A stretch of 64,000 nt of DNA, taken from Bacteriovoracia bacterium. Lineage in GTDB: Bacteria; Bdellovibrionota; Bacteriovoracia; Bacteriovoracales; Bacteriovoracaceae. Under the pieces are notes generated by a model. It was not told where the DNA came from. It saw only the letters and a list, made by a program, of their open reading frames with translations, and did not search any database. The stretch lies in assembly GCA_046570105.1 (NCBI GenBank), contig JBKHVI010000009.1, positions 1 to 64,000 of the forward strand, given 5' to 3'. The position numbers and the translations under genes were made by a program. Shown in pieces: positions 1-64,000 of this stretch. The stretch's first letter is position 1. Each line of letters opens with the position of its first letter.

Positions 1-2
1 AT

Positions 3-980
3 CTCAATCTTGGTAATTTTCAGTTTAAGAAAGTGGAAGGTGAGTTTTTTGGCAGTCTTGGCAGAGATACTTACAAAGGTATGAATGCATCCGTTGAAGA
101 TGTTGACCGTGATGGCTTTCAAGATGTTTATGTCTCCAATGTGCACCATGAGTTACAAGCTGAGGGAAGTCTCTTCTGGTTTTTTGGAAAAGATAAGAAT
201 GGCAAACTCACTTTTGAAGACCGCGCCACAAAACTAGGTGCTTTGAATGAAGATCGTTTTGGCTGGGGAGCGAGTTTCGCCGATTTTAATAACGATGGAT
301 GGATGGATCTCGTGCAGGCCAATGGCATGGTAGATGATCGTCCTGATCAAAAATTCGATTCGTGCAAAGATTATTGGTACACCAACGAAAAAATTGCCCG
401 CTCTCCACCAGAGATTCACCGTTACATCCACTATTGGGGTGATATTCGCGGATATTGCATCTATCCTCGTGAGAAACGCAGAGTGTACCTGCATACGGGT
501 CGCATTGATCAGCAGATGTATGTGGATGTTGCAGATTCGGTGGGTCTATCTGAAGGAGAGAACTCGCGCGGTATCGCTGCCGCTGATTTTGATAATGACG
601 GTCTTATGGATATGATTATTTCGAATCAACATGCCGCCCCTGATGTTTTTCGCAACACTTGGGTGGGGAAAGAAAAACCGCAATGGGTGGGACTCGATCT
701 AATTTCTCGCTCTCCCGACTGTAATCGAATGGCCCTAGGAACCACTCTTGCTGTCACATGGCATGATGGTGAAAAGAAGCAGACTCAGTATAAAGAATTG
801 AAGCTCGCCAATGGCTTTAGTGCGCAAAATGAATCACGAGCTCATTTTGGCTTGGGTCAGAAGGTGCAAGGGGCCGTCGAAGTGGAAATCAATTGGTGCC
901 AAAGACATCGTCAGCGCATCACTTTGGAAGAATTAAATCGTTACACAAGGATCACGCTCGATGCCACGGCTCAGCTTTAA
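3..980 (+). CDS. CRTAC1-family FG-GAP/VCBS repeat protein with C-terminal ASPIC/UnbV domain (5'-truncated by window)
   Basis: Repeated DxDxDGxxD motifs (DVDRDGFQDV, DFNNDGWMDL, DFDNDGLMDM); C-terminal GFSAQNESRAHFGLG is typical of ASPIC/UnbV; frame open to window start. Confidence 0.85.
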   Translation, partial: LNLGNFQFKKVEGEFFGSLGRDTYKGMNASVEDVDRDGFQDVYVSNVHHELQAEGSLFWFFGKDKNGKLTFEDRATKLGALNEDRFGWGASFADFNNDGWMDLVQANGMVDDRPDQKFDSCKDYWYTNEKIARSPPEIHRYIHYWGDIRGYCIYPREKRRVYLHTGRIDQQMYVDVADSVGLSEGENSRGIAAADFDNDGLMDMIISNQHAAPDVFRNTWVGKEKPQWVGLDLISRSPDCNRMALGTTLAVTWHDGEKKQTQYKELKLANGFSAQNESRAHFGLGQKVQGAVEVEINWCQRHRQRITLEELNRYTRITLDATAQL

Positions 981-1719
981 TATCGTTCCTGTCAGCACGG
1001 TCACTCGAGCTGAACAAGAGGTGATGTTTCAACTTTTTCAGCAGTACTACGATCTCCCGGATCCAGCTGGATTCTTTCGTGATTTTGCTGCTAAAGACGA
1101 TGTGATTGTTTTACGGGATAGAAAATCGAAAGAGATCAAAGGGTTTTCCACCCAAAAAAAACTCACTCATAAAATTAACGCAAAAGAATATTTAGGTGTC
1201 TTTAGTGGTGACACGATTATCGATCGTGCCTACTGGGGTGACTACACACTTGGCTGGGCCTTCTTTTGGTATCTCACCAAACTTTGTCTTCCTTGGCCTT
1301 GGACGAGAATTTACTGGCATTTAATTTCTAAGGGCTACAAAACTTACTTGTTAATGACTAATAACTTCACAACCTTTTATCCGCGCTTTGATAAGAAGAC
1401 ACCGATGTTTTTCCAATCTCTCTCTGATGATTTTGCCCGTCAGCTTTATCCGAGCACTTATAATAAAGAAAAGGGGCTACTCATCTTTGAAGGACCCCAT
1501 GAACACTTGAAAGGCAACGTCGCTCCCATTACCCCTGATTTGAGATCGCGCTATCCACACATCAATTACTTTGCTGAGCGCAATCCAGCTTGGGAAAAAG
1601 GTGATGAATTGGTCTGTGTGGCGGAATATCACATGGTTCTCCCGTTAATGCTGGTTAAGAAGCTCGTTTCTAAAGCTTTTAAGCGAGTTCTTCTCCCCAA
1701 ACCACGTCCTGCACGCTAA
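961..1719 (+). CDS. Conserved hypothetical protein, probable GNAT-like fold
   Basis: Motifs IKGFST, FSGDTIIDRAYWG, YWxLISKGYKTY; overlaps upstream gene by 20 nt, suggesting an operon. Confidence 0.6.
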   Translation: MPRLSFNIVPVSTVTRAEQEVMFQLFQQYYDLPDPAGFFRDFAAKDDVIVLRDRKSKEIKGFSTQKKLTHKINAKEYLGVFSGDTIIDRAYWGDYTLGWAFFWYLTKLCLPWPWTRIYWHLISKGYKTYLLMTNNFTTFYPRFDKKTPMFFQSLSDDFARQLYPSTYNKEKGLLIFEGPHEHLKGNVAPITPDLRSRYPHINYFAERNPAWEKGDELVCVAEYHMVLPLMLVKKLVSKAFKRVLLPKPRPAR

Positions 1720-1728
1720 ATTGATAAA

Positions 1729-1809
1729 GTCACAAAGGTGAAGTCCGGTGAAGCTCTATTGAGTCATTCCGGCGCTGTCCCGCAACGGTAAAGCCCGATC
1801 CCTCGTGAC
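1729..1809 (+). promoter_or_regulatory. Cobalamin riboswitch (compact form)
   Basis: AAGGTGAAGTCCGGTGAA...TTCCGGCGCTGTCCCGCAACGGTAA-AGCCCGA matches the B12 element core; GTCAC(1729)/GTGAC(1805) closing stem; directly upstream of a TonB-dependent receptor. Confidence 0.85.
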
Positions 1810-1834
1810 ACTAACTTTTCCCGCGGAGGATTCT

Positions 1835-3598
1835 ATGTGGTTTTTGCTATTTCTCTTACTTGATCGGCTTCACGCTCAAGAAAATCTCTCACCGATTGAT
1901 GTTTTTGATTCCAGCGGTCCGCTGCTTGAACGAGTTTCAACTCCAGTGTGGCATAGTTCCGAACAAGCAATGCTGGAGAACACGCAAATTCAGGATGTGC
2001 TAAGCAAAGCGCCAGGCATTGTGTTTACACAAAATGGTGGTCCTGGTGGGCGAGGCGCCTTTTATTTACGAGGAAGCGAGTCGCGACACACGATTGTACT
2101 TACCGATGGATTACGTCTCAACGATCCCTCTAATACAGATCGACATTATGACACGGCTTTCCTTCTTACTCCTTTCTACCAAGATTTACTTTTTCTACGA
2201 GGCCCTTCTCCAACACTCTATGGAGGTGACGCCACTGCGGGGGTGATTGAACTGGTACCCAGGCGTGGGCAAGAGAAACCTGAAACAATTCTTGGTCTCT
2301 CTGGTGGTTCATTTGATACGGGTACCGGATTTATTCTGCAAGATTGGAAAATTAAGCAGCATCAAGGGACTTTTGGCCTGATTCATCAGCAAAGCCGAGG
2401 TATTTCTCGACTCAATCGAAAGCGTCATGGGGCCAGTGAGCCAGATGGAGTGCTCAATACTCAAATTCAGCAAGCCTCTAAGCATCAGTGGAGTAGTGAT
2501 CTTTCAACAGAGCTTTGGTTTCAAGGAATCAAAGGACGTGCTGAGCAAGATGGCGCATCGGTTGATGAAAAAGATGATCGTACTGATAATCAGCAAGGAA
2601 GTTTTTCACAAACTACTCGGGGAAAACATTGGTGGCTTCGCAGTGGCATGATCTCACATACCCGTGAGTTAAAAACGGTTTCGCAAGGAGAGGAAACCTA
2701 CCGAGGGGAGAGTCGCAGTGTACAGGGTGGTATTCAATTCAAATGGGGTCACTTCGAAACTATCGCTGGCATCACTTGGGATGGTGAGTGGCTTTCGACT
2801 GAAACATTTAAACGTCAAAATGATTTAGGCGCCATTTTTATCCAAGAGCGTCTCAATTTTAATAAATGGTTATTTGAAGTAGGTGCGCGGGCCGAAGAGC
2901 ATCAACGTTATGACGATTTCGTCGCCTACGAAGGAACAATCCGTTATCAGCCGAGTGAGATCTGGCAGATTTATGCCAAAGGTGCTCGTGGTTACAAAAC
3001 CCCGTCACTTTATCAACTTTACGCCCCACCACTTTTTGGTTCACCTCTTGGTAATCCAGATTTAGTTCCAGAAAAAAATATTTCACTCGAGGTCGGTGCT
3101 CAGTGGAAGAGTGAGCATCAAATTGATCTCATTGTGTTTCAGCAAAACTTTCAGGATCTTATCACTTATAGCAATGCCGGTTATCAGAATCGTGGCAATT
3201 TACGAGTGCGAGGGGTTGAGTTGAGTGGACTCACTCGTGAGTATAACTGGGGTCAACTTGGTGCGAGCAGCTCATGGCTTGATTTCTCCGAATACTCAAA
3301 AACACCACTGAGAAGACCTCCCTATCTGATGAGTGCTTCATGGATAAAAACTTTCGGTGTGATAACAACAGAGCTCAATCTTCGCGCCATCGGTGGAAGA
3401 AAAGATGTCGATCTGGCCGGTGATAATGCGCGTTTGGTGGCTTATGAAATACTGAACGCTTCAGTTAAGTGGAATCCAAATGAGCATGAGCAGTGGAGTT
3501 TTAACTTAGGAAATATCACAGATAGAGACTACGAAGATGTCTGGGGCTACAGCGTGGCGCCACTTAATTTTCAAATACAGTATTTAAATAGATTCTAA
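1835..3598 (+). CDS. btuB: TonB-dependent receptor, BtuB-like cobalamin transporter
   Basis: Plug motifs (LSKAPGI, LRGSESRHTIVLTDGLRLND, LRGPSPTLYGGDATAGVI), GNPDLVPEK, C-terminal F; B12 riboswitch upstream; ATG 1835 after GGAGGA. Confidence 0.8.
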   Translation: MWFLLFLLLDRLHAQENLSPIDVFDSSGPLLERVSTPVWHSSEQAMLENTQIQDVLSKAPGIVFTQNGGPGGRGAFYLRGSESRHTIVLTDGLRLNDPSNTDRHYDTAFLLTPFYQDLLFLRGPSPTLYGGDATAGVIELVPRRGQEKPETILGLSGGSFDTGTGFILQDWKIKQHQGTFGLIHQQSRGISRLNRKRHGASEPDGVLNTQIQQASKHQWSSDLSTELWFQGIKGRAEQDGASVDEKDDRTDNQQGSFSQTTRGKHWWLRSGMISHTRELKTVSQGEETYRGESRSVQGGIQFKWGHFETIAGITWDGEWLSTETFKRQNDLGAIFIQERLNFNKWLFEVGARAEEHQRYDDFVAYEGTIRYQPSEIWQIYAKGARGYKTPSLYQLYAPPLFGSPLGNPDLVPEKNISLEVGAQWKSEHQIDLIVFQQNFQDLITYSNAGYQNRGNLRVRGVELSGLTREYNWGQLGASSSWLDFSEYSKTPLRRPPYLMSASWIKTFGVITTELNLRAIGGRKDVDLAGDNARLVAYEILNASVKWNPNEHEQWSFNLGNITDRDYEDVWGYSVAPLNFQIQYLNRF

Positions 3599-3627
3599 AA
3601 AAAAAAGGGGTGAGACCAGCTCACCCC
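3597..3627 (-). terminator. Intrinsic terminator of the minus-strand gene 3644-4522
   Basis: GGGGTGAG-N5-CTCACCCC hairpin with a 10-nt A tract on its left (U tract on minus strand). Confidence 0.85.
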
Positions 3628-3643
3628 TAGAGAACTTAACTAA

Positions 3644-4522
3644 TTACCAGCGACGGCCTGGGCGACCATCATCACGGCCCCAGCGATCATCGCGACCACC
3701 GTTGCGGTCAGATAGACCTAGTACCTTGATTGAAGAAGGACGATCACGGCGACCACCGACTTCAGAGCGACCTTGGATTTGGATGTTGCGGATACATTTC
3801 TCGCGACGGCCAAATGTGTCGTTATCAAGACGCAACCAACCTGTTTCAGAACGTTGAGCGAGGTGCCCTGGAGCACGAACGTCGTCCAAAGAACCATCAG
3901 CATACATAACGGTTACGCGGTTGATGTATGTGCCGTCACCAAGTGACTGAAGCATAATGGCATCAACGTTACAAACCGGACGAGCAAATGGTGGATTCGA
4001 GTGACGGCCGCCATCTTCGTCGACAAAGATGTCTGAAAGATAAACAACACGGATACCATCAGCTTGAGTCAAGCGATCGTTACCTGGGAACGGACGTGGG
4101 CCTGGACCCGGAACTGGGCGACGGAAATCAAGATCAAGTGTCGCGATCAATTCGATAGTTGATGATTTCCAGAAAGAGCCGCGGCTAGAAGCTTCAACGA
4201 TAATATTGTCGATACAACGAACATGACCACGAAGATCAAATTCTTGAGTCATTTCACCCTGGCGAAGAGTTTGACCAACATAGAAACGTTGAGCAGCGTT
4301 GCGATCAGCAAAATTAACTGTGATGTTACGGATGTCAGCCTTGTCTTTTTTCATAACAGCTTTGATACCCACAACATTACAAAGATCGCGGAAATCTCTG
4401 AGAGATGGAGCTGATTGAAGATCTGAAACAGTGACTGTTCCAAGGCTTCTTGTTTCTAAGCGAGCGTGAGTGGCAGTTGAAAGCAATGAAGCGACAACAG
4501 CAACTCCTAATAGTTTAATCAT
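3644..4522 (-). CDS. Secreted hypothetical protein with two internal beta-rich repeat domains
   Basis: Signal peptide MIKLLGVAVVASLLSTATHA; AAGGAAGG SD; two similar domains each with C...C-I-x-N-I; R/G/D-rich tail. Confidence 0.7.
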   Translation of the reverse strand: MIKLLGVAVVASLLSTATHARLETRSLGTVTVSDLQSAPSLRDFRDLCNVVGIKAVMKKDKADIRNITVNFADRNAAQRFYVGQTLRQGEMTQEFDLRGHVRCIDNIIVEASSRGSFWKSSTIELIATLDLDFRRPVPGPGPRPFPGNDRLTQADGIRVVYLSDIFVDEDGGRHSNPPFARPVCNVDAIMLQSLGDGTYINRVTVMYADGSLDDVRAPGHLAQRSETGWLRLDNDTFGRREKCIRNIQIQGRSEVGGRRDRPSSIKVLGLSDRNGGRDDRWGRDDGRPGRRW

Positions 4523-4673
4523 AGACCCTTCCTTTGATAGCTTGAACGAGAATGCCGACAAGATAAGGGGGCCCAGGATTTTTATCTAGCAGTGCTTTTT
4601 GGCACCAGGGAAAATCTGCTGACCTATTACAAAAGCATGAATATTTTACCTGAATCTTTAGAGGGCTTAAGGT

Positions 4674-4949
4674 TTAATGGAGTGATTTATCGCTCTTGTC
4701 TTCAAAGCAGCATGAGCCGGGGTGGTCATCGAGTTCTTCGGCCAAGCTTTCCTGAAAGGCATCCAAGGGGGCACCCTCGACACCTAAAGAAGCCGCCAAA
4801 GTTTGATTAACTGTTGGGTGATCGATTTTAACTTGCAGGCCCATGGCCTCAAATTCAGCTGCGGCGACATAGGCCTTGTCAGCTTGTGCGACTGGACACT
4901 CGAAGAGGACTTGCTCAGATTGAACATCAATAACTCTGACTTTAAGCAA
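4674..4949 (-). CDS. Hypothetical protein (91 aa)
   Basis: TTG start after GGAG; natural-looking acidic composition; C-terminal HPGSCC. Confidence 0.6.
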   Translation of the reverse strand: MLKVRVIDVQSEQVLFECPVAQADKAYVAAAEFEAMGLQVKIDHPTVNQTLAASLGVEGAPLDAFQESLAEELDDHPGSCCFEDKSDKSLH

Positions 4950-5022
4950 AATTCACTCCGTAGTTGAAGAGTTCCTAGGCCAATGGTAGTTGTCACTCTA
5001 TACCCTTGTAAAGAGTGACACT

Positions 5023-5370
5023 ATGTTCGTTTTTCTGATTGAGGCCAACCCACTGATATCCGTTTGGTTAAAACACCAAGTGGAGGCCCGTGGTGATAAA
5101 TTTTATCATTTAGCCTCGCTGAAAGATGCGCCTTATTTTATTCAAGATCTGAATCCAGATGTTTTAGTCATTGATGGGCAAACGGCGCAGAAAGATGCTG
5201 GTGAATTTGTGATGGGTCTTAAAGAGTTCCCTCACATTAAAAACATTCCTACCATAGGTTTGGGGCTAGGGCTTCCTGAGTGGGCGGGGCTTTTAAATAT
5301 TAAGGGTCAACTCACAAAACCGCTTAATCCAGAAAAGTTTCATGCAGAAGTGATTGAGCTTTTAAAATAA
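5023..5370 (+). CDS. Single-domain response-regulator receiver-like protein
   Basis: PDVLVIDG and LTKPLNPEKF motifs; atypical N-terminal acidic pocket (LIEAN). Confidence 0.65.
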   Translation: MFVFLIEANPLISVWLKHQVEARGDKFYHLASLKDAPYFIQDLNPDVLVIDGQTAQKDAGEFVMGLKEFPHIKNIPTIGLGLGLPEWAGLLNIKGQLTKPLNPEKFHAEVIELLK

Positions 5371-5431
5371 AACCTTGTCCTTCGCGACTCGACGTCTCAT
5401 TATTTAAGTATCAATTATGCGAGGAGCAACG

Positions 5432-5533
5432 ATGGCTTTTGAGAAAAGAGATAAAGTGATTATTGGGGTAGGATTAGTCGTTACAATTTTATTTTTTTTA
5501 GCGACAGTTTATTTCAGAAGCGGTGCTTTTTAG
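5432..5533 (+). CDS. Small single-pass membrane protein, 33 aa (not in ORF track)
   Basis: GAGGAG SD at 5421-5426; MAFEKRDKVIIGVGLVVTILFFLATVYFRSGAF*; fills the intergenic gap. Confidence 0.65.
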   Translation: MAFEKRDKVIIGVGLVVTILFFLATVYFRSGAF

Positions 5534-5535
5534 TT

Positions 5536-5952
5536 CTAGTGCATCTGCCATGAACGAGTGCGATCACGTTGCGACATAAAAAGTGCGCTCACCTGACGAT
5601 CATGCACCGACAATAAAACATCCACCAATTCTTGATAATGACAATGAATCCACTGCGCCGCCAAATGCGTGGGTGTTTCAAGCACCAACGTGCCATCTGT
5701 TAAAACTACTGGGCGAACATTCTTAAACCATTGGTGATGAACTTCAGGCCCCAATACCTCTAAGAGTTGTTCGGAAACTGTGAGCCACAAATAACTCGCT
5801 TTAACGACTGGACAGGCATTTTTAAGAGCCTCCACCGGACGCGTGCTACCAAAGCCTCGTCCTAGACGGGCCTCGTTACTATAAGTTGTTCGTTTTAATG
5901 GGCGTGATTTTTTCAAGAGCGACAGGTTAAAAGATGCCTGCCACTCTCGCAA
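5536..5952 (-). CDS. Stand-alone DnaA N-terminal (domain I)-like protein
   Basis: W...L...LG.EVHHQWFKNVRPV...GTLVLETPTHLAAQWIHCHYQELV matches the DnaA domain I pattern; no AAA+ domain; start uncertain. Confidence 0.7.
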   Translation of the reverse strand: MREWQASFNLSLLKKSRPLKRTTYSNEARLGRGFGSTRPVEALKNACPVVKASYLWLTVSEQLLEVLGPEVHHQWFKNVRPVVLTDGTLVLETPTHLAAQWIHCHYQELVDVLLSVHDRQVSALFMSQRDRTRSWQMH

Positions 5953-5964
5953 GTAAAACTTAGC

Positions 5965-7305
5965 TTAACTTTCTATATCTATTGTTTGATCCCATTGAGG
6001 AGCATCTGGCGCCAAGATAAAGGGATTCAAACCGAGCTGCGCAAAAATAAAATCCGGAATGCGAATGCGATAAAATATTCCATTCTCATGTGAGCCCATT
6101 TTCACGATGTTGGCATTGGCACGAATTCGTGCGTGAGCGTCACCTGCATCATAGGGGATGAACAAATCGTAATGATCTTGTTGCGAGAGGAAATAATCAA
6201 TGACGTGAGTGCGCAAGTTGCGCATATCTTCGTCATCGTAGCTCGAAACTAAAAATGATTGAGGATACTGACGCATGATGATGCGGGCACGCATAGGGTC
6301 GTTCAACAAATCTTTTTTATTAAATACGATGAGTTGTTTTTTATCTTGAATATTTAATTCCTTAAGGACGTCTTGGGTGACTTCAAGATGTTTTTGAAAG
6401 TTTGGGTCTGAGATATCACAAACAATCAAAAGTAAGTCCGCTTCAATCGCCGACTCAAGAGTCGTTTTGAAACCTTGTACGAGGGTATTCGGTAGGTTTT
6501 GCAGAAAGCCCACCGTATCAATCATAATCATGGGTGGTTTAGAGTCAGGATTGAGCGTTCTAAATGTGGAATCGAGCGTGGCAAAAAGCTTATTTTCCTC
6601 TAGTACGTTAACTCGACAGAGGCGATTCATCAGCGATGATTTTCCGGCGTTGGTGTAACCAACGAGGGCCGCTGTCACAGCTTGATTTTGTCGCTTCTTG
6701 CGTTGAACCTCACGGTTCTTAGAGATTTCAATTAACTGCTTTTTGTAAAAACGAATACGTTCACGAACCATACGACGGTCAAGTTCGATCTGCTGTTCAC
6801 CTTCTCCACCAACGGCGCGTCCACCGCCTCGCTGCTTGGAGAAGTGACCCCACATCGAGGTCAAACGTGGAAGTAGGTATTCAAGGCGAGAGATTTCAAT
6901 TTGGATGCGCGCTTCTTTAGTACGCGCATGCATAGCAAAGATTTCTAGAATTACGCTGTTGCGATCCACCACTTCAAGGCCAGTGGCTTTCTTAATATTA
7001 CGAACCTGGCTAGCGGTCAGCTCAAAGTCAAAAACTAAGACTTCTTCGCCAGCGGCTTTAGCTTCTTCACCAATTTCAGCAATACGACCTTCACCCAGCA
7101 TCATGGATGGATTGATGTTCTTTACGTTTTGAATATATTCGTTACCGGCCTTAAGCCCAAGTGTACGAAGAAGTTCACGTAACTCTCGCATCGATGCTTG
7201 AGTCAACTGCTGAGTAGCATGACTTTCAAAACGATCACAGACGAGTGATACGAGACCAGCTTTCTGGCCTAAAGGGAGTTTGTATTCATCATCATTAAAA
7301 TTCAT
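5965..7305 (-). CDS. hflX: GTPase HflX
   Basis: ILEIFAMHARTKEARIQ, GEGEQQIELDRR, GYTNAGKS, LFATLD, DTVGF, NKKD. Confidence 0.97.
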   Translation of the reverse strand: MNFNDDEYKLPLGQKAGLVSLVCDRFESHATQQLTQASMRELRELLRTLGLKAGNEYIQNVKNINPSMMLGEGRIAEIGEEAKAAGEEVLVFDFELTASQVRNIKKATGLEVVDRNSVILEIFAMHARTKEARIQIEISRLEYLLPRLTSMWGHFSKQRGGGRAVGGEGEQQIELDRRMVRERIRFYKKQLIEISKNREVQRKKRQNQAVTAALVGYTNAGKSSLMNRLCRVNVLEENKLFATLDSTFRTLNPDSKPPMIMIDTVGFLQNLPNTLVQGFKTTLESAIEADLLLIVCDISDPNFQKHLEVTQDVLKELNIQDKKQLIVFNKKDLLNDPMRARIIMRQYPQSFLVSSYDDEDMRNLRTHVIDYFLSQQDHYDLFIPYDAGDAHARIRANANIVKMGSHENGIFYRIRIPDFIFAQLGLNPFILAPDAPQWDQTIDIES

Positions 7306-8147
7306 TTGAGTTCCACTTCAAGGTTATCTAACAAACGCACACTGCCGACTTTTAGCACACCAAGGAAAACAATTTTTCCTTTAGCAGGTATTTTTTCTGA
7401 GAGGGTTCTGGCTTCACGTACATCAAGATACTGCCAGCGAGAATCTTTTTTTATTTGTTCATCCATCCAGACTTTAACTGCATCCACTCCATGATTGAGA
7501 CGAAGCTTAGCTTCATTAAGCGTTCGTGAAATATGCAGCGCCAACTCTTTTTCTTCTTTCGAGAGATATTGATTACGCGAAGAAAGGGCGAGACCATCTT
7601 GATCGCGAATAATCGGCATACCTTTCACACGAATGGGAAGCCCCAGGTCTCGCGCCATGCGCTTGATCACACGGTATTGCTGATAATCTTTGCGACCAAA
7701 ATAAGCGGTTCGCGGTTTAGTTAGTTGGAAAAGTAAGTATACAACGGTGGCCACTCCATTAAAGTGACCGGGGCGACAAGCCCCTTCTAAAAAACCATCA
7801 AGGCTTGGCACGGTGATGACGGTGCTAAAACCAATCGGATAAATTTCTTCCGGTGTCGCTGGAGCGTATATCACCAGTTCGCGTTCGGGATGTTTTTTTA
7901 GTAGCTCCATGGCAAGAGCACAGTCTTGCTCGAGTGTGCGTGGGTAGCGCGCGAAATCATCGTTAGGGCCAAACTGCGTAGGATTCACAAAGATTGAAAG
8001 AATACTGGTTTGATGCTGTTTGAGTGAGGCTTCGAGTAAGCTCATGTGTCCATCATGTAGATTTCCCATGGTAGGAACAAAGCCAATATCGTCATCCTGG
8101 CGCAAGCGCCACTCATGCAACTCTGCACTGGTTCTAAAGAGTTTCAG
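7302..8147 (-). CDS. panC: Pantoate--beta-alanine ligase (probable CTG start at 8147)
   Basis: FVPTMGNLHDGH, FVNPTQF, RPGHFNGV, FGRKDYQQ, DGLALSSRN, RLLDN. Confidence 0.95.
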   Translation of the reverse strand: MKLFRTSAELHEWRLRQDDDIGFVPTMGNLHDGHMSLLEASLKQHQTSILSIFVNPTQFGPNDDFARYPRTLEQDCALAMELLKKHPERELVIYAPATPEEIYPIGFSTVITVPSLDGFLEGACRPGHFNGVATVVYLLFQLTKPRTAYFGRKDYQQYRVIKRMARDLGLPIRVKGMPIIRDQDGLALSSRNQYLSKEEKELALHISRTLNEAKLRLNHGVDAVKVWMDEQIKKDSRWQYLDVREARTLSEKIPAKGKIVFLGVLKVGSVRLLDNLEVELK

Positions 8148-9364
8148 TGGAGACTCCCGGTCTGATCCCAGTGAACGATTTCTTGAGCGAGTTGAGCTTT
8201 AGTAAGGGCCTGTGGTTTTGATGTGGCTTTGGGATCAATAAACCAATACGTACCCTGACCTTCGGCAAAGCCTTCGCGATTCTTGTTATCTAAGAAACCA
8301 CTGTGCACCCGATTACCAATCATGAGATCGACGGGTTTGCGATTAAATTTTTCGCGCCAAACGGCTTCAGTCGTTTCTGTCTCTGCAGCAAAGGAGACAA
8401 ATTTTTGTGTGCCTGTTTTAGCTTTAAGAAGTTCGGCCAGCACATCGACGGCTTTAACAACCGGTAGGGTGGTGAGTTGGTCTTTTTTTAATTTACCCTG
8501 AGCTGTGTTGAATTCAAAATCAGCAACTGCCGCAGAAGCTATTATCGTATGAGCGCTTGGTGCAATCGCTTGCGCATGCTTGAGCATGTCAGCAGTGGTA
8601 GGTGTAGAGATGACTTGGCAGCGAGGATGGGCCTTGAGACCTGCGACTCCAACTGGTTCAGGAAAACCGGCAAGTAATGTGACTTTTGCACCCACCGAGA
8701 GATAAGCGCGCGCGATTTCAATACCTGTTAAGCCAGAAGAAGGATTAGTCATAAAGCGAACTGGATCAAGCGGAGCGACAGTCGCACCCGTTGTGATCAA
8801 CACATGCTTTTCAATACTCATTAAAGGATTGTAGAAGCCAATAACTTGCGCCATGGCATCCACGTCCATCAATTTGCCTTGCCCCACATCACCGCAAGCG
8901 AGCAGCCCGGCAGCTGGATCAACAATTTTAGCAAAGGGGAGTTTATTAATTTTGGCGACATGCTCTTGTGTGAAAGGATGCTCCCACATCATAGTGTTCA
9001 TCGCCGGGAACATTAGTACCGGACGATTTTGTCTCCAGGCCAAAAAAATCGAGGTGAGAAAATCATGGCACTGCCCTTGCGCCAATTTAGCTAAAGTATT
9101 TGCTGATAACGGAGCAATCGCTAAAACATTTGCCCACTTGGCAAATTCCACATGGGGAACACCAGGAGTAGGTGAGTTAAAATCATCAGTGGGAAGATAG
9201 ACAGCTTCAGCGCCAAGATAACGAAAAATTTCTGGGCGAACAAATTCCAAAGCACCTTGAGTCAGTACTACGCGAACGTTGTGTCCGTTTTTCACAAGTG
9301 TACGTGCGAGATCAATGCTCTTGTAGGCCGCGATTGAACCAGTGATGCCTAATAAAATATTCAT
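8144..9364 (-). CDS. coaBC: Bifunctional phosphopantothenoylcysteine decarboxylase/synthase
   Basis: LLGITGSIAAYK, PAMNTMMW, LACGDVGQG, LDPVRFMTNPSSG, AAVADF; ATGA overlap with coaX stop. Confidence 0.96.
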   Translation of the reverse strand: MNILLGITGSIAAYKSIDLARTLVKNGHNVRVVLTQGALEFVRPEIFRYLGAEAVYLPTDDFNSPTPGVPHVEFAKWANVLAIAPLSANTLAKLAQGQCHDFLTSIFLAWRQNRPVLMFPAMNTMMWEHPFTQEHVAKINKLPFAKIVDPAAGLLACGDVGQGKLMDVDAMAQVIGFYNPLMSIEKHVLITTGATVAPLDPVRFMTNPSSGLTGIEIARAYLSVGAKVTLLAGFPEPVGVAGLKAHPRCQVISTPTTADMLKHAQAIAPSAHTIIASAAVADFEFNTAQGKLKKDQLTTLPVVKAVDVLAELLKAKTGTQKFVSFAAETETTEAVWREKFNRKPVDLMIGNRVHSGFLDNKNREGFAEGQGTYWFIDPKATSKPQALTKAQLAQEIVHWDQTGSLH

Positions 9365-10101
9365 GCGCCTATATTCCGTCGGTACCATTCATAGAGGGCC
9401 CAGTGTACTAAATCTGGTTTAATGTGTAACGGCAGCTCATGGGTCAAAGGCTTAAGCCAGCCTTCAACAACACCTGCATTGCCACCAGTTAAAACGATTT
9501 GGGCCACTCCCCAGCGAACCATCAGTTTTTGAATCAACGCAGCATATGCAATCGCCGCCCCTTGTAGCGCATCGGCAGTGGTGTGGGGAAGTTCACTACC
9601 GGTTAGAATTTCCTTTTTGAGATCAGTAAATTCTTGGGCTTTCAGTTGCGCACCCTGAGCGAGTGTTTCTCCTAAAAGTTTTGTACCTGGAAGAATGAAG
9701 CCACCTTGAAGTCCTTCACTCGTCACAATATCAAGAGTGAGAAAACTGCCGGCATCAATAACTAGCGTGGGTGTTTGATATTCTTTAAAGGCCCACCAAG
9801 CGGTGACTAAGCGATCTTCACCTAAGGATTGAGCATAGCGAACCGGCATACCCGCAAACTTGTGGCCTTTCCAATAGTCTTGAATGCGCTCGATCAAGAG
9901 ACCTTGCTTCATTAATTCTTTAAGCTCTTCATCATAGGGTTTCACTTGCGAGAGAACGCCTGCCACTTCACCAAAGGTGAGTGCGTGGGCTTTGAGCCAT
10001 TCACCCACATCTTGCAGACGTCCACGCGCTAATTCTTTGCCGTGACGATAAAGGGCCGCGTGAGCAGAAGAATTTCCAAAATCAAGAGTCAGTAGAATCA
10101 A
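9361..10101 (-). CDS. coaX: Type III pantothenate kinase
   Basis: LDFGNS, LGEDR, VIDAGSFLTLD, GGFILPG, LTGGNA. Confidence 0.92.
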   Translation of the reverse strand: MILLTLDFGNSSAHAALYRHGKELARGRLQDVGEWLKAHALTFGEVAGVLSQVKPYDEELKELMKQGLLIERIQDYWKGHKFAGMPVRYAQSLGEDRLVTAWWAFKEYQTPTLVIDAGSFLTLDIVTSEGLQGGFILPGTKLLGETLAQGAQLKAQEFTDLKKEILTGSELPHTTADALQGAAIAYAALIQKLMVRWGVAQIVLTGGNAGVVEGWLKPLTHELPLHIKPDLVHWALYEWYRRNIGA

Positions 10102-10853
10102 GAGCGCTGCTCCTTGAGATACTTATTAATAAGATCCAAGCGAGTTTGATAAAGATCGGCGATCGGTTTTACAAATTTAGGCGGAGTATGTTGACCCATT
10201 TTAAGTAAATCATTTGTGACGAGAACTTGGCCGCGCACTTTATCGCCTGAACCAATTCCGATGGTAGGAATTTCTAGGGCGCTGGTGATCTCGGCTGAAA
10301 TTTCTGGCGTGATACATTCCAGCACCAGACTAAAGCAGCCCGCATCTTGCAGGCGTAGGGCCTCTTCTTTTAATTCACGCGCGCGATCAGGAGTTTTTCC
10401 ATGTGTGAAGTAGCCGCCCATTTGATGTACTGATTGAGGAGTCAATCCAATGTGTCCCATCACCGCGACACCGACTTCAGTTAGGCGTTTGATGGTGGCA
10501 AGCTCAGTGGCGTGAGCACCTTCTAACTTTACTGCTTCAGCATTGGTCGTTTGCATGAGTTTTGTGCCTGTGCGCAGACCCTGAGCGAGTGTCGTGTAAG
10601 AGCCAAAAGGCATATCAATGATGAGGAATTTATCCGGTGCCCCTCTGCGAACGGCTTGACCAAAGAGACTCATCATTGAAGGAGTCACTGGTACGGTTGT
10701 ATCAAGACCTAGCACAACGTTTCCAAGCGAGTCGCCGACTAATAGCAGATCAATCTCGGTTTCATTAAGCAATTGAGCAGTTTGAAAATCATAACAGGTC
10801 AGCATCTGTAGATTTTGACTTTTACGAATATCGCGAGTGGTGAGCTTTTTCAT
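10098..10853 (-). CDS. panB: 3-methyl-2-oxobutanoate hydroxymethyltransferase
   Basis: MLTCYD, LLVGDSLGNV, DMPFGSY, AVKLEG, GHIGLTPQ, PTIGIGSG. Confidence 0.97.
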   Translation of the reverse strand: MKKLTTRDIRKSQNLQMLTCYDFQTAQLLNETEIDLLLVGDSLGNVVLGLDTTVPVTPSMMSLFGQAVRRGAPDKFLIIDMPFGSYTTLAQGLRTGTKLMQTTNAEAVKLEGAHATELATIKRLTEVGVAVMGHIGLTPQSVHQMGGYFTHGKTPDRARELKEEALRLQDAGCFSLVLECITPEISAEITSALEIPTIGIGSGDKVRGQVLVTNDLLKMGQHTPPKFVKPIADLYQTRLDLINKYLKEQRS

Positions 10854-11785
10854 TTTTGACCTTGTTGCATTTTTTCAATGGTCTGGCCGAAGGGATCCTT
10901 CTTCCAGCGCTCGATAATATCATTGCGCATTTTTTCTACATCAACTTGAGTTGCTTCTCGGGCAAACTGACCGTTCTGAATATCAATGAGTAGACTTTGC
11001 ATTTTTTTCTGAAAACTTTGATCACACAATAGAGCGCGGCCCTTTTCTGAACCAATCAGGGCGTTAGGACTAATCAAATGAAAAAAAGCTTCTGGTCCTT
11101 TATCCACCATGGTGCGAACAATCAAACCGACTTCATGCCATAATTCAAAATAGGCGAGCTCTGCCGGAATACCTTTCTCTAAAAGCATATTGAATGACAG
11201 GCGACAGGCTTCAGGAATGACCGAACACAAGACAGCTTGTTCAGAAAATAAATCCGCTTCCATCTCTTGGCGCACACCCACAGAATAGGGACCCCAGGTA
11301 ATACCTAATGCGCGCGCTACTTTTAAGGTGAGTGCTTCAATGGATTTTTTTTCACTCTCAGCAACCAACTCAACTGAGTACACACCACCCAAGGCACGGC
11401 GATCAAGGTAAGTGGCGCGCACTTCTGTTCCAATCGCTTTTGGAGCAAGCAGCACATGATGAAATTGTGGAAATTTTTCGGCTAAGTTTTCTTCAATAGC
11501 GGCAAAGCCGTGCGCATAAAACAAAGTTGTACCCACCGGAATAAAAGCCGAGAGACTTGCCAGTGCGCCCGCGATTTCATGATCGGGAACCAAGAAAGCC
11601 ATCGGCCTGCCAGAAAGAGGCGCCTGCCAATCGAGGAGTTTCAAGGGGGCCTGAATTTTTGCGCGTGAATTTGAATCAGGGCGCAACAGCACTGAGACCT
11701 TAAAGCCTGAGTCGGAGAGATTAGCGCACCAGGCCCTCGCCTGATTGCCGTATCCCACGATGGTTATGTCATTTTCAGCTATCAA
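10850..11785 (-). CDS. Ketol-acid reductoisomerase-like protein, likely ketopantoate reductase (PanG-like)
   Basis: IVGYGNQARAW, YAHGF, LAPKAIG, DLFSEQAVLC, AYFE; first gene of pan operon; probable TTG start at 11785 after AAGGAG. Confidence 0.8.
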   Translation of the reverse strand: MIAENDITIVGYGNQARAWCANLSDSGFKVSVLLRPDSNSRAKIQAPLKLLDWQAPLSGRPMAFLVPDHEIAGALASLSAFIPVGTTLFYAHGFAAIEENLAEKFPQFHHVLLAPKAIGTEVRATYLDRRALGGVYSVELVAESEKKSIEALTLKVARALGITWGPYSVGVRQEMEADLFSEQAVLCSVIPEACRLSFNMLLEKGIPAELAYFELWHEVGLIVRTMVDKGPEAFFHLISPNALIGSEKGRALLCDQSFQKKMQSLLIDIQNGQFAREATQVDVEKMRNDIIERWKKDPFGQTIEKMQQGQK

Positions 11786-11816
11786 AAAGGTCTCCTTTGG
11801 GGCACCTTTTCGTACC

Positions 11817-12596
11817 ATGACCAGCGACTCTCGCCTAGCACAAGACCCATTCCGGCCACGCTCACGCGCCTTTCTTTTTGGTGAGTCGGTGTTTACTACC
11901 CTAAGAGTAGAAAACGGCGTGGTTTATTTTGCTGAAAGACACCTTCAACGCCTCAAGGAGTCCGCCGAATGGCTCTGGCCTGGCACAGTAGGTCAAATTG
12001 ATGAGCTGTGGTCAAATTTAAAACCACCCGGAAAAAACGGTGTGTGGCGACTGACTTTGTTTGCCATGCAGATAGATAGGAAAATGCGCGTTGAAGAAAT
12101 ACCACATTTAGAAATTGATAGCAGTTGGAGTGAAGGCTTGCCGCAGGCAGGAAGTTTTTTAGCGAAAACAGTCAAAGCACCTGCTCGCGCTAAAGATTGG
12201 CCGCCATTTTTGAAAAGTGGCGATTATTTGTCGCGCTTAGTGGCCGCTCGTCATTTAGCAAAAAATGAAATTCCCTTGTATCTCGTTAATGATGAAGTGT
12301 GTGAGTTCCTCCATGCGAATCTTTTTTTATGGATTGATAATCAACTCTACACTCCGCCAACGGGGCCTGATGTTTTGGCCGGTTTGGGTCGAGAGCGATT
12401 AATGGAAGTGGCGACACAATTGGGAATACCCTGTGTTGAGAAAGTTCTTTTGTTGAATGATATAAAAGCAGCGCAATCAGTTTGGGCCATCAATGCGGTC
12501 CGCGGTATAGTTGAAGTGGAGGCCATTGACGCCAAGAAGGTCGAAGGCCATGCTTTAAAGGATTCACTCCAGCGAAATTTTTTTTCGAGGTCTTAA
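11817..12596 (+). CDS. Aminotransferase class IV (PabC/IlvE-like)
   Basis: [46 protein letters not shown]. Confidence 0.85.
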
Positions 12597-12598
12597 GC

Positions 12599-12820
12599 GT
12601 GACTGATGTCAAAAAACCATTGAAAGTAAAATGTCCTAAGTGCAAAGAAGAATTTCTCTATTATTCTTCTGAGCATCGTCCATTTTGTTCGGAACGCTGT
12701 CGCATGGTTGATCTTGGCCATTGGCTAGAAGGAAGTTACGGAATTCCTGCCGAGAAAATTTCTGAAGAAGAAATGGAAGAGTTGATTCGCGTTGTGGAGA
12801 CATCCGATGAAAAGCAGTGA
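12599..12820 (+). CDS. yacG: DNA gyrase inhibitor YacG
   Basis: VKCPKC...[22 protein letters not shown]. Confidence 0.93.
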
Positions 12821-13640
12821 GAGAGCAGCCGCTTTAAAATTCACGCTCAAGCTGGCCGATGAGGCCGGTAAAACGCTCTTGGGTTATTCACAAAAACTAT
12901 TTCATAAACCTTTGAAGCTAATTCATAAAGGCGCGCAAGGTTTGGCGTCGGAAGCTGATTTGAAATCAGAAGAACTTGTCATGCGTCGGATTGCTAAGAA
13001 GTATCCCAAGCATCGCATCCTTTCTGAAGAAGATAGCTTCACCAAAAAATTAAAGATTGAGGGCCCGGGTGATGACAAAGAGCTTACGTGGCTGATTGAT
13101 CCTTTGGATGGCACTAATAATTTTTTAAATGGATTACCGTTCTTTGCAGTCAGTCTCGCGCTGGTCGAAGGCCATGAGGTGCAAGTGGGTGTGGTTCACA
13201 ATCCCATGCTGGGTGAAACTTTTTATGCCACCAAGAACGGCGGAGCTTATTTACGTCGTCGCTTTGGAAATCGTTATCTGACAAAAAAACTCCAAGCCTC
13301 GAAGGTTTCACAACCTTTGAAAGACGCCTTGATATCTACCAACCTAGGATCAAGTCGCCACAATGCAGATCTCATTCGTAAATTTCCTGAAGTGCGTGCC
13401 TTTCGCCGTTTGGGTTCAGCCGCACTTGAACTCTCATATGTGGCCGCTGGTGTGCTTGATGTTTATTGGGAGTACCGTTTGCAGCCTTGGGATATCGCCG
13501 CGGGCGGTTTGATTTGCCAAGAAGCAGGAGTACCAATCTCTGATTTGCACGGTCAAGATTTTCATCCTTACACACCATCAGTTTTGGCGGCTCGCTCGCC
13601 ACTTTATGACGATCTCCTACAGATTTTGTCGGAGAAATAA
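12807..13640 (+). CDS. suhB: Inositol monophosphatase family protein
   Basis: [35 protein letters not shown]. Confidence 0.9.
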
Positions 13641-13662
13641 ATTTCCTAGAGTTTACGCTTAT

Positions 13663-13693
13663 TTGACAATGGTCGGCATAGGCTTGGTATAAT
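13663..13693 (+). promoter_or_regulatory. Sigma70 promoter (extended -10)
   Basis: TTGACA (13663) N19 TATAAT (13688), with TGg directly before the -10. Confidence 0.6.
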
Positions 13694-13749
13694 CTTTCCA
13701 TGAGTTTAGCTCCCAATGACGGAGCGTTATTTTGTGCCAAGGATGGGCC

Positions 13750-14808
13750 ATGCTTGAATCGTTAATTACGACGCTCGATAAATTTACGCCAGAGATTCTG
13801 GTGATTCTTTCGGGCCTCCTAGTTATTACCACCACACTTTTTTTGTGGTTATGGTTTGCTAATCGCCGTACTTACAATTTACTCAAGCATCAACTGCCAG
13901 CTTCGGTGGTTAAAACTTATTTAGATTCAGTTATTCAAAACTCAAACTCGCTTAAGTCAGCTCTCTTCCGTGGTAACGATGGAGATGTCTCATTTTCGTC
14001 TATGCCGTCGAGCATGCCGCTCGTTGGTGGAGGGGAGAGTCTGGCGATTGCTAGTTCTGGCAATTCATCGGGTCAAGAAGCCGCTCTTCGTGAACAGCTT
14101 CAGCAAAAACTTGCTGAGTTGGCCGCACTTCAGTCACAGCTCGCCGCTGCTAACAGTATAAAAAAAGAACTAGAGTCAGGACTCGCTGGTGCACAAGCTC
14201 GTATCAAAGAGTTGGAAGCACTCTTGGCGCAATCTGGAAAAGCAGTTCCTGCAGCCAGTGGTAACGATGCTGCTATCAAAGCTGAATTACAAAAAATCAC
14301 TAAAGAGCGTGATGAACTTCGTGACCGTTTGAAAGAATACGAAATCATCGAAGACGATCTTGCAAACCTCAAACGTTTGCAGCAAGAAAATCAACAACTG
14401 AAACGTGCTCTGGGACAAGATCCTACTGACTCATCACCAGCGGCAGCAGCTCCAGTAGCTCCAGTAGCAGCACCACCCAAAGTGGCCAGTCCTAAAGGAC
14501 AAGATCCATTGGCAGGAGCGGCTGATTTGTTTGATGAAGTTCCTGTAGAAGATGCACCCACACCAGAGAGTGAAGTTGCGGAAGAAGCTGTTGAAGCAGC
14601 TGCTCCCGAAGAAGTGGCGGCCAGTTCAGAAGAAAGTACCACTGCTGAGCTCGAAGAGTTTTTAACGGGCGGAAGTGAAGCTGAAGCTCCGAAAGAAGTG
14701 GCGATGGGTGGTAGTGAGAAAGATGCTCCTGCTCCTAAGGCTGAGCCGACTGGAAATGAAAAAACACCTGAGGATCTTCTCAGTGAATTTGAAAAAATGT
14801 TGGGGTAA
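13750..14808 (+). CDS. Membrane-anchored coiled-coil protein with acidic disordered C-terminus
   Basis: N-terminal TM helix, heptad coiled coil, A/P/E-rich linker, terminal helix PEDLLSEFEKMLG. Confidence 0.8.
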   Translation: MLESLITTLDKFTPEILVILSGLLVITTTLFLWLWFANRRTYNLLKHQLPASVVKTYLDSVIQNSNSLKSALFRGNDGDVSFSSMPSSMPLVGGGESLAIASSGNSSGQEAALREQLQQKLAELAALQSQLAAANSIKKELESGLAGAQARIKELEALLAQSGKAVPAASGNDAAIKAELQKITKERDELRDRLKEYEIIEDDLANLKRLQQENQQLKRALGQDPTDSSPAAAAPVAPVAAPPKVASPKGQDPLAGAADLFDEVPVEDAPTPESEVAEEAVEAAAPEEVAASSEESTTAELEEFLTGGSEAEAPKEVAMGGSEKDAPAPKAEPTGNEKTPEDLLSEFEKMLG

Positions 14809-14813
14809 GACAC

Positions 14814-15551
14814 ATGAAATTCATCCTGCTTTCTCTTGTTCTCACCACTTCAGTCTGGGCCGCTATCCCCGCTCAGAAATCCTCTCCTCTAAATGAAGTG
14901 CAACGTGCTGATCGCTTTGAAGAAGCCTTCAAAAATCCAACCATTGAAACTCAACGCCTTAAGATGATGGCGTTTTCATTGAAACAGAAATCAGTTCCAA
15001 CTCTCATTAAAGTCATGAAAGACGGCAGCTTCCCAGAAAAAAATCGCTGGCAGGCCACCATGCTCTTAGGCCAAGTGATGGGTAAAAAAAGTGCGCCTTT
15101 CATTGCTAAATTCGCCGATCATCCAGCGTGGATGATGCGTGTGGCGAGTCTCAAGGCACTCGCGGCACTTAACATGAAAGAATACCAAGCGGTTTATGCA
15201 CGCGCTTTGAAGGATTCTTCTCTCATCGTTCGCGTGCAAGCGTTAGATAATATTTCGCACATGAAGATCAATGCTCTTGCTCCGAATGTTTGGAACATGA
15301 TGTATGACCAAACCAACTACACTGGCAACGCTGGCAAACGTAAGCGCACTTCAATTGTTCGCTCAATCATTCGCACGCTAGGTGAGTTGAAGCACGCGCC
15401 GGCCAAGAAAGCTCTCGCTAAACTTATTCAGAAACCTAAGTATCAGGATCTCGCGCCTGATTTGAATTACTCACTCGAGCACATCACTGGCACGAAAGCT
15501 CCAGCGGCTACCATCGTGGCGCAACGGGCGCATTGGTCGAAGAGTATTTAA
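14814..15551 (+). CDS. Secreted HEAT-repeat protein
   Basis: Signal peptide; repeats VRVQALDNI, MRVASLKALAAL, VRSIIRTLGEL. Confidence 0.75.
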   Translation: MKFILLSLVLTTSVWAAIPAQKSSPLNEVQRADRFEEAFKNPTIETQRLKMMAFSLKQKSVPTLIKVMKDGSFPEKNRWQATMLLGQVMGKKSAPFIAKFADHPAWMMRVASLKALAALNMKEYQAVYARALKDSSLIVRVQALDNISHMKINALAPNVWNMMYDQTNYTGNAGKRKRTSIVRSIIRTLGELKHAPAKKALAKLIQKPKYQDLAPDLNYSLEHITGTKAPAATIVAQRAHWSKSI

Positions 15552-15577
15552 AGAATTCAATTTTAACAGTATTAAAC

Positions 15578-15604
15578 TGCGCCAGAATGAGACGGGCGAA
15601 TTGA
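15578..15604 (-). repeat. Dispersed repeat, partial copy of the left end of the 61688-61848 element
   Basis: Reverse complement TCAATTCGCCCGTCTCATTCTGGCGCA vs TCAAATTCGCCCGTCTCATCCTGGCGCA at 61689. Confidence 0.8.
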
Positions 15605-15636
15605 GTTTAAATTGAAAAATTGGATACGTTTGAGAA

Positions 15637-16155
15637 TTAGAAACTCTCGAGCTGTTCTTTTTCGCGCGCTTTATCGATTTCTTTGAGCTTGTTATCAGTC
15701 TCAATTAAGCGACCGATGCGATAGAGGAGCGTCTGCTCTTGGGTGCCGTCGGTGGTGATCTCTTTCCAGCCTTGCAAGAAGTCTTGCTCTACCAACTGAC
15801 GTTTGTAGATGGTGACTTTGGAAACCTCAGAGGACGAGCGATAGCCTTTCACCACATTCACAACTAATTTGAAGCGCGCTGCTTTCACAGCGTCATTGGA
15901 GCCGAAGGAGTCAGTGAAATTGACTTCCATCGTATTATCCATCCAGCGCGTCTTAATATAGCCCGCTTCCTGGTTTTGCTGAGCAATGTCGTACTTCTTC
16001 ATAACTTGGATAACGGCCTGCCAAGTCTGGTTGAAGTCAGCTTTAAAGATCTTTGAAGGCATCTCGAGCTCTTCCGTGACTTGACGGAATTTTTCGTAAG
16101 AGGCGCAACCTGTGATCGCCAAAAGCAATAGGATTTTGGTAAGTAGGGAAGACAT
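15637..16155 (-). CDS. Outer-membrane lipoprotein, BamC/NlpB-like
   Basis: Lipobox LAITGC; F.QTWQAVIQVM..Y.I...NQEAGYIKTRW helix-grip pattern. Confidence 0.7.
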   Translation of the reverse strand: MSSLLTKILLLLAITGCASYEKFRQVTEELEMPSKIFKADFNQTWQAVIQVMKKYDIAQQNQEAGYIKTRWMDNTMEVNFTDSFGSNDAVKAARFKLVVNVVKGYRSSSEVSKVTIYKRQLVEQDFLQGWKEITTDGTQEQTLLYRIGRLIETDNKLKEIDKAREKEQLESF

Positions 16156-16161
16156 GGTTTA

Positions 16162-16170
16162 ATAATAGCA
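16162..16170 (-). promoter_or_regulatory. Extended -10 promoter, leaderless candidate
   Basis: TGcTATTAT then 6 nt then ATG 16155; no SD. Confidence 0.5.
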
Positions 16171-16191
16171 GGAAACCGCCGCGAGGACACT

Positions 16192-17181
16192 ATGGACCAT
16201 CTTTCACTTTTCAAGAATGTTTTAAGCCTGGAAGCCCAGGCGCTGAAGCTTGCTGAAAGTCGCCTGACTGCCCCGACGGTGGAATCATGTGTGCGCTTGT
16301 TTGAGTGGTTGACCCAAACTGGCGGTAACTTAGTTGTTACGGGTGTGGGTAAATCGGGGCACGTCGGGACCAAAATCGCGGCCACCTTTTCATCACTGGG
16401 GCTGCCGAGTTTTTTTCTTCATCCCACCGAAGCCATGCATGGTGATCTTGGCCGAGTAACAAAATCTGATGTCATGTTGCTTTTAAGTAAATCAGGAACG
16501 ACAGAAGAAATATTAGAGCTACTTCCATATTTGCAACTTCCACAAGAGCGCTTGATTGCCCTCGTCGGCAACGTGAAATCACCGATTGCTGAGAAGTGTG
16601 GAGTGGTGCTGGATTGCTCGGTAGAAAAAGAAGCGTGCTTGAATGACTTGGCCCCCACCACGAGTACAACAGTAACAATGGCGATGGGTGATGCCTTGGC
16701 GGTTTTATTTGAAGCCGTTAAAGGTGTTTCAAAAGAACAGTTTGCTCTTAACCATCCTGCCGGCCTCTTAGGTAAATCACTTTCTCTCACTATTGAAAAA
16801 GTGATGGTAAAGCCAGATCAGTGTCCACAAGTTCTGCCAAGCTCAACTCTACAAGATGCGCTTTTAGCGATGACCAAATTTCCAGTAGGTCTCTTGGCGA
16901 TTACTCAAAGTGGAAAGCTTTTGGGAATCTTAGTAGAAGGTGATGTACGCCGGGCCTTGATGAAAGATCCTCAAGCGCTCTCGAAAGATGTCTCGCTCTT
17001 TATGAACAAATCTCCACTCACCATTGCTCCTGGTTTATTGGCCTTTGAGGCGTTGCAAACCATGGAGAAGCGCGAGCGTCCGGTTTCGGTATTACCAGTG
17101 GTAGAAAATGGTGAACTTAAAGGCGTCGTAAGGTTGCATGACCTTTTGAAGGCCGGATTTTCAACCACCACGACAAAATAA
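16192..17181 (+). CDS. kdsD: Arabinose-5-phosphate isomerase KpsF/GutQ (SIS + CBS)
   Basis: GVGKSGHVG, HPTEAMHGDLG, APTTSTT, HPAGLLGK, C-terminal CBS pair. Confidence 0.95.
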   Translation: MDHLSLFKNVLSLEAQALKLAESRLTAPTVESCVRLFEWLTQTGGNLVVTGVGKSGHVGTKIAATFSSLGLPSFFLHPTEAMHGDLGRVTKSDVMLLLSKSGTTEEILELLPYLQLPQERLIALVGNVKSPIAEKCGVVLDCSVEKEACLNDLAPTTSTTVTMAMGDALAVLFEAVKGVSKEQFALNHPAGLLGKSLSLTIEKVMVKPDQCPQVLPSSTLQDALLAMTKFPVGLLAITQSGKLLGILVEGDVRRALMKDPQALSKDVSLFMNKSPLTIAPGLLAFEALQTMEKRERPVSVLPVVENGELKGVVRLHDLLKAGFSTTTTK

Positions 17182-18718
17182 ACGCCACTGCTAAGAGTCC
17201 CCAAAGGCCTAAGAGCGGCAACATACCAAAGCGCTGATAAATAGTGTGGTCGGCTTTGAGTGGAAGCTCGAGATTAAAATCCAAAACATCTTGCTCACCG
17301 GTAAGAAGTTGTCTTCCCACGCGTCCATCAGGATAAATCACTGTCGTAATACCCGTATTCGTTGAGCGCACGATCGGACGTCTGAACTCAAGTGCGCGCC
17401 ATTTCGCTAAAAATAGATGTTGGCGTGGTTCAGCGGTTTTGCCATACCAAGAGTCATTGGTGAGGTTGACAATAAAATCTGGTAGCACCGGCGCTTCATT
17501 TAATAGTTTAGCAACAAAAGGCGACTGTAAAATTTCATAACAAATCGGTGTGGTAAAACTCGCACCTGACTTAGTGATAAATGTAGGCGTGGCTTTCCCT
17601 GCGGCAAAAAATGAAACGGCGGGAAGCATTTTCGAAAGTGTCCGATTCATGGGACCAAAGGGCATGGTCTCGCCGAAAGGGATGAGAATATGCTTGCGAT
17701 AAACTTCTTTCAGTTCACCCTGACTGCCAAATAAAAAAGCGGCATTGTATTCTGTTTCAAAATGATCGCCCCAGGGATTGCGCTCATCGTGATCGTATCC
17801 ACCAATCAGAATTTCTGCTCCTGTGCGGGCGATAAGATCTCTAAAAATTGTTGGCGGCGTATCCACTCCAGCTTTGATTTGCGGAGTAGACATGGAAAAA
17901 GGATAAGCTGTTTCTGGCCAGATAATGAGATCTAGATTCTGTGGTTCTTCTTTAAGAGTGAGACGCTGATAGCGTGTCACCACATCTTCCACAGCGCCAT
18001 CGTCACCATTCTCAGATTGGATTTTAAGAAAATTTCCAACGTTGGCCTGCACCACGCGTATGTTGAGGGATTTTTTCTCAGGAGTAATTTGCCAGGCAGG
18101 AAGAATAAAATGAATTCCTGCAAATACCAAGGCAGCAACAAGGGCACTTTTAGCGGGCGGATGACGTTGCAACAACGGTGCAAGTCCCAAAACAAACCAC
18201 CACGTAAAAAACGAATAAAGTGCCACACCACCTACTGAAGCGAGAGTGAGCCACTCTGAAAAATGCATCCATAAATGCCCCGCATAGACCGGAAATTGCT
18301 GAGGCAGAATGACTTCGACTGCTGTTAGGAAGACCGCTCCAAAGAAAGCATGCATGCCTTTCGTCCAGTCCAACACTCCCGGCAGACGGTTGCGATAGGA
18401 AAGCCATACGAGCCAGCCCCACCAAGCAGGATTGAGCACAGGAGCTAAAAAAAGTGAAACTAAGTGCGAAGCACCAGGAGGAAGCCCGCCGAATTCTTCC
18501 AGCGTTCCAGGCACCCAGTAGAAACCGATGAGATTAAAGCCCGTTTGATGAAGGAGCACCGCCAGAACACGTGAGCGCGTCTTAGTGAGGCGCTCTAGTA
18601 CCATCACCATCGTCATGAGGGCGATGGGTGATAAAAAGAAAAAACCTTCATTAAGAAAGTTGGGCCAAGCAAAAGCATAAAGCCCTCCAGAGAGGAGGGC
18701 GATTAAGTGAATAAGCAT
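17117..18718 (-). CDS. lnt: Apolipoprotein N-acyltransferase
   Basis: VQANV, WPETA, YRKHILIPFGE, ICYE, NDSWYG, RSTNTGIT. Confidence 0.95.
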   Translation of the reverse strand: MLIHLIALLSGGLYAFAWPNFLNEGFFFLSPIALMTMVMVLERLTKTRSRVLAVLLHQTGFNLIGFYWVPGTLEEFGGLPPGASHLVSLFLAPVLNPAWWGWLVWLSYRNRLPGVLDWTKGMHAFFGAVFLTAVEVILPQQFPVYAGHLWMHFSEWLTLASVGGVALYSFFTWWFVLGLAPLLQRHPPAKSALVAALVFAGIHFILPAWQITPEKKSLNIRVVQANVGNFLKIQSENGDDGAVEDVVTRYQRLTLKEEPQNLDLIIWPETAYPFSMSTPQIKAGVDTPPTIFRDLIARTGAEILIGGYDHDERNPWGDHFETEYNAAFLFGSQGELKEVYRKHILIPFGETMPFGPMNRTLSKMLPAVSFFAAGKATPTFITKSGASFTTPICYEILQSPFVAKLLNEAPVLPDFIVNLTNDSWYGKTAEPRQHLFLAKWRALEFRRPIVRSTNTGITTVIYPDGRVGRQLLTGEQDVLDFNLELPLKADHTIYQRFGMLPLLGLWGLLAVAFILSWWLKIRPSKGHATLRRL

Positions 18719-18724
18719 GGGAAA

Positions 18725-18753
18725 AGTGTAAACGGATTACTGAGCTTTGGCGA
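18725..18753 (-). promoter_or_regulatory. Sigma70-like promoter, leaderless candidate for lnt
   Basis: TCGCCA N17 TACACT N6 ATG(18718); no SD. Confidence 0.45.
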
Positions 18754-19813
18754 GTTTGCGACCTTCACCCAAGCGCTGCTCAACAGCATCGGCCATTTCT
18801 ACAGCGCGAGCAGCATCAAGCTTGCCAGCACCGAGGATTTTGCCTTCAAAGTTCTTCACTTTTACAGAAGAGCTCAAGATAACGTTACGAACTTGTTCGT
18901 AGTTAAATTTTGTGTGCTTGGCCTTAATCAAAGCGACAACTCCAGAAACAAACGCCGTGGCTTGGCTCGTACCAGTCATATAACCCGCGCCGCCTTGTGG
19001 GATTGCGCTTTTGATACGGTGACCTGGAGCTGCGATATCAACAGAGTTCTTACCAAAGTTTGAGCTAGCGATGATTTGCATTTCTTCATCGTGAGCACCC
19101 ACTGTGATGATGTTCGAGAGACCGTAGCTAGCTGGGTAGTAAGCATTTTTCTTGTCATCGATGTTGCTGCGCTCGTTACCAGCAGCGGCTACGACGATGA
19201 TACCTTTTTTCTCGGCTGCTTTAAGAACACGAAGTTCCTCAACAGATGGCTCAGGACCGCCGCCAGAGTAGTTGATAACATCAACATTCATACGAACAGC
19301 GTACTCAAGAGCTTTAATAGTGCTTTCAAGGTTCTGTTGACCAGAAGCTTGAGGATTGTAGTATTTCAACGCCAAGATTTTAACATCTGGGAAAACACTC
19401 TTAATGATACCGGCAACGTGAGTGCCGTGACCGTGATTATCAACCGGAGCGTTCGTAACTGACTTACCAGAGAAATCTACGCCGTAGTTTGAAGCGCTCT
19501 TTTGACCAGAAACAGTGTGGATATTTCCTGCCAAGAAAGGGTGATCGTGTTGGATACCAGTATCGATAACAGCAACAACGATATCGCGGTTTTTCTTGAA
19601 CTTCTTCCAAGAGTCTTTAACGTTAATTGAAGTGAGTGTCTTATAAGGATCAACACCCCAAGAAGCAAAGCGTGACTCAAGCAATGAAAGTGGGTAAGCC
19701 AGAGGAGCTTCAACGATCTTCGTTTGAGCCGCTTTTGGAGCAGCCGCATACCCTGGGTTCAACATAACCAGAGTTAGAAGGAGGCTGAGCATCTTTGAGG
19801 TAATCGCCTTCAT
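18737..19813 (-). CDS. Secreted S8 subtilisin-family serine protease
   Basis: Catalytic triad VAVIDTG / HGHGTHVAG / GTSQAT; AAAGN oxyanion motif; signal peptide. Confidence 0.93.
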   Translation of the reverse strand: MKAITSKMLSLLLTLVMLNPGYAAAPKAAQTKIVEAPLAYPLSLLESRFASWGVDPYKTLTSINVKDSWKKFKKNRDIVVAVIDTGIQHDHPFLAGNIHTVSGQKSASNYGVDFSGKSVTNAPVDNHGHGTHVAGIIKSVFPDVKILALKYYNPQASGQQNLESTIKALEYAVRMNVDVINYSGGGPEPSVEELRVLKAAEKKGIIVVAAAGNERSNIDDKKNAYYPASYGLSNIITVGAHDEEMQIIASSNFGKNSVDIAAPGHRIKSAIPQGGAGYMTGTSQATAFVSGVVALIKAKHTKFNYEQVRNVILSSSVKVKNFEGKILGAGKLDAARAVEMADAVEQRLGEGRKLAKAQ

Positions 19814-19879
19814 GCACTTATCCCTTTTCGCATACGTATCACAGGAACGGGCTTCGTCCTGCCTAGTTGGTAATTAATA

Positions 19880-19896
19880 AGCAATAGGGCCGCCAA
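19880..19896 (-). promoter_or_regulatory. Sigma54 (-24/-12) promoter of the subtilase
   Basis: TTGGCGGCCCTATTGCT = TGGC-N7-TTGC with exact GG-N10-GC spacing. Confidence 0.7.
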
Positions 19897-19945
19897 AAAG
19901 ACCTTAGGGGTATCAAGGGGTTAGGGGGTCTTTTGAGGGTTCTAA

Positions 19946-19981
19946 CGTCTGGATTTTTTGACAGTGTCAAGGTTTTAGACA
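19946..19981. promoter_or_regulatory. Tandem palindromic sites, putative enhancer-binding protein UAS
   Basis: CGTCTGGATTTTTTGACA and TGTCAAGGTTTTAGACA side by side, 50-85 bp upstream of the sigma54 site. Confidence 0.55.
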
Positions 19982-20103
19982 CATATCGCCAGCGGCCCGT
20001 GTCTCCATAATTCCCTAACAAAACCCATAACTTCATCTAACACACACACTGTGAACTCCTCGCTATAAAGACCGGGACCTATAAACCTTATCCGGAGATT
20101 GCT

Positions 20104-21369
20104 ATGAAAATGACCCTCGCACTCCTATCTTTTGTCCTCCCCACAGCACTTTTTGCAGCTTGTCCTCAAGGCACGACCCTAAAAGGTCAGCTTGAAGGCA
20201 TGGATCTATGTGCCTTGAAAGGGAAGTACTTAAATAGCGAACTACTTTTGACTGCCAACAATCGTTATCTAATTGAAGATGGCGTATTCTTCGGCGGCGA
20301 CAACAAAGAGAATTCAACACTTCGTATCCAGGCCGGCACTACGTTGCACGGTAACCCAGGCGCTTTCATCGCTATCCTTCGCGGCTCAAAGATTTTTGCT
20401 GAAGGTACAGAAACTAAGCCGGTTGTTTTCACTTCACTCAAGCTTACTAATCGTAAGCGCGGTGAGTGGGGCGGTTTGGTAATCAACGGTAATGCTCCCA
20501 TCAACGCTTGTAAGCCGGGTGCTTCCATCTGTGAGGCCATCTCAGAAGGCATCAAAGTTGAGCCAGTTAAATTTGGCGGTAACAACGCTGAAGATAACAG
20601 CGGTGTGCTTCGTTATGTGCGTGTTGAATTCGCAGGATACCCGATCTCTCAAGATAATGAATTGAACGGCATCACTTTTAATGCTGTTGGTAGCGGAACT
20701 GAAATTGATTTCATCCAAGTGAATATGAATGCAGACGATGGAATTGAGTTCTTTGGCGGTACTGCTAATGCAAAACACGTTGTTCTCACAAATAACGAAG
20801 ACGATTCTCTTGATTGGGACATGGGCTTTACTGGCAAAATCCAGTTCATGATTGTTGAGCAAGCTAATGACAGTGCTGATAACGGCATTGAAGCTGATAA
20901 CTTGAAATCACCAATGAACGCTCAGCCGCGTTCAAATCCTACTCTTTCAAACGTGACTTTCTTGGGTGGCAAAAATAGCGCTTACGGTATGCTCCTACGC
21001 AAAGGTACATCAGCTCACGTGATGAATACGATCATCACAGGATTTGGCAAAGCTTGTATCAATATTGATGATGCTGAAACGTTCAATCACGGTGGACTCA
21101 AAATCGAAAATACTTTGGTTGATTGCGCGAATAACTTCGCAGTGGATGCCTCTGATCCTTGGTCAATCGCCGTTTGGTTTAACACTTTGGGTGGCAACAT
21201 GACTGTTCCAGCTCAACTCAATGGCTGGTTCCCAGGTGTGGCAAGTCCAGCTCGCGGTGCAGGTGTGACTCCGGAAGATTTGTTCTTTGATCCGGTTGAT
21301 TACCTTGGCGCCTTTGCTGATGTGTCAGACGTATGGGCAATGGGTTGGACCTCTAACGTACTCGAGTAA
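20104..21369 (+). CDS. Secreted parallel beta-helix protein
   Basis: Signal peptide; GEWGGLVING, DNSGVLRYVRVEFAG, NELNGIT, DDGIEFFGGT, DDSLDWDMG, NGIEADN; family usually next to TonB receptors. Confidence 0.8.
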   Translation: MKMTLALLSFVLPTALFAACPQGTTLKGQLEGMDLCALKGKYLNSELLLTANNRYLIEDGVFFGGDNKENSTLRIQAGTTLHGNPGAFIAILRGSKIFAEGTETKPVVFTSLKLTNRKRGEWGGLVINGNAPINACKPGASICEAISEGIKVEPVKFGGNNAEDNSGVLRYVRVEFAGYPISQDNELNGITFNAVGSGTEIDFIQVNMNADDGIEFFGGTANAKHVVLTNNEDDSLDWDMGFTGKIQFMIVEQANDSADNGIEADNLKSPMNAQPRSNPTLSNVTFLGGKNSAYGMLLRKGTSAHVMNTIITGFGKACINIDDAETFNHGGLKIENTLVDCANNFAVDASDPWSIAVWFNTLGGNMTVPAQLNGWFPGVASPARGAGVTPEDLFFDPVDYLGAFADVSDVWAMGWTSNVLE

Positions 21370-21372
21370 AAC

Positions 21373-23883
21373 ATGATCTTCTTGCTTCTTATAGCGATGA
21401 TGGACCCCGCACTAGCTGCGGGGTCTGTCGTTTCTGAAGAGGTGCAAGAAACGACCGTCCAAGCCCCCAAAATTCGCAATTCGTTTGCCTCTCTCTTGGA
21501 GCAGAGAAAACAAAAATCAGTGGTCGCTGATGTTTTGAGCCAAGAGGCGATGGCCAGAAGTGGTGACTCCGATGCGGCCGCCTCTCTTCGCCGAGTGACA
21601 GGTCTTACTCTCGTTAACGGGAAATTTGTTTATGTGCGTGGTCTGGGCGAGCGCTACTCAAGTGTACTTTTAAATGGTGCTCAAGTTCCAAGTCCAGAGC
21701 CGAGCCGTCGAGTTGTCCCTCTTGATCTTTTCCCCATTTCGATACTTGAAAGTATCTCTGTGCAAAAAAGTTTTTCTCCCGACAAGCCAGCTGAATTTGG
21801 CGGTGGTTTGATTGAGCTCACCACTAAACCATTGCCTCGTGAATTTAATGCTCAGATTGGTATGGGTTTTAATGCCGATGTCTATCGCAAGGGAATTGAT
21901 CACAAGGGCGGTGAGCGTGATGTGTGGGGAATGGATGATGGCAGACGCGAACTTCCAGGAAGCATTCGTAATGCGCTTAATGGCAGAAGAAAATTAGTTC
22001 CCAATAATCCTCCCGGCGTGACCGATGGTGTGAGTGTGGATGCGCTTACATCTATGGGACAATCGCTCCAAAACAACTACAACACTTCTGAGCAATCAGG
22101 TGAAACAGTACCCAATTTTAATTTTTCAATCGGAGACGCCTTTAAACTCGGCGCAGGTCGAGTAGGGACATCTCTTGGTATTTTATATAACCAAAATGCG
22201 GATATTGGTGATCGCCAAGCGACGAGTTATAACGTGGGTGGCGATGGAGAGTTGTTGCGTGATGTGCGCTCCGATGTACGCTTCTCTGAGCGCGAAGTTC
22301 AGCTTGGAGCGGCACTTGATTCGGGCTATGAGTGGAAAAAAAACAGTGTGAAATTCACCTCACTTCTATTGCGAAATTCTACTCGTCGCACAGAAGAGCG
22401 TGTTTCCGTGGGCACATCAGATTCAGTTGATGCTCGCCGCACCAGCAATCTTGAATGGGCCGAGCGCCAACTTTTTTTAAATCAAGTTTCTGGTAAGCAT
22501 GAACAAGAGAAATTTGATGTCACTTGGCGCCTCAATCAATCAACGGCCGGTCGTGAGAGCCCAGATCAACGTGAGTACACTTATCTTAAGCAAAATGGCA
22601 CCTACCTTCTGAATACGGACACCACAGGTAATCGCCGTGTCTGGAGTGAGCTCGAAGACGTATCCCAAGAGAGAGCGGTAGAACTCAATCTTAAACTCAT
22701 TGATGGTAGCAACAAACTTCATTGGAAAAATGGTATTGTTCAAAATACTAAAAACCGCACAGCGGATGTTTGGAGACTGCATCTTAAAAATAACTTTGCT
22801 CCAGGAACAACGCCAGATTTGAGTCAGGCGCCGGAAGATATCTTTAGTGAAGGTAATATTGGACCTGATGGCTTTCAGGTTACCAATTTAACAGAGTCGG
22901 CCGATAGCTTTACCGGTGAACAAACGATTAATTCGATTTATTCTAGTGTGGAGTGGGCACCGATTGATAGTCTTGAGATGTTAATCGGTGTTCGTCAGGA
23001 AACATCTGTCCAGGAAGTAAAAACATTTTACTACTTTGCCCCGAACACTCCCACTTCGCGCGGTAAACTCGAGATGGAAGATCTACTTCCCTCAGTCAAT
23101 TTAACCTGGAAACCCAATCGTTCTCATCGTGTGCGTTTTGGATATTCGGAAACACTCGCTCGTCCAGATTTTCGCGAACTCTCTTCGGTGCCTTATATTG
23201 AAGAAGAAACAGGTTATGAGGTCGTCGGGAATAGCCTTTTAGAAGGCACTGTGATTAATAATTTTGATCTGCGCTGGGAATGGTATTTTGGCCCAGTTGA
23301 CTATATTTCGTTTGGTGGCTTTTATAAAAAGTTCCAAAGTCCGGTTGAAGCCGTCTTTGAACCAGGTCCCAATCTTCGAAAAACTTTTGCCAATGCTGCT
23401 TCAGCGGAAAACCGTGGAGTGGAGCTCGAAGGCCGCTATGGGCTAATGAATATTTCGCGCTTTCTTCGTCGCTGGACGCTACAAGGCAACGTAGCGGTGG
23501 TTCAGTCAGAAGTGGCATTGAATGAAAAAGAAGCGGGCATTTTAACGTCGGAGAGTCGCCCACTGCAAGGTCAGTCTCCTTATGTCGCTAATATGCAAAT
23601 CCTTTATGATCGCCCGGCGCCGCAAATTACCGCAGGCCTAGTTTACAATATTGTCGGCAAACGTATCACTGAAGTAGGAACGAGTGAGCGCCCCGATATT
23701 TACGAGCAACCTACTCATCAAGTTGACGCCATCTACTCTCAAAAAATAGGTAAAGACTGGTCATATAATTTGCGCGCCAGAAATTTACTTGATCCGGCCA
23801 ACGAGAGCACTCAAGGCGACAAAGTCGTACGTACAAGAAAACGAGGGAGAAGCTATGCGCTTTCTGTTACTCATTTCTTTTAG
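21373..23883 (+). CDS. TonB-dependent receptor
   Basis: GDSDAAASLRRVTGLT, YVRGLGERYS, RRVVPLDLFP, ARPDFRELS, PLQGQSPY, C-terminal FF. Confidence 0.93.
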   Translation: MIFLLLIAMMDPALAAGSVVSEEVQETTVQAPKIRNSFASLLEQRKQKSVVADVLSQEAMARSGDSDAAASLRRVTGLTLVNGKFVYVRGLGERYSSVLLNGAQVPSPEPSRRVVPLDLFPISILESISVQKSFSPDKPAEFGGGLIELTTKPLPREFNAQIGMGFNADVYRKGIDHKGGERDVWGMDDGRRELPGSIRNALNGRRKLVPNNPPGVTDGVSVDALTSMGQSLQNNYNTSEQSGETVPNFNFSIGDAFKLGAGRVGTSLGILYNQNADIGDRQATSYNVGGDGELLRDVRSDVRFSEREVQLGAALDSGYEWKKNSVKFTSLLLRNSTRRTEERVSVGTSDSVDARRTSNLEWAERQLFLNQVSGKHEQEKFDVTWRLNQSTAGRESPDQREYTYLKQNGTYLLNTDTTGNRRVWSELEDVSQERAVELNLKLIDGSNKLHWKNGIVQNTKNRTADVWRLHLKNNFAPGTTPDLSQAPEDIFSEGNIGPDGFQVTNLTESADSFTGEQTINSIYSSVEWAPIDSLEMLIGVRQETSVQEVKTFYYFAPNTPTSRGKLEMEDLLPSVNLTWKPNRSHRVRFGYSETLARPDFRELSSVPYIEEETGYEVVGNSLLEGTVINNFDLRWEWYFGPVDYISFGGFYKKFQSPVEAVFEPGPNLRKTFANAASAENRGVELEGRYGLMNISRFLRRWTLQGNVAVVQSEVALNEKEAGILTSESRPLQGQSPYVANMQILYDRPAPQITAGLVYNIVGKRITEVGTSERPDIYEQPTHQVDAIYSQKIGKDWSYNLRARNLLDPANESTQGDKVVRTRKRGRSYALSVTHFF

Positions 23884-24565
23884 TCTCTTATTTGCGTGCG
23901 GTAAGCATGAGCAAAAGAGCTCGGGCAGTCTCTTAGGAGGCGATGTGCGTGAAATCGGCGAAGCGCGCGGTGAAGAAGCTCTTATTCAAGCTATCAATGC
24001 GGATGATGAAGCGCGCTTAGAATTAGTCTTTGCAAGTGAATGGAAGCTCGATCAAAAATTAAAGAATGGCCGTTTGCCACTGACTGAGGCCTGTTCTCTT
24101 TTAAAGCTCAACTCAGTCAAAAAAATTCTTGAACTCGGAGCAGACCGAGATTTAAAAGACGACGAAAATAAATCAGGAGTTGATTACGCCCAAGAATCTG
24201 CTCGCCTCAAACGACTGTTTTATCCTGAAGAAGTTTTGCGCCAAGAAATGGAATTGGTGAAAGCAGTTCGATTAAATAAGTTTGCTGATGTGAAAAAGCT
24301 GCTCTCAATTGGCGTTGATCCCAACTTTATACTTGATGTTGAACGCACTCCCTCAGAGGTGGAAGCGCATTTTGTAGGTGAGACCCCACTTACTTTAGCA
24401 GTTGTTGCGAATCTTCCCAATATCATACGGACTCTCTTAGGTCCTGGCAGCAGCACGGATGTCAATCTTCCCAATACCCGAGGCGAACGTGCGCTGAAGT
24501 TAGCGCGTGACAGGAATTTAACCCCTATTGAAAAAATGCTGCTCCAGCGTGGAGCAATAGAATAA
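23855..24565 (+). CDS. Ankyrin-repeat lipoprotein
   Basis: Lipobox LLFAC; GRLPLTEAC, KLLSIGVDPN, GETPLTLAV, GERALKLA ankyrin motifs. Confidence 0.8.
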   Translation: MRFLLLISFSLLFACGKHEQKSSGSLLGGDVREIGEARGEEALIQAINADDEARLELVFASEWKLDQKLKNGRLPLTEACSLLKLNSVKKILELGADRDLKDDENKSGVDYAQESARLKRLFYPEEVLRQEMELVKAVRLNKFADVKKLLSIGVDPNFILDVERTPSEVEAHFVGETPLTLAVVANLPNIIRTLLGPGSSTDVNLPNTRGERALKLARDRNLTPIEKMLLQRGAIE

Positions 24566-24575
24566 GGATGAGAAG

Positions 24576-25202
24576 ATGAACGAAAGAATTTTTGCCATTG
24601 CTCACTATGTTGACCAAGGTGTGTTGTACCTTCTTTTGCTTTTGTGTTTTTTAAGTCTCTACATGATTACGGAGCGCTGGTTTGCGCTGCAAAAGCGCGT
24701 CCAGGTCAGCAAAAACGTGCAAAAGCGCCTAGGTTTGGCGCTCAAAGAGCAAAACTTTAAAGTGCTGGATGAACTGGCAAAGGAAGAAGGGCCAGAAGCT
24801 GAAGTGGTGCGTTTGGGGCAAGAGCATTTCAAACGCTATGGTAATTCTGGCGTTGATGAAATCTGTCGCACTGTCGGTATGGTTCAGAAGCCTACGCTTG
24901 AAAAATACCTCGGTTTTCTTGCCACCGTGGGTTCAAACGGTCCCTACATCGGATTATTCGGTACGGTTCTTGGTATTATGAAATCTTTTAATGATATGGG
25001 TGCAAGTAGCGGCGGAAATTCTTCTGTCATGGCCGGTATTTCATCTGCGCTCATTGCAACCGCGGCAGGACTGATGGTGGCGATCCCTGCGGTTTTGGCC
25101 TTCAACTTTTTTCAGCGTCAAGTGAAGTCAGTCTACGGCGGCCTTGAAGCCTGTAAAGAGATGGTTTTCCTCTGGGAAAAAACCATTAAGAAGGAGTCAT
25201 AA
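24576..25202 (+). CDS. exbB: MotA/TolQ/ExbB proton channel protein
   Basis: LATVGSNGPYIGLFGTVLGIMKSF, GISSALIATAAGLMVAIPA. Confidence 0.9.
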   Translation: MNERIFAIAHYVDQGVLYLLLLLCFLSLYMITERWFALQKRVQVSKNVQKRLGLALKEQNFKVLDELAKEEGPEAEVVRLGQEHFKRYGNSGVDEICRTVGMVQKPTLEKYLGFLATVGSNGPYIGLFGTVLGIMKSFNDMGASSGGNSSVMAGISSALIATAAGLMVAIPAVLAFNFFQRQVKSVYGGLEACKEMVFLWEKTIKKES

Positions 25203-25203
25203 G

Positions 25204-25623
25204 ATGGGAGCTCCCGTAGGCGGAGGCGATCAAGACGCCATCTCCGATATTAATATTGTTCCCTTGGTCGATATCATCCTCGTGGTGTTGATTATTTTTA
25301 TGGTGACGGCCCCTGCCAGCCAAACCAGTAAAATGGATGTGGATCTTCCTTCAAGCTCTTCGGGCGAATCAAGTGGGGGAGGTGATCCCCTGCAAGTGGT
25401 GATGACTGCCGAAGGCCGTATGTTGATTAACGGTGAAATGGTTTCAGAAAGTGGCCTGCGCTCACAAGCGATGGAAGCTGTTCGTCTGGATCCGAATACT
25501 CCCGCTATCATTACTGCCGATAAAAATCTTCCTCACGGTGAAGTTATCAAAGTCATGGATACGCTCAAGAGTTCTGGTATTCAAAAACTCTCTGTCTCGA
25601 CCACTCAAGGTCTGGAGGACTAA
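25204..25623 (+). CDS. exbD: ExbD/TolR biopolymer transport protein
   Basis: INIVPLVDIILVVLIIFMVTAP, VDLP, ADKNLPHGEVIKVMD. Confidence 0.9.
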   Translation: MGAPVGGGDQDAISDINIVPLVDIILVVLIIFMVTAPASQTSKMDVDLPSSSSGESSGGGDPLQVVMTAEGRMLINGEMVSESGLRSQAMEAVRLDPNTPAIITADKNLPHGEVIKVMDTLKSSGIQKLSVSTTQGLED

Positions 25624-26372
25624 TGAAATTTTTAATCGCACTTCTCGTCATAAACACGGCCTGGGCCAATCCTCAGAAAGTTTTAGAACTCCGCCAAGAT
25701 GTGGAGCGTTTGGCACAGGAAGTAGAAGAAAAACAAAAAGAGAATCAAAGTACACTTGATGTTTATTTACAGCGTCGCCAAGAAATCCAAGCGCAACTTT
25801 TGCGCGAAAAGTTTCGCGCCGATCAGCTGCAAACACAAAAGGGGCGTTTGTCAGAGGCGCTCAAGAAAAATCGCTTGGATGCCTCTGGAAGCATCAAAGC
25901 ACCAGAATGGTTTGCACCCCTTCTCAATCGTCTTGAAAAAGAACTCGCTCTTAATCTTCCTATGGGAGAGGCAAGTAACGAACTAGAAAAGATTCGCGGC
26001 ACACTGGCGCAAGGAAAAACAACATTTGAGACAGCACTCATCCAAACATGGTTTTTGCTGGAAAACGCCATTCGCCGTCGCACGAGCTCAGAATATCTAA
26101 TGACGACTGTTGAAATAGATCAGAAAAAAGAGCCGGCCGAGATTGTTCGCTTAGGAGATTTATTGGCCTATGTGCGCACCGCTGGTGGTGAGTATGGTCT
26201 GATGAGCCGTCAGGGCGACAAGTGGCAATTAACTCGTTTTGATGACAAGTCAAAACAAGCGCAAATTGAAAAACTTATTTCGCAGTATAAGCAAAATCAA
26301 AAAACCGGACTTTACGAGTTGCCTGGCATGAAAGAATTTATCGCCACCATGAGCGCGGAGAAGAAAATATGA
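25623..26372 (+). CDS. DUF3450/TtpB-like periplasmic coiled-coil protein
   Basis: Signal peptide, coiled coil, LP...E, IVRLG..LAYVRT..G..G, C-terminal LYELP; TonB operon context. Confidence 0.65.
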   Translation: MKFLIALLVINTAWANPQKVLELRQDVERLAQEVEEKQKENQSTLDVYLQRRQEIQAQLLREKFRADQLQTQKGRLSEALKKNRLDASGSIKAPEWFAPLLNRLEKELALNLPMGEASNELEKIRGTLAQGKTTFETALIQTWFLLENAIRRRTSSEYLMTTVEIDQKKEPAEIVRLGDLLAYVRTAGGEYGLMSRQGDKWQLTRFDDKSKQAQIEKLISQYKQNQKTGLYELPGMKEFIATMSAEKKI

Positions 26373-27127
26373 AATGGTTTATTACTCTGCTGTTTCCTTT
26401 GAGTGTTTTTGCGAACGATATGCAAGCTGCTTACGATAAGGAGATTCAGTTCCTTGAAAAGCAGAAAGCGTCTCTCGTGCAGCTTAAAGATCGTGTAAAA
26501 AAAGATGCGATGGAGCGTCGAGCACAAGGCGAAGCTGAAATCAAACGTCTTAATCTTGAGTTAAGTCAGCTCTCGATAAAAAATCTCACTGAGCAAGAAA
26601 CTGTTCAGCGCTGGGAAAAGCTTTTAAAAGACGCTGCCAGCGGCGGCCCTCAATTAGAAAAAAATCTCCGACGTATGGAAGATCAGTTTCGCCAATTGCG
26701 TGAGAAGACCCCTCTGCCAAGTTTTTCGATCACCAAAGGATCTACCATTGACCAGTTTCAAGCACGTCTTGAAGAAGGTCTGATGATCCTTTCTGCCTTG
26801 GGAGAGCCCAGTCTTCGTTCACATGCATTCCTCGACACAGATGAAAAGCTCGTAAAGGGTGATGTGCTCGCTCTTGGTCTTTTTGGTGCCTACGGTGTCC
26901 AAAACGGAAATACCTTTATGCTCGCTCCCTATGATTCACAATGGCTTAAGGCGGTTGAGAAACTGGCCGGCAATGAGCTTTTGCTCTTTGATCCATCTTT
27001 TCAACAAAGTCCGCTTAAGACTCATGCCGGATGGAAAGAACGTGCCGCCGATATGGCACCAGGTCTTGTGATGGTTTTGATTATGCTCACAGTGGTTGCT
27101 CTCTTTGTGGCGCTAGCGAGGGCCTAG
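26369..27127 (+). CDS. Coiled-coil protein with C-terminal TM helix, resembling the TtpC periplasmic region
   Basis: Signal peptide, coiled coil, G.V..LG.FGAY, FDPS, then one TM helix and no ExbB domain. Confidence 0.55.
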   Translation: MKWFITLLFPLSVFANDMQAAYDKEIQFLEKQKASLVQLKDRVKKDAMERRAQGEAEIKRLNLELSQLSIKNLTEQETVQRWEKLLKDAASGGPQLEKNLRRMEDQFRQLREKTPLPSFSITKGSTIDQFQARLEEGLMILSALGEPSLRSHAFLDTDEKLVKGDVLALGLFGAYGVQNGNTFMLAPYDSQWLKAVEKLAGNELLLFDPSFQQSPLKTHAGWKERAADMAPGLVMVLIMLTVVALFVALARA

Positions 27128-27751
27128 ATGAAGACTGCTCACTGGGGATTGCCCGCACTTATTTTGCCGCAAGCACTTGCTCTAGGAGTGCTCTTGGCGG
27201 TGGCGCGTCCTCCACACGAGCTTTTCCAGGCCATCAAGCCAGCGAAGAAAGTCATGGCACCGATTGCTGTTGAATTGGAAGAGATTAAAGAAGAACTTCC
27301 GCCACCACTTCCGCCACTCGCGGGCCTGGCCGATAGTCTGGCTCCCGCAACTGCGGGTGGAAGCGATGGACTCGCAAGCCTTACTGCCGGTGTGGTGTCT
27401 GACGGCGCTGGTCCCGGTGGAGTCGCGATGGCCCAAGGAGAAGTGCGTGCTGAAGCTTTGGTGCAGGAAGGTTCAGATGAAACTCGCGCGCCAAAACTTA
27501 CTCGTTCATCGCCGCCTCAATATCCAAGCCTCGCCCAGTCGCAAGGAGTGACTGGTTATGTTCTGTTGAGAGTGCAGGTCTTGGCCGATGGGAAAGTAGG
27601 GGAGATGCAAGTTCTTGAAGCCAAACCACCTGGAGTATTTGAGGCAGCCGCAAAAAAAGCCGTTCGCACATGGAGTTATCAAGCTGGAATTGAACAAGGC
27701 AAACCTTCAGTCATGTGGGTCAAACACAAGGTGAACTTTGAACTGGATTAA
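27128..27751 (+). CDS. tonB: Energy transducer TonB
   Basis: N-terminal TM, Pro-rich linker, PPQYPSLAQSQGVTGYV..G.V, FEAAAKKAVRTWSY. Confidence 0.9.
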   Translation: MKTAHWGLPALILPQALALGVLLAVARPPHELFQAIKPAKKVMAPIAVELEEIKEELPPPLPPLAGLADSLAPATAGGSDGLASLTAGVVSDGAGPGGVAMAQGEVRAEALVQEGSDETRAPKLTRSSPPQYPSLAQSQGVTGYVLLRVQVLADGKVGEMQVLEAKPPGVFEAAAKKAVRTWSYQAGIEQGKPSVMWVKHKVNFELD

Positions 27752-28862
27752 AATTTTTATCTTATTATTCTCTTTTAGCGTGCGTGCAGCGCTCACTCCT
27801 GAGGAACTCAAAAGCTATGATGAGCTTGAAGGGGAGGCGTTTGTTTCACGCCTCACGCGTGATGGTAAATTTACTGAGGCCATTAAGGCCTATGATGATC
27901 TGTCAAAGTCTCTTCAGCAAAATCCCAAGGCGCTCTCAGCTCTTGGATATGCTTATGGAGGAGAAAAGAATTGGAAAAAGGCCCGTGAAGTTTTTCAACA
28001 AGGACTTGCTATACATCCTCAGTCTGAGGAACTCATGGCCGGTCTGGGTCTTGCTCATTTTAAATTAAAATCTCATTCAGAAGCTGTCCAAGGCCTTATG
28101 AAAGTAAGTGACAAACAATTAGAGTCTCGTCATTGGATGGCACTCTATCTTTCAGCACAATCCTCATCATTAGACTTAAAAGCAAAAGTTGCTTGGAGAA
28201 AGCCCTCAATCTCTAATGAAGAAGTCGAGTTAACTCGCTGGGCGCTTTTGATTGATGTCGGTCTTGTTCTCGAGGCTCAAAGCTATATCAGAAGCCTCAC
28301 ACAGACTTGTCGCCAACCAACATTCTATTCTCGGCTAGTTGATCAGTTTGAGAAAAAGAAAGTGAATAGTGATGAGATTGTTGAGCAAGCTTTGGCCTGC
28401 TATCCAAAGAATAGCGATATGCTTCTTTTAGCGATTCAACAAAACTATAAGGCTTCAAGACTTCACACTGTGGTTGAGCTATTCGAGCGTCTCGCCCTGC
28501 AAGACCAAGTTTATCATCACCACGTTGCCGAATTCATGGGAAGTCTTGGTAAAAAAGAGAGTACCGTCTATTGGCGCTCAACCACACCAGAAGAAAATTT
28601 GAGTTTTAAGGCGCGCGCCGCTCAATGGGTGAATGAAGCACGTTTTCCTCATGTGATGGCGATGCGTGCTCATGTAAGCGATAAACTTTATGATGATCCA
28701 CTCCGCTATGCCACCGGCTTTGCTTTTTTCAAATATAAACTCTTAGCTGAAATGCCCGCTCCTTTGCAGTTGCTCAAATCAGATACCCTTAAGAAGCAGG
28801 GGATGCAGCTCATTGAACTGGCGAAGATGTGTCGTGAACAAAGCTGGCAGTGTCGACCTTAG
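27738..28862 (+). CDS. Secreted TPR protein (TtpD-like)
   Basis: Signal peptide; ALSALGYAY...AREVFQQGL..HP, LGLAHF TPR motifs. Confidence 0.75.
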   Translation: MNWIKIFILLFSFSVRAALTPEELKSYDELEGEAFVSRLTRDGKFTEAIKAYDDLSKSLQQNPKALSALGYAYGGEKNWKKAREVFQQGLAIHPQSEELMAGLGLAHFKLKSHSEAVQGLMKVSDKQLESRHWMALYLSAQSSSLDLKAKVAWRKPSISNEEVELTRWALLIDVGLVLEAQSYIRSLTQTCRQPTFYSRLVDQFEKKKVNSDEIVEQALACYPKNSDMLLLAIQQNYKASRLHTVVELFERLALQDQVYHHHVAEFMGSLGKKESTVYWRSTTPEENLSFKARAAQWVNEARFPHVMAMRAHVSDKLYDDPLRYATGFAFFKYKLLAEMPAPLQLLKSDTLKKQGMQLIELAKMCREQSWQCRP

Positions 28863-29710
28863 CCTGGCACTTTTCCTTGTTTAAGCACTAATTGCAGATG
28901 AATAATATGATCGTTGTGTTTGGTATCTAACTCATCTGATGAGCGGATCATCTCAAGCACTAAATTGAGATGCGATTCTATTAGATTGAGATAGCGCCAC
29001 GAAATACGACGAATTTGCATGCGTTTGATAACAGGAGTGAGATTAAATTTCTCACCAAAACTCAAATCCCACTCATCCATTTTTTTATAGAGCTCTTTAA
29101 GTGAATCATCTTTCGGAAAGGTCACATCTGGAAAGGCCGCCTGGATTTTTTGATTCTGCAGAATAAGGATCTGTCCTTCTTCCATTTCATCAATGGCTTT
29201 TTGCAGTCCCGCATCTTTGATAAGTGATTTAAGCTCACTGAGTTCAATCGGTGTTCTGGCAAGCGTGAGCAGCACAAAGAGATGATAGTGTAATTGGCTG
29301 CGTCCGATGACATCGACTTGGCGAAGAGTAAGGCTTTTTCTATCCAGCACAATTTTGGGCTCTTCCTTCTTTTTCAGCTTCACCAGATCATCGACTGGAA
29401 AGAGATGGTCATAATCAGGGAATTGATCTTGGCAAAAGGCCTTCACCAGTTCCTCACCCAAATGAGTTTTAATAATTTGTGCCATCTGATGAACAATTTC
29501 AGCGGATGGCAGAAGCTTGGCTTGCAAAATCCGCATGAAGTAAGGGTAATTGCACTCAAGGCCCCCACGAATTAATTCCTGGTGAAAAGACTTGGCCGAA
29601 TAGTGGCCTTGTAGCGTTTGGATTTCTTTGAGCTTATGCGCCAGCTTCCCCATAAGTCTCTTGTCGGTAGATAGTCTAAAAACTTGAGACTTTGCTGGAG
29701 GCTTTTGCAC
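28859..29710 (-). CDS. Putative HTH DNA-binding protein, TIGR02147/DUF4423-like
   Basis: YSAKSF...YFMRILQAKLLPS HTH-like N-terminus, winged-helix-like middle; divergent from a secreted-protein gene. Confidence 0.5.
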   Translation of the reverse strand: MQKPPAKSQVFRLSTDKRLMGKLAHKLKEIQTLQGHYSAKSFHQELIRGGLECNYPYFMRILQAKLLPSAEIVHQMAQIIKTHLGEELVKAFCQDQFPDYDHLFPVDDLVKLKKKEEPKIVLDRKSLTLRQVDVIGRSQLHYHLFVLLTLARTPIELSELKSLIKDAGLQKAIDEMEEGQILILQNQKIQAAFPDVTFPKDDSLKELYKKMDEWDLSFGEKFNLTPVIKRMQIRRISWRYLNLIESHLNLVLEMIRSSDELDTKHNDHIIHLQLVLKQGKVPG

Positions 29711-29743
29711 AAGTAAAACGGCTCAACTTCAAAAAGGGTGCTT

Positions 29744-30139
29744 ATGCTCAAGCTTCTCGCCTTGTTCCTCATGCTCACAACCACAGCTTTTGCTTATGGT
29801 GACGGTAATGGAATTGAGCGCGGGTCATACCGAGGCGAAAACCTTGCAGCACAAATTCCTACATACATTCTCGATATGATTGAGAAGAAGATGCTGAAAA
29901 ATTGCGACACTTCTCGTCTTTCAGTTATTCGAGTTGAGAGTGTTGAAATTCAGAAAGTAGTACTTGATCAGAATTTTGCTGATACCAGCTATACTGTCGT
30001 GTTGTGGGCCCCAGGAGATGACCAAGATAAGCGTGAGCGTATTTATGTAAACGTTTATGAGTTCTCGTTAGGTCTCGTTTACGAAGAAAACAAAACAATC
30101 ACTATCGACGTTGTCTCTGATGACGTCTATTGCGAATAG
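29744..30139 (+). CDS. Secreted hypothetical protein
   Basis: Signal peptide ending AFA; GDGNG motif; two Cys. Confidence 0.7.
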   Translation: MLKLLALFLMLTTTAFAYGDGNGIERGSYRGENLAAQIPTYILDMIEKKMLKNCDTSRLSVIRVESVEIQKVVLDQNFADTSYTVVLWAPGDDQDKRERIYVNVYEFSLGLVYEENKTITIDVVSDDVYCE

Positions 30140-30172
30140 CTCTCTTTCTTTCTTTCTTTCCCCCCTAATGCA

Positions 30173-30206
30173 AGAAGGCCCGCAAGATGCGGGCCTTCTG
30201 CTTTTT
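30173..30206 (+). terminator. Intrinsic terminator between convergent genes
   Basis: AGAAGGCCCGCA-AGA-TGCGGGCCTTCT 12-bp stem followed by GCTTTTT. Confidence 0.85.
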
Positions 30207-30222
30207 AAGCTATATATTTCGA

Positions 30223-30594
30223 CTAAGCTTGGCGGAAGATTTGGGCTTCGGCGCGCTCTTTTTCCTCAGCATGCACGATGCAGAGTTCGGCCCATGGCTG
30301 ATTCTCTAAGCGCTTCATGCCAATCTCATCGTCACACTCTTCACAATGACCGAAGGTGCCATCAGAAACACGCTCAAGTGCCATATCAATACGACGAAGT
30401 TTTAAAATCTCACGATCGCGAATCGAGCAGGAGATCTGCTGAGAGATAAGCGAGGTCGCAAGATCCGTCTCATCCGAGAGATCCTCTTCAGAGATGTGTA
30501 AGTCTTCTGAATTATTTAAAAGACCTCCACTCATGACCTGCTGGCGATGCTTAAGAAGTATCGCTTTGAAGTGTTCTAGCTTTTTCTTGTCCAT
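30223..30594 (-). CDS. dksA: DksA/TraR family transcription factor
   Basis: DETDLA coiled-coil tip, IDMALERV..GTFG.CEEC..EI..KRLE..P.A.LCIVH; AAGGAG SD. Confidence 0.88.
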   Translation of the reverse strand: MDKKKLEHFKAILLKHRQQVMSGGLLNNSEDLHISEEDLSDETDLATSLISQQISCSIRDREILKLRRIDMALERVSDGTFGHCEECDDEIGMKRLENQPWAELCIVHAEEKERAEAQIFRQA

Positions 30595-30682
30595 AAAGAC
30601 TCCTTCTTCCAATCACTTATCTCAGTAATCCCCTGACCCATCTATTCTAAGGGGTGACAGGGTTCACCTCAAGTGACCTGCC

Positions 30683-30710
30683 TTATCGGCAAGAAAGACC
30701 TAAAACTTCA
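30683..30710 (-). promoter_or_regulatory. Sigma28 (FliA)-type promoter upstream of dksA
   Basis: TGAA(GTTT) N16 GCCGATAA. Confidence 0.65.
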
Positions 30711-30813
30711 CCTTTTAAGGGTAAAAAATTACTCAAACGGCCTAGTTGTTTTGACAGGAATGGGGGTGCCTCGTTAAGGTGGCATTAGGACACACATTTA
30801 CTAAGGGCTGACC

Positions 30814-32229
30814 TTGCATTTAACCAAGGCCACATGGCTTCATTTGCTGCCGCTTGCCCTGACCTTATTGGTCGGGCTGGGCTGTGGAAAGAAAGCAGAG
30901 ATAAACAAACGCGACCCAGTTCGTACTGTCGATCCTATTAATGGTGAGATGGAAGCGCTATTGATGAAGCAGACGGTGGATTGTGACAATGGTCTCGCCT
31001 GTCCTGGTGGCATGGCGAAAGTGGCCATCGTCGACAAAAACAAACTTAAATTCTGTACTGGTTTTTTGGTCAACTCAGTGACTTTGGCGACATCTTCATC
31101 TTGTCTGACTCAGAGTTTGCGTCTGGCGACGGAAGAGAGTCGCTGCCAAAAAGATGTTCATGTGTTTTTTGCCCGCTCTGGTTTCAGCGAGTCTCGTCGT
31201 GTCGGTTGTAAACGATTGCTACTCGCAAGTCAGATTCCAGGCAATGACCCTATTTTATGGCGCAATGACATTAGCTATATCGAATTGAGTGAGCCGGTTT
31301 ATCGCCGTTCATTTAGATTGAGTCGTGACGCTACCGAAGACAGAAAATATCTTACCATGTGGAAAGTTGATGCAGATAACGATGAAGTTGGCGTTATCCG
31401 TAAGCAAGACTGCCAAATCGTTTTGAATAGTTATGTGAATCCCATTTCTAACACTGGTTTCTCGCCCGTGATGACTTTGAGTGGCTGTGATTTCAAAAAG
31501 GGTAACACCGGTTCAATCCTCTTGAGTCCGCAGGGCCGCTGGAGAGGGATGGTATCTCAGCCAGTGGATAAAACCTTAGTCGATTTTCTCAATAACTCAG
31601 GCCTTATGGTCGAACCTTTGGCCTCATTGGTTCACGCCTCGAGTGCTGCTTGTCTCCCATCTGTACTCGAAAGTGATCCGGTTACTGAACGTGATTGCTT
31701 TAAAGATTTAGATTATCGCCAAGTCGATCGTCAGCGCTCAGATATGCTGAATACAGAAGCTCCATACCAAGATGCCAGAGCCGAAATTGCCAAAGAAGTG
31801 AATACTCTGCGTCCGTATTTCAAGTGGGATGCTCAGCTAGTAAAAAATCAAAATGAAGCCAGCTATGGAATAAAGCTTGTGCCAGTTTGTATGAACAATA
31901 TCAAAGCTTGGATTGATCAAGTTGGCCGTGGAACAAAACGCTACACCTACTCGATGGTTTTGCCGGCATGGAAACTTACTTTGGGTTTTGATCGCGGGGC
32001 CCGTCTAGTGAGTCGAGTTGAAACTGATGTAATGAATAAAATTTTTGTTCAATTCTCTCCGCGCATGGCTTGGAACACTGGGGACACGAATGTGTTTGTC
32101 TGGGCGGAAGGAAATCCAAGCACAGTCTATGATGATATTAAAGCATGCCCAGCAACTGATGAAGCTACTGTTTCAGCTGACGCCACGATTTCCCTGCACG
32201 ATTTGAACGCTTCCTTTGCCACTCGTTAA
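30814..32229 (+). CDS. Lipoprotein with degenerate trypsin-like domain
   Basis: Lipobox LGC; FCTGFLV...LATSSSC, NDISYIEL, CDFKKGNTGS. Confidence 0.7.
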   Translation: MHLTKATWLHLLPLALTLLVGLGCGKKAEINKRDPVRTVDPINGEMEALLMKQTVDCDNGLACPGGMAKVAIVDKNKLKFCTGFLVNSVTLATSSSCLTQSLRLATEESRCQKDVHVFFARSGFSESRRVGCKRLLLASQIPGNDPILWRNDISYIELSEPVYRRSFRLSRDATEDRKYLTMWKVDADNDEVGVIRKQDCQIVLNSYVNPISNTGFSPVMTLSGCDFKKGNTGSILLSPQGRWRGMVSQPVDKTLVDFLNNSGLMVEPLASLVHASSAACLPSVLESDPVTERDCFKDLDYRQVDRQRSDMLNTEAPYQDARAEIAKEVNTLRPYFKWDAQLVKNQNEASYGIKLVPVCMNNIKAWIDQVGRGTKRYTYSMVLPAWKLTLGFDRGARLVSRVETDVMNKIFVQFSPRMAWNTGDTNVFVWAEGNPSTVYDDIKACPATDEATVSADATISLHDLNASFATR

Positions 32230-33193
32230 CTGCCTCCACATGATCTTTATAGCTTTTGGTAAAGACATGAGTTCCATCATTCTTTGATACAAAAAATAAA
32301 AATTCGGTCTCTGCTGGATTCATCACAGCTTGAATGGCTTCAAGGCTGGGATTGGCAATTGGCCCCAAGGGGAGCCTGGGAATTTTATAAGTGTTGTAAG
32401 GAGTCAGACGTAGCAGATCATCCTTGCGGATATTTCCGTTATAGTTTTCCCAAATGCCGTAGATCGTTGTGGGGTCACTTTCTAGTCGCATGCGTTTTCT
32501 TAAACGATTTAAAAATACTGATGCAATTTGAGGTCGCTCTTCTTTAGCACCCGTTTCTTTTTCAACAACCGATGCCAAAATCACCACTTCATGAGGCTTT
32601 AAGAAGGGATGACCTTCAGCAATGGTTCCGACTTTTCGACGAAACAGTTGCACCATGCTAGTGAGAATTTCTCGCTCAGAAGTTCCTGGTGCAAATTTAT
32701 AGGTTTCGGGGAAGAGGTAGCCTTCAAGGGTCGGACCCTCAACGCCTAGGCTCTGAATGAAGCTCGGGTCTTTCATGAGATCAATGAAACTCGCTTTAGT
32801 TCCAAATCCCGCTTCTTCTAGAAGGGTCGCGACTTGATACATGTTGCGACCTTCTGGAATGGTCACGCCACTCAAGTTCGGTTGCCCATAGACGAGAACA
32901 TCGAGGACTTGAGGCATAGTAGAATTACTTGGAATTGTGAATGGACCAGCTCTCAGTTTTTCCATCACTTGTTTATAACGGGCCATCCAGTGAAACAAAC
33001 GTGGATTAGAAATAATTCCTTGTTGGCTTAAGCGCGCATTCACTTGTCCGAAAGTATCTCCAGGACGAACAGTGAATACGACTTCAGGTCCTTGGTATTT
33101 TTGTTGGTATAAAAACCAAACGGTCACTCCAATCAAAAGAGCAGCGGTCAGTGGTGCTACCACCAAGGTGAAGAGCAGAGTTTTTTTAATCAT
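32165..33193 (-). CDS. mltG: Endolytic transglycosylase MltG
   Basis: TIPEG, LEGYLFPETY, LASVVEKET, LESDPT, PYNTY, LPLGPIANP. Confidence 0.96.
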   Translation of the reverse strand: MIKKTLLFTLVVAPLTAALLIGVTVWFLYQQKYQGPEVVFTVRPGDTFGQVNARLSQQGIISNPRLFHWMARYKQVMEKLRAGPFTIPSNSTMPQVLDVLVYGQPNLSGVTIPEGRNMYQVATLLEEAGFGTKASFIDLMKDPSFIQSLGVEGPTLEGYLFPETYKFAPGTSEREILTSMVQLFRRKVGTIAEGHPFLKPHEVVILASVVEKETGAKEERPQIASVFLNRLRKRMRLESDPTTIYGIWENYNGNIRKDDLLRLTPYNTYKIPRLPLGPIANPSLEAIQAVMNPAETEFLFFVSKNDGTHVFTKSYKDHVEAVNEWQRKRSNRAGKSWRQLKQ

Positions 33194-33200
33194 GGATTAA

Positions 33201-33644
33201 TTATAAATCGGAGACGCCTTGCGCGCGTAAAAAATCTTCTAAGATAACAGTCGCTGAAACGGCATCTATCTCGGACAAGTTCACTTGGAAATTATAACGA
33301 GGGGAGCGCTTCATACGTTCTTCAGCTTCATAAGTAGAGAGAGTCTCGTCTTGCTCATGAATGCGCAGTGGGCAAACTTTGACGAGTTCATTCAAGAACT
33401 CACGGGCCTTATGAGTCGAAGAGCCGGCCTTACCATCGGTTAAAAATGGCACACCCACCACCACTTCATCGATTGATTCATTATCAAAAATCTTTTTGAG
33501 TTCGCGCCACACATCAGGAAAAGCCCCACCTTTAATGCGGCCGTAAGCGAGAATCATGGGATCAAAACCCACATGGTGAGTGGCGATACCAATAAACTTT
33601 TCGCCCCAATCAATTGCTAAGACTCGTCGTCCATGTAAATCCAT
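33201..33644 (-). CDS. ruvX: RuvX/YqgF nuclease
   Basis: LAIDWGEKFIGIA, VVGVP, DETLST, IDAVSATVILE. Confidence 0.92.
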   Translation of the reverse strand: MDLHGRRVLAIDWGEKFIGIATHHVGFDPMILAYGRIKGGAFPDVWRELKKIFDNESIDEVVVGVPFLTDGKAGSSTHKAREFLNELVKVCPLRIHEQDETLSTYEAEERMKRSPRYNFQVNLSEIDAVSATVILEDFLRAQGVSDL

Positions 33645-33653
33645 AGTGTCGTT

Positions 33654-34715
33654 CTACACTGCCATCTCAAGGGCGTCAAAAGAGAGCTGAGGGTTCTCTT
33701 CTGCAGGACAAAATCGCACGCCAACTCCCAAGAGTCGCACAGGTGAGGGGTCACGTGTCCATCGTTCAAGATGAAGACTCCATGCTGTATCTAGGTCCAC
33801 TAAACTTCCGGCCCGCTCAATGGTGGTTTGTCTGAAGTCATGGTATTTGATTTTTACTTGCAGACCATGGACTTTTTTATCAGAGTACTCCACCAGTGAT
33901 CCTTGCAAATCTTCCACTAGCTCATGCAAGGCCAATTTCATCTCATCGGGATCAGAGAGATCCTTGGCAAAAGTTGTTTCAACACTCAGGCTTTTGCGCT
34001 CCCATTCCGTAACAATTTCTCGCTCATCAATCCCGCGACACGCTTCAAAAAGCATATCGCCCAAGCGGCCCAGACGAGCCACTAATTCAAAACGTGAAAG
34101 TGGAAGAATATCTTTGCAGGTGAGAAAGCCCAGTTGTTTAAGATAGTCCGCTGTGACTTTTCCTACACCATGAATTTTAGCCAGTGGAAGATCATACATA
34201 AAAGCGGCTACATCTTTGGGTGCCACTGTACATTGCCCATTGGGTTTGTTGCGTTCACAGGCGAGTTTTGCCAGTAGTTTATTAGGAGCAATACCAGCAG
34301 ATGCTGTTAATTGAGTTTTGGCAAAGATCTCTGCACGGATTTTTTCTGCCAAAAGAGTGGCACTACCATGAGGAAGATCGGCATCAGTTACATCAAGATA
34401 GGCTTCATCAATTGAAACCGACTGAACCTGATCAGTGTATTGATGGAAGATATCAAAAACAATCGCTGATGCTTCAGAATATTTGCGAGAGCTGTGTCCC
34501 ACCACGACGAGGTTGGGACAAAGCTTTAAGGCCAGACCTGTTGCCATGGCCGAGCGCACGCCGAATTTGCGGGCCGGGTAGTTGCAAGTCGAGATCACTC
34601 CACGGCGAGCGGCAGAGCCTCCGACCGCCAGCGGAACATTTTTAAGGGCGGGATTTTCTCGCATTTCCACGGCAGCGAAGAAGCAGTCCATGTCGATGTG
34701 AATTATTTTTCGCAT
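33654..34715 (-). CDS. dinB: DNA polymerase IV
   Basis: MRKIIHIDMDCFFAAVE, NYPARKFGVRSAM, SIDEAYLD, GIAPNKLLAK, VRLLGV. Confidence 0.97.
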   Translation of the reverse strand: MRKIIHIDMDCFFAAVEMRENPALKNVPLAVGGSAARRGVISTCNYPARKFGVRSAMATGLALKLCPNLVVVGHSSRKYSEASAIVFDIFHQYTDQVQSVSIDEAYLDVTDADLPHGSATLLAEKIRAEIFAKTQLTASAGIAPNKLLAKLACERNKPNGQCTVAPKDVAAFMYDLPLAKIHGVGKVTADYLKQLGFLTCKDILPLSRFELVARLGRLGDMLFEACRGIDEREIVTEWERKSLSVETTFAKDLSDPDEMKLALHELVEDLQGSLVEYSDKKVHGLQVKIKYHDFRQTTIERAGSLVDLDTAWSLHLERWTRDPSPVRLLGVGVRFCPAEENPQLSFDALEMAV

Positions 34716-34721
34716 GAATTG

Positions 34722-34750
34722 ATTATACGGAAAAGGTACGGATGAGGCAA
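34722..34750 (-). promoter_or_regulatory. Sigma70 promoter giving a probable leaderless dinB mRNA
   Basis: TTGCCT N17 TATAAT N6 ATG(34715); no SD. Confidence 0.7.
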
Positions 34751-34969
34751 TAGACATAACATGCCGTAATAACAGGAGTGCTCGCAATTCAGGCTTTACG
34801 AGTTGATTGACAAAAGACCGTTCGCACTTCAAAATAAACTCATTCGGTCATTCAACCGCGCTCGCTGCTCCCGATAAATTTGGCGCATAAAATTACCCCA
34901 ATCATTTCCATACATGATGAATTTCGAACCTATATTTGTTTTTGTTATTAAGTCTCAGCAGGAGAACCC

Positions 34970-36217
34970 ATGCACTTAAGTGAAATGCGCGAAAAAGACA
35001 TCGAAGAATTAACCAAGATGGCGGAAGAAGCTCAGATCGAGAACCCCGCTAACCTCAAAAAACATGAATTGATCTTCGCTCTTCTGACCAAGAAGGCCAA
35101 AGACAATATCGAAATTTTTGGTGACGGTGTTTTGGAAATTCTCCCCGATGGTTTCGGTTTCTTGCGTTCTCCTTCATACAACTATCTTCCAGGTGCCGAT
35201 GATATTTATGTCAGCCCATCACAGATTCGCCGCTTCGGTCTTCGTACCGGTGACACCATTGAAGGCCAGATTCGTCCACCTAAAGAAGGCGAGCGCTACT
35301 TTGCTCTTTTGAAAGTTGATCACATCAACTACCAGTCACCAGACAATCGTCGTACCACCGTTCTCTTTGATAACTTAACTCCGCTCTATCCAAACAAGCG
35401 CATCAATCTAGAAAACAAACCTAATAGTTACTCGACGCGAGTGATTGATTTGTTTGTGCCACAAGGTTTCGGTCAGCGCTGTTTGATCGTCGCTCCTCCC
35501 AAGGCCGGTAAAACGGTTCTTATGCAGGATATTGCCAACGCTATTGCGGACAATCACCCAGAAGTAAAACTCATCGTGCTTTTGATCGATGAGCGTCCGG
35601 AAGAAGTAACCGACATGAAGCGCACCGTGCGTGCTGAAGTTGTTTCATCAACGTTTGATGAACCGGCGACTCGTCACGTTCAGGTAGCCGAAATGGTCAT
35701 CGAGAAAGCCAAGCGTTTGGTCGAAGCTAAGCAGCACGTAGTAATTCTCTTGGATTCAATCACGCGTCTTGCTCGTGCTTACAATACTGTCGTTCCACCA
35801 TCTGGTAAGATTCTCTCTGGTGGTGTGGATTCGAACGCACTTCATAAGCCAAAGCGCTTCTTTGGTGCCGCTCGTAATATCGAGAATGGCGGATCACTCA
35901 CTATCATTGCCACATCATTGATTGATACAGGATCAAGAATGGATGAAGTTATCTTTGAAGAATTCAAAGGTACCGGTAACTCTGAAATTCAACTTGATCG
36001 CAAACTCATGGAGAAACGTATCTTCCCATGTCTTGATATCAACAAGTCGAGCACTCGTAAGGAAGACCTCTTGATGGATCAGAAAGATCTTCAACGTGTC
36101 TTCGTTCTTCGTCGTGTTCTTCAACCGATGAACACGATGGATTCGATGGAATTTATCCTTGAGCGTATCAAGGATACCAAAACCAATATCGCCTTCCTTG
36201 ATAAGATGAACGGCTAA
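34970..36217 (+). CDS. rho: Transcription termination factor Rho
   Basis: [44 protein letters not shown]. Confidence 0.98.
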
Positions 36218-36218
36218 T

Positions 36219-37340
36219 ATGAAACTTTGGCGCCGCCTCACCCTCTTGGTCTCTAAACAGTACGCTGCGATTGGCGGACAGGCCGTGATCGAGGGTGTGA
36301 TGATGCGTTCACCGAACGCTTTTGTCGTCGCGGTTAGAACTCCCGATGGCGCCATCCGTTTGCGTCGTGATCAGTGGTTCGGTCTCTCAAAGCGTTTTCC
36401 ATTTTTCAAAAAACCGATTCTTCGCGGCGTTCTCATGCTGGTTGAAACGATGGCCAACGGGATTGTTTCCCTAAATTATTCCGCCAACGTTTCGATGGAT
36501 GCTGAACTTAAGGCCAAAGCGCTTGCTAAAGGGAAAACGGAAGCAGAGTACGAAGCCGGCAAAAAGAAAACGGAGAAAGTCGATTTTGCCACTTTCTTCA
36601 CCATGGCCATCTCGATGGGCTTTGGGATTGCCCTGTTTGTTTTCCTTCCCCACGCCTTAACGGCTTTGTTAGGTGAGTACCTGGGACGTGATTGGGGACT
36701 TGATAGCTTTGCCTTCCACGCTGTCGATGGTGTGATTAAGGCGGCGATTTTTATTCTCTACATTTGGTTGATAGGTTTTATGCCCGATGTGAGACGTGTG
36801 TTTCAGTATCACGGAGCCGAACATAAATCGATTTCGGTTTTTGAAGCCGATCTTCCACTGACTGTTGAGAACGCTAAGAAGTTTACGACTCAGCATCCTC
36901 GTTGCGGAACTTCGTTTCTCTTCTTTTTGATTATTGTTTCAATCATTTTGTTCTCAGCGGTTTTCACTGTTGTACCTATCGGCCAGGGACTTCCGACGAT
37001 TCTGCGTCACGTCGTGGCAGCAGCTTTCAAAGTGGTTCTCATGTTACCTGTCGCAGGTGTGAGCTACGAAATTATTAAAGCCGCTGGTAAGTGTTCAACT
37101 GCTTGGTGGGCACGTGCTATGAGTGCGCCGGGGATGCTGTTACAGAATCTCACGACCCGTGAACCTGACGAGAAGCAATTAGAAGTGGCCTTGGCCTCGA
37201 TTAAGGCCGTCTTGTTCTTAGAAGAAAAATACAACCTCAAAGACGCTGATAAAAAAGTGCTCTCACTAGAGGAAGTGGATCTTCAATCCTTGGGCGATAT
37301 CGCCGATAACAATTCCCGTTTAAAAGATTTTTTAGAGTAG
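36219..37340 (+). CDS. DUF1385 membrane protein (putative metal-dependent enzyme)
   Basis: IGGQAVIEGVMMR, FQYHGAEHK, HPRCGTSF, LTTREPD; usual rho-prfA context. Confidence 0.9.
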   Translation: MKLWRRLTLLVSKQYAAIGGQAVIEGVMMRSPNAFVVAVRTPDGAIRLRRDQWFGLSKRFPFFKKPILRGVLMLVETMANGIVSLNYSANVSMDAELKAKALAKGKTEAEYEAGKKKTEKVDFATFFTMAISMGFGIALFVFLPHALTALLGEYLGRDWGLDSFAFHAVDGVIKAAIFILYIWLIGFMPDVRRVFQYHGAEHKSISVFEADLPLTVENAKKFTTQHPRCGTSFLFFLIIVSIILFSAVFTVVPIGQGLPTILRHVVAAAFKVVLMLPVAGVSYEIIKAAGKCSTAWWARAMSAPGMLLQNLTTREPDEKQLEVALASIKAVLFLEEKYNLKDADKKVLSLEEVDLQSLGDIADNNSRLKDFLE

Positions 37341-37354
37341 TTAGGAGTTCTTCT

Positions 37355-38428
37355 GTGTTCGATAAAATTGATGCTGTCGTAAGACGCTATGAAACGTTAA
37401 CTGAGCGCTTGGGAGATCCAAGTCTCTATGATCGTACCGATGAAATGCGCCAGATTAACCAAGAGCGCTCATCGATTGAGCCCTTAGTTATCAAATACCG
37501 TGAATACAAAAAGCTCGTCGCCGACATCGCTGGCAATAAAGAAATTCTTCAGACTGAAAAAGACGAAGACATGCGTGATATGGCGAAAGAAGAGCTCGCA
37601 GAGCTGGAAGCAAAGCTTCCTCCCATTGAGCAAGAACTCAAACTCTTGCTTCTCCCAAAAGATCCGGCCGATGAAAAAAACGTAGTGATTGAATTGCGTG
37701 CCGGTGCCGGTGGAGATGAAGCCAGTATTTTTGTAGGAGAATGTTGGCGCATGTACCGTCAATACGCTTCGACACAAGGTTGGCGCGTTGATGTGCAATC
37801 GATCTCTGAAGGTGACCGTGGTATCAAAGAAGTCATTGGCACCATTAGCGGTGAGAAAGTTTATTCTCGTCTGAAATACGAATCGGGCGTTCATCGCGTT
37901 CAGCGTGTTCCTGAAACAGAAGCGCAAGGGCGCGTCCATACCTCAACCATTACTGTGGCGATTATGCCGGAAGCTGATGAAGTGGGAGATGTGGAAATCA
38001 ATATGAACGACGTTCGTATTGATGTGTATCGCTCAGGCGGTTCAGGTGGTCAGTCAGTTAACACGACAGACTCTGCTGTTCGTTTAACTCACATGCCGTC
38101 GGGAATTGTGATTGCTATGCAAGATGAGCGCTCACAGCTAAAAAACAAAGACAAGGCCTTCAAAATTCTGCGCGCCAAGCTCTATGATATGGAAGTACAA
38201 AAGCGCCACAATGAAATCGCTTCAACTCGTAAGGGTCTCGTCGGCACGGGTGATCGTTCAGAGCGCATTCGTACTTATAATTTTCCGCAAGGTCGCGTAT
38301 CGGATCATCGAATCAATCTCACCGTGTTTAATATTGATGCCATTATGAATGGTGATCTTGATGGTGTGATTGAGCCCTTGATTGCTCATAACCAAGCTAT
38401 CTTGCTTCAGGGTGAAGGGGACATGTAA
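37355..38428 (+). CDS. prfA: Peptide chain release factor 1
   Basis: AGAGGDEA, HRVQRVPETE (PxT), GGQSVNTTDSAVR, RTYNFPQ. Confidence 0.97.
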   Translation: MFDKIDAVVRRYETLTERLGDPSLYDRTDEMRQINQERSSIEPLVIKYREYKKLVADIAGNKEILQTEKDEDMRDMAKEELAELEAKLPPIEQELKLLLLPKDPADEKNVVIELRAGAGGDEASIFVGECWRMYRQYASTQGWRVDVQSISEGDRGIKEVIGTISGEKVYSRLKYESGVHRVQRVPETEAQGRVHTSTITVAIMPEADEVGDVEINMNDVRIDVYRSGGSGGQSVNTTDSAVRLTHMPSGIVIAMQDERSQLKNKDKAFKILRAKLYDMEVQKRHNEIASTRKGLVGTGDRSERIRTYNFPQGRVSDHRINLTVFNIDAIMNGDLDGVIEPLIAHNQAILLQGEGDM

Positions 38429-39222
38429 TGAACTGGCGCTCTTTTTTTGAAGAGCATCGAGTTCTTCTACAAAGTAACTACCCAGGTCTGACACTAGAAA
38501 GATTTCTGCGTGAAGCCCAAGAGATCGGTGGCGATGGCTCAGAGTTTCTTAAAGGCACTCCCTTTGCTTATCTTTTAGGTTACGCCGAATTCGCTCACAT
38601 CAAACTTAAAGTCACTCCTGATGTTTTGATTCCGCGCATGGAAACGGAACTTCTATTTGAGAAAATATCTGCTCTCATCCAAAAAAATCCTCAATGGAAG
38701 CGCTTGATTGATGTGGGGACGGGTCCAGGCACACTAGGACTCTCACTTAAGCATCAATACCGCCAAATGCAAGTCACTCTGACAGACATCTCACCAGAGG
38801 CCTTAAAGCTTGCTCAAGAGAATGCCGAGAGCTTGAAGCTCGAAGTAGCAACGATGGAGAGTGATCTATGGAAAAACATCACCGGACTTTATGATATGAT
38901 TGTCTCTAATCCTCCGTATATTCCCAGCTCGTTCTCGCAAAAAACCGTGCATCAAAAGACTCATCAGTTCGAGCCTCATCTCGCTCTCTATATTGATGAC
39001 TCTCAATACGAAGTTTTTTTCCGCCGACTCTTTCACGGAGTGGCCCGCCATATCACCGCCGACGGTGTGTTTATGATGGAAGGCCATGAAGACAAAATGC
39101 AGCTCTGTGCCCAATGGGCGAGAGAAGAAAAACTCACAAATGTACAAATAGAGAAGGATCTAACTGGACGTGAGCGCTTCCTCATCGCTTTTGCGCCGCG
39201 CGCTCCCATGGGGACAGCTTAA
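38428..39222 (+). CDS. prmC: Release factor glutamine methyltransferase
   Basis: VLIPRMETE, DVGTGPG, SNPPY; downstream of prfA. Confidence 0.93.
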   Translation: MNWRSFFEEHRVLLQSNYPGLTLERFLREAQEIGGDGSEFLKGTPFAYLLGYAEFAHIKLKVTPDVLIPRMETELLFEKISALIQKNPQWKRLIDVGTGPGTLGLSLKHQYRQMQVTLTDISPEALKLAQENAESLKLEVATMESDLWKNITGLYDMIVSNPPYIPSSFSQKTVHQKTHQFEPHLALYIDDSQYEVFFRRLFHGVARHITADGVFMMEGHEDKMQLCAQWAREEKLTNVQIEKDLTGRERFLIAFAPRAPMGTA

Positions 39223-39285
39223 TTCTTAGCTGCTTTTCACTCTCACTTGAAGCTAAGATAAGCACAAACTTTTACCGGATGATTT

Positions 39286-40548
39286 ATGGATAAATTACTC
39301 GTCACAGGCCCTGGTCGCTTAAACGGAACTGTCACTGTATCGAGCGCTAAGAACGCGACTCTTCCGATATTGGCCGGCGCTCTTTTATTTGAAACTCCGG
39401 TGAAGCTTGCCGACATTCCTAAACTCAACGACGTCGCCACCATCATCAAGCTGCTTGAGAGCATGGGTGTAAAAGTTGAGCGTGATGGCAAGAACATGAC
39501 CCTTGATAGCTCGAACGTGCATAACTTAGTCGCTGACTATGCTCTGGTTAAAACCATGCGCGCATCGGTTTTGGTTTTGGGACCACTTCTCGCGCGTTTT
39601 GGTAAAGCCAAAGTTTCTCTACCCGGCGGTTGTGCCATTGGTGCACGTCCGGTGGATATTCATCTCACCAATCTAGAAAAGATGGGTGCTAAGATTCAAA
39701 TCGAGCAGGGTTATATTTTAGCCGAGTGTGAGCGCTTGCAAGGTTGTGAGTTATCACTTTCTTTCCCATCAGTCGGTGCCACTGAAAATTTAATGATGGC
39801 CGCTGTCTACGCTGACGGTGAAACGATTATTGAAAACGCCGCTCGTGAACCAGAGATTGTCGATCTCGCTAATTTCCTCATTCACTTTGGAGTGACAGTG
39901 GAAGGTGCGGGGACTTCACGCATTCGTATAATTGGAACAAACACACAAAAGAAATATGCAGCGACGAAACCTTATCGCCCGATCGGGGATCGCATTGAAG
40001 CGGCGACGTTTATTATCGCCGGTCTCATGGCGAACTCAAATATTGTCGTGAATGGCTTTGAGCCATGGACATTAGAAGCTGTGCTTGAAACCTTAGAGAA
40101 GATGGGTGCGAAACTCACGCGTTTAGAAGACGGAGTAGAGGTTCATCCCTCAGGTCGCTTGAAAGGCGCGGTGATTGAAACAGCTCCTTTCCCAGGATTC
40201 CCAACTGATGTTCAGGCACAGATGATGGCACTGATGTGTCTCTGTGATGGAAACTCGATTATTACAGAGCAAATTTTTGAAAATCGTTACATGCACGTAC
40301 CAGAACTTATTCGCATGGGCTGTAAAGTAACACTCAAGGGCAATGCCGCTTTGATTGAAGGTGTGGAATCACTTTCAGCTGCTCCGGTTATGTGCACCGA
40401 TCTGCGCGCCTCAGCTGCATTGGTGCTGGCCGCGCTCACGGCTCATGGACAATCAGATATCCAGCGCATCTATCATCTGGATCGTGGTTATGAAGATCTT
40501 GAAGCGAAGTTTAAAGCGTTAGGTGCAAAGGTTGAGCGAGTTAAATAA
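39286..40548 (+). CDS. murA: UDP-N-acetylglucosamine 1-carboxyvinyltransferase
   Basis: AKNATLP, MRAS, LPGGCAIGARPVD, FPGFPTDVQ, DLRASA, LDRGYE. Confidence 0.98.
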   Translation: MDKLLVTGPGRLNGTVTVSSAKNATLPILAGALLFETPVKLADIPKLNDVATIIKLLESMGVKVERDGKNMTLDSSNVHNLVADYALVKTMRASVLVLGPLLARFGKAKVSLPGGCAIGARPVDIHLTNLEKMGAKIQIEQGYILAECERLQGCELSLSFPSVGATENLMMAAVYADGETIIENAAREPEIVDLANFLIHFGVTVEGAGTSRIRIIGTNTQKKYAATKPYRPIGDRIEAATFIIAGLMANSNIVVNGFEPWTLEAVLETLEKMGAKLTRLEDGVEVHPSGRLKGAVIETAPFPGFPTDVQAQMMALMCLCDGNSIITEQIFENRYMHVPELIRMGCKVTLKGNAALIEGVESLSAAPVMCTDLRASAALVLAALTAHGQSDIQRIYHLDRGYEDLEAKFKALGAKVERVK

Positions 40549-40590
40549 CCCGCAACCTTTAAGCATTTGCATAAAATCCCGCTCCCCATT

Positions 40591-40648
40591 AAAATAAAAA
40601 AACTGGTGAGGGATAGAACCCCATGATGCCGGCATGGGCCCTCACCAG
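40591..40648 (-). terminator. Intrinsic terminator, copy 1
   Basis: CTGGTGAGGG/CCCTCACCAG stem with inner CCCATG/CATGGG, then T7ATTTT on minus strand. Confidence 0.85.
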
Positions 40649-40701
40649 AAATCATCCTTACATTCATAAGGGATTTTTGATAAGGCCATAGAGCAACTCA
40701 C
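40642..40701 (-). CDS. Putative 19-aa peptide, copy 1 (MSCSMALSKIPYECKDDFW)
   Basis: AGGAGG SD 6 nt before GTG; frame and stop conserved in copy 2. Confidence 0.5.
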   Translation of the reverse strand: MSCSMALSKIPYECKDDFW

Positions 40702-40831
40702 GGGCCACCTCCTAAATTCTTAAGACATTAATTTGTTTGAACTCCGAACACTTTGCGTTGGAAAATATTCATCGCGCGATGGAAAAAAACGGACGTCAAA
40801 GCTGAGATTGCGCAAAATTAAATTACCCCTT

Positions 40832-40888
40832 AAAATAAAAAAACTGGTGAGGGATAAACCCCATGGGCAGTACATGGGCCCTCACCAG
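40832..40888 (-). terminator. Intrinsic terminator, copy 2
   Basis: Same stems as copy 1 with an entirely different 7-nt loop; U tract. Confidence 0.85.
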
Positions 40889-40941
40889 AAATCATCCTTA
40901 CATCCGTAAGGGATTTTTGATAAGGCCATAAAGCAACACAT
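40882..40941 (-). CDS. Putative 19-aa peptide, copy 2 (MCCFMALSKIPYGCKDDFW)
   Basis: AGGAGG SD 6 nt before ATG; paralog of 40642-40701. Confidence 0.5.
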   Translation of the reverse strand: MCCFMALSKIPYGCKDDFW

Positions 40942-41066
40942 AGGCCACCTCCTAAATTTGTAAGCCAAAGAAAATGCAATACTTCGAATGCAATGTGTTG
41001 GAAGAAATTGACCACACGAAGGAAAAAATTGGCTAAACTAGCTCCATAAAATACTGAGGAGCAGTG

Positions 41067-41402
41067 ATGGACGATTGTTTGTTTTGCAAAATTTTTCAAG
41101 GCAAGATTCCCTCGAAAAAAGTCTATGAAGACGACAACGTCTTTGCTTTTTTAGACATCAATCCTTTGGCGAAAACCCATATTCTTTTTATTCATAAAAA
41201 ACATACTGAAAACGTTAATGGACTCTCGACCATTCACGTGGGGCAAGTCTTCACAGCGATTAAAAATTTCACCACCGGAACTGATTTAGAAAAGAAAGGT
41301 TTCCGTGTCGTCACCAATTCAGGCGCTGATGCCTGTCAGACGGTTTTTCATGCGCACTTTCATGTCTTGGGTGGTGAGAAGCTCGGTGGCTTTGGAAAAT
41401 GA
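41067..41402 (+). CDS. hinT: HIT family nucleotide hydrolase
   Basis: DCLFCKI, AFLDINP, QTVFHAHFHVLGG. Confidence 0.92.
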   Translation: MDDCLFCKIFQGKIPSKKVYEDDNVFAFLDINPLAKTHILFIHKKHTENVNGLSTIHVGQVFTAIKNFTTGTDLEKKGFRVVTNSGADACQTVFHAHFHVLGGEKLGGFGK

Positions 41403-42025
41403 TCACGGACAAGCGCCGGCCGTATTTTGATTTCTTTCACGGCTTTCAATCACCGCTCTTAAATATTACCTGGGAAGTGGAAACAGAAGATTTCACTGCG
41501 AAATGTAAGCGCGAAGGTGTCTCGAGTTATCAATGGCTCGTGTATTCTCTTTGTAAGGCCTGCTTGGAAGTGGAACCATTCCTATGGCGTCTCGATGATA
41601 AAGGCGAACCAACCAAAGTCTCAACCCTCACGCCTTCCTACACAGTCATGAAAGAAGATGGAAATTTCAATTTTTGTACGGTTCCATATCAAGCCGACTT
41701 TAAAAAGTTTATAGAAAAGAGTTTAGCGGTTAAAGAGGTGGCACAGAAACATCCGGATGGACTCACGAACGATGAGCCAGGCAGAATTGATTATCTATTT
41801 ATTACATCAATTCCGTGGATGAAGTTCACTTCGATCCAGCACCCGGTGTTTGATATTAAAAATGTGCATGTACCAAGTTTTGCTTTTGGAAAGTTTCAAG
41901 TGGAAAACGGACGTATCCGTTTCCCATTCTCAGTGCAAGGCCATCATGGCTTTATCGATGGCCTGCATATGCATCAGTTAGAAGTCGCACTAAAGAAAGC
42001 GCTCAATGCCCCTGCATCCCTTTAA
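41399..42025 (+). CDS. CatA-like (chloramphenicol acetyltransferase family) O-acetyltransferase
   Basis: RRPYFDFF, TSIPWMKFTS, P.FAFGKF, HHGFIDGLH catalytic motif. Confidence 0.85.
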   Translation: MITDKRRPYFDFFHGFQSPLLNITWEVETEDFTAKCKREGVSSYQWLVYSLCKACLEVEPFLWRLDDKGEPTKVSTLTPSYTVMKEDGNFNFCTVPYQADFKKFIEKSLAVKEVAQKHPDGLTNDEPGRIDYLFITSIPWMKFTSIQHPVFDIKNVHVPSFAFGKFQVENGRIRFPFSVQGHHGFIDGLHMHQLEVALKKALNAPASL

Positions 42026-42776
42026 AGAAAGCGGCAAATAAACTGCGCTGAAGTTGAGTCAGGGTGCTTGTGCGCGCCATGAAAATTAGCGGGCTTTTAT
42101 CGATCATAACGGTTGCAACAAAGCGCGCTTTTTTCTGATCCCACTCGGTCACTTCAAATTGCTCATTCCACTTGTCGAGATACTTATCCATCAAGACCGC
42201 TTCTTTGCCAGCGCCAGTGACGAAGTTGGCTTTTTTAGTGCCCGTCAAAAGTGATTGAGTAAGTTTAGGCTTCTGCTCTTTTTGGCCTTCTTCATTTTTT
42301 TGCTCGGACTGAATTACATCGTTAAACACGATAGAGAGATCAGTGGCGCCGAGGTTGCGCTTCATCCAGTACCACATCTCTTCGAGGAAACTGATACGGT
42401 CTTTGTGCCACAACACACGCATGTGGGTGGTGAAGGCAAAAATTTCTTCGAGAGATTGATAGTTATGTGACAGCTGCCAGCGAGAAACAACTTTTTCACC
42501 GAGCTCTTTAAATTGAAACGCCGGCATATCTTCAAACACACTGTAGCCCAGATCAAAAGTCTGACCTTCAATGATCGGGTAGTGCGATTTCTCTTTATCT
42601 AGGAGGCCCAAGAGTTGTTGGAAGTGATCAGTTTGTCCGACAAAGAGGCCTTGAAGGTTTTGATCAGGTAAATCGGTGGCATCAATCAGACGAGTTGAGA
42701 CTTTATTTTGTTCCCAATCCAGATCTTTGAGCAAAATTTGAGAAGTTGAACGAACATAACCGAGAGTCAGTTGCAT
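42003..42776 (-). CDS. Hypothetical protein
   Basis: 257-aa ORF, AAGGAG SD, no recognisable motif. Confidence 0.7.
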   Translation of the reverse strand: MQLTLGYVRSTSQILLKDLDWEQNKVSTRLIDATDLPDQNLQGLFVGQTDHFQQLLGLLDKEKSHYPIIEGQTFDLGYSVFEDMPAFQFKELGEKVVSRWQLSHNYQSLEEIFAFTTHMRVLWHKDRISFLEEMWYWMKRNLGATDLSIVFNDVIQSEQKNEEGQKEQKPKLTQSLLTGTKKANFVTGAGKEAVLMDKYLDKWNEQFEVTEWDQKKARFVATVMIDKSPLIFMARTSTLTQLQRSLFAAFFKGMQGH

Positions 42777-42800
42777 GGAGTCTCCTTAGCGCAGTATGAT
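42771..42800 (+). promoter_or_regulatory. Sigma70 promoter, leaderless candidate
   Basis: TTGCAT N18 TATGAT N6 ATG(42807). Confidence 0.55.
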
Positions 42801-42806
42801 AGGTGT

Positions 42807-43442
42807 ATGCGCCTTGCGATACTCAGCGTAGCTATGATGGCCTTATTTGTGAACCCCGCTCGTGGGCAAGATGAACGTTTTTGGCGCAAAATGCTCTCCG
42901 GCGAGCTGACGCGGGAAGAGGTGAAGCCTGAGCCTGAGCCAAAATGGGTTTTCGAGAGCCCGGCCTACCATTTCGACCTTAATGGCGATGGGCACGAAGA
43001 AGTCCTGATGGTGTACAAACGCGACGGCATGGACTGGCTCGACGTCATGGGTCACGATAAAACTTCGCTCTTTAAGGGCAAACTTTGGGCGATGGGTTCC
43101 GGTTCGGGCGTCTATCGTTTGAGAATTGTCGATCTATCAGAAAAAGTCCGCGCCATCGTGATTTATTTGTATGAAGGCAAAACGGAATCCAAAAGGCTCG
43201 AGGCCAGCGCCCGTTTGTACTTTCTCACATTCGAGAACAAAGATTTTGCCACTTTTAAATTAACCGCTGGTCCGCGCTACTGGCATGAGTACGAAGGTGT
43301 GCGCGATCAATATTGGCGTCGAATTTATAATCTCAACATCAAAGACTACGACGGAGATGGCACGAAAGATCTCGCAGTCGAGTTCAACCACATTCAATCC
43401 ATCTGGCTCTATCGTGGCCAGGGTCTTTGGAAGAAAATGTGA
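42807..43442 (+). CDS. Secreted FG-GAP/VCBS-motif protein
   Basis: Signal peptide; DLNGDGHEE and DYDGDGTKDL. Confidence 0.75.
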   Translation: MRLAILSVAMMALFVNPARGQDERFWRKMLSGELTREEVKPEPEPKWVFESPAYHFDLNGDGHEEVLMVYKRDGMDWLDVMGHDKTSLFKGKLWAMGSGSGVYRLRIVDLSEKVRAIVIYLYEGKTESKRLEASARLYFLTFENKDFATFKLTAGPRYWHEYEGVRDQYWRRIYNLNIKDYDGDGTKDLAVEFNHIQSIWLYRGQGLWKKM

Positions 43443-43455
43443 TGTGTCGAATCAC

Positions 43456-43504
43456 TCAATTCACCCGTTAGAGAGAACAGAATTTACCCACGGGTGAATT
43501 TGAA
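43456..43504. repeat. Short palindromic repeat-family member between convergent genes
   Basis: TCAATTCACCCGT-N21-ACGGGTGAATTTGAA; right arm 14/15 identical to 61834-61848. Confidence 0.8.
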
Positions 43505-43945
43505 CTAAGACGCTTTCTTGATCTTGTCTTCGTCCGTCTTCTGCGTGCGAGTAGGCAGAGGAGTGACGTTGTCGGGAAGATCGGCGACGGCTTCGTCTTT
43601 CTTGAGGTGGCGCATGGTGAGTGACCATGTCACGACAGGAAGAGCGAGGATGACGAGTGCGCCAAACCACGCTGACAGCGGCCATGCGGAACTTGGAACA
43701 GTAGCAGTTGTTGTCGGTTTAGCCTCAGGCGCTTTACGGATTTCGACATTTGATTTTTGATCGGCCGGGCGTTCTTGGTAGCTCTTAACATCTTCTTGGA
43801 AGTTAAAGAGGGCATGGGTGCCTTCCGGCGTAACATCAGGTTCCTGATTCTCAATCCCTACAAAATCCTCAACGGCAGGACCTCTGGCATGGGTGCCAGT
43901 TAGAGTGAGAACAATAGCTAAAATCAGGAAACTTAAGGATTTCAT
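43505..43945 (-). CDS. Hypothetical exported protein with C-terminal TM helix
   Basis: GGAGGA SD, signal peptide, TM segment WFGALVILALPVVTW. Confidence 0.75.
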   Translation of the reverse strand: MKSLSFLILAIVLTLTGTHARGPAVEDFVGIENQEPDVTPEGTHALFNFQEDVKSYQERPADQKSNVEIRKAPEAKPTTTATVPSSAWPLSAWFGALVILALPVVTWSLTMRHLKKDEAVADLPDNVTPLPTRTQKTDEDKIKKAS

Positions 43946-44011
43946 AGTCTTTCCTCCAGACACCCCAACTTATCGTCATTTGTGGCCCGGGCCTGATAGT
44001 TATTTAAGTCT

Positions 44012-44039
44012 TCAAGTTTTGAGCAGGTCCTGCCGATAG
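44012..44039 (+). promoter_or_regulatory. Sigma28 (FliA)-type promoter
   Basis: TCAA(GTTT) N16 GCCGATAG. Confidence 0.65.
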
Positions 44040-44076
44040 AAGACAAAGGAACTCCATCTTGCTTGGGACCGAAACT

Positions 44077-44784
44077 ATGACAAAGACAGTATTTACATGG
44101 CTCTTACTCTCTACTGCTTGGGTGACCGTCGCCTGGAATTGGGGACGTTTTGACTGGTCTGTAGGTCAAAAAGTTTCACAAACTTGGGGATATGAAAAAG
44201 CTGCTCTTAAACTTGCGGCCGAAAATCGTGCACTCACGGCCAAGGTTTCATCACTTGAATACAAGTTAGGCTTACTTGAAACAGAAAAAAGTGTGCTCGC
44301 TGCTCAGGTGAAAAATCAAGGTGCCGCTCGTACGATCGCCAGTATTCCAAAACCCAAAGTAAATGATCTCGTGAACTATGATGTTTACCGTTGGACCCCA
44401 GAGAAACTTTTAGCGATTGGTGAAAAAGAACTTCATTTTAAAAACTACGCTAAGAGTGCTCAGTTCTATCACGAATTGGTGAAGCGTTTTCCGGAGAGCA
44501 AACTCGTCTCTGATAAAACGCTCTTTGGTGCCGGCATTGCGGCCTACGAAGCCAAACAGCATGACTGGGCGATTCAGCATCTTTCATTGCTGGTTGAGAA
44601 ATATCCTAAATCGACATTTTATCGTGGTGCCAAGCTATGGCTGGCCTTATCTGAATACAACACAGGTAACCATCGTAAGTTTGCAAGCACGGTTGAAGAG
44701 TTCCGTTTGAAATATCGCAACACCGAAGAATGGAAAATATTGAGTAAATACTATGAAGACATCAATTACAAATTCAAAAAATAG
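44077..44784 (+). CDS. Coiled-coil + TPR protein (CpoB/YbgF-like)
   Basis: N-terminal anchor, coiled coil, LVKRFPESK / LVEKYPKS TPR motifs; may start at TTG 44059. Confidence 0.7.
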   Translation: MTKTVFTWLLLSTAWVTVAWNWGRFDWSVGQKVSQTWGYEKAALKLAAENRALTAKVSSLEYKLGLLETEKSVLAAQVKNQGAARTIASIPKPKVNDLVNYDVYRWTPEKLLAIGEKELHFKNYAKSAQFYHELVKRFPESKLVSDKTLFGAGIAAYEAKQHDWAIQHLSLLVEKYPKSTFYRGAKLWLALSEYNTGNHRKFASTVEEFRLKYRNTEEWKILSKYYEDINYKFKK

Positions 44785-45766
44785 TTTCTTCTTCCTCGCA
44801 CTCTTTCTCTTGCCTGGTTTGGTTCATGCCAAGCTTGTTGGGAAAGTTCATGCCGTGAAAGGAGAGTCGTTTGCACTTATCGACGGTAAAACCCAGCGTC
44901 TGGTTAAAGACATGGATATCGCGGATGGTGCGCAATTGATGGTGAGTGACGACTCACAAGTTACAATTGGTGATTTTTATGATCGCCGTTTTCATCTTCT
45001 AGGTGGCTCACATTTTGTTATGAGTGATCGTTCGCATGTGTTGCAGAAAGGTGGTCTATGGTCACAGGCGCATGCCTCAAAGGCGAGTGTCAGTGTGAGT
45101 ACTGCTAATCTTCTCATGAATGCTTATCAAGCCGAATACATCGTGACTTACGATCCTATTAGCAAGAAAGGTCAGTTGAGTGTGATCAACGGTGAAGTCG
45201 ATGTGGCGAGTCCGATGGAGCCAGCTTTCCGTTATGCGATTGTGGCCGGTCAATTCACGACAGCTCACCCTGAAGTTGATGAAGGCTATCCTCGTGCCCC
45301 AACGAAATTGGGTCAGGATTCACTCATGAAAATGGTCGCTCAGTTCCCAGGCATCAAGTCTTGGGATGCCGGTGTTGCCCATGTGCAAACGCAAAAAGCC
45401 GCTCGAGGGATTGCTTCGGCCCAGGAATCTAGTCCCAAGGCGGGCGAAATTATCTATATGAAGACCTATCAAGGTGCCCAAAGAGTACCTGCTTCGGCCT
45501 CAGGTGAGGCCCAGAAGTACTACTTGAAGCTTCGCTCAAAGCCAGTGAAGCAAGGAACTGTCGCTAAAGTTAGGGTACTAGGTTATCAAGAGGTTACAAA
45601 AACGACCTCGCGCAACCCTGCGTCAGCAGGCAAAGCCCAAACTAAAGATGCTCAGAAAAGCGTCAAGAGTTCGGAATTTCTTAAGTCTTACGAGGTACAT
45701 CAGCAGAAACAGCCGGTGTATTCTAAAGAAGTGCAAAGATTAATTGACGATCTTAAGAGCTACTAA
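44753..45766 (+). CDS. Secreted FecR-like domain protein
   Basis: Signal peptide; GKV..VKG, LQKGGLW, LSVINGEVDV; several R-x-[PI]-A-S motifs. Confidence 0.6.
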   Translation: MKTSITNSKNSFFFLALFLLPGLVHAKLVGKVHAVKGESFALIDGKTQRLVKDMDIADGAQLMVSDDSQVTIGDFYDRRFHLLGGSHFVMSDRSHVLQKGGLWSQAHASKASVSVSTANLLMNAYQAEYIVTYDPISKKGQLSVINGEVDVASPMEPAFRYAIVAGQFTTAHPEVDEGYPRAPTKLGQDSLMKMVAQFPGIKSWDAGVAHVQTQKAARGIASAQESSPKAGEIIYMKTYQGAQRVPASASGEAQKYYLKLRSKPVKQGTVAKVRVLGYQEVTKTTSRNPASAGKAQTKDAQKSVKSSEFLKSYEVHQQKQPVYSKEVQRLIDDLKSY

Positions 45767-45928
45767 ATATCGTACTGGTATTTGACACCCCAAACACTCT
45801 TCAGCAAAACTGAAGAGTATCAACCACTTCCCAGTCTTAAAGTCCTCTTTTCAATCTCAAGATAACTTCAGTTAACGCCTTTCCCTAACTTTGTTTAGAA
45901 TGAGCCTTAAGACAAAGGGAGACGTGTT

Positions 45929-46591
45929 ATGCACGTGACTATTATCGACGACAACAGAGATGTGCTCGAGACCTATAAAACGGCTCTCGAGGGCAAGTTT
46001 AGTTGTGAAACATTTTTCGAACCAGAGCGCGCGATTGATTTTGTTAAACACAATCACACTGATGCGGTCTTGTTGGATTTACATATTCCACAGAAAGATG
46101 GTTTTCAAGTTTACGAAGAAATCCGTCGTGCTAAAAGTTTTGTCCCTATTCTCTTCTTAACCGGTGACGGAACATTACCAGCGAAACTTCGTGGTCTTGA
46201 AATGGGTGTTGATGATTTCATCACGAAGCCTGTTGAGATCGAAGAGTTGGCTGCGCGTATTCGCAATCGTGTTCAATTGACGAAGAAAAATTTCCATTTG
46301 AATAAAACGATTCAGTTTAAAGACCTGGTGATTGATCTCGATGCTCATCAAGTCATGCAAGGTGGTCACCCGGTGAAGCTCACCCCTAAAGAGTACCAGT
46401 TGCTCTTGGTGCTGGCGCAGAACCCGAATCGCGTGATTCACAAGGACGACCTTCTAACGATGTTGTGGAAAGATGTGCATGTTGAGGTCAATAACCTTGA
46501 TACTCACTTCTCTAATCTTCGCCGTAAGCTCAAACCGTTCTCAAACCACGTCAAAACCCTGAAAAATTTAGGGTATGTGCTCCGCATATAG
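45929..46591 (+). CDS. OmpR-family response regulator
   Basis: IIDD, LLDL, FLT, DDFITKP, LTPKEYQLL, NLRRKL, T..NLGY. Confidence 0.93.
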   Translation: MHVTIIDDNRDVLETYKTALEGKFSCETFFEPERAIDFVKHNHTDAVLLDLHIPQKDGFQVYEEIRRAKSFVPILFLTGDGTLPAKLRGLEMGVDDFITKPVEIEELAARIRNRVQLTKKNFHLNKTIQFKDLVIDLDAHQVMQGGHPVKLTPKEYQLLLVLAQNPNRVIHKDDLLTMLWKDVHVEVNNLDTHFSNLRRKLKPFSNHVKTLKNLGYVLRI

Positions 46592-46670
46592 GGAATAAGC
46601 TCCCTTTCTCTTGCTAAAGCCTCTCTGAATGGCCATAACTTTAAGGCATATCACTTCAAAGGGTATGCCC

Positions 46671-48134
46671 ATGTTTTATTCCCAAACAGATGCTTTAACT
46701 TATGACGACGTTTTGTTGGTGCCCGGCTATTCCGAGGTTCTGCCATCAGACGTTGACCTCAAATCTCGCTTCTCGCGCAACATTACGGTGAATCTACCGA
46801 TCGTCTCTTCGGCGATGGATACTGTCACAGAATCTCGCACGGCGATTGTCATGGCCCAAGAAGGTGGCCTCGGTGTGATTCATAAAAACTTCAAGCCCGA
46901 CGAACAGGCCTTTGAAGTTGAGAAAGTAAAAAAATACGAATCGGGCATGGTGGTTGATCCATTTACTGCCCACCCTGATCAAACACTTTCAACCGTGTTT
47001 GATATGATGAAAAAATATAAGATCAGCGGCTTCCCAGTGGTCGATGATCAAAAACGCTTAGTCGGAATGATCACCAATCGTGATCTGCGTTTCCAAAACG
47101 ATGGCTCGAAAAAAGTTCGTGATGTCATGACCGCGAAAGACATCATCACCACTCACGAAGGCACAAGCTTCGAAGACGCTAAAAAAGTTCTGCAAGAACA
47201 TCGCATCGAAAAACTTCCCGTCGTTGATAAGAGCGGAGTCTTAAAAGGGCTCATCACTGTCAGCGATATCGAAAAAACCATTCAGTATCCGAACTCCAAC
47301 AAAGATGCCCTTGGGCGTTTGCGTGTGGCCGCTGCCATGGGAGTGGGTGATAAAGAACTCAAACGCGCTGAACTGCTTATTAAAGCTGGAGTTGATGCTC
47401 TGGTGATTGATACGGCTCATGGACACTCAAAAGGTGTCATTGAAATGGTGAAGCTCGTTAAAGCCATGAGCAAAACAGTGGATGTGGTCGCCGGAAACGT
47501 CGCCACTGCGAAAGCTTGTGAGGATCTCATCAAGGCCGGCGTCGATGGTATCAAAATCGGTATCGGTCCAGGTTCAATTTGTACCACTCGCGTAATCGCT
47601 GGGATTGGTGTTCCACAAATGCAAGCTCTCTTGGATTCTCGTGAAGTGTGCGAGAAGGCGGGCGTTCCATTTATCGCTGATGGTGGCATTAAGTATTCTG
47701 GTGACATCGTTAAGGCCCTTGCTAGCGGTGCCGGCTGTGTGATGATCGGCTCGCTCTTTGCTGGCACTGATGAAGCTCCCGGTGAGATGGTCTTGTATCA
47801 AGGTCGCGCTTATAAAATTTATCGCGGCATGGGTTCAATGGGCGCCATGGAGCGTGGCTCGAAAGATCGCTACGGCCAAGGGGCGGTAGAAGAAGTTTCA
47901 AAACTTGTTCCAGAAGGCATTGAAGGCCAAGTTCCTTACCGTGGTCCACTCTCGCAAAACTTATTCCAGCTCGCTGGTGGTATTCGCGCAGGTATGGGCT
48001 ATGTCGGCTCGAAAGATATCAAAGAGCTGAGAGAAAAAGCGCGCTTCCTACGTATTACGGGGGCCTCTCTCAAAGAGAGTCATCCTCATGATATTACCAT
48101 CACGAAAGAAGCTCCTAACTATCGCCAGTCATAA
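46671..48134 (+). CDS. guaB: IMP dehydrogenase
   Basis: [41 protein letters not shown] pair. Confidence 0.98.
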
Positions 48135-48143
48135 AGGTCAATC

Positions 48144-49685
48144 ATGTCGGTTTGGATTGTTGATTTTGGTTCTCAGTACACGCAACTCATTACGCGTAAA
48201 ATGCGTGAGCTAGGTTTTGCTAGTGAGATCATGACGCTGGAAGAATCGCTTGAGCGGCTTAAAAAAAGTAAACCACGCGCACTCGTCCTCTCTGGTGGAC
48301 CGCAGAGTGTTTTTGAAGACACCACTGATTACTCACCATTTTTTGCCGATCACAAACTTCCTATTTTGGGTGTCTGTTATGGCATGCAGATTCTAGGTCA
48401 GTTCTTCGGCGGCAAGGTGGAGAAGGGTGTGCAAGGTGAATACGGTCCAGCATCTATTCACGGAGTGAATGATTTTAAAATTCCGGGCTGTCCAAGCTCC
48501 CACGATGTGTGGATGAGTCACAGCGATCATGTGGCCGTCACTCCTAAAGAGTTTACCAAGATTTTAGAGAGCCATAACGGTCTGACTGCCGGCATCCAAC
48601 ACAATTCTCGTCCGATACTCGGATTACAGTTTCACCCAGAAGTGCAAAACACTGTTCATGGAAAAGAGATCTTGGGCTATTTCCTCAAGCAAGTGGCGGG
48701 GCTCCAAGAGGACTGGAACGGCCAGGCGATGCTGCAAGGGTGCCTGGATGAAGTCGCCAAAGTCAAAGGCCAGAAAGTGCTCTGCGCTTTTTCTGGTGGA
48801 GTTGATTCTCTCGTGGCGGCCATGCTCACTCATAAAGTCATCGGCACTGATCTCTACTGCTTCTTTGTAGATAATGGTCTCCTTCGTCCGCAAGATCTTC
48901 ACCACATCAAACTTCTTAAAGAGAAAACGCCACTCAATATCGAAATCATCGATGCCAAGGCAGAATTTTTAGGAAATCTTGCTGGCGTGAAAGATCCAGA
49001 AGAGAAGCGAAAAATTATTGGTAAAACCTTTATTGATATTTTCGAGAAGAAAGTGAAGTCCTACGCTGACTCGCATGGGATTCATTTCGATCATCTCTTG
49101 CAGGGAACTCTTTATCCAGATGTGATTGAATCACTTTCACCGCACAAGAAAGGCGGTAAATCTTCAACTATCAAAAGTCATCACAACGTCGGCGGCCTTC
49201 CTGAGCGCATGAAGTTGAAGCTTCTTGAACCTTTGCGCTTTCTTTTTAAAGACGAAGTGCGCGCCATGGGTGAAGAGCTGGGCCTTCCTCATGATTGGGT
49301 TTGGCGCCATCCGTTCCCGGGACCTGGTATCGGTGTGCGCGTCTTAGGTGCCATCGATGAGAAGAGTGTGGTGAAGGTTCAGCTCTCAGATCAAATTCTT
49401 TTTGAAGAACTTAAAAACCATAATCTCTACAGCTCGACTTGGCAGGCGTTCACGGTACTTCTTCCAGTTAAAACGGTGGGAGTGAAAGGTGATGGCCGTG
49501 TTTATGAAGAAGTCATTGCTTTACGCTTAGTGAACTCGCAAGACGGTATGACCGCCACTGTGACTGAGATGCCCTGGAGTGTGCTGGCTAAAATCTCTAG
49601 CCGCATCTGTAACGAAGTCGCCGGCATCACCCGCGTGGTTTACGACCTCACGCCGAAGCCGCCGGGGACGATTGAGTGGGAATGA
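48144..49685 (+). CDS. guaA: GMP synthase
   Basis: DFGSQYTQLI, GVCYGMQ, QFHPEV, SGGVDS, KSHHNVGGLP, KPPGTIEWE. Confidence 0.98.
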   Translation: MSVWIVDFGSQYTQLITRKMRELGFASEIMTLEESLERLKKSKPRALVLSGGPQSVFEDTTDYSPFFADHKLPILGVCYGMQILGQFFGGKVEKGVQGEYGPASIHGVNDFKIPGCPSSHDVWMSHSDHVAVTPKEFTKILESHNGLTAGIQHNSRPILGLQFHPEVQNTVHGKEILGYFLKQVAGLQEDWNGQAMLQGCLDEVAKVKGQKVLCAFSGGVDSLVAAMLTHKVIGTDLYCFFVDNGLLRPQDLHHIKLLKEKTPLNIEIIDAKAEFLGNLAGVKDPEEKRKIIGKTFIDIFEKKVKSYADSHGIHFDHLLQGTLYPDVIESLSPHKKGGKSSTIKSHHNVGGLPERMKLKLLEPLRFLFKDEVRAMGEELGLPHDWVWRHPFPGPGIGVRVLGAIDEKSVVKVQLSDQILFEELKNHNLYSSTWQAFTVLLPVKTVGVKGDGRVYEEVIALRLVNSQDGMTATVTEMPWSVLAKISSRICNEVAGITRVVYDLTPKPPGTIEWE

Positions 49686-49686
49686 A

Positions 49687-50025
49687 CTATCGCGACAGAG
49701 CCCAACCCCAGTCATAATCCAGAGCGAAGGGATTAGTGTCTTTCACGATTTTGTAAGTAATCAGTGTGCGACTTGAGCGTGGAGGAAGAACCTCGATGAA
49801 AGGGTAGCGGTAGGTGAGTTCGACATTTTCAATCCGCTGAATTTGAATCACGACCTTAACGGCATTCTCTGTGGGGTTGATGGCGACAATTCGACTCTCA
49901 TCAGTGAAGACACAAACCTCATCTTTCACCATGCCCGTCGGGCAATTAAGGGCCACTCCCGCAGGGCGCGGAGGCTGAGGCGCCAGTAAAATACTGACAG
50001 TTAAGAATGCGAGCAAAAAACTCAT
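49687..50025 (-). CDS. Small secreted hypothetical protein
   Basis: Hydrophobic N-terminus, beta-rich mature region. Confidence 0.5.
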   Translation of the reverse strand: MSFLLAFLTVSILLAPQPPRPAGVALNCPTGMVKDEVCVFTDESRIVAINPTENAVKVVIQIQRIENVELTYRYPFIEVLPPRSSRTLITYKIVKDTNPFALDYDWGWALSR

Positions 50026-50027
50026 CC

Positions 50028-50687
50028 TTAAATCCTAGCAAGAATTCCGTGGTGGTGAAAGAAAGACCTGACAAGTTTCATCCCATCAGTTTGCACAGAT
50101 TCAACATCAGCCGAGTTATCCATCAAAGCTTCAGTGGAACAAAAGTCGACGGAGGCTTCGGCATGGGGTTGGGAGCCTAAAAAAGGGAGAGTTTTGTGGC
50201 GAATCAAATCAAATCTCAGTCCCACGCCAATTTCTTCCAGTTCAGGTGGCAGAACCTTCACTACCTGGCGATGGCTGACGGCCATTTTAAGAACAGTTCC
50301 GGATTTTAATCCAAACACATCCTGAGTGATTTTAACCTCGCGAGGCCCAGTGAGTTTGGTTTCGTCAGGAGCATAATAATCCACTACGCCTCCAAAGCGC
50401 TGACACATTAACTGATGGCCAAAACACAAACCCAAGACCGGGCGTTTTTCATGGAGCACATTAAAAAGAAAGTCTGCGAGTGGTTGGTGCCAAGGAAGAT
50501 TTTGAAATACATGGGAGGCACTTCCCAACACGATATAGGCGTCGGCCGGTGCCTTCTTAAGCGTTGTTATGCCCTGCAACTGAGGTTGATGGTACTGCAG
50601 CTTTGCATCCAGGCTTTCTACCAAGCGATTAAAGCAGGGAAGAGCGGGGCTCACGATAAACGGATCGATCACAGCTATCTTTTTCAT
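50028..50687 (-). CDS. Class I glutamine amidotransferase-like protein
   Basis: IVLGS, LGLCFGHQLM, SHRQ.V, QPHAE. Confidence 0.85.
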   Translation of the reverse strand: MKKIAVIDPFIVSPALPCFNRLVESLDAKLQYHQPQLQGITTLKKAPADAYIVLGSASHVFQNLPWHQPLADFLFNVLHEKRPVLGLCFGHQLMCQRFGGVVDYYAPDETKLTGPREVKITQDVFGLKSGTVLKMAVSHRQVVKVLPPELEEIGVGLRFDLIRHKTLPFLGSQPHAEASVDFCSTEALMDNSADVESVQTDGMKLVRSFFHHHGILARI

Positions 50688-50745
50688 CTGCCAAAGGCCT
50701 CTTTGAATGTTATGCTCCCGGCCATTGTGCATGAGGAGAAAGGTG

Positions 50746-51114
50746 ATGAAAAGTTCCCTGCTTTTAGTTTTATTCGTGGTCGCTTTTGTGACGGGGTGCA
50801 CCCGTAAGTACACCGACTATGACGTCATCCATAAATTACAATTCCGCGACAATCCAGAAGCTCGCCCGATCGCTCCGGTCATGGCGAAAAGTCATCGTGA
50901 TGATGTGGCCGAATGTTTTGGCCAATGGCTCTTCTTTAATAACGCCGAAAAAGAAAAAGACCGCTATTTGCCGGCCCTCGTGCAAGTGCTGTGTCCGGGC
51001 TCTGAATATCTCTTGGACACCACCATCACTCATCAGTGGTGGACGACGATTGTTTACAGTCGTTCATGTGTGGAAGTGAAGGCCCATTGCCCAGTGAAAA
51101 AACCTAAAAAATGA
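50746..51114 (+). CDS. Cys-rich lipoprotein
   Basis: Lipobox FVTGC; four additional Cys; AGAAAGG SD. Confidence 0.7.
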   Translation: MKSSLLLVLFVVAFVTGCTRKYTDYDVIHKLQFRDNPEARPIAPVMAKSHRDDVAECFGQWLFFNNAEKEKDRYLPALVQVLCPGSEYLLDTTITHQWWTTIVYSRSCVEVKAHCPVKKPKK

Positions 51115-52076
51115 TTCTTGTTCTCGCGCTCATAAGCCTCTTCTCAGCTCACGCTTTTCATCAGGTGGAGGCACACTTAAGTCACCAATCCATTCTCGTT
51201 CGTCTTGATCCGGGCCATGATTTTATCAAGGGTGATCGGGTGGTGATACTGACAAGCTCGAAGCAAGAATTGTCCGCGATAGGCATTGTAAAAGATGTAA
51301 ACAAAGATGAATTTCCACCTACCGCCAAAGTTGAAATTAAAGAATTAATCGGTCGCCAGATGGTGCTGGTAGGCGATCCGGTGGAGCGCCTCACAGAAGA
51401 AGTGCTTGAGCAGTATCATGTCTCGGGCCACATCAGTTTGCTCTTAGGAAAAGACGATGAGATCTCTTCGCGTTTTAAAGAGCTGCCTTACTTAGGAGTC
51501 TTTAACTCCGATGGACACACGCTCGCTAAAGATGAATGGTTAGTGTCGATTCCACAAATTCAATATGGCATTGGCGAAAAATTCACCGTTAAGGTTTTAA
51601 CAGGTCTCTACTTAGATGGTTTTGCCAATATCGGTGGCAAATATAAACTGATGGAGACACAGTGGGGCCATCTCACATTTAACAGTCTAGTCAGTCGACA
51701 AGTCGATCGTTCAGATTGGGCGGTGTTGAGTGGTCTGGTGCTCACGCTTCCATCAAATGAAAAATTTCAATCTCACTTAGTTATCAACGTGCGAGTTGAA
51801 GGAATTGAAGAAGACAATCCTGAAGTCGACAAACTCAATCTCTTCCCGGCGTCTGATATCAGAACCATTTATGAATATGTCACCGACGACTGGGACCGCT
51901 GGTTATTTGGTCCACTTTTTAATTTCGAAACCCAAACCGTCGGCGGCACTCTGAGCCACATGTGGATTTGGGATACATTCCATCTCAATCTCGGTTTTGC
52001 AACGAGCGACGTGAGTGAAGTCGAATTCCGCGAAGACGGCTACTACCTCGTCTTCGACTTTTTCTGGCGCTTCTAA
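51111..52076 (+). CDS. Probable outer-membrane beta-barrel protein
   Basis: Signal peptide, GHTLAKDEW, amphipathic strands, C-terminal FDFFWRF. Confidence 0.65.
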   Translation: MILVLALISLFSAHAFHQVEAHLSHQSILVRLDPGHDFIKGDRVVILTSSKQELSAIGIVKDVNKDEFPPTAKVEIKELIGRQMVLVGDPVERLTEEVLEQYHVSGHISLLLGKDDEISSRFKELPYLGVFNSDGHTLAKDEWLVSIPQIQYGIGEKFTVKVLTGLYLDGFANIGGKYKLMETQWGHLTFNSLVSRQVDRSDWAVLSGLVLTLPSNEKFQSHLVINVRVEGIEEDNPEVDKLNLFPASDIRTIYEYVTDDWDRWLFGPLFNFETQTVGGTLSHMWIWDTFHLNLGFATSDVSEVEFREDGYYLVFDFFWRF

Positions 52077-52096
52077 AAGGTGTCATGCACTTTTTG
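52077..52096. terminator. Short hairpin between convergent genes, possible bidirectional terminator
   Basis: AAAGGTG-TCATG-CACTTTT. Confidence 0.4.
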
Positions 52097-52098
52097 GA

Positions 52099-53103
52099 CT
52101 ACCAGCGATAAAGCGCGCCACCCCAAGCAAAGCCTGAGCCGAAAGCCGCGCTGGCAACTAGAGAGCCTTTTTTGAGCATGCCTTTTTTCTGCGCTTCATA
52201 CATCCCGATAGGGATCGTCGCAGCGGTAGTGTTGCCGTAGTACTGAATGGTGTTTAAGACTTTTTCGGGTGGGATTTTTAATTCCTGTGCCACCATTTCG
52301 TTGATGCGCATGTTGGCCTGGTGAAAGAGAAAGAGATCAACGTCGTTGATGGTGACTTTGTTGTGAGCGAGTGTTTCATGAATGACTTCGGCCATGCGGC
52401 GAATGGCGTGGGCGAAAACTTTTTTGCCATTCATTTTAGGGAAGTGCAGTCCTTCAGCGAGCATCTCCGGTGAAACGCGCTTAGCACCCAGGTTCATACC
52501 AGGGCCTGGAATCCAGAGGTCTTCAGCGAAAGCACCATCGGCGTGAAGATGAGTACTGAGCACGCGTGATGAGTTGTTAACGTCAGTTCTTCTCATGACA
52601 ACAGCACCGGCACCATCTCCGAAAAGAACGGCGATGTCACGGCCATTGTTAGAGAGATCAAGGCCTTTAGATTGGACTTCGGCACCGACTAACAGAACAG
52701 TTTTGTACATGCCACTCTTGATGAATTGATCGGCGATGGAGAGGCCATAGATAAAGCCACTGCAGGCCTGACGGATATCGAGGGCCGCACAGCCTGAGAG
52801 ACCGAGTTTAGTTTGGAGAAAACAAGCGGTGCCAGGAAAGTCGTGATCACCGGAAATAGTAGTGACGATAATGAGATCAATTTCTTCTTTGGAAATTTTC
52901 GCTGCTTCAATGGCCTGCAAGGATGCCTTGAGACCTAGATCACTGGTGGTGGTGTTGGCATCGACCCAGCGGCGCTCTTTGATGCCTGAGCGTTGGGTGA
53001 TCCATTCATCGCTGGTTTCCATCCACTGAGAAAGATCATTGTTAGTGATCACGCGATCTGGAACACACATACCAACAGAAATGATTTCTGAAGCAAAGCT
53101 CAT
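52099..53103 (-). CDS. fabH: 3-oxoacyl-ACP synthase III
   Basis: TSDEWI..RSGIKERR, QACSGF, LFGDGAGA, HQAN, GNTTAATIP, AFGSG. Confidence 0.95.
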   Translation of the reverse strand: MSFASEIISVGMCVPDRVITNNDLSQWMETSDEWITQRSGIKERRWVDANTTTSDLGLKASLQAIEAAKISKEEIDLIIVTTISGDHDFPGTACFLQTKLGLSGCAALDIRQACSGFIYGLSIADQFIKSGMYKTVLLVGAEVQSKGLDLSNNGRDIAVLFGDGAGAVVMRRTDVNNSSRVLSTHLHADGAFAEDLWIPGPGMNLGAKRVSPEMLAEGLHFPKMNGKKVFAHAIRRMAEVIHETLAHNKVTINDVDLFLFHQANMRINEMVAQELKIPPEKVLNTIQYYGNTTAATIPIGMYEAQKKGMLKKGSLVASAAFGSGFAWGGALYRW

Positions 53104-53150
53104 GAGGACTCCTTCCAAGTTAGTACCTAGATTTTAGAGGGAGATCAGGT

Positions 53151-53783
53151 TTAAGCCAAGTAAGGAAGAATAACTCCGACGAGACCACTCAGTTTCACGG
53201 CGAGAAGCCATAAAATGATAGCGAGAGTGCGCTCAATGGGTTTTTGTGCGGCAAGGAAGAGCTGTTGCACTTTAGTTTGGGTGAAAAAGCGGGTCACCAA
53301 GCAGAACCATGCGGCGGTGAGAGTCACCATGAGAAGGACGGCGATGAGACGAATATTAAGATCAATTTCGGGTGTGAGGACGTTGACGAGAAGACTGATG
53401 AAAAAAAGCATCGCTTTAACATTGAGAAGATTGGTGATGAGGCCTTCGCGAAAAGAAGCGAAATTACTTTGTGTCTGTTTTTGCGTTTGCTGTTGAAATT
53501 GAAAAGGGGAGGAGTTCCAGGATTGCCAACCTAAATAAGCGAGATAGATGGCGCCGCCGTACTTAAGGATTTCAAGAAAGAGTGGGAATTTTTCGAGGAG
53601 AAAACTTAAACCTAAAAGACCCCAAGTAAGATGGAAGGCGACACCAGCGGCAAAACCCAAGGCGGTGAAGTAGCCGTCACGGCGTGATTTTCCGAGAGCG
53701 TTGCGGATGATGAGGACGAAGTCGGGACCTGGTGACATGAGTGCCATCAAGTGAGTCAAGGCCACAGTCCAAAGTAGACTCAT
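53151..53783 (-). CDS. LysE/RhtB family exporter
   Basis: MSPGPDF, LKYGGAIYLAYLG, FREGLITNLLNVKAMLFF. Confidence 0.9.
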   Translation of the reverse strand: MSLLWTVALTHLMALMSPGPDFVLIIRNALGKSRRDGYFTALGFAAGVAFHLTWGLLGLSFLLEKFPLFLEILKYGGAIYLAYLGWQSWNSSPFQFQQQTQKQTQSNFASFREGLITNLLNVKAMLFFISLLVNVLTPEIDLNIRLIAVLLMVTLTAAWFCLVTRFFTQTKVQQLFLAAQKPIERTLAIILWLLAVKLSGLVGVILPYLA

Positions 53784-54436
53784 AGATTGAAATCCGCAAA
53801 ACTGGTGATCGCTTGGTGAGTGGTAGGTTGAATGCCATCCCGGAAAACTTGCACAGTTTCTAGGCCCGCAAGTCTGGCAGCATCGAGTTCTTCTTTGATG
53901 TCAGAGAAGAAGATGATTTCGGTTTTGAGTGTTTCTTTGATGGTTTGATAGCTCTTCGCTTCGCGCTTACCACCGACTTTGGTATCAAAATAATTTGAGA
54001 GATGAGCGGTGAGATCTCCTGCTGTTGAAAAACGAAAGAGCAGCTTTTGTGCTGGCACTGAGCCGGAAGAATAGATGGCGAGTTGATGGCCTTGTTTTTT
54101 CCAATTAAGCCAAGCGGGAAGAACGTCAGAGTAAACATGGCCTTTGAATGCACCTGACTCGTAGCCTTTCAGCCAGATTTCACCTTGCAGCGTTTTGAGA
54201 GCACTCTGTTTGCGATCAGTTCTGATCCAAAGTTTAAGCGCCTCGATGACGTCAGTCAGGGAAGCCTGCATATTTCTCTCTTCAAGCAGAGTAACTCTGA
54301 CTTGATTGATGGCAGGATGATGGGAGTTCTCACGCACATAAGTTTCGATGCGCTCGAGGGAATAGGGGAAGAGCACTTTATGGACAAAAGCAATATCAGT
54401 GGTCGTGCCTTCAATATCAAAGAGCAGCGTTTTCAC
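53780..54436 (-). CDS. mtnC: Enolase-phosphatase E1 (acireductone synthase)
   Basis: DIEGTT.I.FVH.VLFPY, LKTLQGEIW, YSSGSVPAQ, FSDI.EELDAA. Confidence 0.95.
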   Translation of the reverse strand: MKTLLFDIEGTTTDIAFVHKVLFPYSLERIETYVRENSHHPAINQVRVTLLEERNMQASLTDVIEALKLWIRTDRKQSALKTLQGEIWLKGYESGAFKGHVYSDVLPAWLNWKKQGHQLAIYSSGSVPAQKLLFRFSTAGDLTAHLSNYFDTKVGGKREAKSYQTIKETLKTEIIFFSDIKEELDAARLAGLETVQVFRDGIQPTTHQAITSFADFNL

Positions 54437-54951
54437 AGGATGTACTTTTTCTCAATGCCTGATTCGGTGTAGCGAGCGACCCAACCTTCTTTGGTCATAA
54501 ACACACGAATAGCCTTGACGTGGTATTTCGGAGCGAGATCAAACCAGTGCTTGTAGCCTTTTGGCACAGAAATAAAATCACCTTTTTGGCAAAGAAGTGA
54601 GAAGACTTCACCGTGGTTAAAGAAAAACTCGCCTTGGCCGTCGACAAAAAAACGTACTTCGTCTTCGTCGTGAGTGTGCTCGGCTAAAAACTTCTTTCTG
54701 ATTTCTTCAATGTTTGGCGTACCTTTATGGACATTGATGACATCGGCGTTGTTGTAACCGTGTTTCGCCATATAGGGACTTAAGGAATGTTGATAGGCTT
54801 CGAGAATGGTTTCTTGATCGTCTTCGTCATTGAGTTCTTTAGAAGATTCCCATTGCTCGAAAATAATCCCACGCTCATTCATGAACTTCTTGATCTCTTT
54901 AACGTCTTTGATCAGTTTATTTTTCTGATCGAGTAGCTTGAGAACCGCCAT
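54433..54951 (-). CDS. mtnD: Acireductone dioxygenase
   Basis: FLAEHTHDEDEVRFFVDG, ISVP...HWFD, GWVA. Confidence 0.95.
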   Translation of the reverse strand: MAVLKLLDQKNKLIKDVKEIKKFMNERGIIFEQWESSKELNDEDDQETILEAYQHSLSPYMAKHGYNNADVINVHKGTPNIEEIRKKFLAEHTHDEDEVRFFVDGQGEFFFNHGEVFSLLCQKGDFISVPKGYKHWFDLAPKYHVKAIRVFMTKEGWVARYTESGIEKKYIL

Positions 54952-54953
54952 GT

Positions 54954-55580
54954 CTATGCTCCTAAGCGTTGGAGTTCAAATAAGAACTCAAAAGTTTCGA
55001 TATGTCTTTTGGCTTCGGCGACTGTCTTACCCCAAGAATAGAGTCCGTGGCCCGCGATCAGAAAGCCGTGAGGTTTTAGAGGCCAGTGCTGCTCCATCTC
55101 GGCAAGAATACCTTTCATGTCTTGGTTGTTAGAAACAACAGGAAGGGCGATTTCAGCAAAGTGGGTATCAATTCCAGTCAGGCCTTTCAAAATTTCCCAA
55201 CCTGAAAATTTGATTTCAACACTCTTGGCATTTTTTTGGCCGATCCATGTTCCCAGCACTGAGTGTGTGTGGAGGACACAATTAATTTCCGGGAAGCGCT
55301 TATAAATGGCGGTATGAATTTCAGTTTCGGCCGATGATTTGATGCCCGAACCTTGTGAGCGAGCGAGAACAGTTCCGTTGCTATCGATTGAGATGAGATC
55401 CGTCGCCTTGAATTGAGATTTATCTACGCCTGAGCGAGAAATAAGAATTTCTCCGGGAGCTTCCAGACGAATGGAGTAGTTGGTTGAGGTCGCTGGGCTC
55501 CAGTTTTTTTGCGAAAAAAACTGAATCGCCTCCAGCAGCTCCTGTGCCTGACCCTGGTCTTTAAAGCTCAAATCGGTCAT
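54954..55580 (-). CDS. mtnB: Methylthioribulose-1-phosphate dehydratase
   Basis: WSPATSTNYS, SGVDK, SAET.IH, LHTHS, GHGLYSWG. Confidence 0.93.
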   Translation of the reverse strand: MTDLSFKDQGQAQELLEAIQFFSQKNWSPATSTNYSIRLEAPGEILISRSGVDKSQFKATDLISIDSNGTVLARSQGSGIKSSAETEIHTAIYKRFPEINCVLHTHSVLGTWIGQKNAKSVEIKFSGWEILKGLTGIDTHFAEIALPVVSNNQDMKGILAEMEQHWPLKPHGFLIAGHGLYSWGKTVAEAKRHIETFEFLFELQRLGA

Positions 55581-55724
55581 GAAATTTGTCCCTTTTTTAT
55601 CCTCTTGGTGTCGCTAAAAAATCATTCTCTGAAAAGTCATATTTTATTAAGTAAATAACGCCGGGAGTCTAATGGGTTTACCCTCACTTGGAGAGGAGGT
55701 GATTTTTGTCAGAAAACAGCAAAA

Positions 55725-58700
55725 ATGGCATTCTTAACAGACACACGGCCAAGGAAGGCCTCGAAAATCGAGAGATTATCTATGAAGAACCCCTTCCTTG
55801 GAAGTCAATTCCAGTCCACTCACGCCGACAGTTTTGTCCATTTGCATCTCCATACGCAATACAGTTTGCTCGATGGTGCCATTCGTTTGGATGATTTGTT
55901 CAAGAAGGCGAAAGAAATTGGTGTTCCCGCCATCGCCAGTACCGATCATGGCAACATGTTTGGGGCCATTGATTTTTATACGCGTGCTTTGCAGGCCGGC
56001 ATTAAGCCGATTTTAGGATCAGAGATTTATTTTACGCCGGGCTCACGTTTTGATCGCCGTCCGCCTAAGAATTCTAAGACGCTTGATTCCCAAGATGAAA
56101 CCGAAGCTAAGCACCAAATTCACCATTTAATTTTGTTATGCAAGAACCTCACAGGTTACCGCAATCTTTGTAAGCTTCTCACTAAGGCCTATCAAGAAGG
56201 GTTTTACTACAAGCCCCGCGCTGATGTGGATCTACTTAAAGAATATTCAGAAGGCCTCATTGCCACTTCGGCCTGTTTGAAAGGGGAAGTGGGTTTTAAT
56301 CTTTTCACCGGCCAGGATGATCGCGCTTATGCAGCCGCGATGAAGTTCAAAGATATCTTTGGAGATGATTTTTATCTCGAGATTCAAGAGAACGGCATTC
56401 CTGAGCAAGTCGATGTGAATAGAAAAGTTGTCGCCTTCGCTAAAGAAAATAATATTAAGCTCGTGGCAACTAATGATTGTCACTATATCGATCGCGAAGA
56501 TGCGGCCGCCCAAGAAGTTTTGATGTGTATTCAAACGGGTAAAACCTTTGAAGATGAAAAGCGCATGAAACTCACCACTACCGAGTTTTTCTTTAAGACT
56601 CCCGCTCAAATGCGTGAAGCCTTCAGCTATATCAAAGAGGCATGTGACAATACCTTAAAGATTGCCGATGAATGTAATCTCGAACTCACTTGGCAAGATG
56701 AAAAAGGTAAACAGATTTATCATTTGCCTAAATTTGATATTCCTACTGAAGAGAGCGAAGAAGAATTCTTTGCTCGCGCCTCGCTGGAAGGACTTGAGAA
56801 TCGTTTTGCCGGACCACATTTTCGTGAATTGGTCGTCAAAGAAAATTGGGCGACTGAGCTTCGCCCGCGCTATATCGATCGCTTAAATGAAGAAGTGCGT
56901 CTGATTAAGCAGATGGGTTTTACAGGTTACTTCCTCATCGTATCGGACTTTATTCGTTGGGCCAAGGCCCATGATATTCCAGTCGGTCCAGGGCGAGGTT
57001 CGGGTGCCGGTTCATTGGTGGCGTATAGTTTAGATATCACCAACATCGACCCCCTTCCGTACAATCTTCTCTTTGAGCGATTCATAAATCCTGAACGTAT
57101 TTCCATGCCGGATTTTGATATCGACTTCTGTCAGGATCGCCGTCAGGAAGTGATCGCGTATGTAACTAAGAAATATGGTGAAGAACGCGTCGGTCAGATT
57201 ATTACCTTTGGTAAACTCCAAGCCAAAGCGGTTATCCGCGATGTCTCGCGCGTGTTTGCTCTTCCTTATTCAGAAGCTGATGCTCTAGCGAAACTCATTC
57301 CTGATGAGTTGGGAATTGAACTCCAAGAAGCGATCGATAAAGAGCCCAAGCTCAAAGAGCTAGAAGACAACGATCCTAAGATTCGCCGAGTGCTACAGAT
57401 TTCAAAACGCCTCGAGGGACTCTATCGTCACGCTTCGATTCACGCTGCTGGTGTTATTATCACCAACGAACCACTGGTGACTTACTGTCCGCTCTACAAA
57501 GGGCGTGAGGGTGAGCAAGTTGTTCAGTTTGATAAAGACTTCTCCGAAAAAATTGGACTGGTTAAGTTTGACTTCTTGGGACTAAAAACTCTGACGGTGA
57601 TTGATAATGCCGTGAAGTTTGTTCGTCGTGACCACGATAAGAGTTTTAATATTGAAGATATCTCCATGACTGATAAGTCAGTGTTTGACTTGATCGGGGA
57701 TGGCGATACCACGGGTGTTTTCCAGCTTGAATCTTCAGGCATGAAAGATCTGTGTAAGCGTATTAAACCCGACTCGATCGATGATATCACTGCGATTAAC
57801 GCTCTTTATCGTCCGGGCCCGATGGGTTCAGGGATGCATGATGAATTCGTGGAAATCAAACACGGCCGCAAACCAGAGCAGTACTTGTTCGAAGAATTGC
57901 GTCCGGTTCTAAAAGATACTTACGGTATTATCGTTTACCAAGAACAGGTCATGAACATCGCTCGTACCATTGCGGGCTTTTCGCTTGGTCAAGCGGATAT
58001 GCTTCGTCGAGCCATGGGTAAGAAAAAACCTGAAGAGATGGAGAAGTACAAAAAAATCTTCATCGAAGGCGCGAGTGCTAAGGGCTTTGATGTTGATAAG
58101 AGTATTTACCTCTTTGATTTGATGGCGAAATTTGCGGAGTACGGCTTTAACAAGTCTCACGCCGTGGCCTACGCGGTGATTGCTTATCAAACCGCCTTCT
58201 TGAAGCGCTATTATCCGGCCGCATTCTATGCTGCTCTTCTCGGTACCGAGATCAGCAATATGGATAAAGTCACCATGTATGCACAAGATGCCCGTGAGCA
58301 TGATATTGTTATCCTTCCACCTGATGTGAATGAATCTCTCTGGCTGTTTAACGTCATCGGTAACACCATTCGTTTCGGTATGGGGGCGATTAAAAACGTC
58401 GGCGAGGGTGCTGTTCAGGCGATTATTAAAGAGCGTGAAGAAAATGGACCATTAAAGGGTCTCATTGATTTCTCTGAGCGCGTGAATCCGAAGGAAGTGA
58501 ACTCGCGCGTGATGGAATCACTCGTGAAGGTCGGTGCTTTTGATTCGGTTGAAAAGTACAACCGCAAAACGCTTCTTGAGAACCTCGAAATGATCACTGC
58601 TTACGGTGCCCGCAAGCAAGAAGAGAAGAGTATGGGGCAAACCAATCTCTTCGATATGGGTGGCAGCTCGGAAGCTTCGGCGGAAGAGGCCTTACAGATT

Positions 58701-59432
58701 CATGAGACAGAAGAGTTTACCGAGAAAGAACGTCTCTCAACAGAAGCTGAACTTTTAGGAATCTATATTTCTGGTCATCCGTTGAATCGTTATCAGGATA
58801 TTTTAACCAAACTCGCCAGTATGCCGATCGCCGATGTGCAGGCGCTTCCGATGGTCAGTCGTCCTGAAGGTTTCAACCCACGAGGCCAGGACGCTGATCC
58901 GAGTCGTCGCCCAATGGTGCTGGGTGGTCTGATCACAGGTCTTAAAACCATTATCACTAAGAAAGGTGATAAGATGGCGTTTCTCACTCTAGAAGATTTG
59001 ACTGGAAAAATTGAATGTCTCATTTTTCCTCGCATCTATGCTGAGTTTGAAGCGATGCTTTCTAGTGATGAACCTATTCTCATGAGTGGACAGGCCAGTC
59101 TTTCGGAAGATCCTAAGAAATTCTTCCCCGATAAAATTACAGCTCTCAAAGAAGCCTCAGATGATCGCGTGACAGCTGTTCGTGTGAATCTTCCGATGGA
59201 GCGCTTGAATCCTCATTCACTGACTCGCGTGCGCCAAATCCTTTTAAGCTACCGTGGCACAGTCCCGATCCATTTTGTTTTTGAAACTCAAGAAGGCCGC
59301 GCGCGCCTACCACTGGATGATAATTTCTTAGTGGCACCCTCGCCGCAAATGGCCGCGAAGATTAATGAAATCCTTCAACATAATTCTGTGAGCTTTATTG
59401 TTGATGGTCGCGCCGAAGAGGTTCGTTCATGA
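55725..59432 (+). CDS. dnaE: DNA polymerase III alpha subunit (start 55725 or 55782)
   Basis: FVHLHLHTQYSLLDG, GPGRGSGAGS, MPDFDIDF, YGFNKSH, C-terminal OB fold. Confidence 0.98.
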   Translation: MAFLTDTRPRKASKIERLSMKNPFLGSQFQSTHADSFVHLHLHTQYSLLDGAIRLDDLFKKAKEIGVPAIASTDHGNMFGAIDFYTRALQAGIKPILGSEIYFTPGSRFDRRPPKNSKTLDSQDETEAKHQIHHLILLCKNLTGYRNLCKLLTKAYQEGFYYKPRADVDLLKEYSEGLIATSACLKGEVGFNLFTGQDDRAYAAAMKFKDIFGDDFYLEIQENGIPEQVDVNRKVVAFAKENNIKLVATNDCHYIDREDAAAQEVLMCIQTGKTFEDEKRMKLTTTEFFFKTPAQMREAFSYIKEACDNTLKIADECNLELTWQDEKGKQIYHLPKFDIPTEESEEEFFARASLEGLENRFAGPHFRELVVKENWATELRPRYIDRLNEEVRLIKQMGFTGYFLIVSDFIRWAKAHDIPVGPGRGSGAGSLVAYSLDITNIDPLPYNLLFERFINPERISMPDFDIDFCQDRRQEVIAYVTKKYGEERVGQIITFGKLQAKAVIRDVSRVFALPYSEADALAKLIPDELGIELQEAIDKEPKLKELEDNDPKIRRVLQISKRLEGLYRHASIHAAGVIITNEPLVTYCPLYKGREGEQVVQFDKDFSEKIGLVKFDFLGLKTLTVIDNAVKFVRRDHDKSFNIEDISMTDKSVFDLIGDGDTTGVFQLESSGMKDLCKRIKPDSIDDITAINALYRPGPMGSGMHDEFVEIKHGRKPEQYLFEELRPVLKDTYGIIVYQEQVMNIARTIAGFSLGQADMLRRAMGKKKPEEMEKYKKIFIEGASAKGFDVDKSIYLFDLMAKFAEYGFNKSHAVAYAVIAYQTAFLKRYYPAAFYAALLGTEISNMDKVTMYAQDAREHDIVILPPDVNESLWLFNVIGNTIRFGMGAIKNVGEGAVQAIIKEREENGPLKGLIDFSERVNPKEVNSRVMESLVKVGAFDSVEKYNRKTLLENLEMITAYGARKQEEKSMGQTNLFDMGGSSEASAEEALQIHETEEFTEKERLSTEAELLGIYISGHPLNRYQDILTKLASMPIADVQALPMVSRPEGFNPRGQDADPSRRPMVLGGLITGLKTIITKKGDKMAFLTLEDLTGKIECLIFPRIYAEFEAMLSSDEPILMSGQASLSEDPKKFFPDKITALKEASDDRVTAVRVNLPMERLNPHSLTRVRQILLSYRGTVPIHFVFETQEGRARLPLDDNFLVAPSPQMAAKINEILQHNSVSFIVDGRAEEVRS

Positions 59433-60727
59433 AAAAAATTGGCTGGCTCATTATTGGTTCTCTTTTAGCCATTTTTCCTATTTTAATGGCGCAAGCAGGT
59501 ACGGTTTCTGTTGAAATTCCTGCACACGAAGCTCCGGAAGAGGAAATTCGCCAAGCGCTTTTACGCGCGGCCACTGAAAAGCTCGTTGCTGAAAGCATGA
59601 AGGGCCGAAACCTCAATGAAGCCGTCTATCAGGAAGCCTTGACTCAGAAATTTGATCCTTGGTTTGCTGAAATTGAAAAAAGACTCAGAGAAGAATTAAC
59701 TCAGAAAAACACTCCGGCCGAGCAGATTGAGCAAAAACTTGTCTGGGAGAAGTCTAAGAGTCGTTTCACTTTTGCTAAGTTAGATAAACTGATTAAGCGC
59801 TACACCATCAAATCCTTTTCGGCCCATCCTGAAACAGTGGGCGTTTGGCAGATGACACTAGAAGGGGAGGTTGACGAAAATCTCTTACCGATTCATGTGC
59901 AACGTATGCAAGATGAGTCGCGCGCTTTTCGCCGACTTTGGATTTATCCGCAAATACGATTGGATAACTTTAGCTGGGAAGACCTGAAGCTTTCACAAGC
60001 TTCAGATTTCATGACACCTGTTCAGAACGAATGGCTAAAGTGGTTTCAAGATCGCCCACCTGGTGATGTAGAAGACATTGCGATTTGTGATGAGGCCTGT
60101 GAAAAGCTTTTAGAAAAATGGCGTGCCCACGATGAAAAAAATATGGGCAGCTTTGTTGAGCCTGAACTCATTGGTGGTCTCTTGTTAACGGTAAATATTA
60201 ATTTGAGCCGTGAGCAATTGATGGGTGCAGTGAAAGAATCAAAGATCACCTACAGCGGAGGTTTGATTCTACAAGATCTCAACACCAAGCGTGTCCTCCA
60301 TTGGGCCGATTTGCCCAAAGAGATTCAAACTCTCAAACTTAAAGAACAAAAGAAATTCAACTCGGGCCTTGCCACCCAGACCTATCGTTATCCCTTGGGT
60401 AAGTTTGAAGAGGTAAAAACCCAAGTAGGGAAGTCGGTCTCCTTAACGAATTCCATTGTCCTTCGCTTGGTTAATGCTCGCCATCTAGGAGAAGCGATGC
60501 GCTTAGTGGAATGGATTCGCGTGAAAGGTGCCCCTATGCAGGCCCAGGGCAAGCTTGATTCCTTCAATTCTAAGAATGCCCGAATCCTGGTGCACTTTCG
60601 CGGAGAGGGAAACAAATTCAAGGCTTTGGTGTCAGGCGTAAAAGAGTTAGAATCAGAATGGGGCCGTCCCCTCGCGATTGAAGAACAAAGTAACGAACTC
60701 GTCATTACTTTGGAATCAAAACCGTAA
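59429..60727 (+). CDS. Exported hypothetical protein
   Basis: Signal peptide; ATGA overlap with dnaE stop. Confidence 0.75.
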   Translation: MKKIGWLIIGSLLAIFPILMAQAGTVSVEIPAHEAPEEEIRQALLRAATEKLVAESMKGRNLNEAVYQEALTQKFDPWFAEIEKRLREELTQKNTPAEQIEQKLVWEKSKSRFTFAKLDKLIKRYTIKSFSAHPETVGVWQMTLEGEVDENLLPIHVQRMQDESRAFRRLWIYPQIRLDNFSWEDLKLSQASDFMTPVQNEWLKWFQDRPPGDVEDIAICDEACEKLLEKWRAHDEKNMGSFVEPELIGGLLLTVNINLSREQLMGAVKESKITYSGGLILQDLNTKRVLHWADLPKEIQTLKLKEQKKFNSGLATQTYRYPLGKFEEVKTQVGKSVSLTNSIVLRLVNARHLGEAMRLVEWIRVKGAPMQAQGKLDSFNSKNARILVHFRGEGNKFKALVSGVKELESEWGRPLAIEEQSNELVITLESKP

Positions 60728-60758
60728 ACGTTTAACGGCCCACCAAAGGTGAGCCGTT

Positions 60759-61682
60759 ATGACAAAAATTTTGTGTTTAATTCTTCTCATCACTTCCTGT
60801 GCAGCACCCATTCGACGCACACCACTTGATCCTGGTCGCATGACTAATCAAAACACTAATCGCAATGTAAAAGACTTCAATCCCATTCGTAAAAAAATCG
60901 CACTCTTGAGTTTCTATAATGAAGCTCCTTTCGGCGGTGAAGACTTGGCGATTCAAGCGACTGAAGAGTTTCGTCGAGAAGTGATGCGTTCACGTGACTA
61001 TCTGGTTGATCCCACTGCCGCACAAATCTTTGGTAACTCAAAAGAAATTTATTCAGGTGGGGGAGTGAAGCTCGCTCAGCTAACTCGTAAAGCAAAAATG
61101 GCCGGCGTGAATTTGGTTATTTTTGGACGTATTGTTGATGCTCGTGTTCGCCAGGCCTCTGATGAAATTGGTTTTGTGAGAAAGACAAAAGCTCTCGCTG
61201 AAACAAAAGTAGAGATCAAAGTTTTTGATGTGATCTCAAGTAAAGAGCTATTGAGTGACACGGTTGATGGCACAGTTCACGACGATAACTTTCGTTTTCA
61301 TTTATCTGAAGAAGAAGAGAACTTGGCCTATCGCCAGGATCTGATGCGCTATTCAACTCGCGTAGCTGTTCGTAAGTTTCTCCCACGCTTAATTAGCCTT
61401 GGTTCAAAACTCGACTGGACCGGGCGAATCGCTAAGATTATCGGTACAAAAGTTTACATCAATGCCGGCCGCGATAGCGGAATCAACATCGGTGATATTT
61501 TAAAAGTTATTACTGAAGGCCAAGATGTCTATGACCCTGAAACAGGCGCACTCATTGGTATCTCCAAGGGGGATATCAAAGGCACGCTTGAGGTGATGGA
61601 TTATTTCGGGCCAGATGGGGCGATTGCCATTCTTCACTCGGGTGGTTCAGTCACTGAGGGTGATTTCGTACAGCTTTATTGA
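60759..61682 (+). CDS. Lipoprotein with CsgG/TolB-N-like and FlgT-C-like domains
   Basis: Lipobox LITSC; KKIALLSF.N, GVNLVIFGRI; GRIAKI.G.KVYINAG..SGI..GD...DPETG..IG. Confidence 0.7.
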   Translation: MTKILCLILLITSCAAPIRRTPLDPGRMTNQNTNRNVKDFNPIRKKIALLSFYNEAPFGGEDLAIQATEEFRREVMRSRDYLVDPTAAQIFGNSKEIYSGGGVKLAQLTRKAKMAGVNLVIFGRIVDARVRQASDEIGFVRKTKALAETKVEIKVFDVISSKELLSDTVDGTVHDDNFRFHLSEEEENLAYRQDLMRYSTRVAVRKFLPRLISLGSKLDWTGRIAKIIGTKVYINAGRDSGINIGDILKVITEGQDVYDPETGALIGISKGDIKGTLEVMDYFGPDGAIAILHSGGSVTEGDFVQLY

Positions 61683-61687
61683 TTATT

Positions 61688-61848
61688 TTCAAATTCGCCC
61701 GTCTCATCCTGGCGCACAGAACTTCTTAAGTAATGAAATTCAAGCCAGGATGAATCAATCATTAAACGAAGACTGCACGAGGCGTCCTCAAGATGTTTGT
61801 CGCTACTAAATAACATACTTAGCTTCGGACTTTACGGGCGAATTTGAA
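61688..61848. repeat. 161-bp structured element with 15-bp perfect terminal inverted repeats (MITE/REP-like or ncRNA)
   Basis: TTCAAATTCGCCCGT...ACGGGCGAATTTGAA; inner TCATCCTGGC/GCCAGGATGA 10-bp stem. Confidence 0.8.
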
Positions 61849-61865
61849 TGGCAAAAAACTACAAA

Positions 61866-62534
61866 TTAAACGTACGGAATCGGATCTTTCATGCCAGCTT
61901 CAGTAAAGCCGCGCATGCGAAGGGCGCAGGAATCACACACACCACAGGCCTTATCTGAACGTGCGTAGCATGACCAGCTCAGCTCAAACGGAGCTTTGAG
62001 TTTTACTCCCAGCTCAACAATTGCTTTTTTCTTTAAGAGAATAACCGGCGTCTCGATCTTGATGTGGCTGGCCTTAGTACCAAGGCCCACCAATTTATTA
62101 AAAGCTTCATAGTATTGCGGACGACAATCGGGGTAGCCGGGAGAATCTTCCCAGTTCGCACCGATGTATAAAATGCCCGCACCGACAACTTCCGCCCACG
62201 AGACAGCGAGTGAAAGAATGATCGAGTTTCTGAAAGGCACGTAGCTATCAGGAATAAGATCTGAGTCGCCTTGATAGTCTTTCACACTGATCGAAGCATC
62301 AGTCAGAGAGCTGCCGCCGATCTGTTGCAGAAAGCGCATATCAATAATTTTTCGCAAATGTTTGGGGATCTGATAGTGATCAGCGATTTTAACAAATGAG
62401 TCGTACTCACGAGAAGAAGTCTTCTGGCCATAATCCATATGCAAGAACGCCACTGACTTGTGCTTTTTGACAGCTTCAGCTGCACACACAAGAGAGTCCA
62501 TTCCACCGCTGACCAAGACAATGGCATCAACCAT
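61866..62534 (-). CDS. queC: 7-cyano-7-deazaguanine synthase
   Basis: SGGMDS, DYGQ, YVPFRN, GYPDCR, SWSCY, CGVCDSC. Confidence 0.96.
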   Translation of the reverse strand: MVDAIVLVSGGMDSLVCAAEAVKKHKSVAFLHMDYGQKTSSREYDSFVKIADHYQIPKHLRKIIDMRFLQQIGGSSLTDASISVKDYQGDSDLIPDSYVPFRNSIILSLAVSWAEVVGAGILYIGANWEDSPGYPDCRPQYYEAFNKLVGLGTKASHIKIETPVILLKKKAIVELGVKLKAPFELSWSCYARSDKACGVCDSCALRMRGFTEAGMKDPIPYV

Positions 62535-62535
62535 A

Positions 62536-63999
62536 CTAAACCTCAGCGCACGTCGCGAGGACAAAATCAGTAATCTTTTTGATTTTATCTTGTGCGCGTT
62601 TCTTCTTATCGGCGAGGCTGCCTTCGTGCTCGCCTACCATGATATAAAATTTAATCTTGGGCTCTGTTCCTGAGGGACGCAAGAAAAGTTGATCGCCGTT
62701 TACAAAAGTAAAACCTAAAACGTTGCTTGGTGGCAGACCTGATTCAGGTTTTAAAAAGTCGGTCAGATTTTTAATCTTAAGCGAAACGATCTCAGGATAT
62801 TTGTAATGACGGAAGTGCTCCATGATACGCTTAATCTTTTTGCCGCCTTCGATACCTTCGTAATCGAGAGACACGAGATGCTCCATAAAGAAACCATACT
62901 CGTTGGCGATTTCATCCATGGCGTCCATAAGAGTCATGCCGCGCGTTTTGTAATGAAGCGCAATTTCACACATCAGCGCCATCGAAGAGACGCCGTCTTT
63001 ATCGCGAGAAGCATTGTGAGGCATATAACCAAACGACTCTTCTGAAGCGAAGACAAAGTTATAAGGTGATTTCTCAACTTCCAGGCGACGAATGAGATCG
63101 GCCATCCATTTAAAGCCGGTGAGGGTCGCCATGATGGTGCCACCGAATTTTTTGACGATGGTGTCTTGCACCGGTGACGTCACAATACTTTTCACCACCA
63201 GTGGATTTTTAGGCAAAAGGTTTTTAGCTTGGCGAGTTTTGAAAACGTAGTGCAAGAACAGAGCACCCAGTTGATTACCGTTAATATAAAACGGCTCTCC
63301 TTTGTGGTTTCCTACGACTCCTAGGCGATCACCATCCGGGTCACTGCCGAAGACGATATCGGCATTGGTGGCGAGCATTTCATCGACTGCCATTTTAAGA
63401 GCGGCAGGCTCTTCCGGATTTGGATATTTAACGGTTGGGAAATTTCCATCTGGTTTTGCTTGAGCGGCAATAGTTGTGAGTGTGGTGAAGCCTAAGCGTT
63501 TCACAATAGTTTCACACGGGACAAGTGCTGTTCCGTGAAGTGGAGTGAAGACGACTTTTAATTCTTTCCCGCGTGACTGACAGAGTTCGCGATCAAGAAT
63601 CACAGTCTCTTCGATCATTTTATAAAAAGCTTCGTCGACTTCAGGACCTGTATCACTGACGAAACCTTGGGCTTTTGCTTCAGTGAAACTCATGTATTTG
63701 AGCTCTGACCAATCCGTGAGCGAGTTGTAGCTATCGATGATTTCTTGATCCATGGGAGGCACCACTTGGCCGCCATCACTCCAGAATACTTTGTAGCCAT
63801 TGTACTTAGGAGGATTATGACTGGCGGTGACCATCACTCCGCCTTGAGCGCCGTAAAAGCGGATGGCGAAAGAGAGCATGGGAGTCGGAGTGAGAACCGG
63901 GAAAATACGGCCCTTGATACCGAAGGCCGCCATGACGCCCAGAGTTTCTTCGGCAAATTCTCGCGAGCCATTTCGACAGTCATAAGAGACCACGATACT
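62536..63999 (-). CDS. Phosphoglucomutase/phosphomannomutase family (5'-truncated by window)
   Basis: TASHNP, DPDGDR, LTGFK, EESFG, RPSGTEPKIK. Confidence 0.93.
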   Translation of the reverse strand, partial: SIVVSYDCRNGSREFAEETLGVMAAFGIKGRIFPVLTPTPMLSFAIRFYGAQGGVMVTASHNPPKYNGYKVFWSDGGQVVPPMDQEIIDSYNSLTDWSELKYMSFTEAKAQGFVSDTGPEVDEAFYKMIEETVILDRELCQSRGKELKVVFTPLHGTALVPCETIVKRLGFTTLTTIAAQAKPDGNFPTVKYPNPEEPAALKMAVDEMLATNADIVFGSDPDGDRLGVVGNHKGEPFYINGNQLGALFLHYVFKTRQAKNLLPKNPLVVKSIVTSPVQDTIVKKFGGTIMATLTGFKWMADLIRRLEVEKSPYNFVFASEESFGYMPHNASRDKDGVSSMALMCEIALHYKTRGMTLMDAMDEIANEYGFFMEHLVSLDYEGIEGGKKIKRIMEHFRHYKYPEIVSLKIKNLTDFLKPESGLPPSNVLGFTFVNGDQLFLRPSGTEPKIKFYIMVGEHEGSLADKKKRAQDKIKKITDFVLATCAEV

Positions 64000-64000
64000 G

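Follow-up and report, generated by a model that had tools for sequence, protein, structure and literature searches.

A covarying two-hairpin RNA element of predatory Bacteriovoracaceae with an intrinsic terminator on one strand and a predicted promoter on the other

Two colinear units with a period of 240 bp occupy the minus strand between the murA and hinT genes (positions 40560-41062) of a 64,000-nt stretch of DNA from a Bacteriovoracia bacterium (referred to below as the window), and they raise the question of what is made from such a unit: a structured small RNA, a peptide, or an RNA from the opposite strand. An earlier note, based on the letters of the window, had described each unit as a small RNA with a Shine-Dalgarno (SD) motif, a 19-codon ORF and a terminator. 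The features it listed (two units with a 240-bp period, the SD, the 19-codon ORFs, the hairpins and the U7 tract) were present as described, and their coordinates are collected in Table 1. Each unit consisted, in minus-strand order, of AGGAGGTG, a start codon, 19 codons, a UGA within CUGGUGAGGG, a long hairpin and T7, and in both units the start codon was located 4 nt past the last base of the SD-like motif AGGAGGUG. A repeat search detected one direct repeat pair of 95 nt (40633-40727 and 40873-40967; 91% identity, spacing 240) and another of 55 nt (40567-40621 and 40808-40862; 80% identity, spacing 241). Repeats of such length and identity cannot be of chance origin. The full alignment of unit 1 with unit 2 had a mean column identity of 84%, and in the pairwise alignment the core (SD to U tract) was near-invariant. 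A recount of this core gave 13 substitutions, in agreement with the earlier count, plus one indel; 7 of the 13 fell in the apical loop of the long hairpin, P3, where all seven loop positions differed between the two copies. RNAfold predicted the three hairpins named in the earlier note for both units, with minimum free energies of -45.6 and -44.5 kcal/mol and z scores of -2.1 and -2.2 relative to shuffles. As separate observations on this region, a 249-nt contig of a sequencing run (guessed to be RNA) spanned 40496-40741 with approximately 91% identity and shows neither strand nor ends, and a likeness of GGUUCUAUCC..CACCAG to a tRNA T arm with a CCA end was judged by eye to have the wrong spacing.

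Table 1. Coordinates of genes, signals, hairpins and predicted RNAs at the murA-hinT locus of the window
Feature	Positions	Strand	Remark
murA-type gene (EPSP_synthase/MurA-type protein)	39286..40548	+	PF00275, E 6e-103
-35 hexamer TTGCAT, unit-1 promoter	40567..40572	+	17 nt upstream of TAAAAT
-10 hexamer TAAAAT, unit 1	40590..40595	+	complement of AUUUUA after the minus-strand U tract
U7 tract, unit-1 terminator	40596..40602	-	on the plus strand, A7 between -10 and start
Predicted plus-strand RNA 1, ~78 nt	40602..40679	+	inferred from promoter geometry (7 nt after -10) and from hairpin + T run 40656-40678
P3 long hairpin CUGGUGAGGG..CCCUCACCAG, unit 1	40603..40648	-	minus-strand terminator stem
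P2 hairpin, unit 1 (CCUUAU GAAU GUAAGG on minus strand)	40656..40671	-	
19-codon ORF with stop, unit 1 (GTG..UGA; GTG 40701-40699)	40642..40701	-	not conserved in the family
SD-like AGGAGGUG, unit 1	40706..40713	-	
-35 hexamer TTGCGC, unit-2 promoter	40808..40813	+	17-nt spacer to TAAAAT
-10 hexamer TAAAAT, unit 2	40831..40836	+	
U7 tract, unit-2 terminator	40837..40843	-	
Predicted plus-strand RNA 2, ~77 nt	40843..40919	+	inferred as for unit 1; hairpin + T run 40895-40912
P3 hairpin, unit 2	40844..40888	-	
P2 hairpin, unit 2 (CCUUAC GGAU GUAAGG)	40896..40911	-	
19-codon ORF with stop, unit 2 (ATG..UGA; ATG 40941-40939)	40882..40941	-	
SD-like AGGAGGUG, unit 2	40946..40953	-	
HIT-family gene (hinT)	41064..41402	+	PF01230

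The units of the window were members of a larger family. A covariance model (R1) was built from 19 units, and with this model and BLAST five copies were located in the genome of the window, two at C9 and one each at C103, C17 and C32, the last two being partial. The distinct copies collected numbered 81, nearly all of them in one family of Bdellovibrionota, and the titles of their records named Bacteriovoracaceae, Bacteriovorax or Halobacteriovorax. The element was present in 6 of the 10 other genomes of the genus, where the arrays were often tandem, with two copies at ~245-255 bp or four at ~131 bp. Of 151 genomes searched in the taxonomic family, the window's included, 14 had a match, and these came from 6 of its 69 genera. 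A phylum-wide sample of 150 other genomes gave matches in 6 of 23 genomes of the same family, in 1 of 11 genomes of one other family and in none of the 116 elsewhere. A pattern scan of one genome per species gave 62 loci; the covariance model confirmed 52 of them and did not confirm the other 10, which came from unrelated taxa and in a number that fits the chance expectation. The scan pattern fixes AAAACTGGTG, CACCAGAAA and ATTC, and these letters are thereby predetermined for half of the family data; as related sequences are not independent, the counts given for the family here and below overstate significance. A scan against Rfam 15 with E values up to 10 gave 11 matches, all chance-like and none near the gathering threshold, the best being mir-921 with 22.1 bits against a threshold of 80. 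The literature searched on Bacteriovorax, Halobacteriovorax and relatives yielded no description of a small RNA, and the terms sRNA and noncoding were absent from the main text of a paper on Bacteriovorax chromatin (PMC11789641), whose strain has RNA-seq and KAS-seq data. The novelty claimed in the earlier note, that of an undescribed structured RNA family, thus withstood the Rfam comparison, and it was strengthened by the covariation described below. We conclude that both repeats belong to an RNA element with two hairpins, not described before, from predatory Bacteriovoracaceae; the element constitutes a new RNA family and a new variation on known kinds of RNA control.

On the minus strand, the parts of the family followed each other in the order P2, a short conserved linker GAUGAUUU, P3 and the U tract. 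Covariation was analyzed in 75 matches (72 distinct sequences) aligned to the model, a procedure in which the fitting itself favours structure. Standard pairing was found in 95.2% of the cells of the 72 distinct sequences, versus 71.9% in column shuffles; 20 of the 22 pairs had changed on both sides, none of 500 shuffles reached any of the observed measures, and pairing fell to 51-54% when the 3' partners were slid by one column. The effect far exceeds the bias from a model-fitted alignment. All six pairs of P2 covaried around a loop that was GAAU in 66 and GGAU in 3 of the 69 loops found. In P3, the base CUGGUG/CACCAG was near-invariant; pairing of the outer stem across the family was 98.7%, and all seven pairs of the inner stem covaried freely. 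These compensatory changes, combined with an invariant loop, indicated selection on an RNA. The third hairpin of the earlier note, GGCC..GGCC, folded as well, but it consisted of four invariant pairs occurring only in some units of the genus and was therefore without covariation support. Among paralogues (68 pairs from 17 genomes), divergence was 8% in the P2 loop, 12% in the P3 base, 17% in the U tract and -10 region and 22% in the linker, and it reached 73%, near saturation, in the apical loop of P3. This pattern fits a common scaffold carrying copy-specific loops.

The loop sequence also bears on the suggestion of the earlier note that GGA motifs might allow the RNA to titrate CsrA. A csrA gene was present in the window's genome, 53 of 71 units had a GGA among the 16 nt preceding P3, and the units of the window add AGGAGG, to which copy 2 adds its GGAU loop. 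However, the conserved loop is GAAU rather than GGA, each RNA holds only one or two GGA, and a terminator ends each unit, so that an array does not amount to one multi-site RNA. A role as a CsrA sponge is hardly credible on these grounds.

In contrast to the hairpins, the proposed peptide was not conserved. The two 19-codon ORFs encode MSCSMALSKIPYECKDDFW (unit 1) and MCCFMALSKIPYGCKDDFW (unit 2), both ending in KDDFW, and the peptides were judged by eye to be polar, without a long hydrophobic run. The earlier note had proposed that the minus-strand RNA is also translated into this Cys-containing product, that is, a micropeptide or a dual-function RNA, and the 8-nt SD, the start codon 4 nt further on and the 19 sense codons are indeed found in both copies of the window and in their two orthologues in genome G007. 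ORFs were listed in 75 units, with at least 10 codons, an SD-like motif 3-16 nt before the start and a beginning 20-130 nt upstream of P3. No such SD-led ORF existed in 53 of the 75 units; in the remaining 22, ORFs were distributed over frames 0, 1 and 2 as 10, 8 and 10, and the frame of the 19-residue peptide was confined to four units, all from the one orthologous locus just mentioned. The earlier note had named frameshifts or lost starts in homologs as evidence against the peptide, and both were found in close relatives. The murA-hinT orthologue of G006, a single unit, has AGG where the ATG would be, and its A run is longer by one A, with the result that the start is lost and the frame shifted. 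In G007, copies a and b of C118 have a common start region and differ by one A in length, which places them in different frames, and copy a has lost the UGA stop. The two copies of the window differed by three amino-acid changes and one silent change, the two changes that fall inside P2 keep or only affect RNA features, and a Pfam search with a 28-residue form of the peptide gave no match. A translated product of this kind is therefore very unlikely. The SD-like motif AGGAGGUG was confined to the 240-bp 'long' units of the genus, and a regular-expression search found a purine-rich SD-like motif outside the genus in only 3 of 81 units, so that homology of the SD motif across genera was dropped as a possibility. 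The leader of about 100 nt and the SD, given in the earlier note as features of the unit, were likewise not conserved outside the genus. The nucleotide sequence was conserved and the reading frame was not, which is the mark of an RNA or DNA element rather than of a peptide, and the SD and 19-codon ORF of the window's copies are a lineage-specific 5' extension and not a conserved function.

P3 and the U tract on the minus strand form a canonical intrinsic terminator, as far as can be judged from sequence. A stable GC-rich stem directly before a U-rich tract was found at both minus-strand sites of the window, and 54 of 70 units had at least six T among the 8 nt that follow P3. At several loci a minus-strand ORF ended within ~100 nt of P2, without space for another terminator; at these loci, P3 must be the terminator of the convergent gene. 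The ordinary intrinsic terminators of the window's genome resemble the family in having a GC-rich stem followed by a T run, whereas in the family a second hairpin and the sequence of the stem are conserved as well.

The earlier note had advised a search for an antisense RNA on the plus strand, and a conserved promoter of the sigma70 type was predicted there, pointing into the terminator hairpin. Directly behind the U tract, the plus strand reads TAnnnT, followed by a stretch of seven bases, mostly A, that leads to the C of CUGGUG. The logo of the promoter was T-16 G-15 n T A n A A T, with TTG near -35. At a fixed offset, TANNNT was found in 75 of 81 units; TTG was present at a spacing of 16-18 nt in 78, both hexamer cores were present at the fixed offset in 73, and an extended -10 TG one base upstream of the -10 was present in 50 of the 81, the two units of the window being without it. 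Both cores were also present in 34 of the 39 units that had been found without the DNA pattern. A promoter of sigma70 type, in the form TTGnnn, a spacer of 16-18 nt and TAnnnT, was thus identified at the sequence level. A simple promoter score of at least 9.5 was reached at the same offset by 93% of the 81 units versus 0.5% of all positions. In the window's genome, all five family sites attained this score (10.5-11.2), as against 9 of 306 other terminator-like sites (2.9%), and a promoter at the back of the terminator is therefore not a general property of this genome's terminators. No other feature of the family is as regular as the predicted promoter, and the copies without P2 (C32 and C17) had kept it together with P3. 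Sigma54 and sigma28 readings of motifs close by were discarded, the spacing being wrong by eye.

From this promoter, transcription should start at the first base of the large hairpin, at ~40602 and ~40843 in the window, and the predicted RNAs of ~78 nt should end past the complement of P2 and a U5 run, at ~40679 and ~40919. RNA 1 would accordingly be composed of a 5' hairpin, an AAAUCAU linker, a small hairpin and U5. The stop codon of the murA-type gene lies 18 nt ahead of the -35 of unit 1, and hinT has the same direction as the plus-strand promoters and begins 144 nt past unit 2.

These features also suggest a reading in which only the plus strand is used. The element would then be a stand-alone gene for a trans-acting sRNA of ~78 nt, with a 5' hairpin, a short linker rich in C and U, and a terminator whose loop is AUUC, and its tandem copies would be duplications of the kind known from other multicopy sRNAs. 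The minus-strand 'terminator' would be a mere complement of this 5' hairpin and of the A-rich start region, maybe acting as an insulator against convergent transcription. The regularity of the promoter accords with this. Of 71 units, 55 had five or more A among the first 10 nt of the model, equivalent to a U run after the small hairpin on the plus strand. Similarity between paralogues within a genome began at the -35 and ended ~15 nt after the small hairpin. The array of genome G005 contained four complete promoter-plus-RNA units 131 bp apart and nothing more; such a spacing, with space for the plus-strand promoter and RNA only, favours the plus strand as the primary gene. Nor was a conserved promoter found on the other strand. 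A sigma70-type promoter searched for on the minus strand up to 170 nt upstream of P2 showed no positional conservation, promoter-like scores upstream of P2 did not exceed those of shuffles or of the reverse strand, and none was found by eye on the minus strand within the window. Outside the genus, TGNTA occurred 10-13 nt upstream of the model start in 45 of 71 units versus 1 of 71 control windows; this motif was rejected as an ordinary -10, since the last position of the hexamer was never T. The lack of a conserved promoter counts against a minus-strand RNA at loci with no upstream minus-strand gene, the window included.

The two strands were compared as candidate RNAs, the minus strand being that on which the earlier note had read the units. 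Whole-unit folding energies did not discriminate between them (81 units): the minus strand was the stabler in 43 and the less stable in 38 (Wilcoxon p 0.10). Wobble pairs did favour the minus strand for P2. They were counted in the six ungapped pairs next to the P2 loop, in a register picked blind to strand, and 12 of the 81 units were skipped for having no clear hairpin; these strand-neutral counts replace a model-fitted count, which leaned towards the strand of the model. In the remaining 69 units, 46 G.U pairs on the minus strand stood against 10 A.C, which correspond to G.U on the other strand; over 46 distinct types of hairpin the counts were 34 and 10. The outer stem of P3 showed 13 versus 6, with the minus strand again ahead. 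The run of A5-7 between the -10 and the start, strictly kept, is superfluous for a promoter and equals the U tract of the minus-strand terminator. The wobble asymmetry and the strict A run together indicated that the minus strand is selected as RNA and the other strand as a promoter. An sRNA gene on the plus strand alone would have to tolerate the A.C mismatches in its small hairpin in many copies, and the A run speaks against it too. In addition, no match to Hfq (PF17209) or ProQ (PF04352) was found in the window's genome, which is 88% complete. We regard a plus-strand sRNA gene as the main rival reading, possible and rather unlikely.

The reading that we tentatively prefer, with somewhat less than even confidence, is that the unit is a convergent sense/antisense RNA cassette, read from both strands and likely serving cis-antisense control. 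The family, its covarying structure, its terminator and its promoter at a conserved, fixed position are established by the sequence comparisons, and from them we infer that both RNAs are produced and interact. On the minus strand, P2 with its GAAU loop, the linker and P3 with U5-7 would make up the 3' end of an RNA. The plus-strand promoter (TTGnnn, 16-18 nt, often TGn, TAnnnT) would start an RNA at the first base of the complement of P3, and this RNA, ending past the complement of P2 and a U run, would match the final ~80 nt of the minus-strand RNA with full complementarity. Strongly promoted, it may be the cis-antisense partner of the minus-strand RNA end; a loop-loop contact could lead to a duplex and then to processing or destabilisation, and the terminator would meanwhile shield the promoter from incoming transcription.

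A convergent layout in which the antisense promoter is strong and the sense promoter weak or not seen is also that of type I toxin-antitoxin systems with a 3' overlap; on that reading a small toxin would be encoded by the minus-strand mRNA, with the plus-strand RNA as its antitoxin. Sib/Ibs of Escherichia coli (formerly QUAD repeats) is such a type I system, with hydrophobic, conserved Ibs peptides and a Sib antisense RNA that covers the whole ibs ORF and its ribosome site. The element resembles it in its tandem intergenic units, in the expression signals on both strands, in a ~19-codon ORF opposite a small RNA in the window's units and in variable segments able to give copy-specific pairing. 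It differs in that the peptide is polar, missing from most units and frame-shifting, and in that the predicted antisense RNA covers only the 3' ~80 nt. In txpA/RatA and bsrG/SR4 of Bacillus subtilis and the par system (Fst/RNA II) of the Enterococcus plasmid pAD1, the two RNAs overlap at their 3' ends and the toxin is a conserved membrane peptide. Convergent transcription, an overlap at the terminator end and an antisense RNA from a strong promoter, all of them predicted for the element, are common to these systems and the element, whereas the element has no conserved coding potential and its promoter starts exactly at the terminator stem. As the peptide is polar and conserved neither in frame nor in presence, and as the short units are without any ORF, a toxin-antitoxin function is highly improbable; the earlier note had itself set these polar peptides apart from the hydrophobic ones of ibs/sib and ldr/rdl.

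The genes around the units were examined by crude ORF calls (at least 80 codons) at 29 loci oriented by the plus-strand promoter. The left gene was co-directional at 19 of 28 loci, and in 16 of these it ended 19-81 nt before the -10; the right gene was co-directional at 13 and convergent at 14 of 27 loci. The flanking genes had no function in common across loci. Where the next gene is co-directional, the plus-strand promoter may serve mRNAs, and read-through from it could feed a downstream gene such as hinT.

The frequent placement of units 19-81 nt behind a co-directional gene (16 of 28 loci, crude ORF calls), their presence in several copies per genome, with up to seven loci in a single MAG record, the partial copies and the Y1-transposase-like ORFs of the genome are what a dispersed intergenic repeat would show, whether REP- or MITE-like or a promoter-plus-terminator punctuation with no RNA function of its own. 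Such a repeat would not explain the compensatory changes and the invariant loop, and the copy number is low, with five in the window's genome. Orthologous positions were kept across species, at murA-hinT in three genomes and at a second locus in two; no terminal inverted repeats were seen, none of the eight Y1_Tnp matches in the genome lay on a unit-bearing contig, and viral contigs contained no match to the element. A repeat of this type is improbable.

Returning to the sense/antisense cassette, a more far-reaching version of it is that the element is a portable, antisense-controlled module for 3' ends, of an undescribed kind, used by predatory bacteria that seem to be without Hfq and ProQ. 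A single hairpin would do double duty in it, terminating transcription intrinsically on one strand and forming, on the other, the 5' stem of the RNA that the built-in promoter starts. Each transcript ending at the cassette would then meet a perfectly complementary small RNA, the cassette would have been copied behind many unrelated Bacteriovoracaceae genes, and the fast-diverging apical loops would keep the sense/antisense pairs private. We consider this version doubtful, if conceivable.

Adjacent short units that each run from promoter to terminator, built on a conserved scaffold and accompanied by further paralogues in the genome, are also known from multicopy tandem sRNA genes, namely LhrC1-5 of Listeria, PrrF1/2 of Pseudomonas and Qrr1-4 of Vibrio. 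The element resembles these in arrangement and has no sequence or Rfam relation to them, and to our knowledge the LhrC, PrrF and Qrr families have no conserved opposite-strand terminator built from the same hairpin. Because the test for a toxin ORF failed and no Rfam relation exists, the element belongs neither to the type I systems nor to the tandem multicopy sRNA genes. The murA-hinT units also illustrate that a convincing SD and ORF in one genome can be a by-product. With its more than 80 copies, its covariance model and the starts and ends predicted for either strand, the family is a well-defined and testable element at the RNA level. Should transcripts arise from both strands, the same hairpin would be used jointly by a terminator and a promoter in a compact form, which would bear on the control of 3' ends in bacteria where Hfq and ProQ were not found.

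Inspection by eye of the region immediately 5' of the -35 element of the + promoter, the conserved sigma70-type promoter on the strand opposite the two hairpins, revealed the motif ACCCG(N)(N)ACC and, a few bases beyond it, (T)TGGCA..TTGC. The motif was found in the window, where the murA stop codon forms its start, and in the left flank of several units of the genus (L016, L017, L018, L020, L004, and L047). Its position, again judged by eye, was about -45 to -60 relative to the + promoter, and the sequence could be an activator site. Downstream of the two units in the window, the stop codon of the HIT gene was overlapped by the start of a gene encoding a chloramphenicol acetyltransferase family protein, and because of this overlap the two genes probably constitute one operon.

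A single 113-aa Cys-rich protein, ending in ..CPxCGLCF, was encoded ahead of a unit in two species, at L005 (contig C32 of G000, the genome of the window) and L026 (contig C286 of G006, a sister species). The L005 unit had lost the small hairpin P2 and was followed after 40 nt by a co-directional ORF of 478 codons; the + promoter may therefore drive an mRNA at this locus.

Features located in the window and at other loci
Feature	Location	Strand	Match
ACCCG(N)(N)ACC motif	window 40548-40572
Chloramphenicol acetyltransferase family protein, 208 aa	window 41399-42025	+	PF00302, E 3.6e-22
Y1 transposase-like ORFs (L128-L135)	G000 contigs C1, C8, C14, C2, C62, C33, C72, C59		PF01797
Unit-family match in another family (L136)	G231:C67:5998-6087		90.8 bits

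On the strand carrying P2 and the terminator hairpin (minus in the window), TGNTA was present 10-13 nt upstream of the start of the covariance model in 45 of the 71 units outside the genus (for example, L056, L069, and L076), whereas the figure for control windows was 1 of 71. The TGNTA site was preceded at a distance of approximately 17-20 nt by a patch rich in T and A, and none of the 45 units had T at position six after TG-N. The site is promoter-like in geometry, but it is not a normal -10 element. On the same strand, at roughly 55-110 nt 5' of P2, an inverted repeat, ATTTC-N6-GAAAT, recurred by eye in the alignment of other-genus units, among them L045, L046, L056, L062, and L076.

The eight Y1 transposase-like ORFs of G000 (190-257 aa) showed weak to moderate matches to their family and may represent REP-associated transposases; when their proximity to units was checked in G000, none was near a unit. 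A strong match to the unit family (L136) came from a single genome in a different family of the phylum, and a further match (L085) from a record with the title Sulfitobacter. These two matches could be due either to transfer or to mis-binning of a contig.
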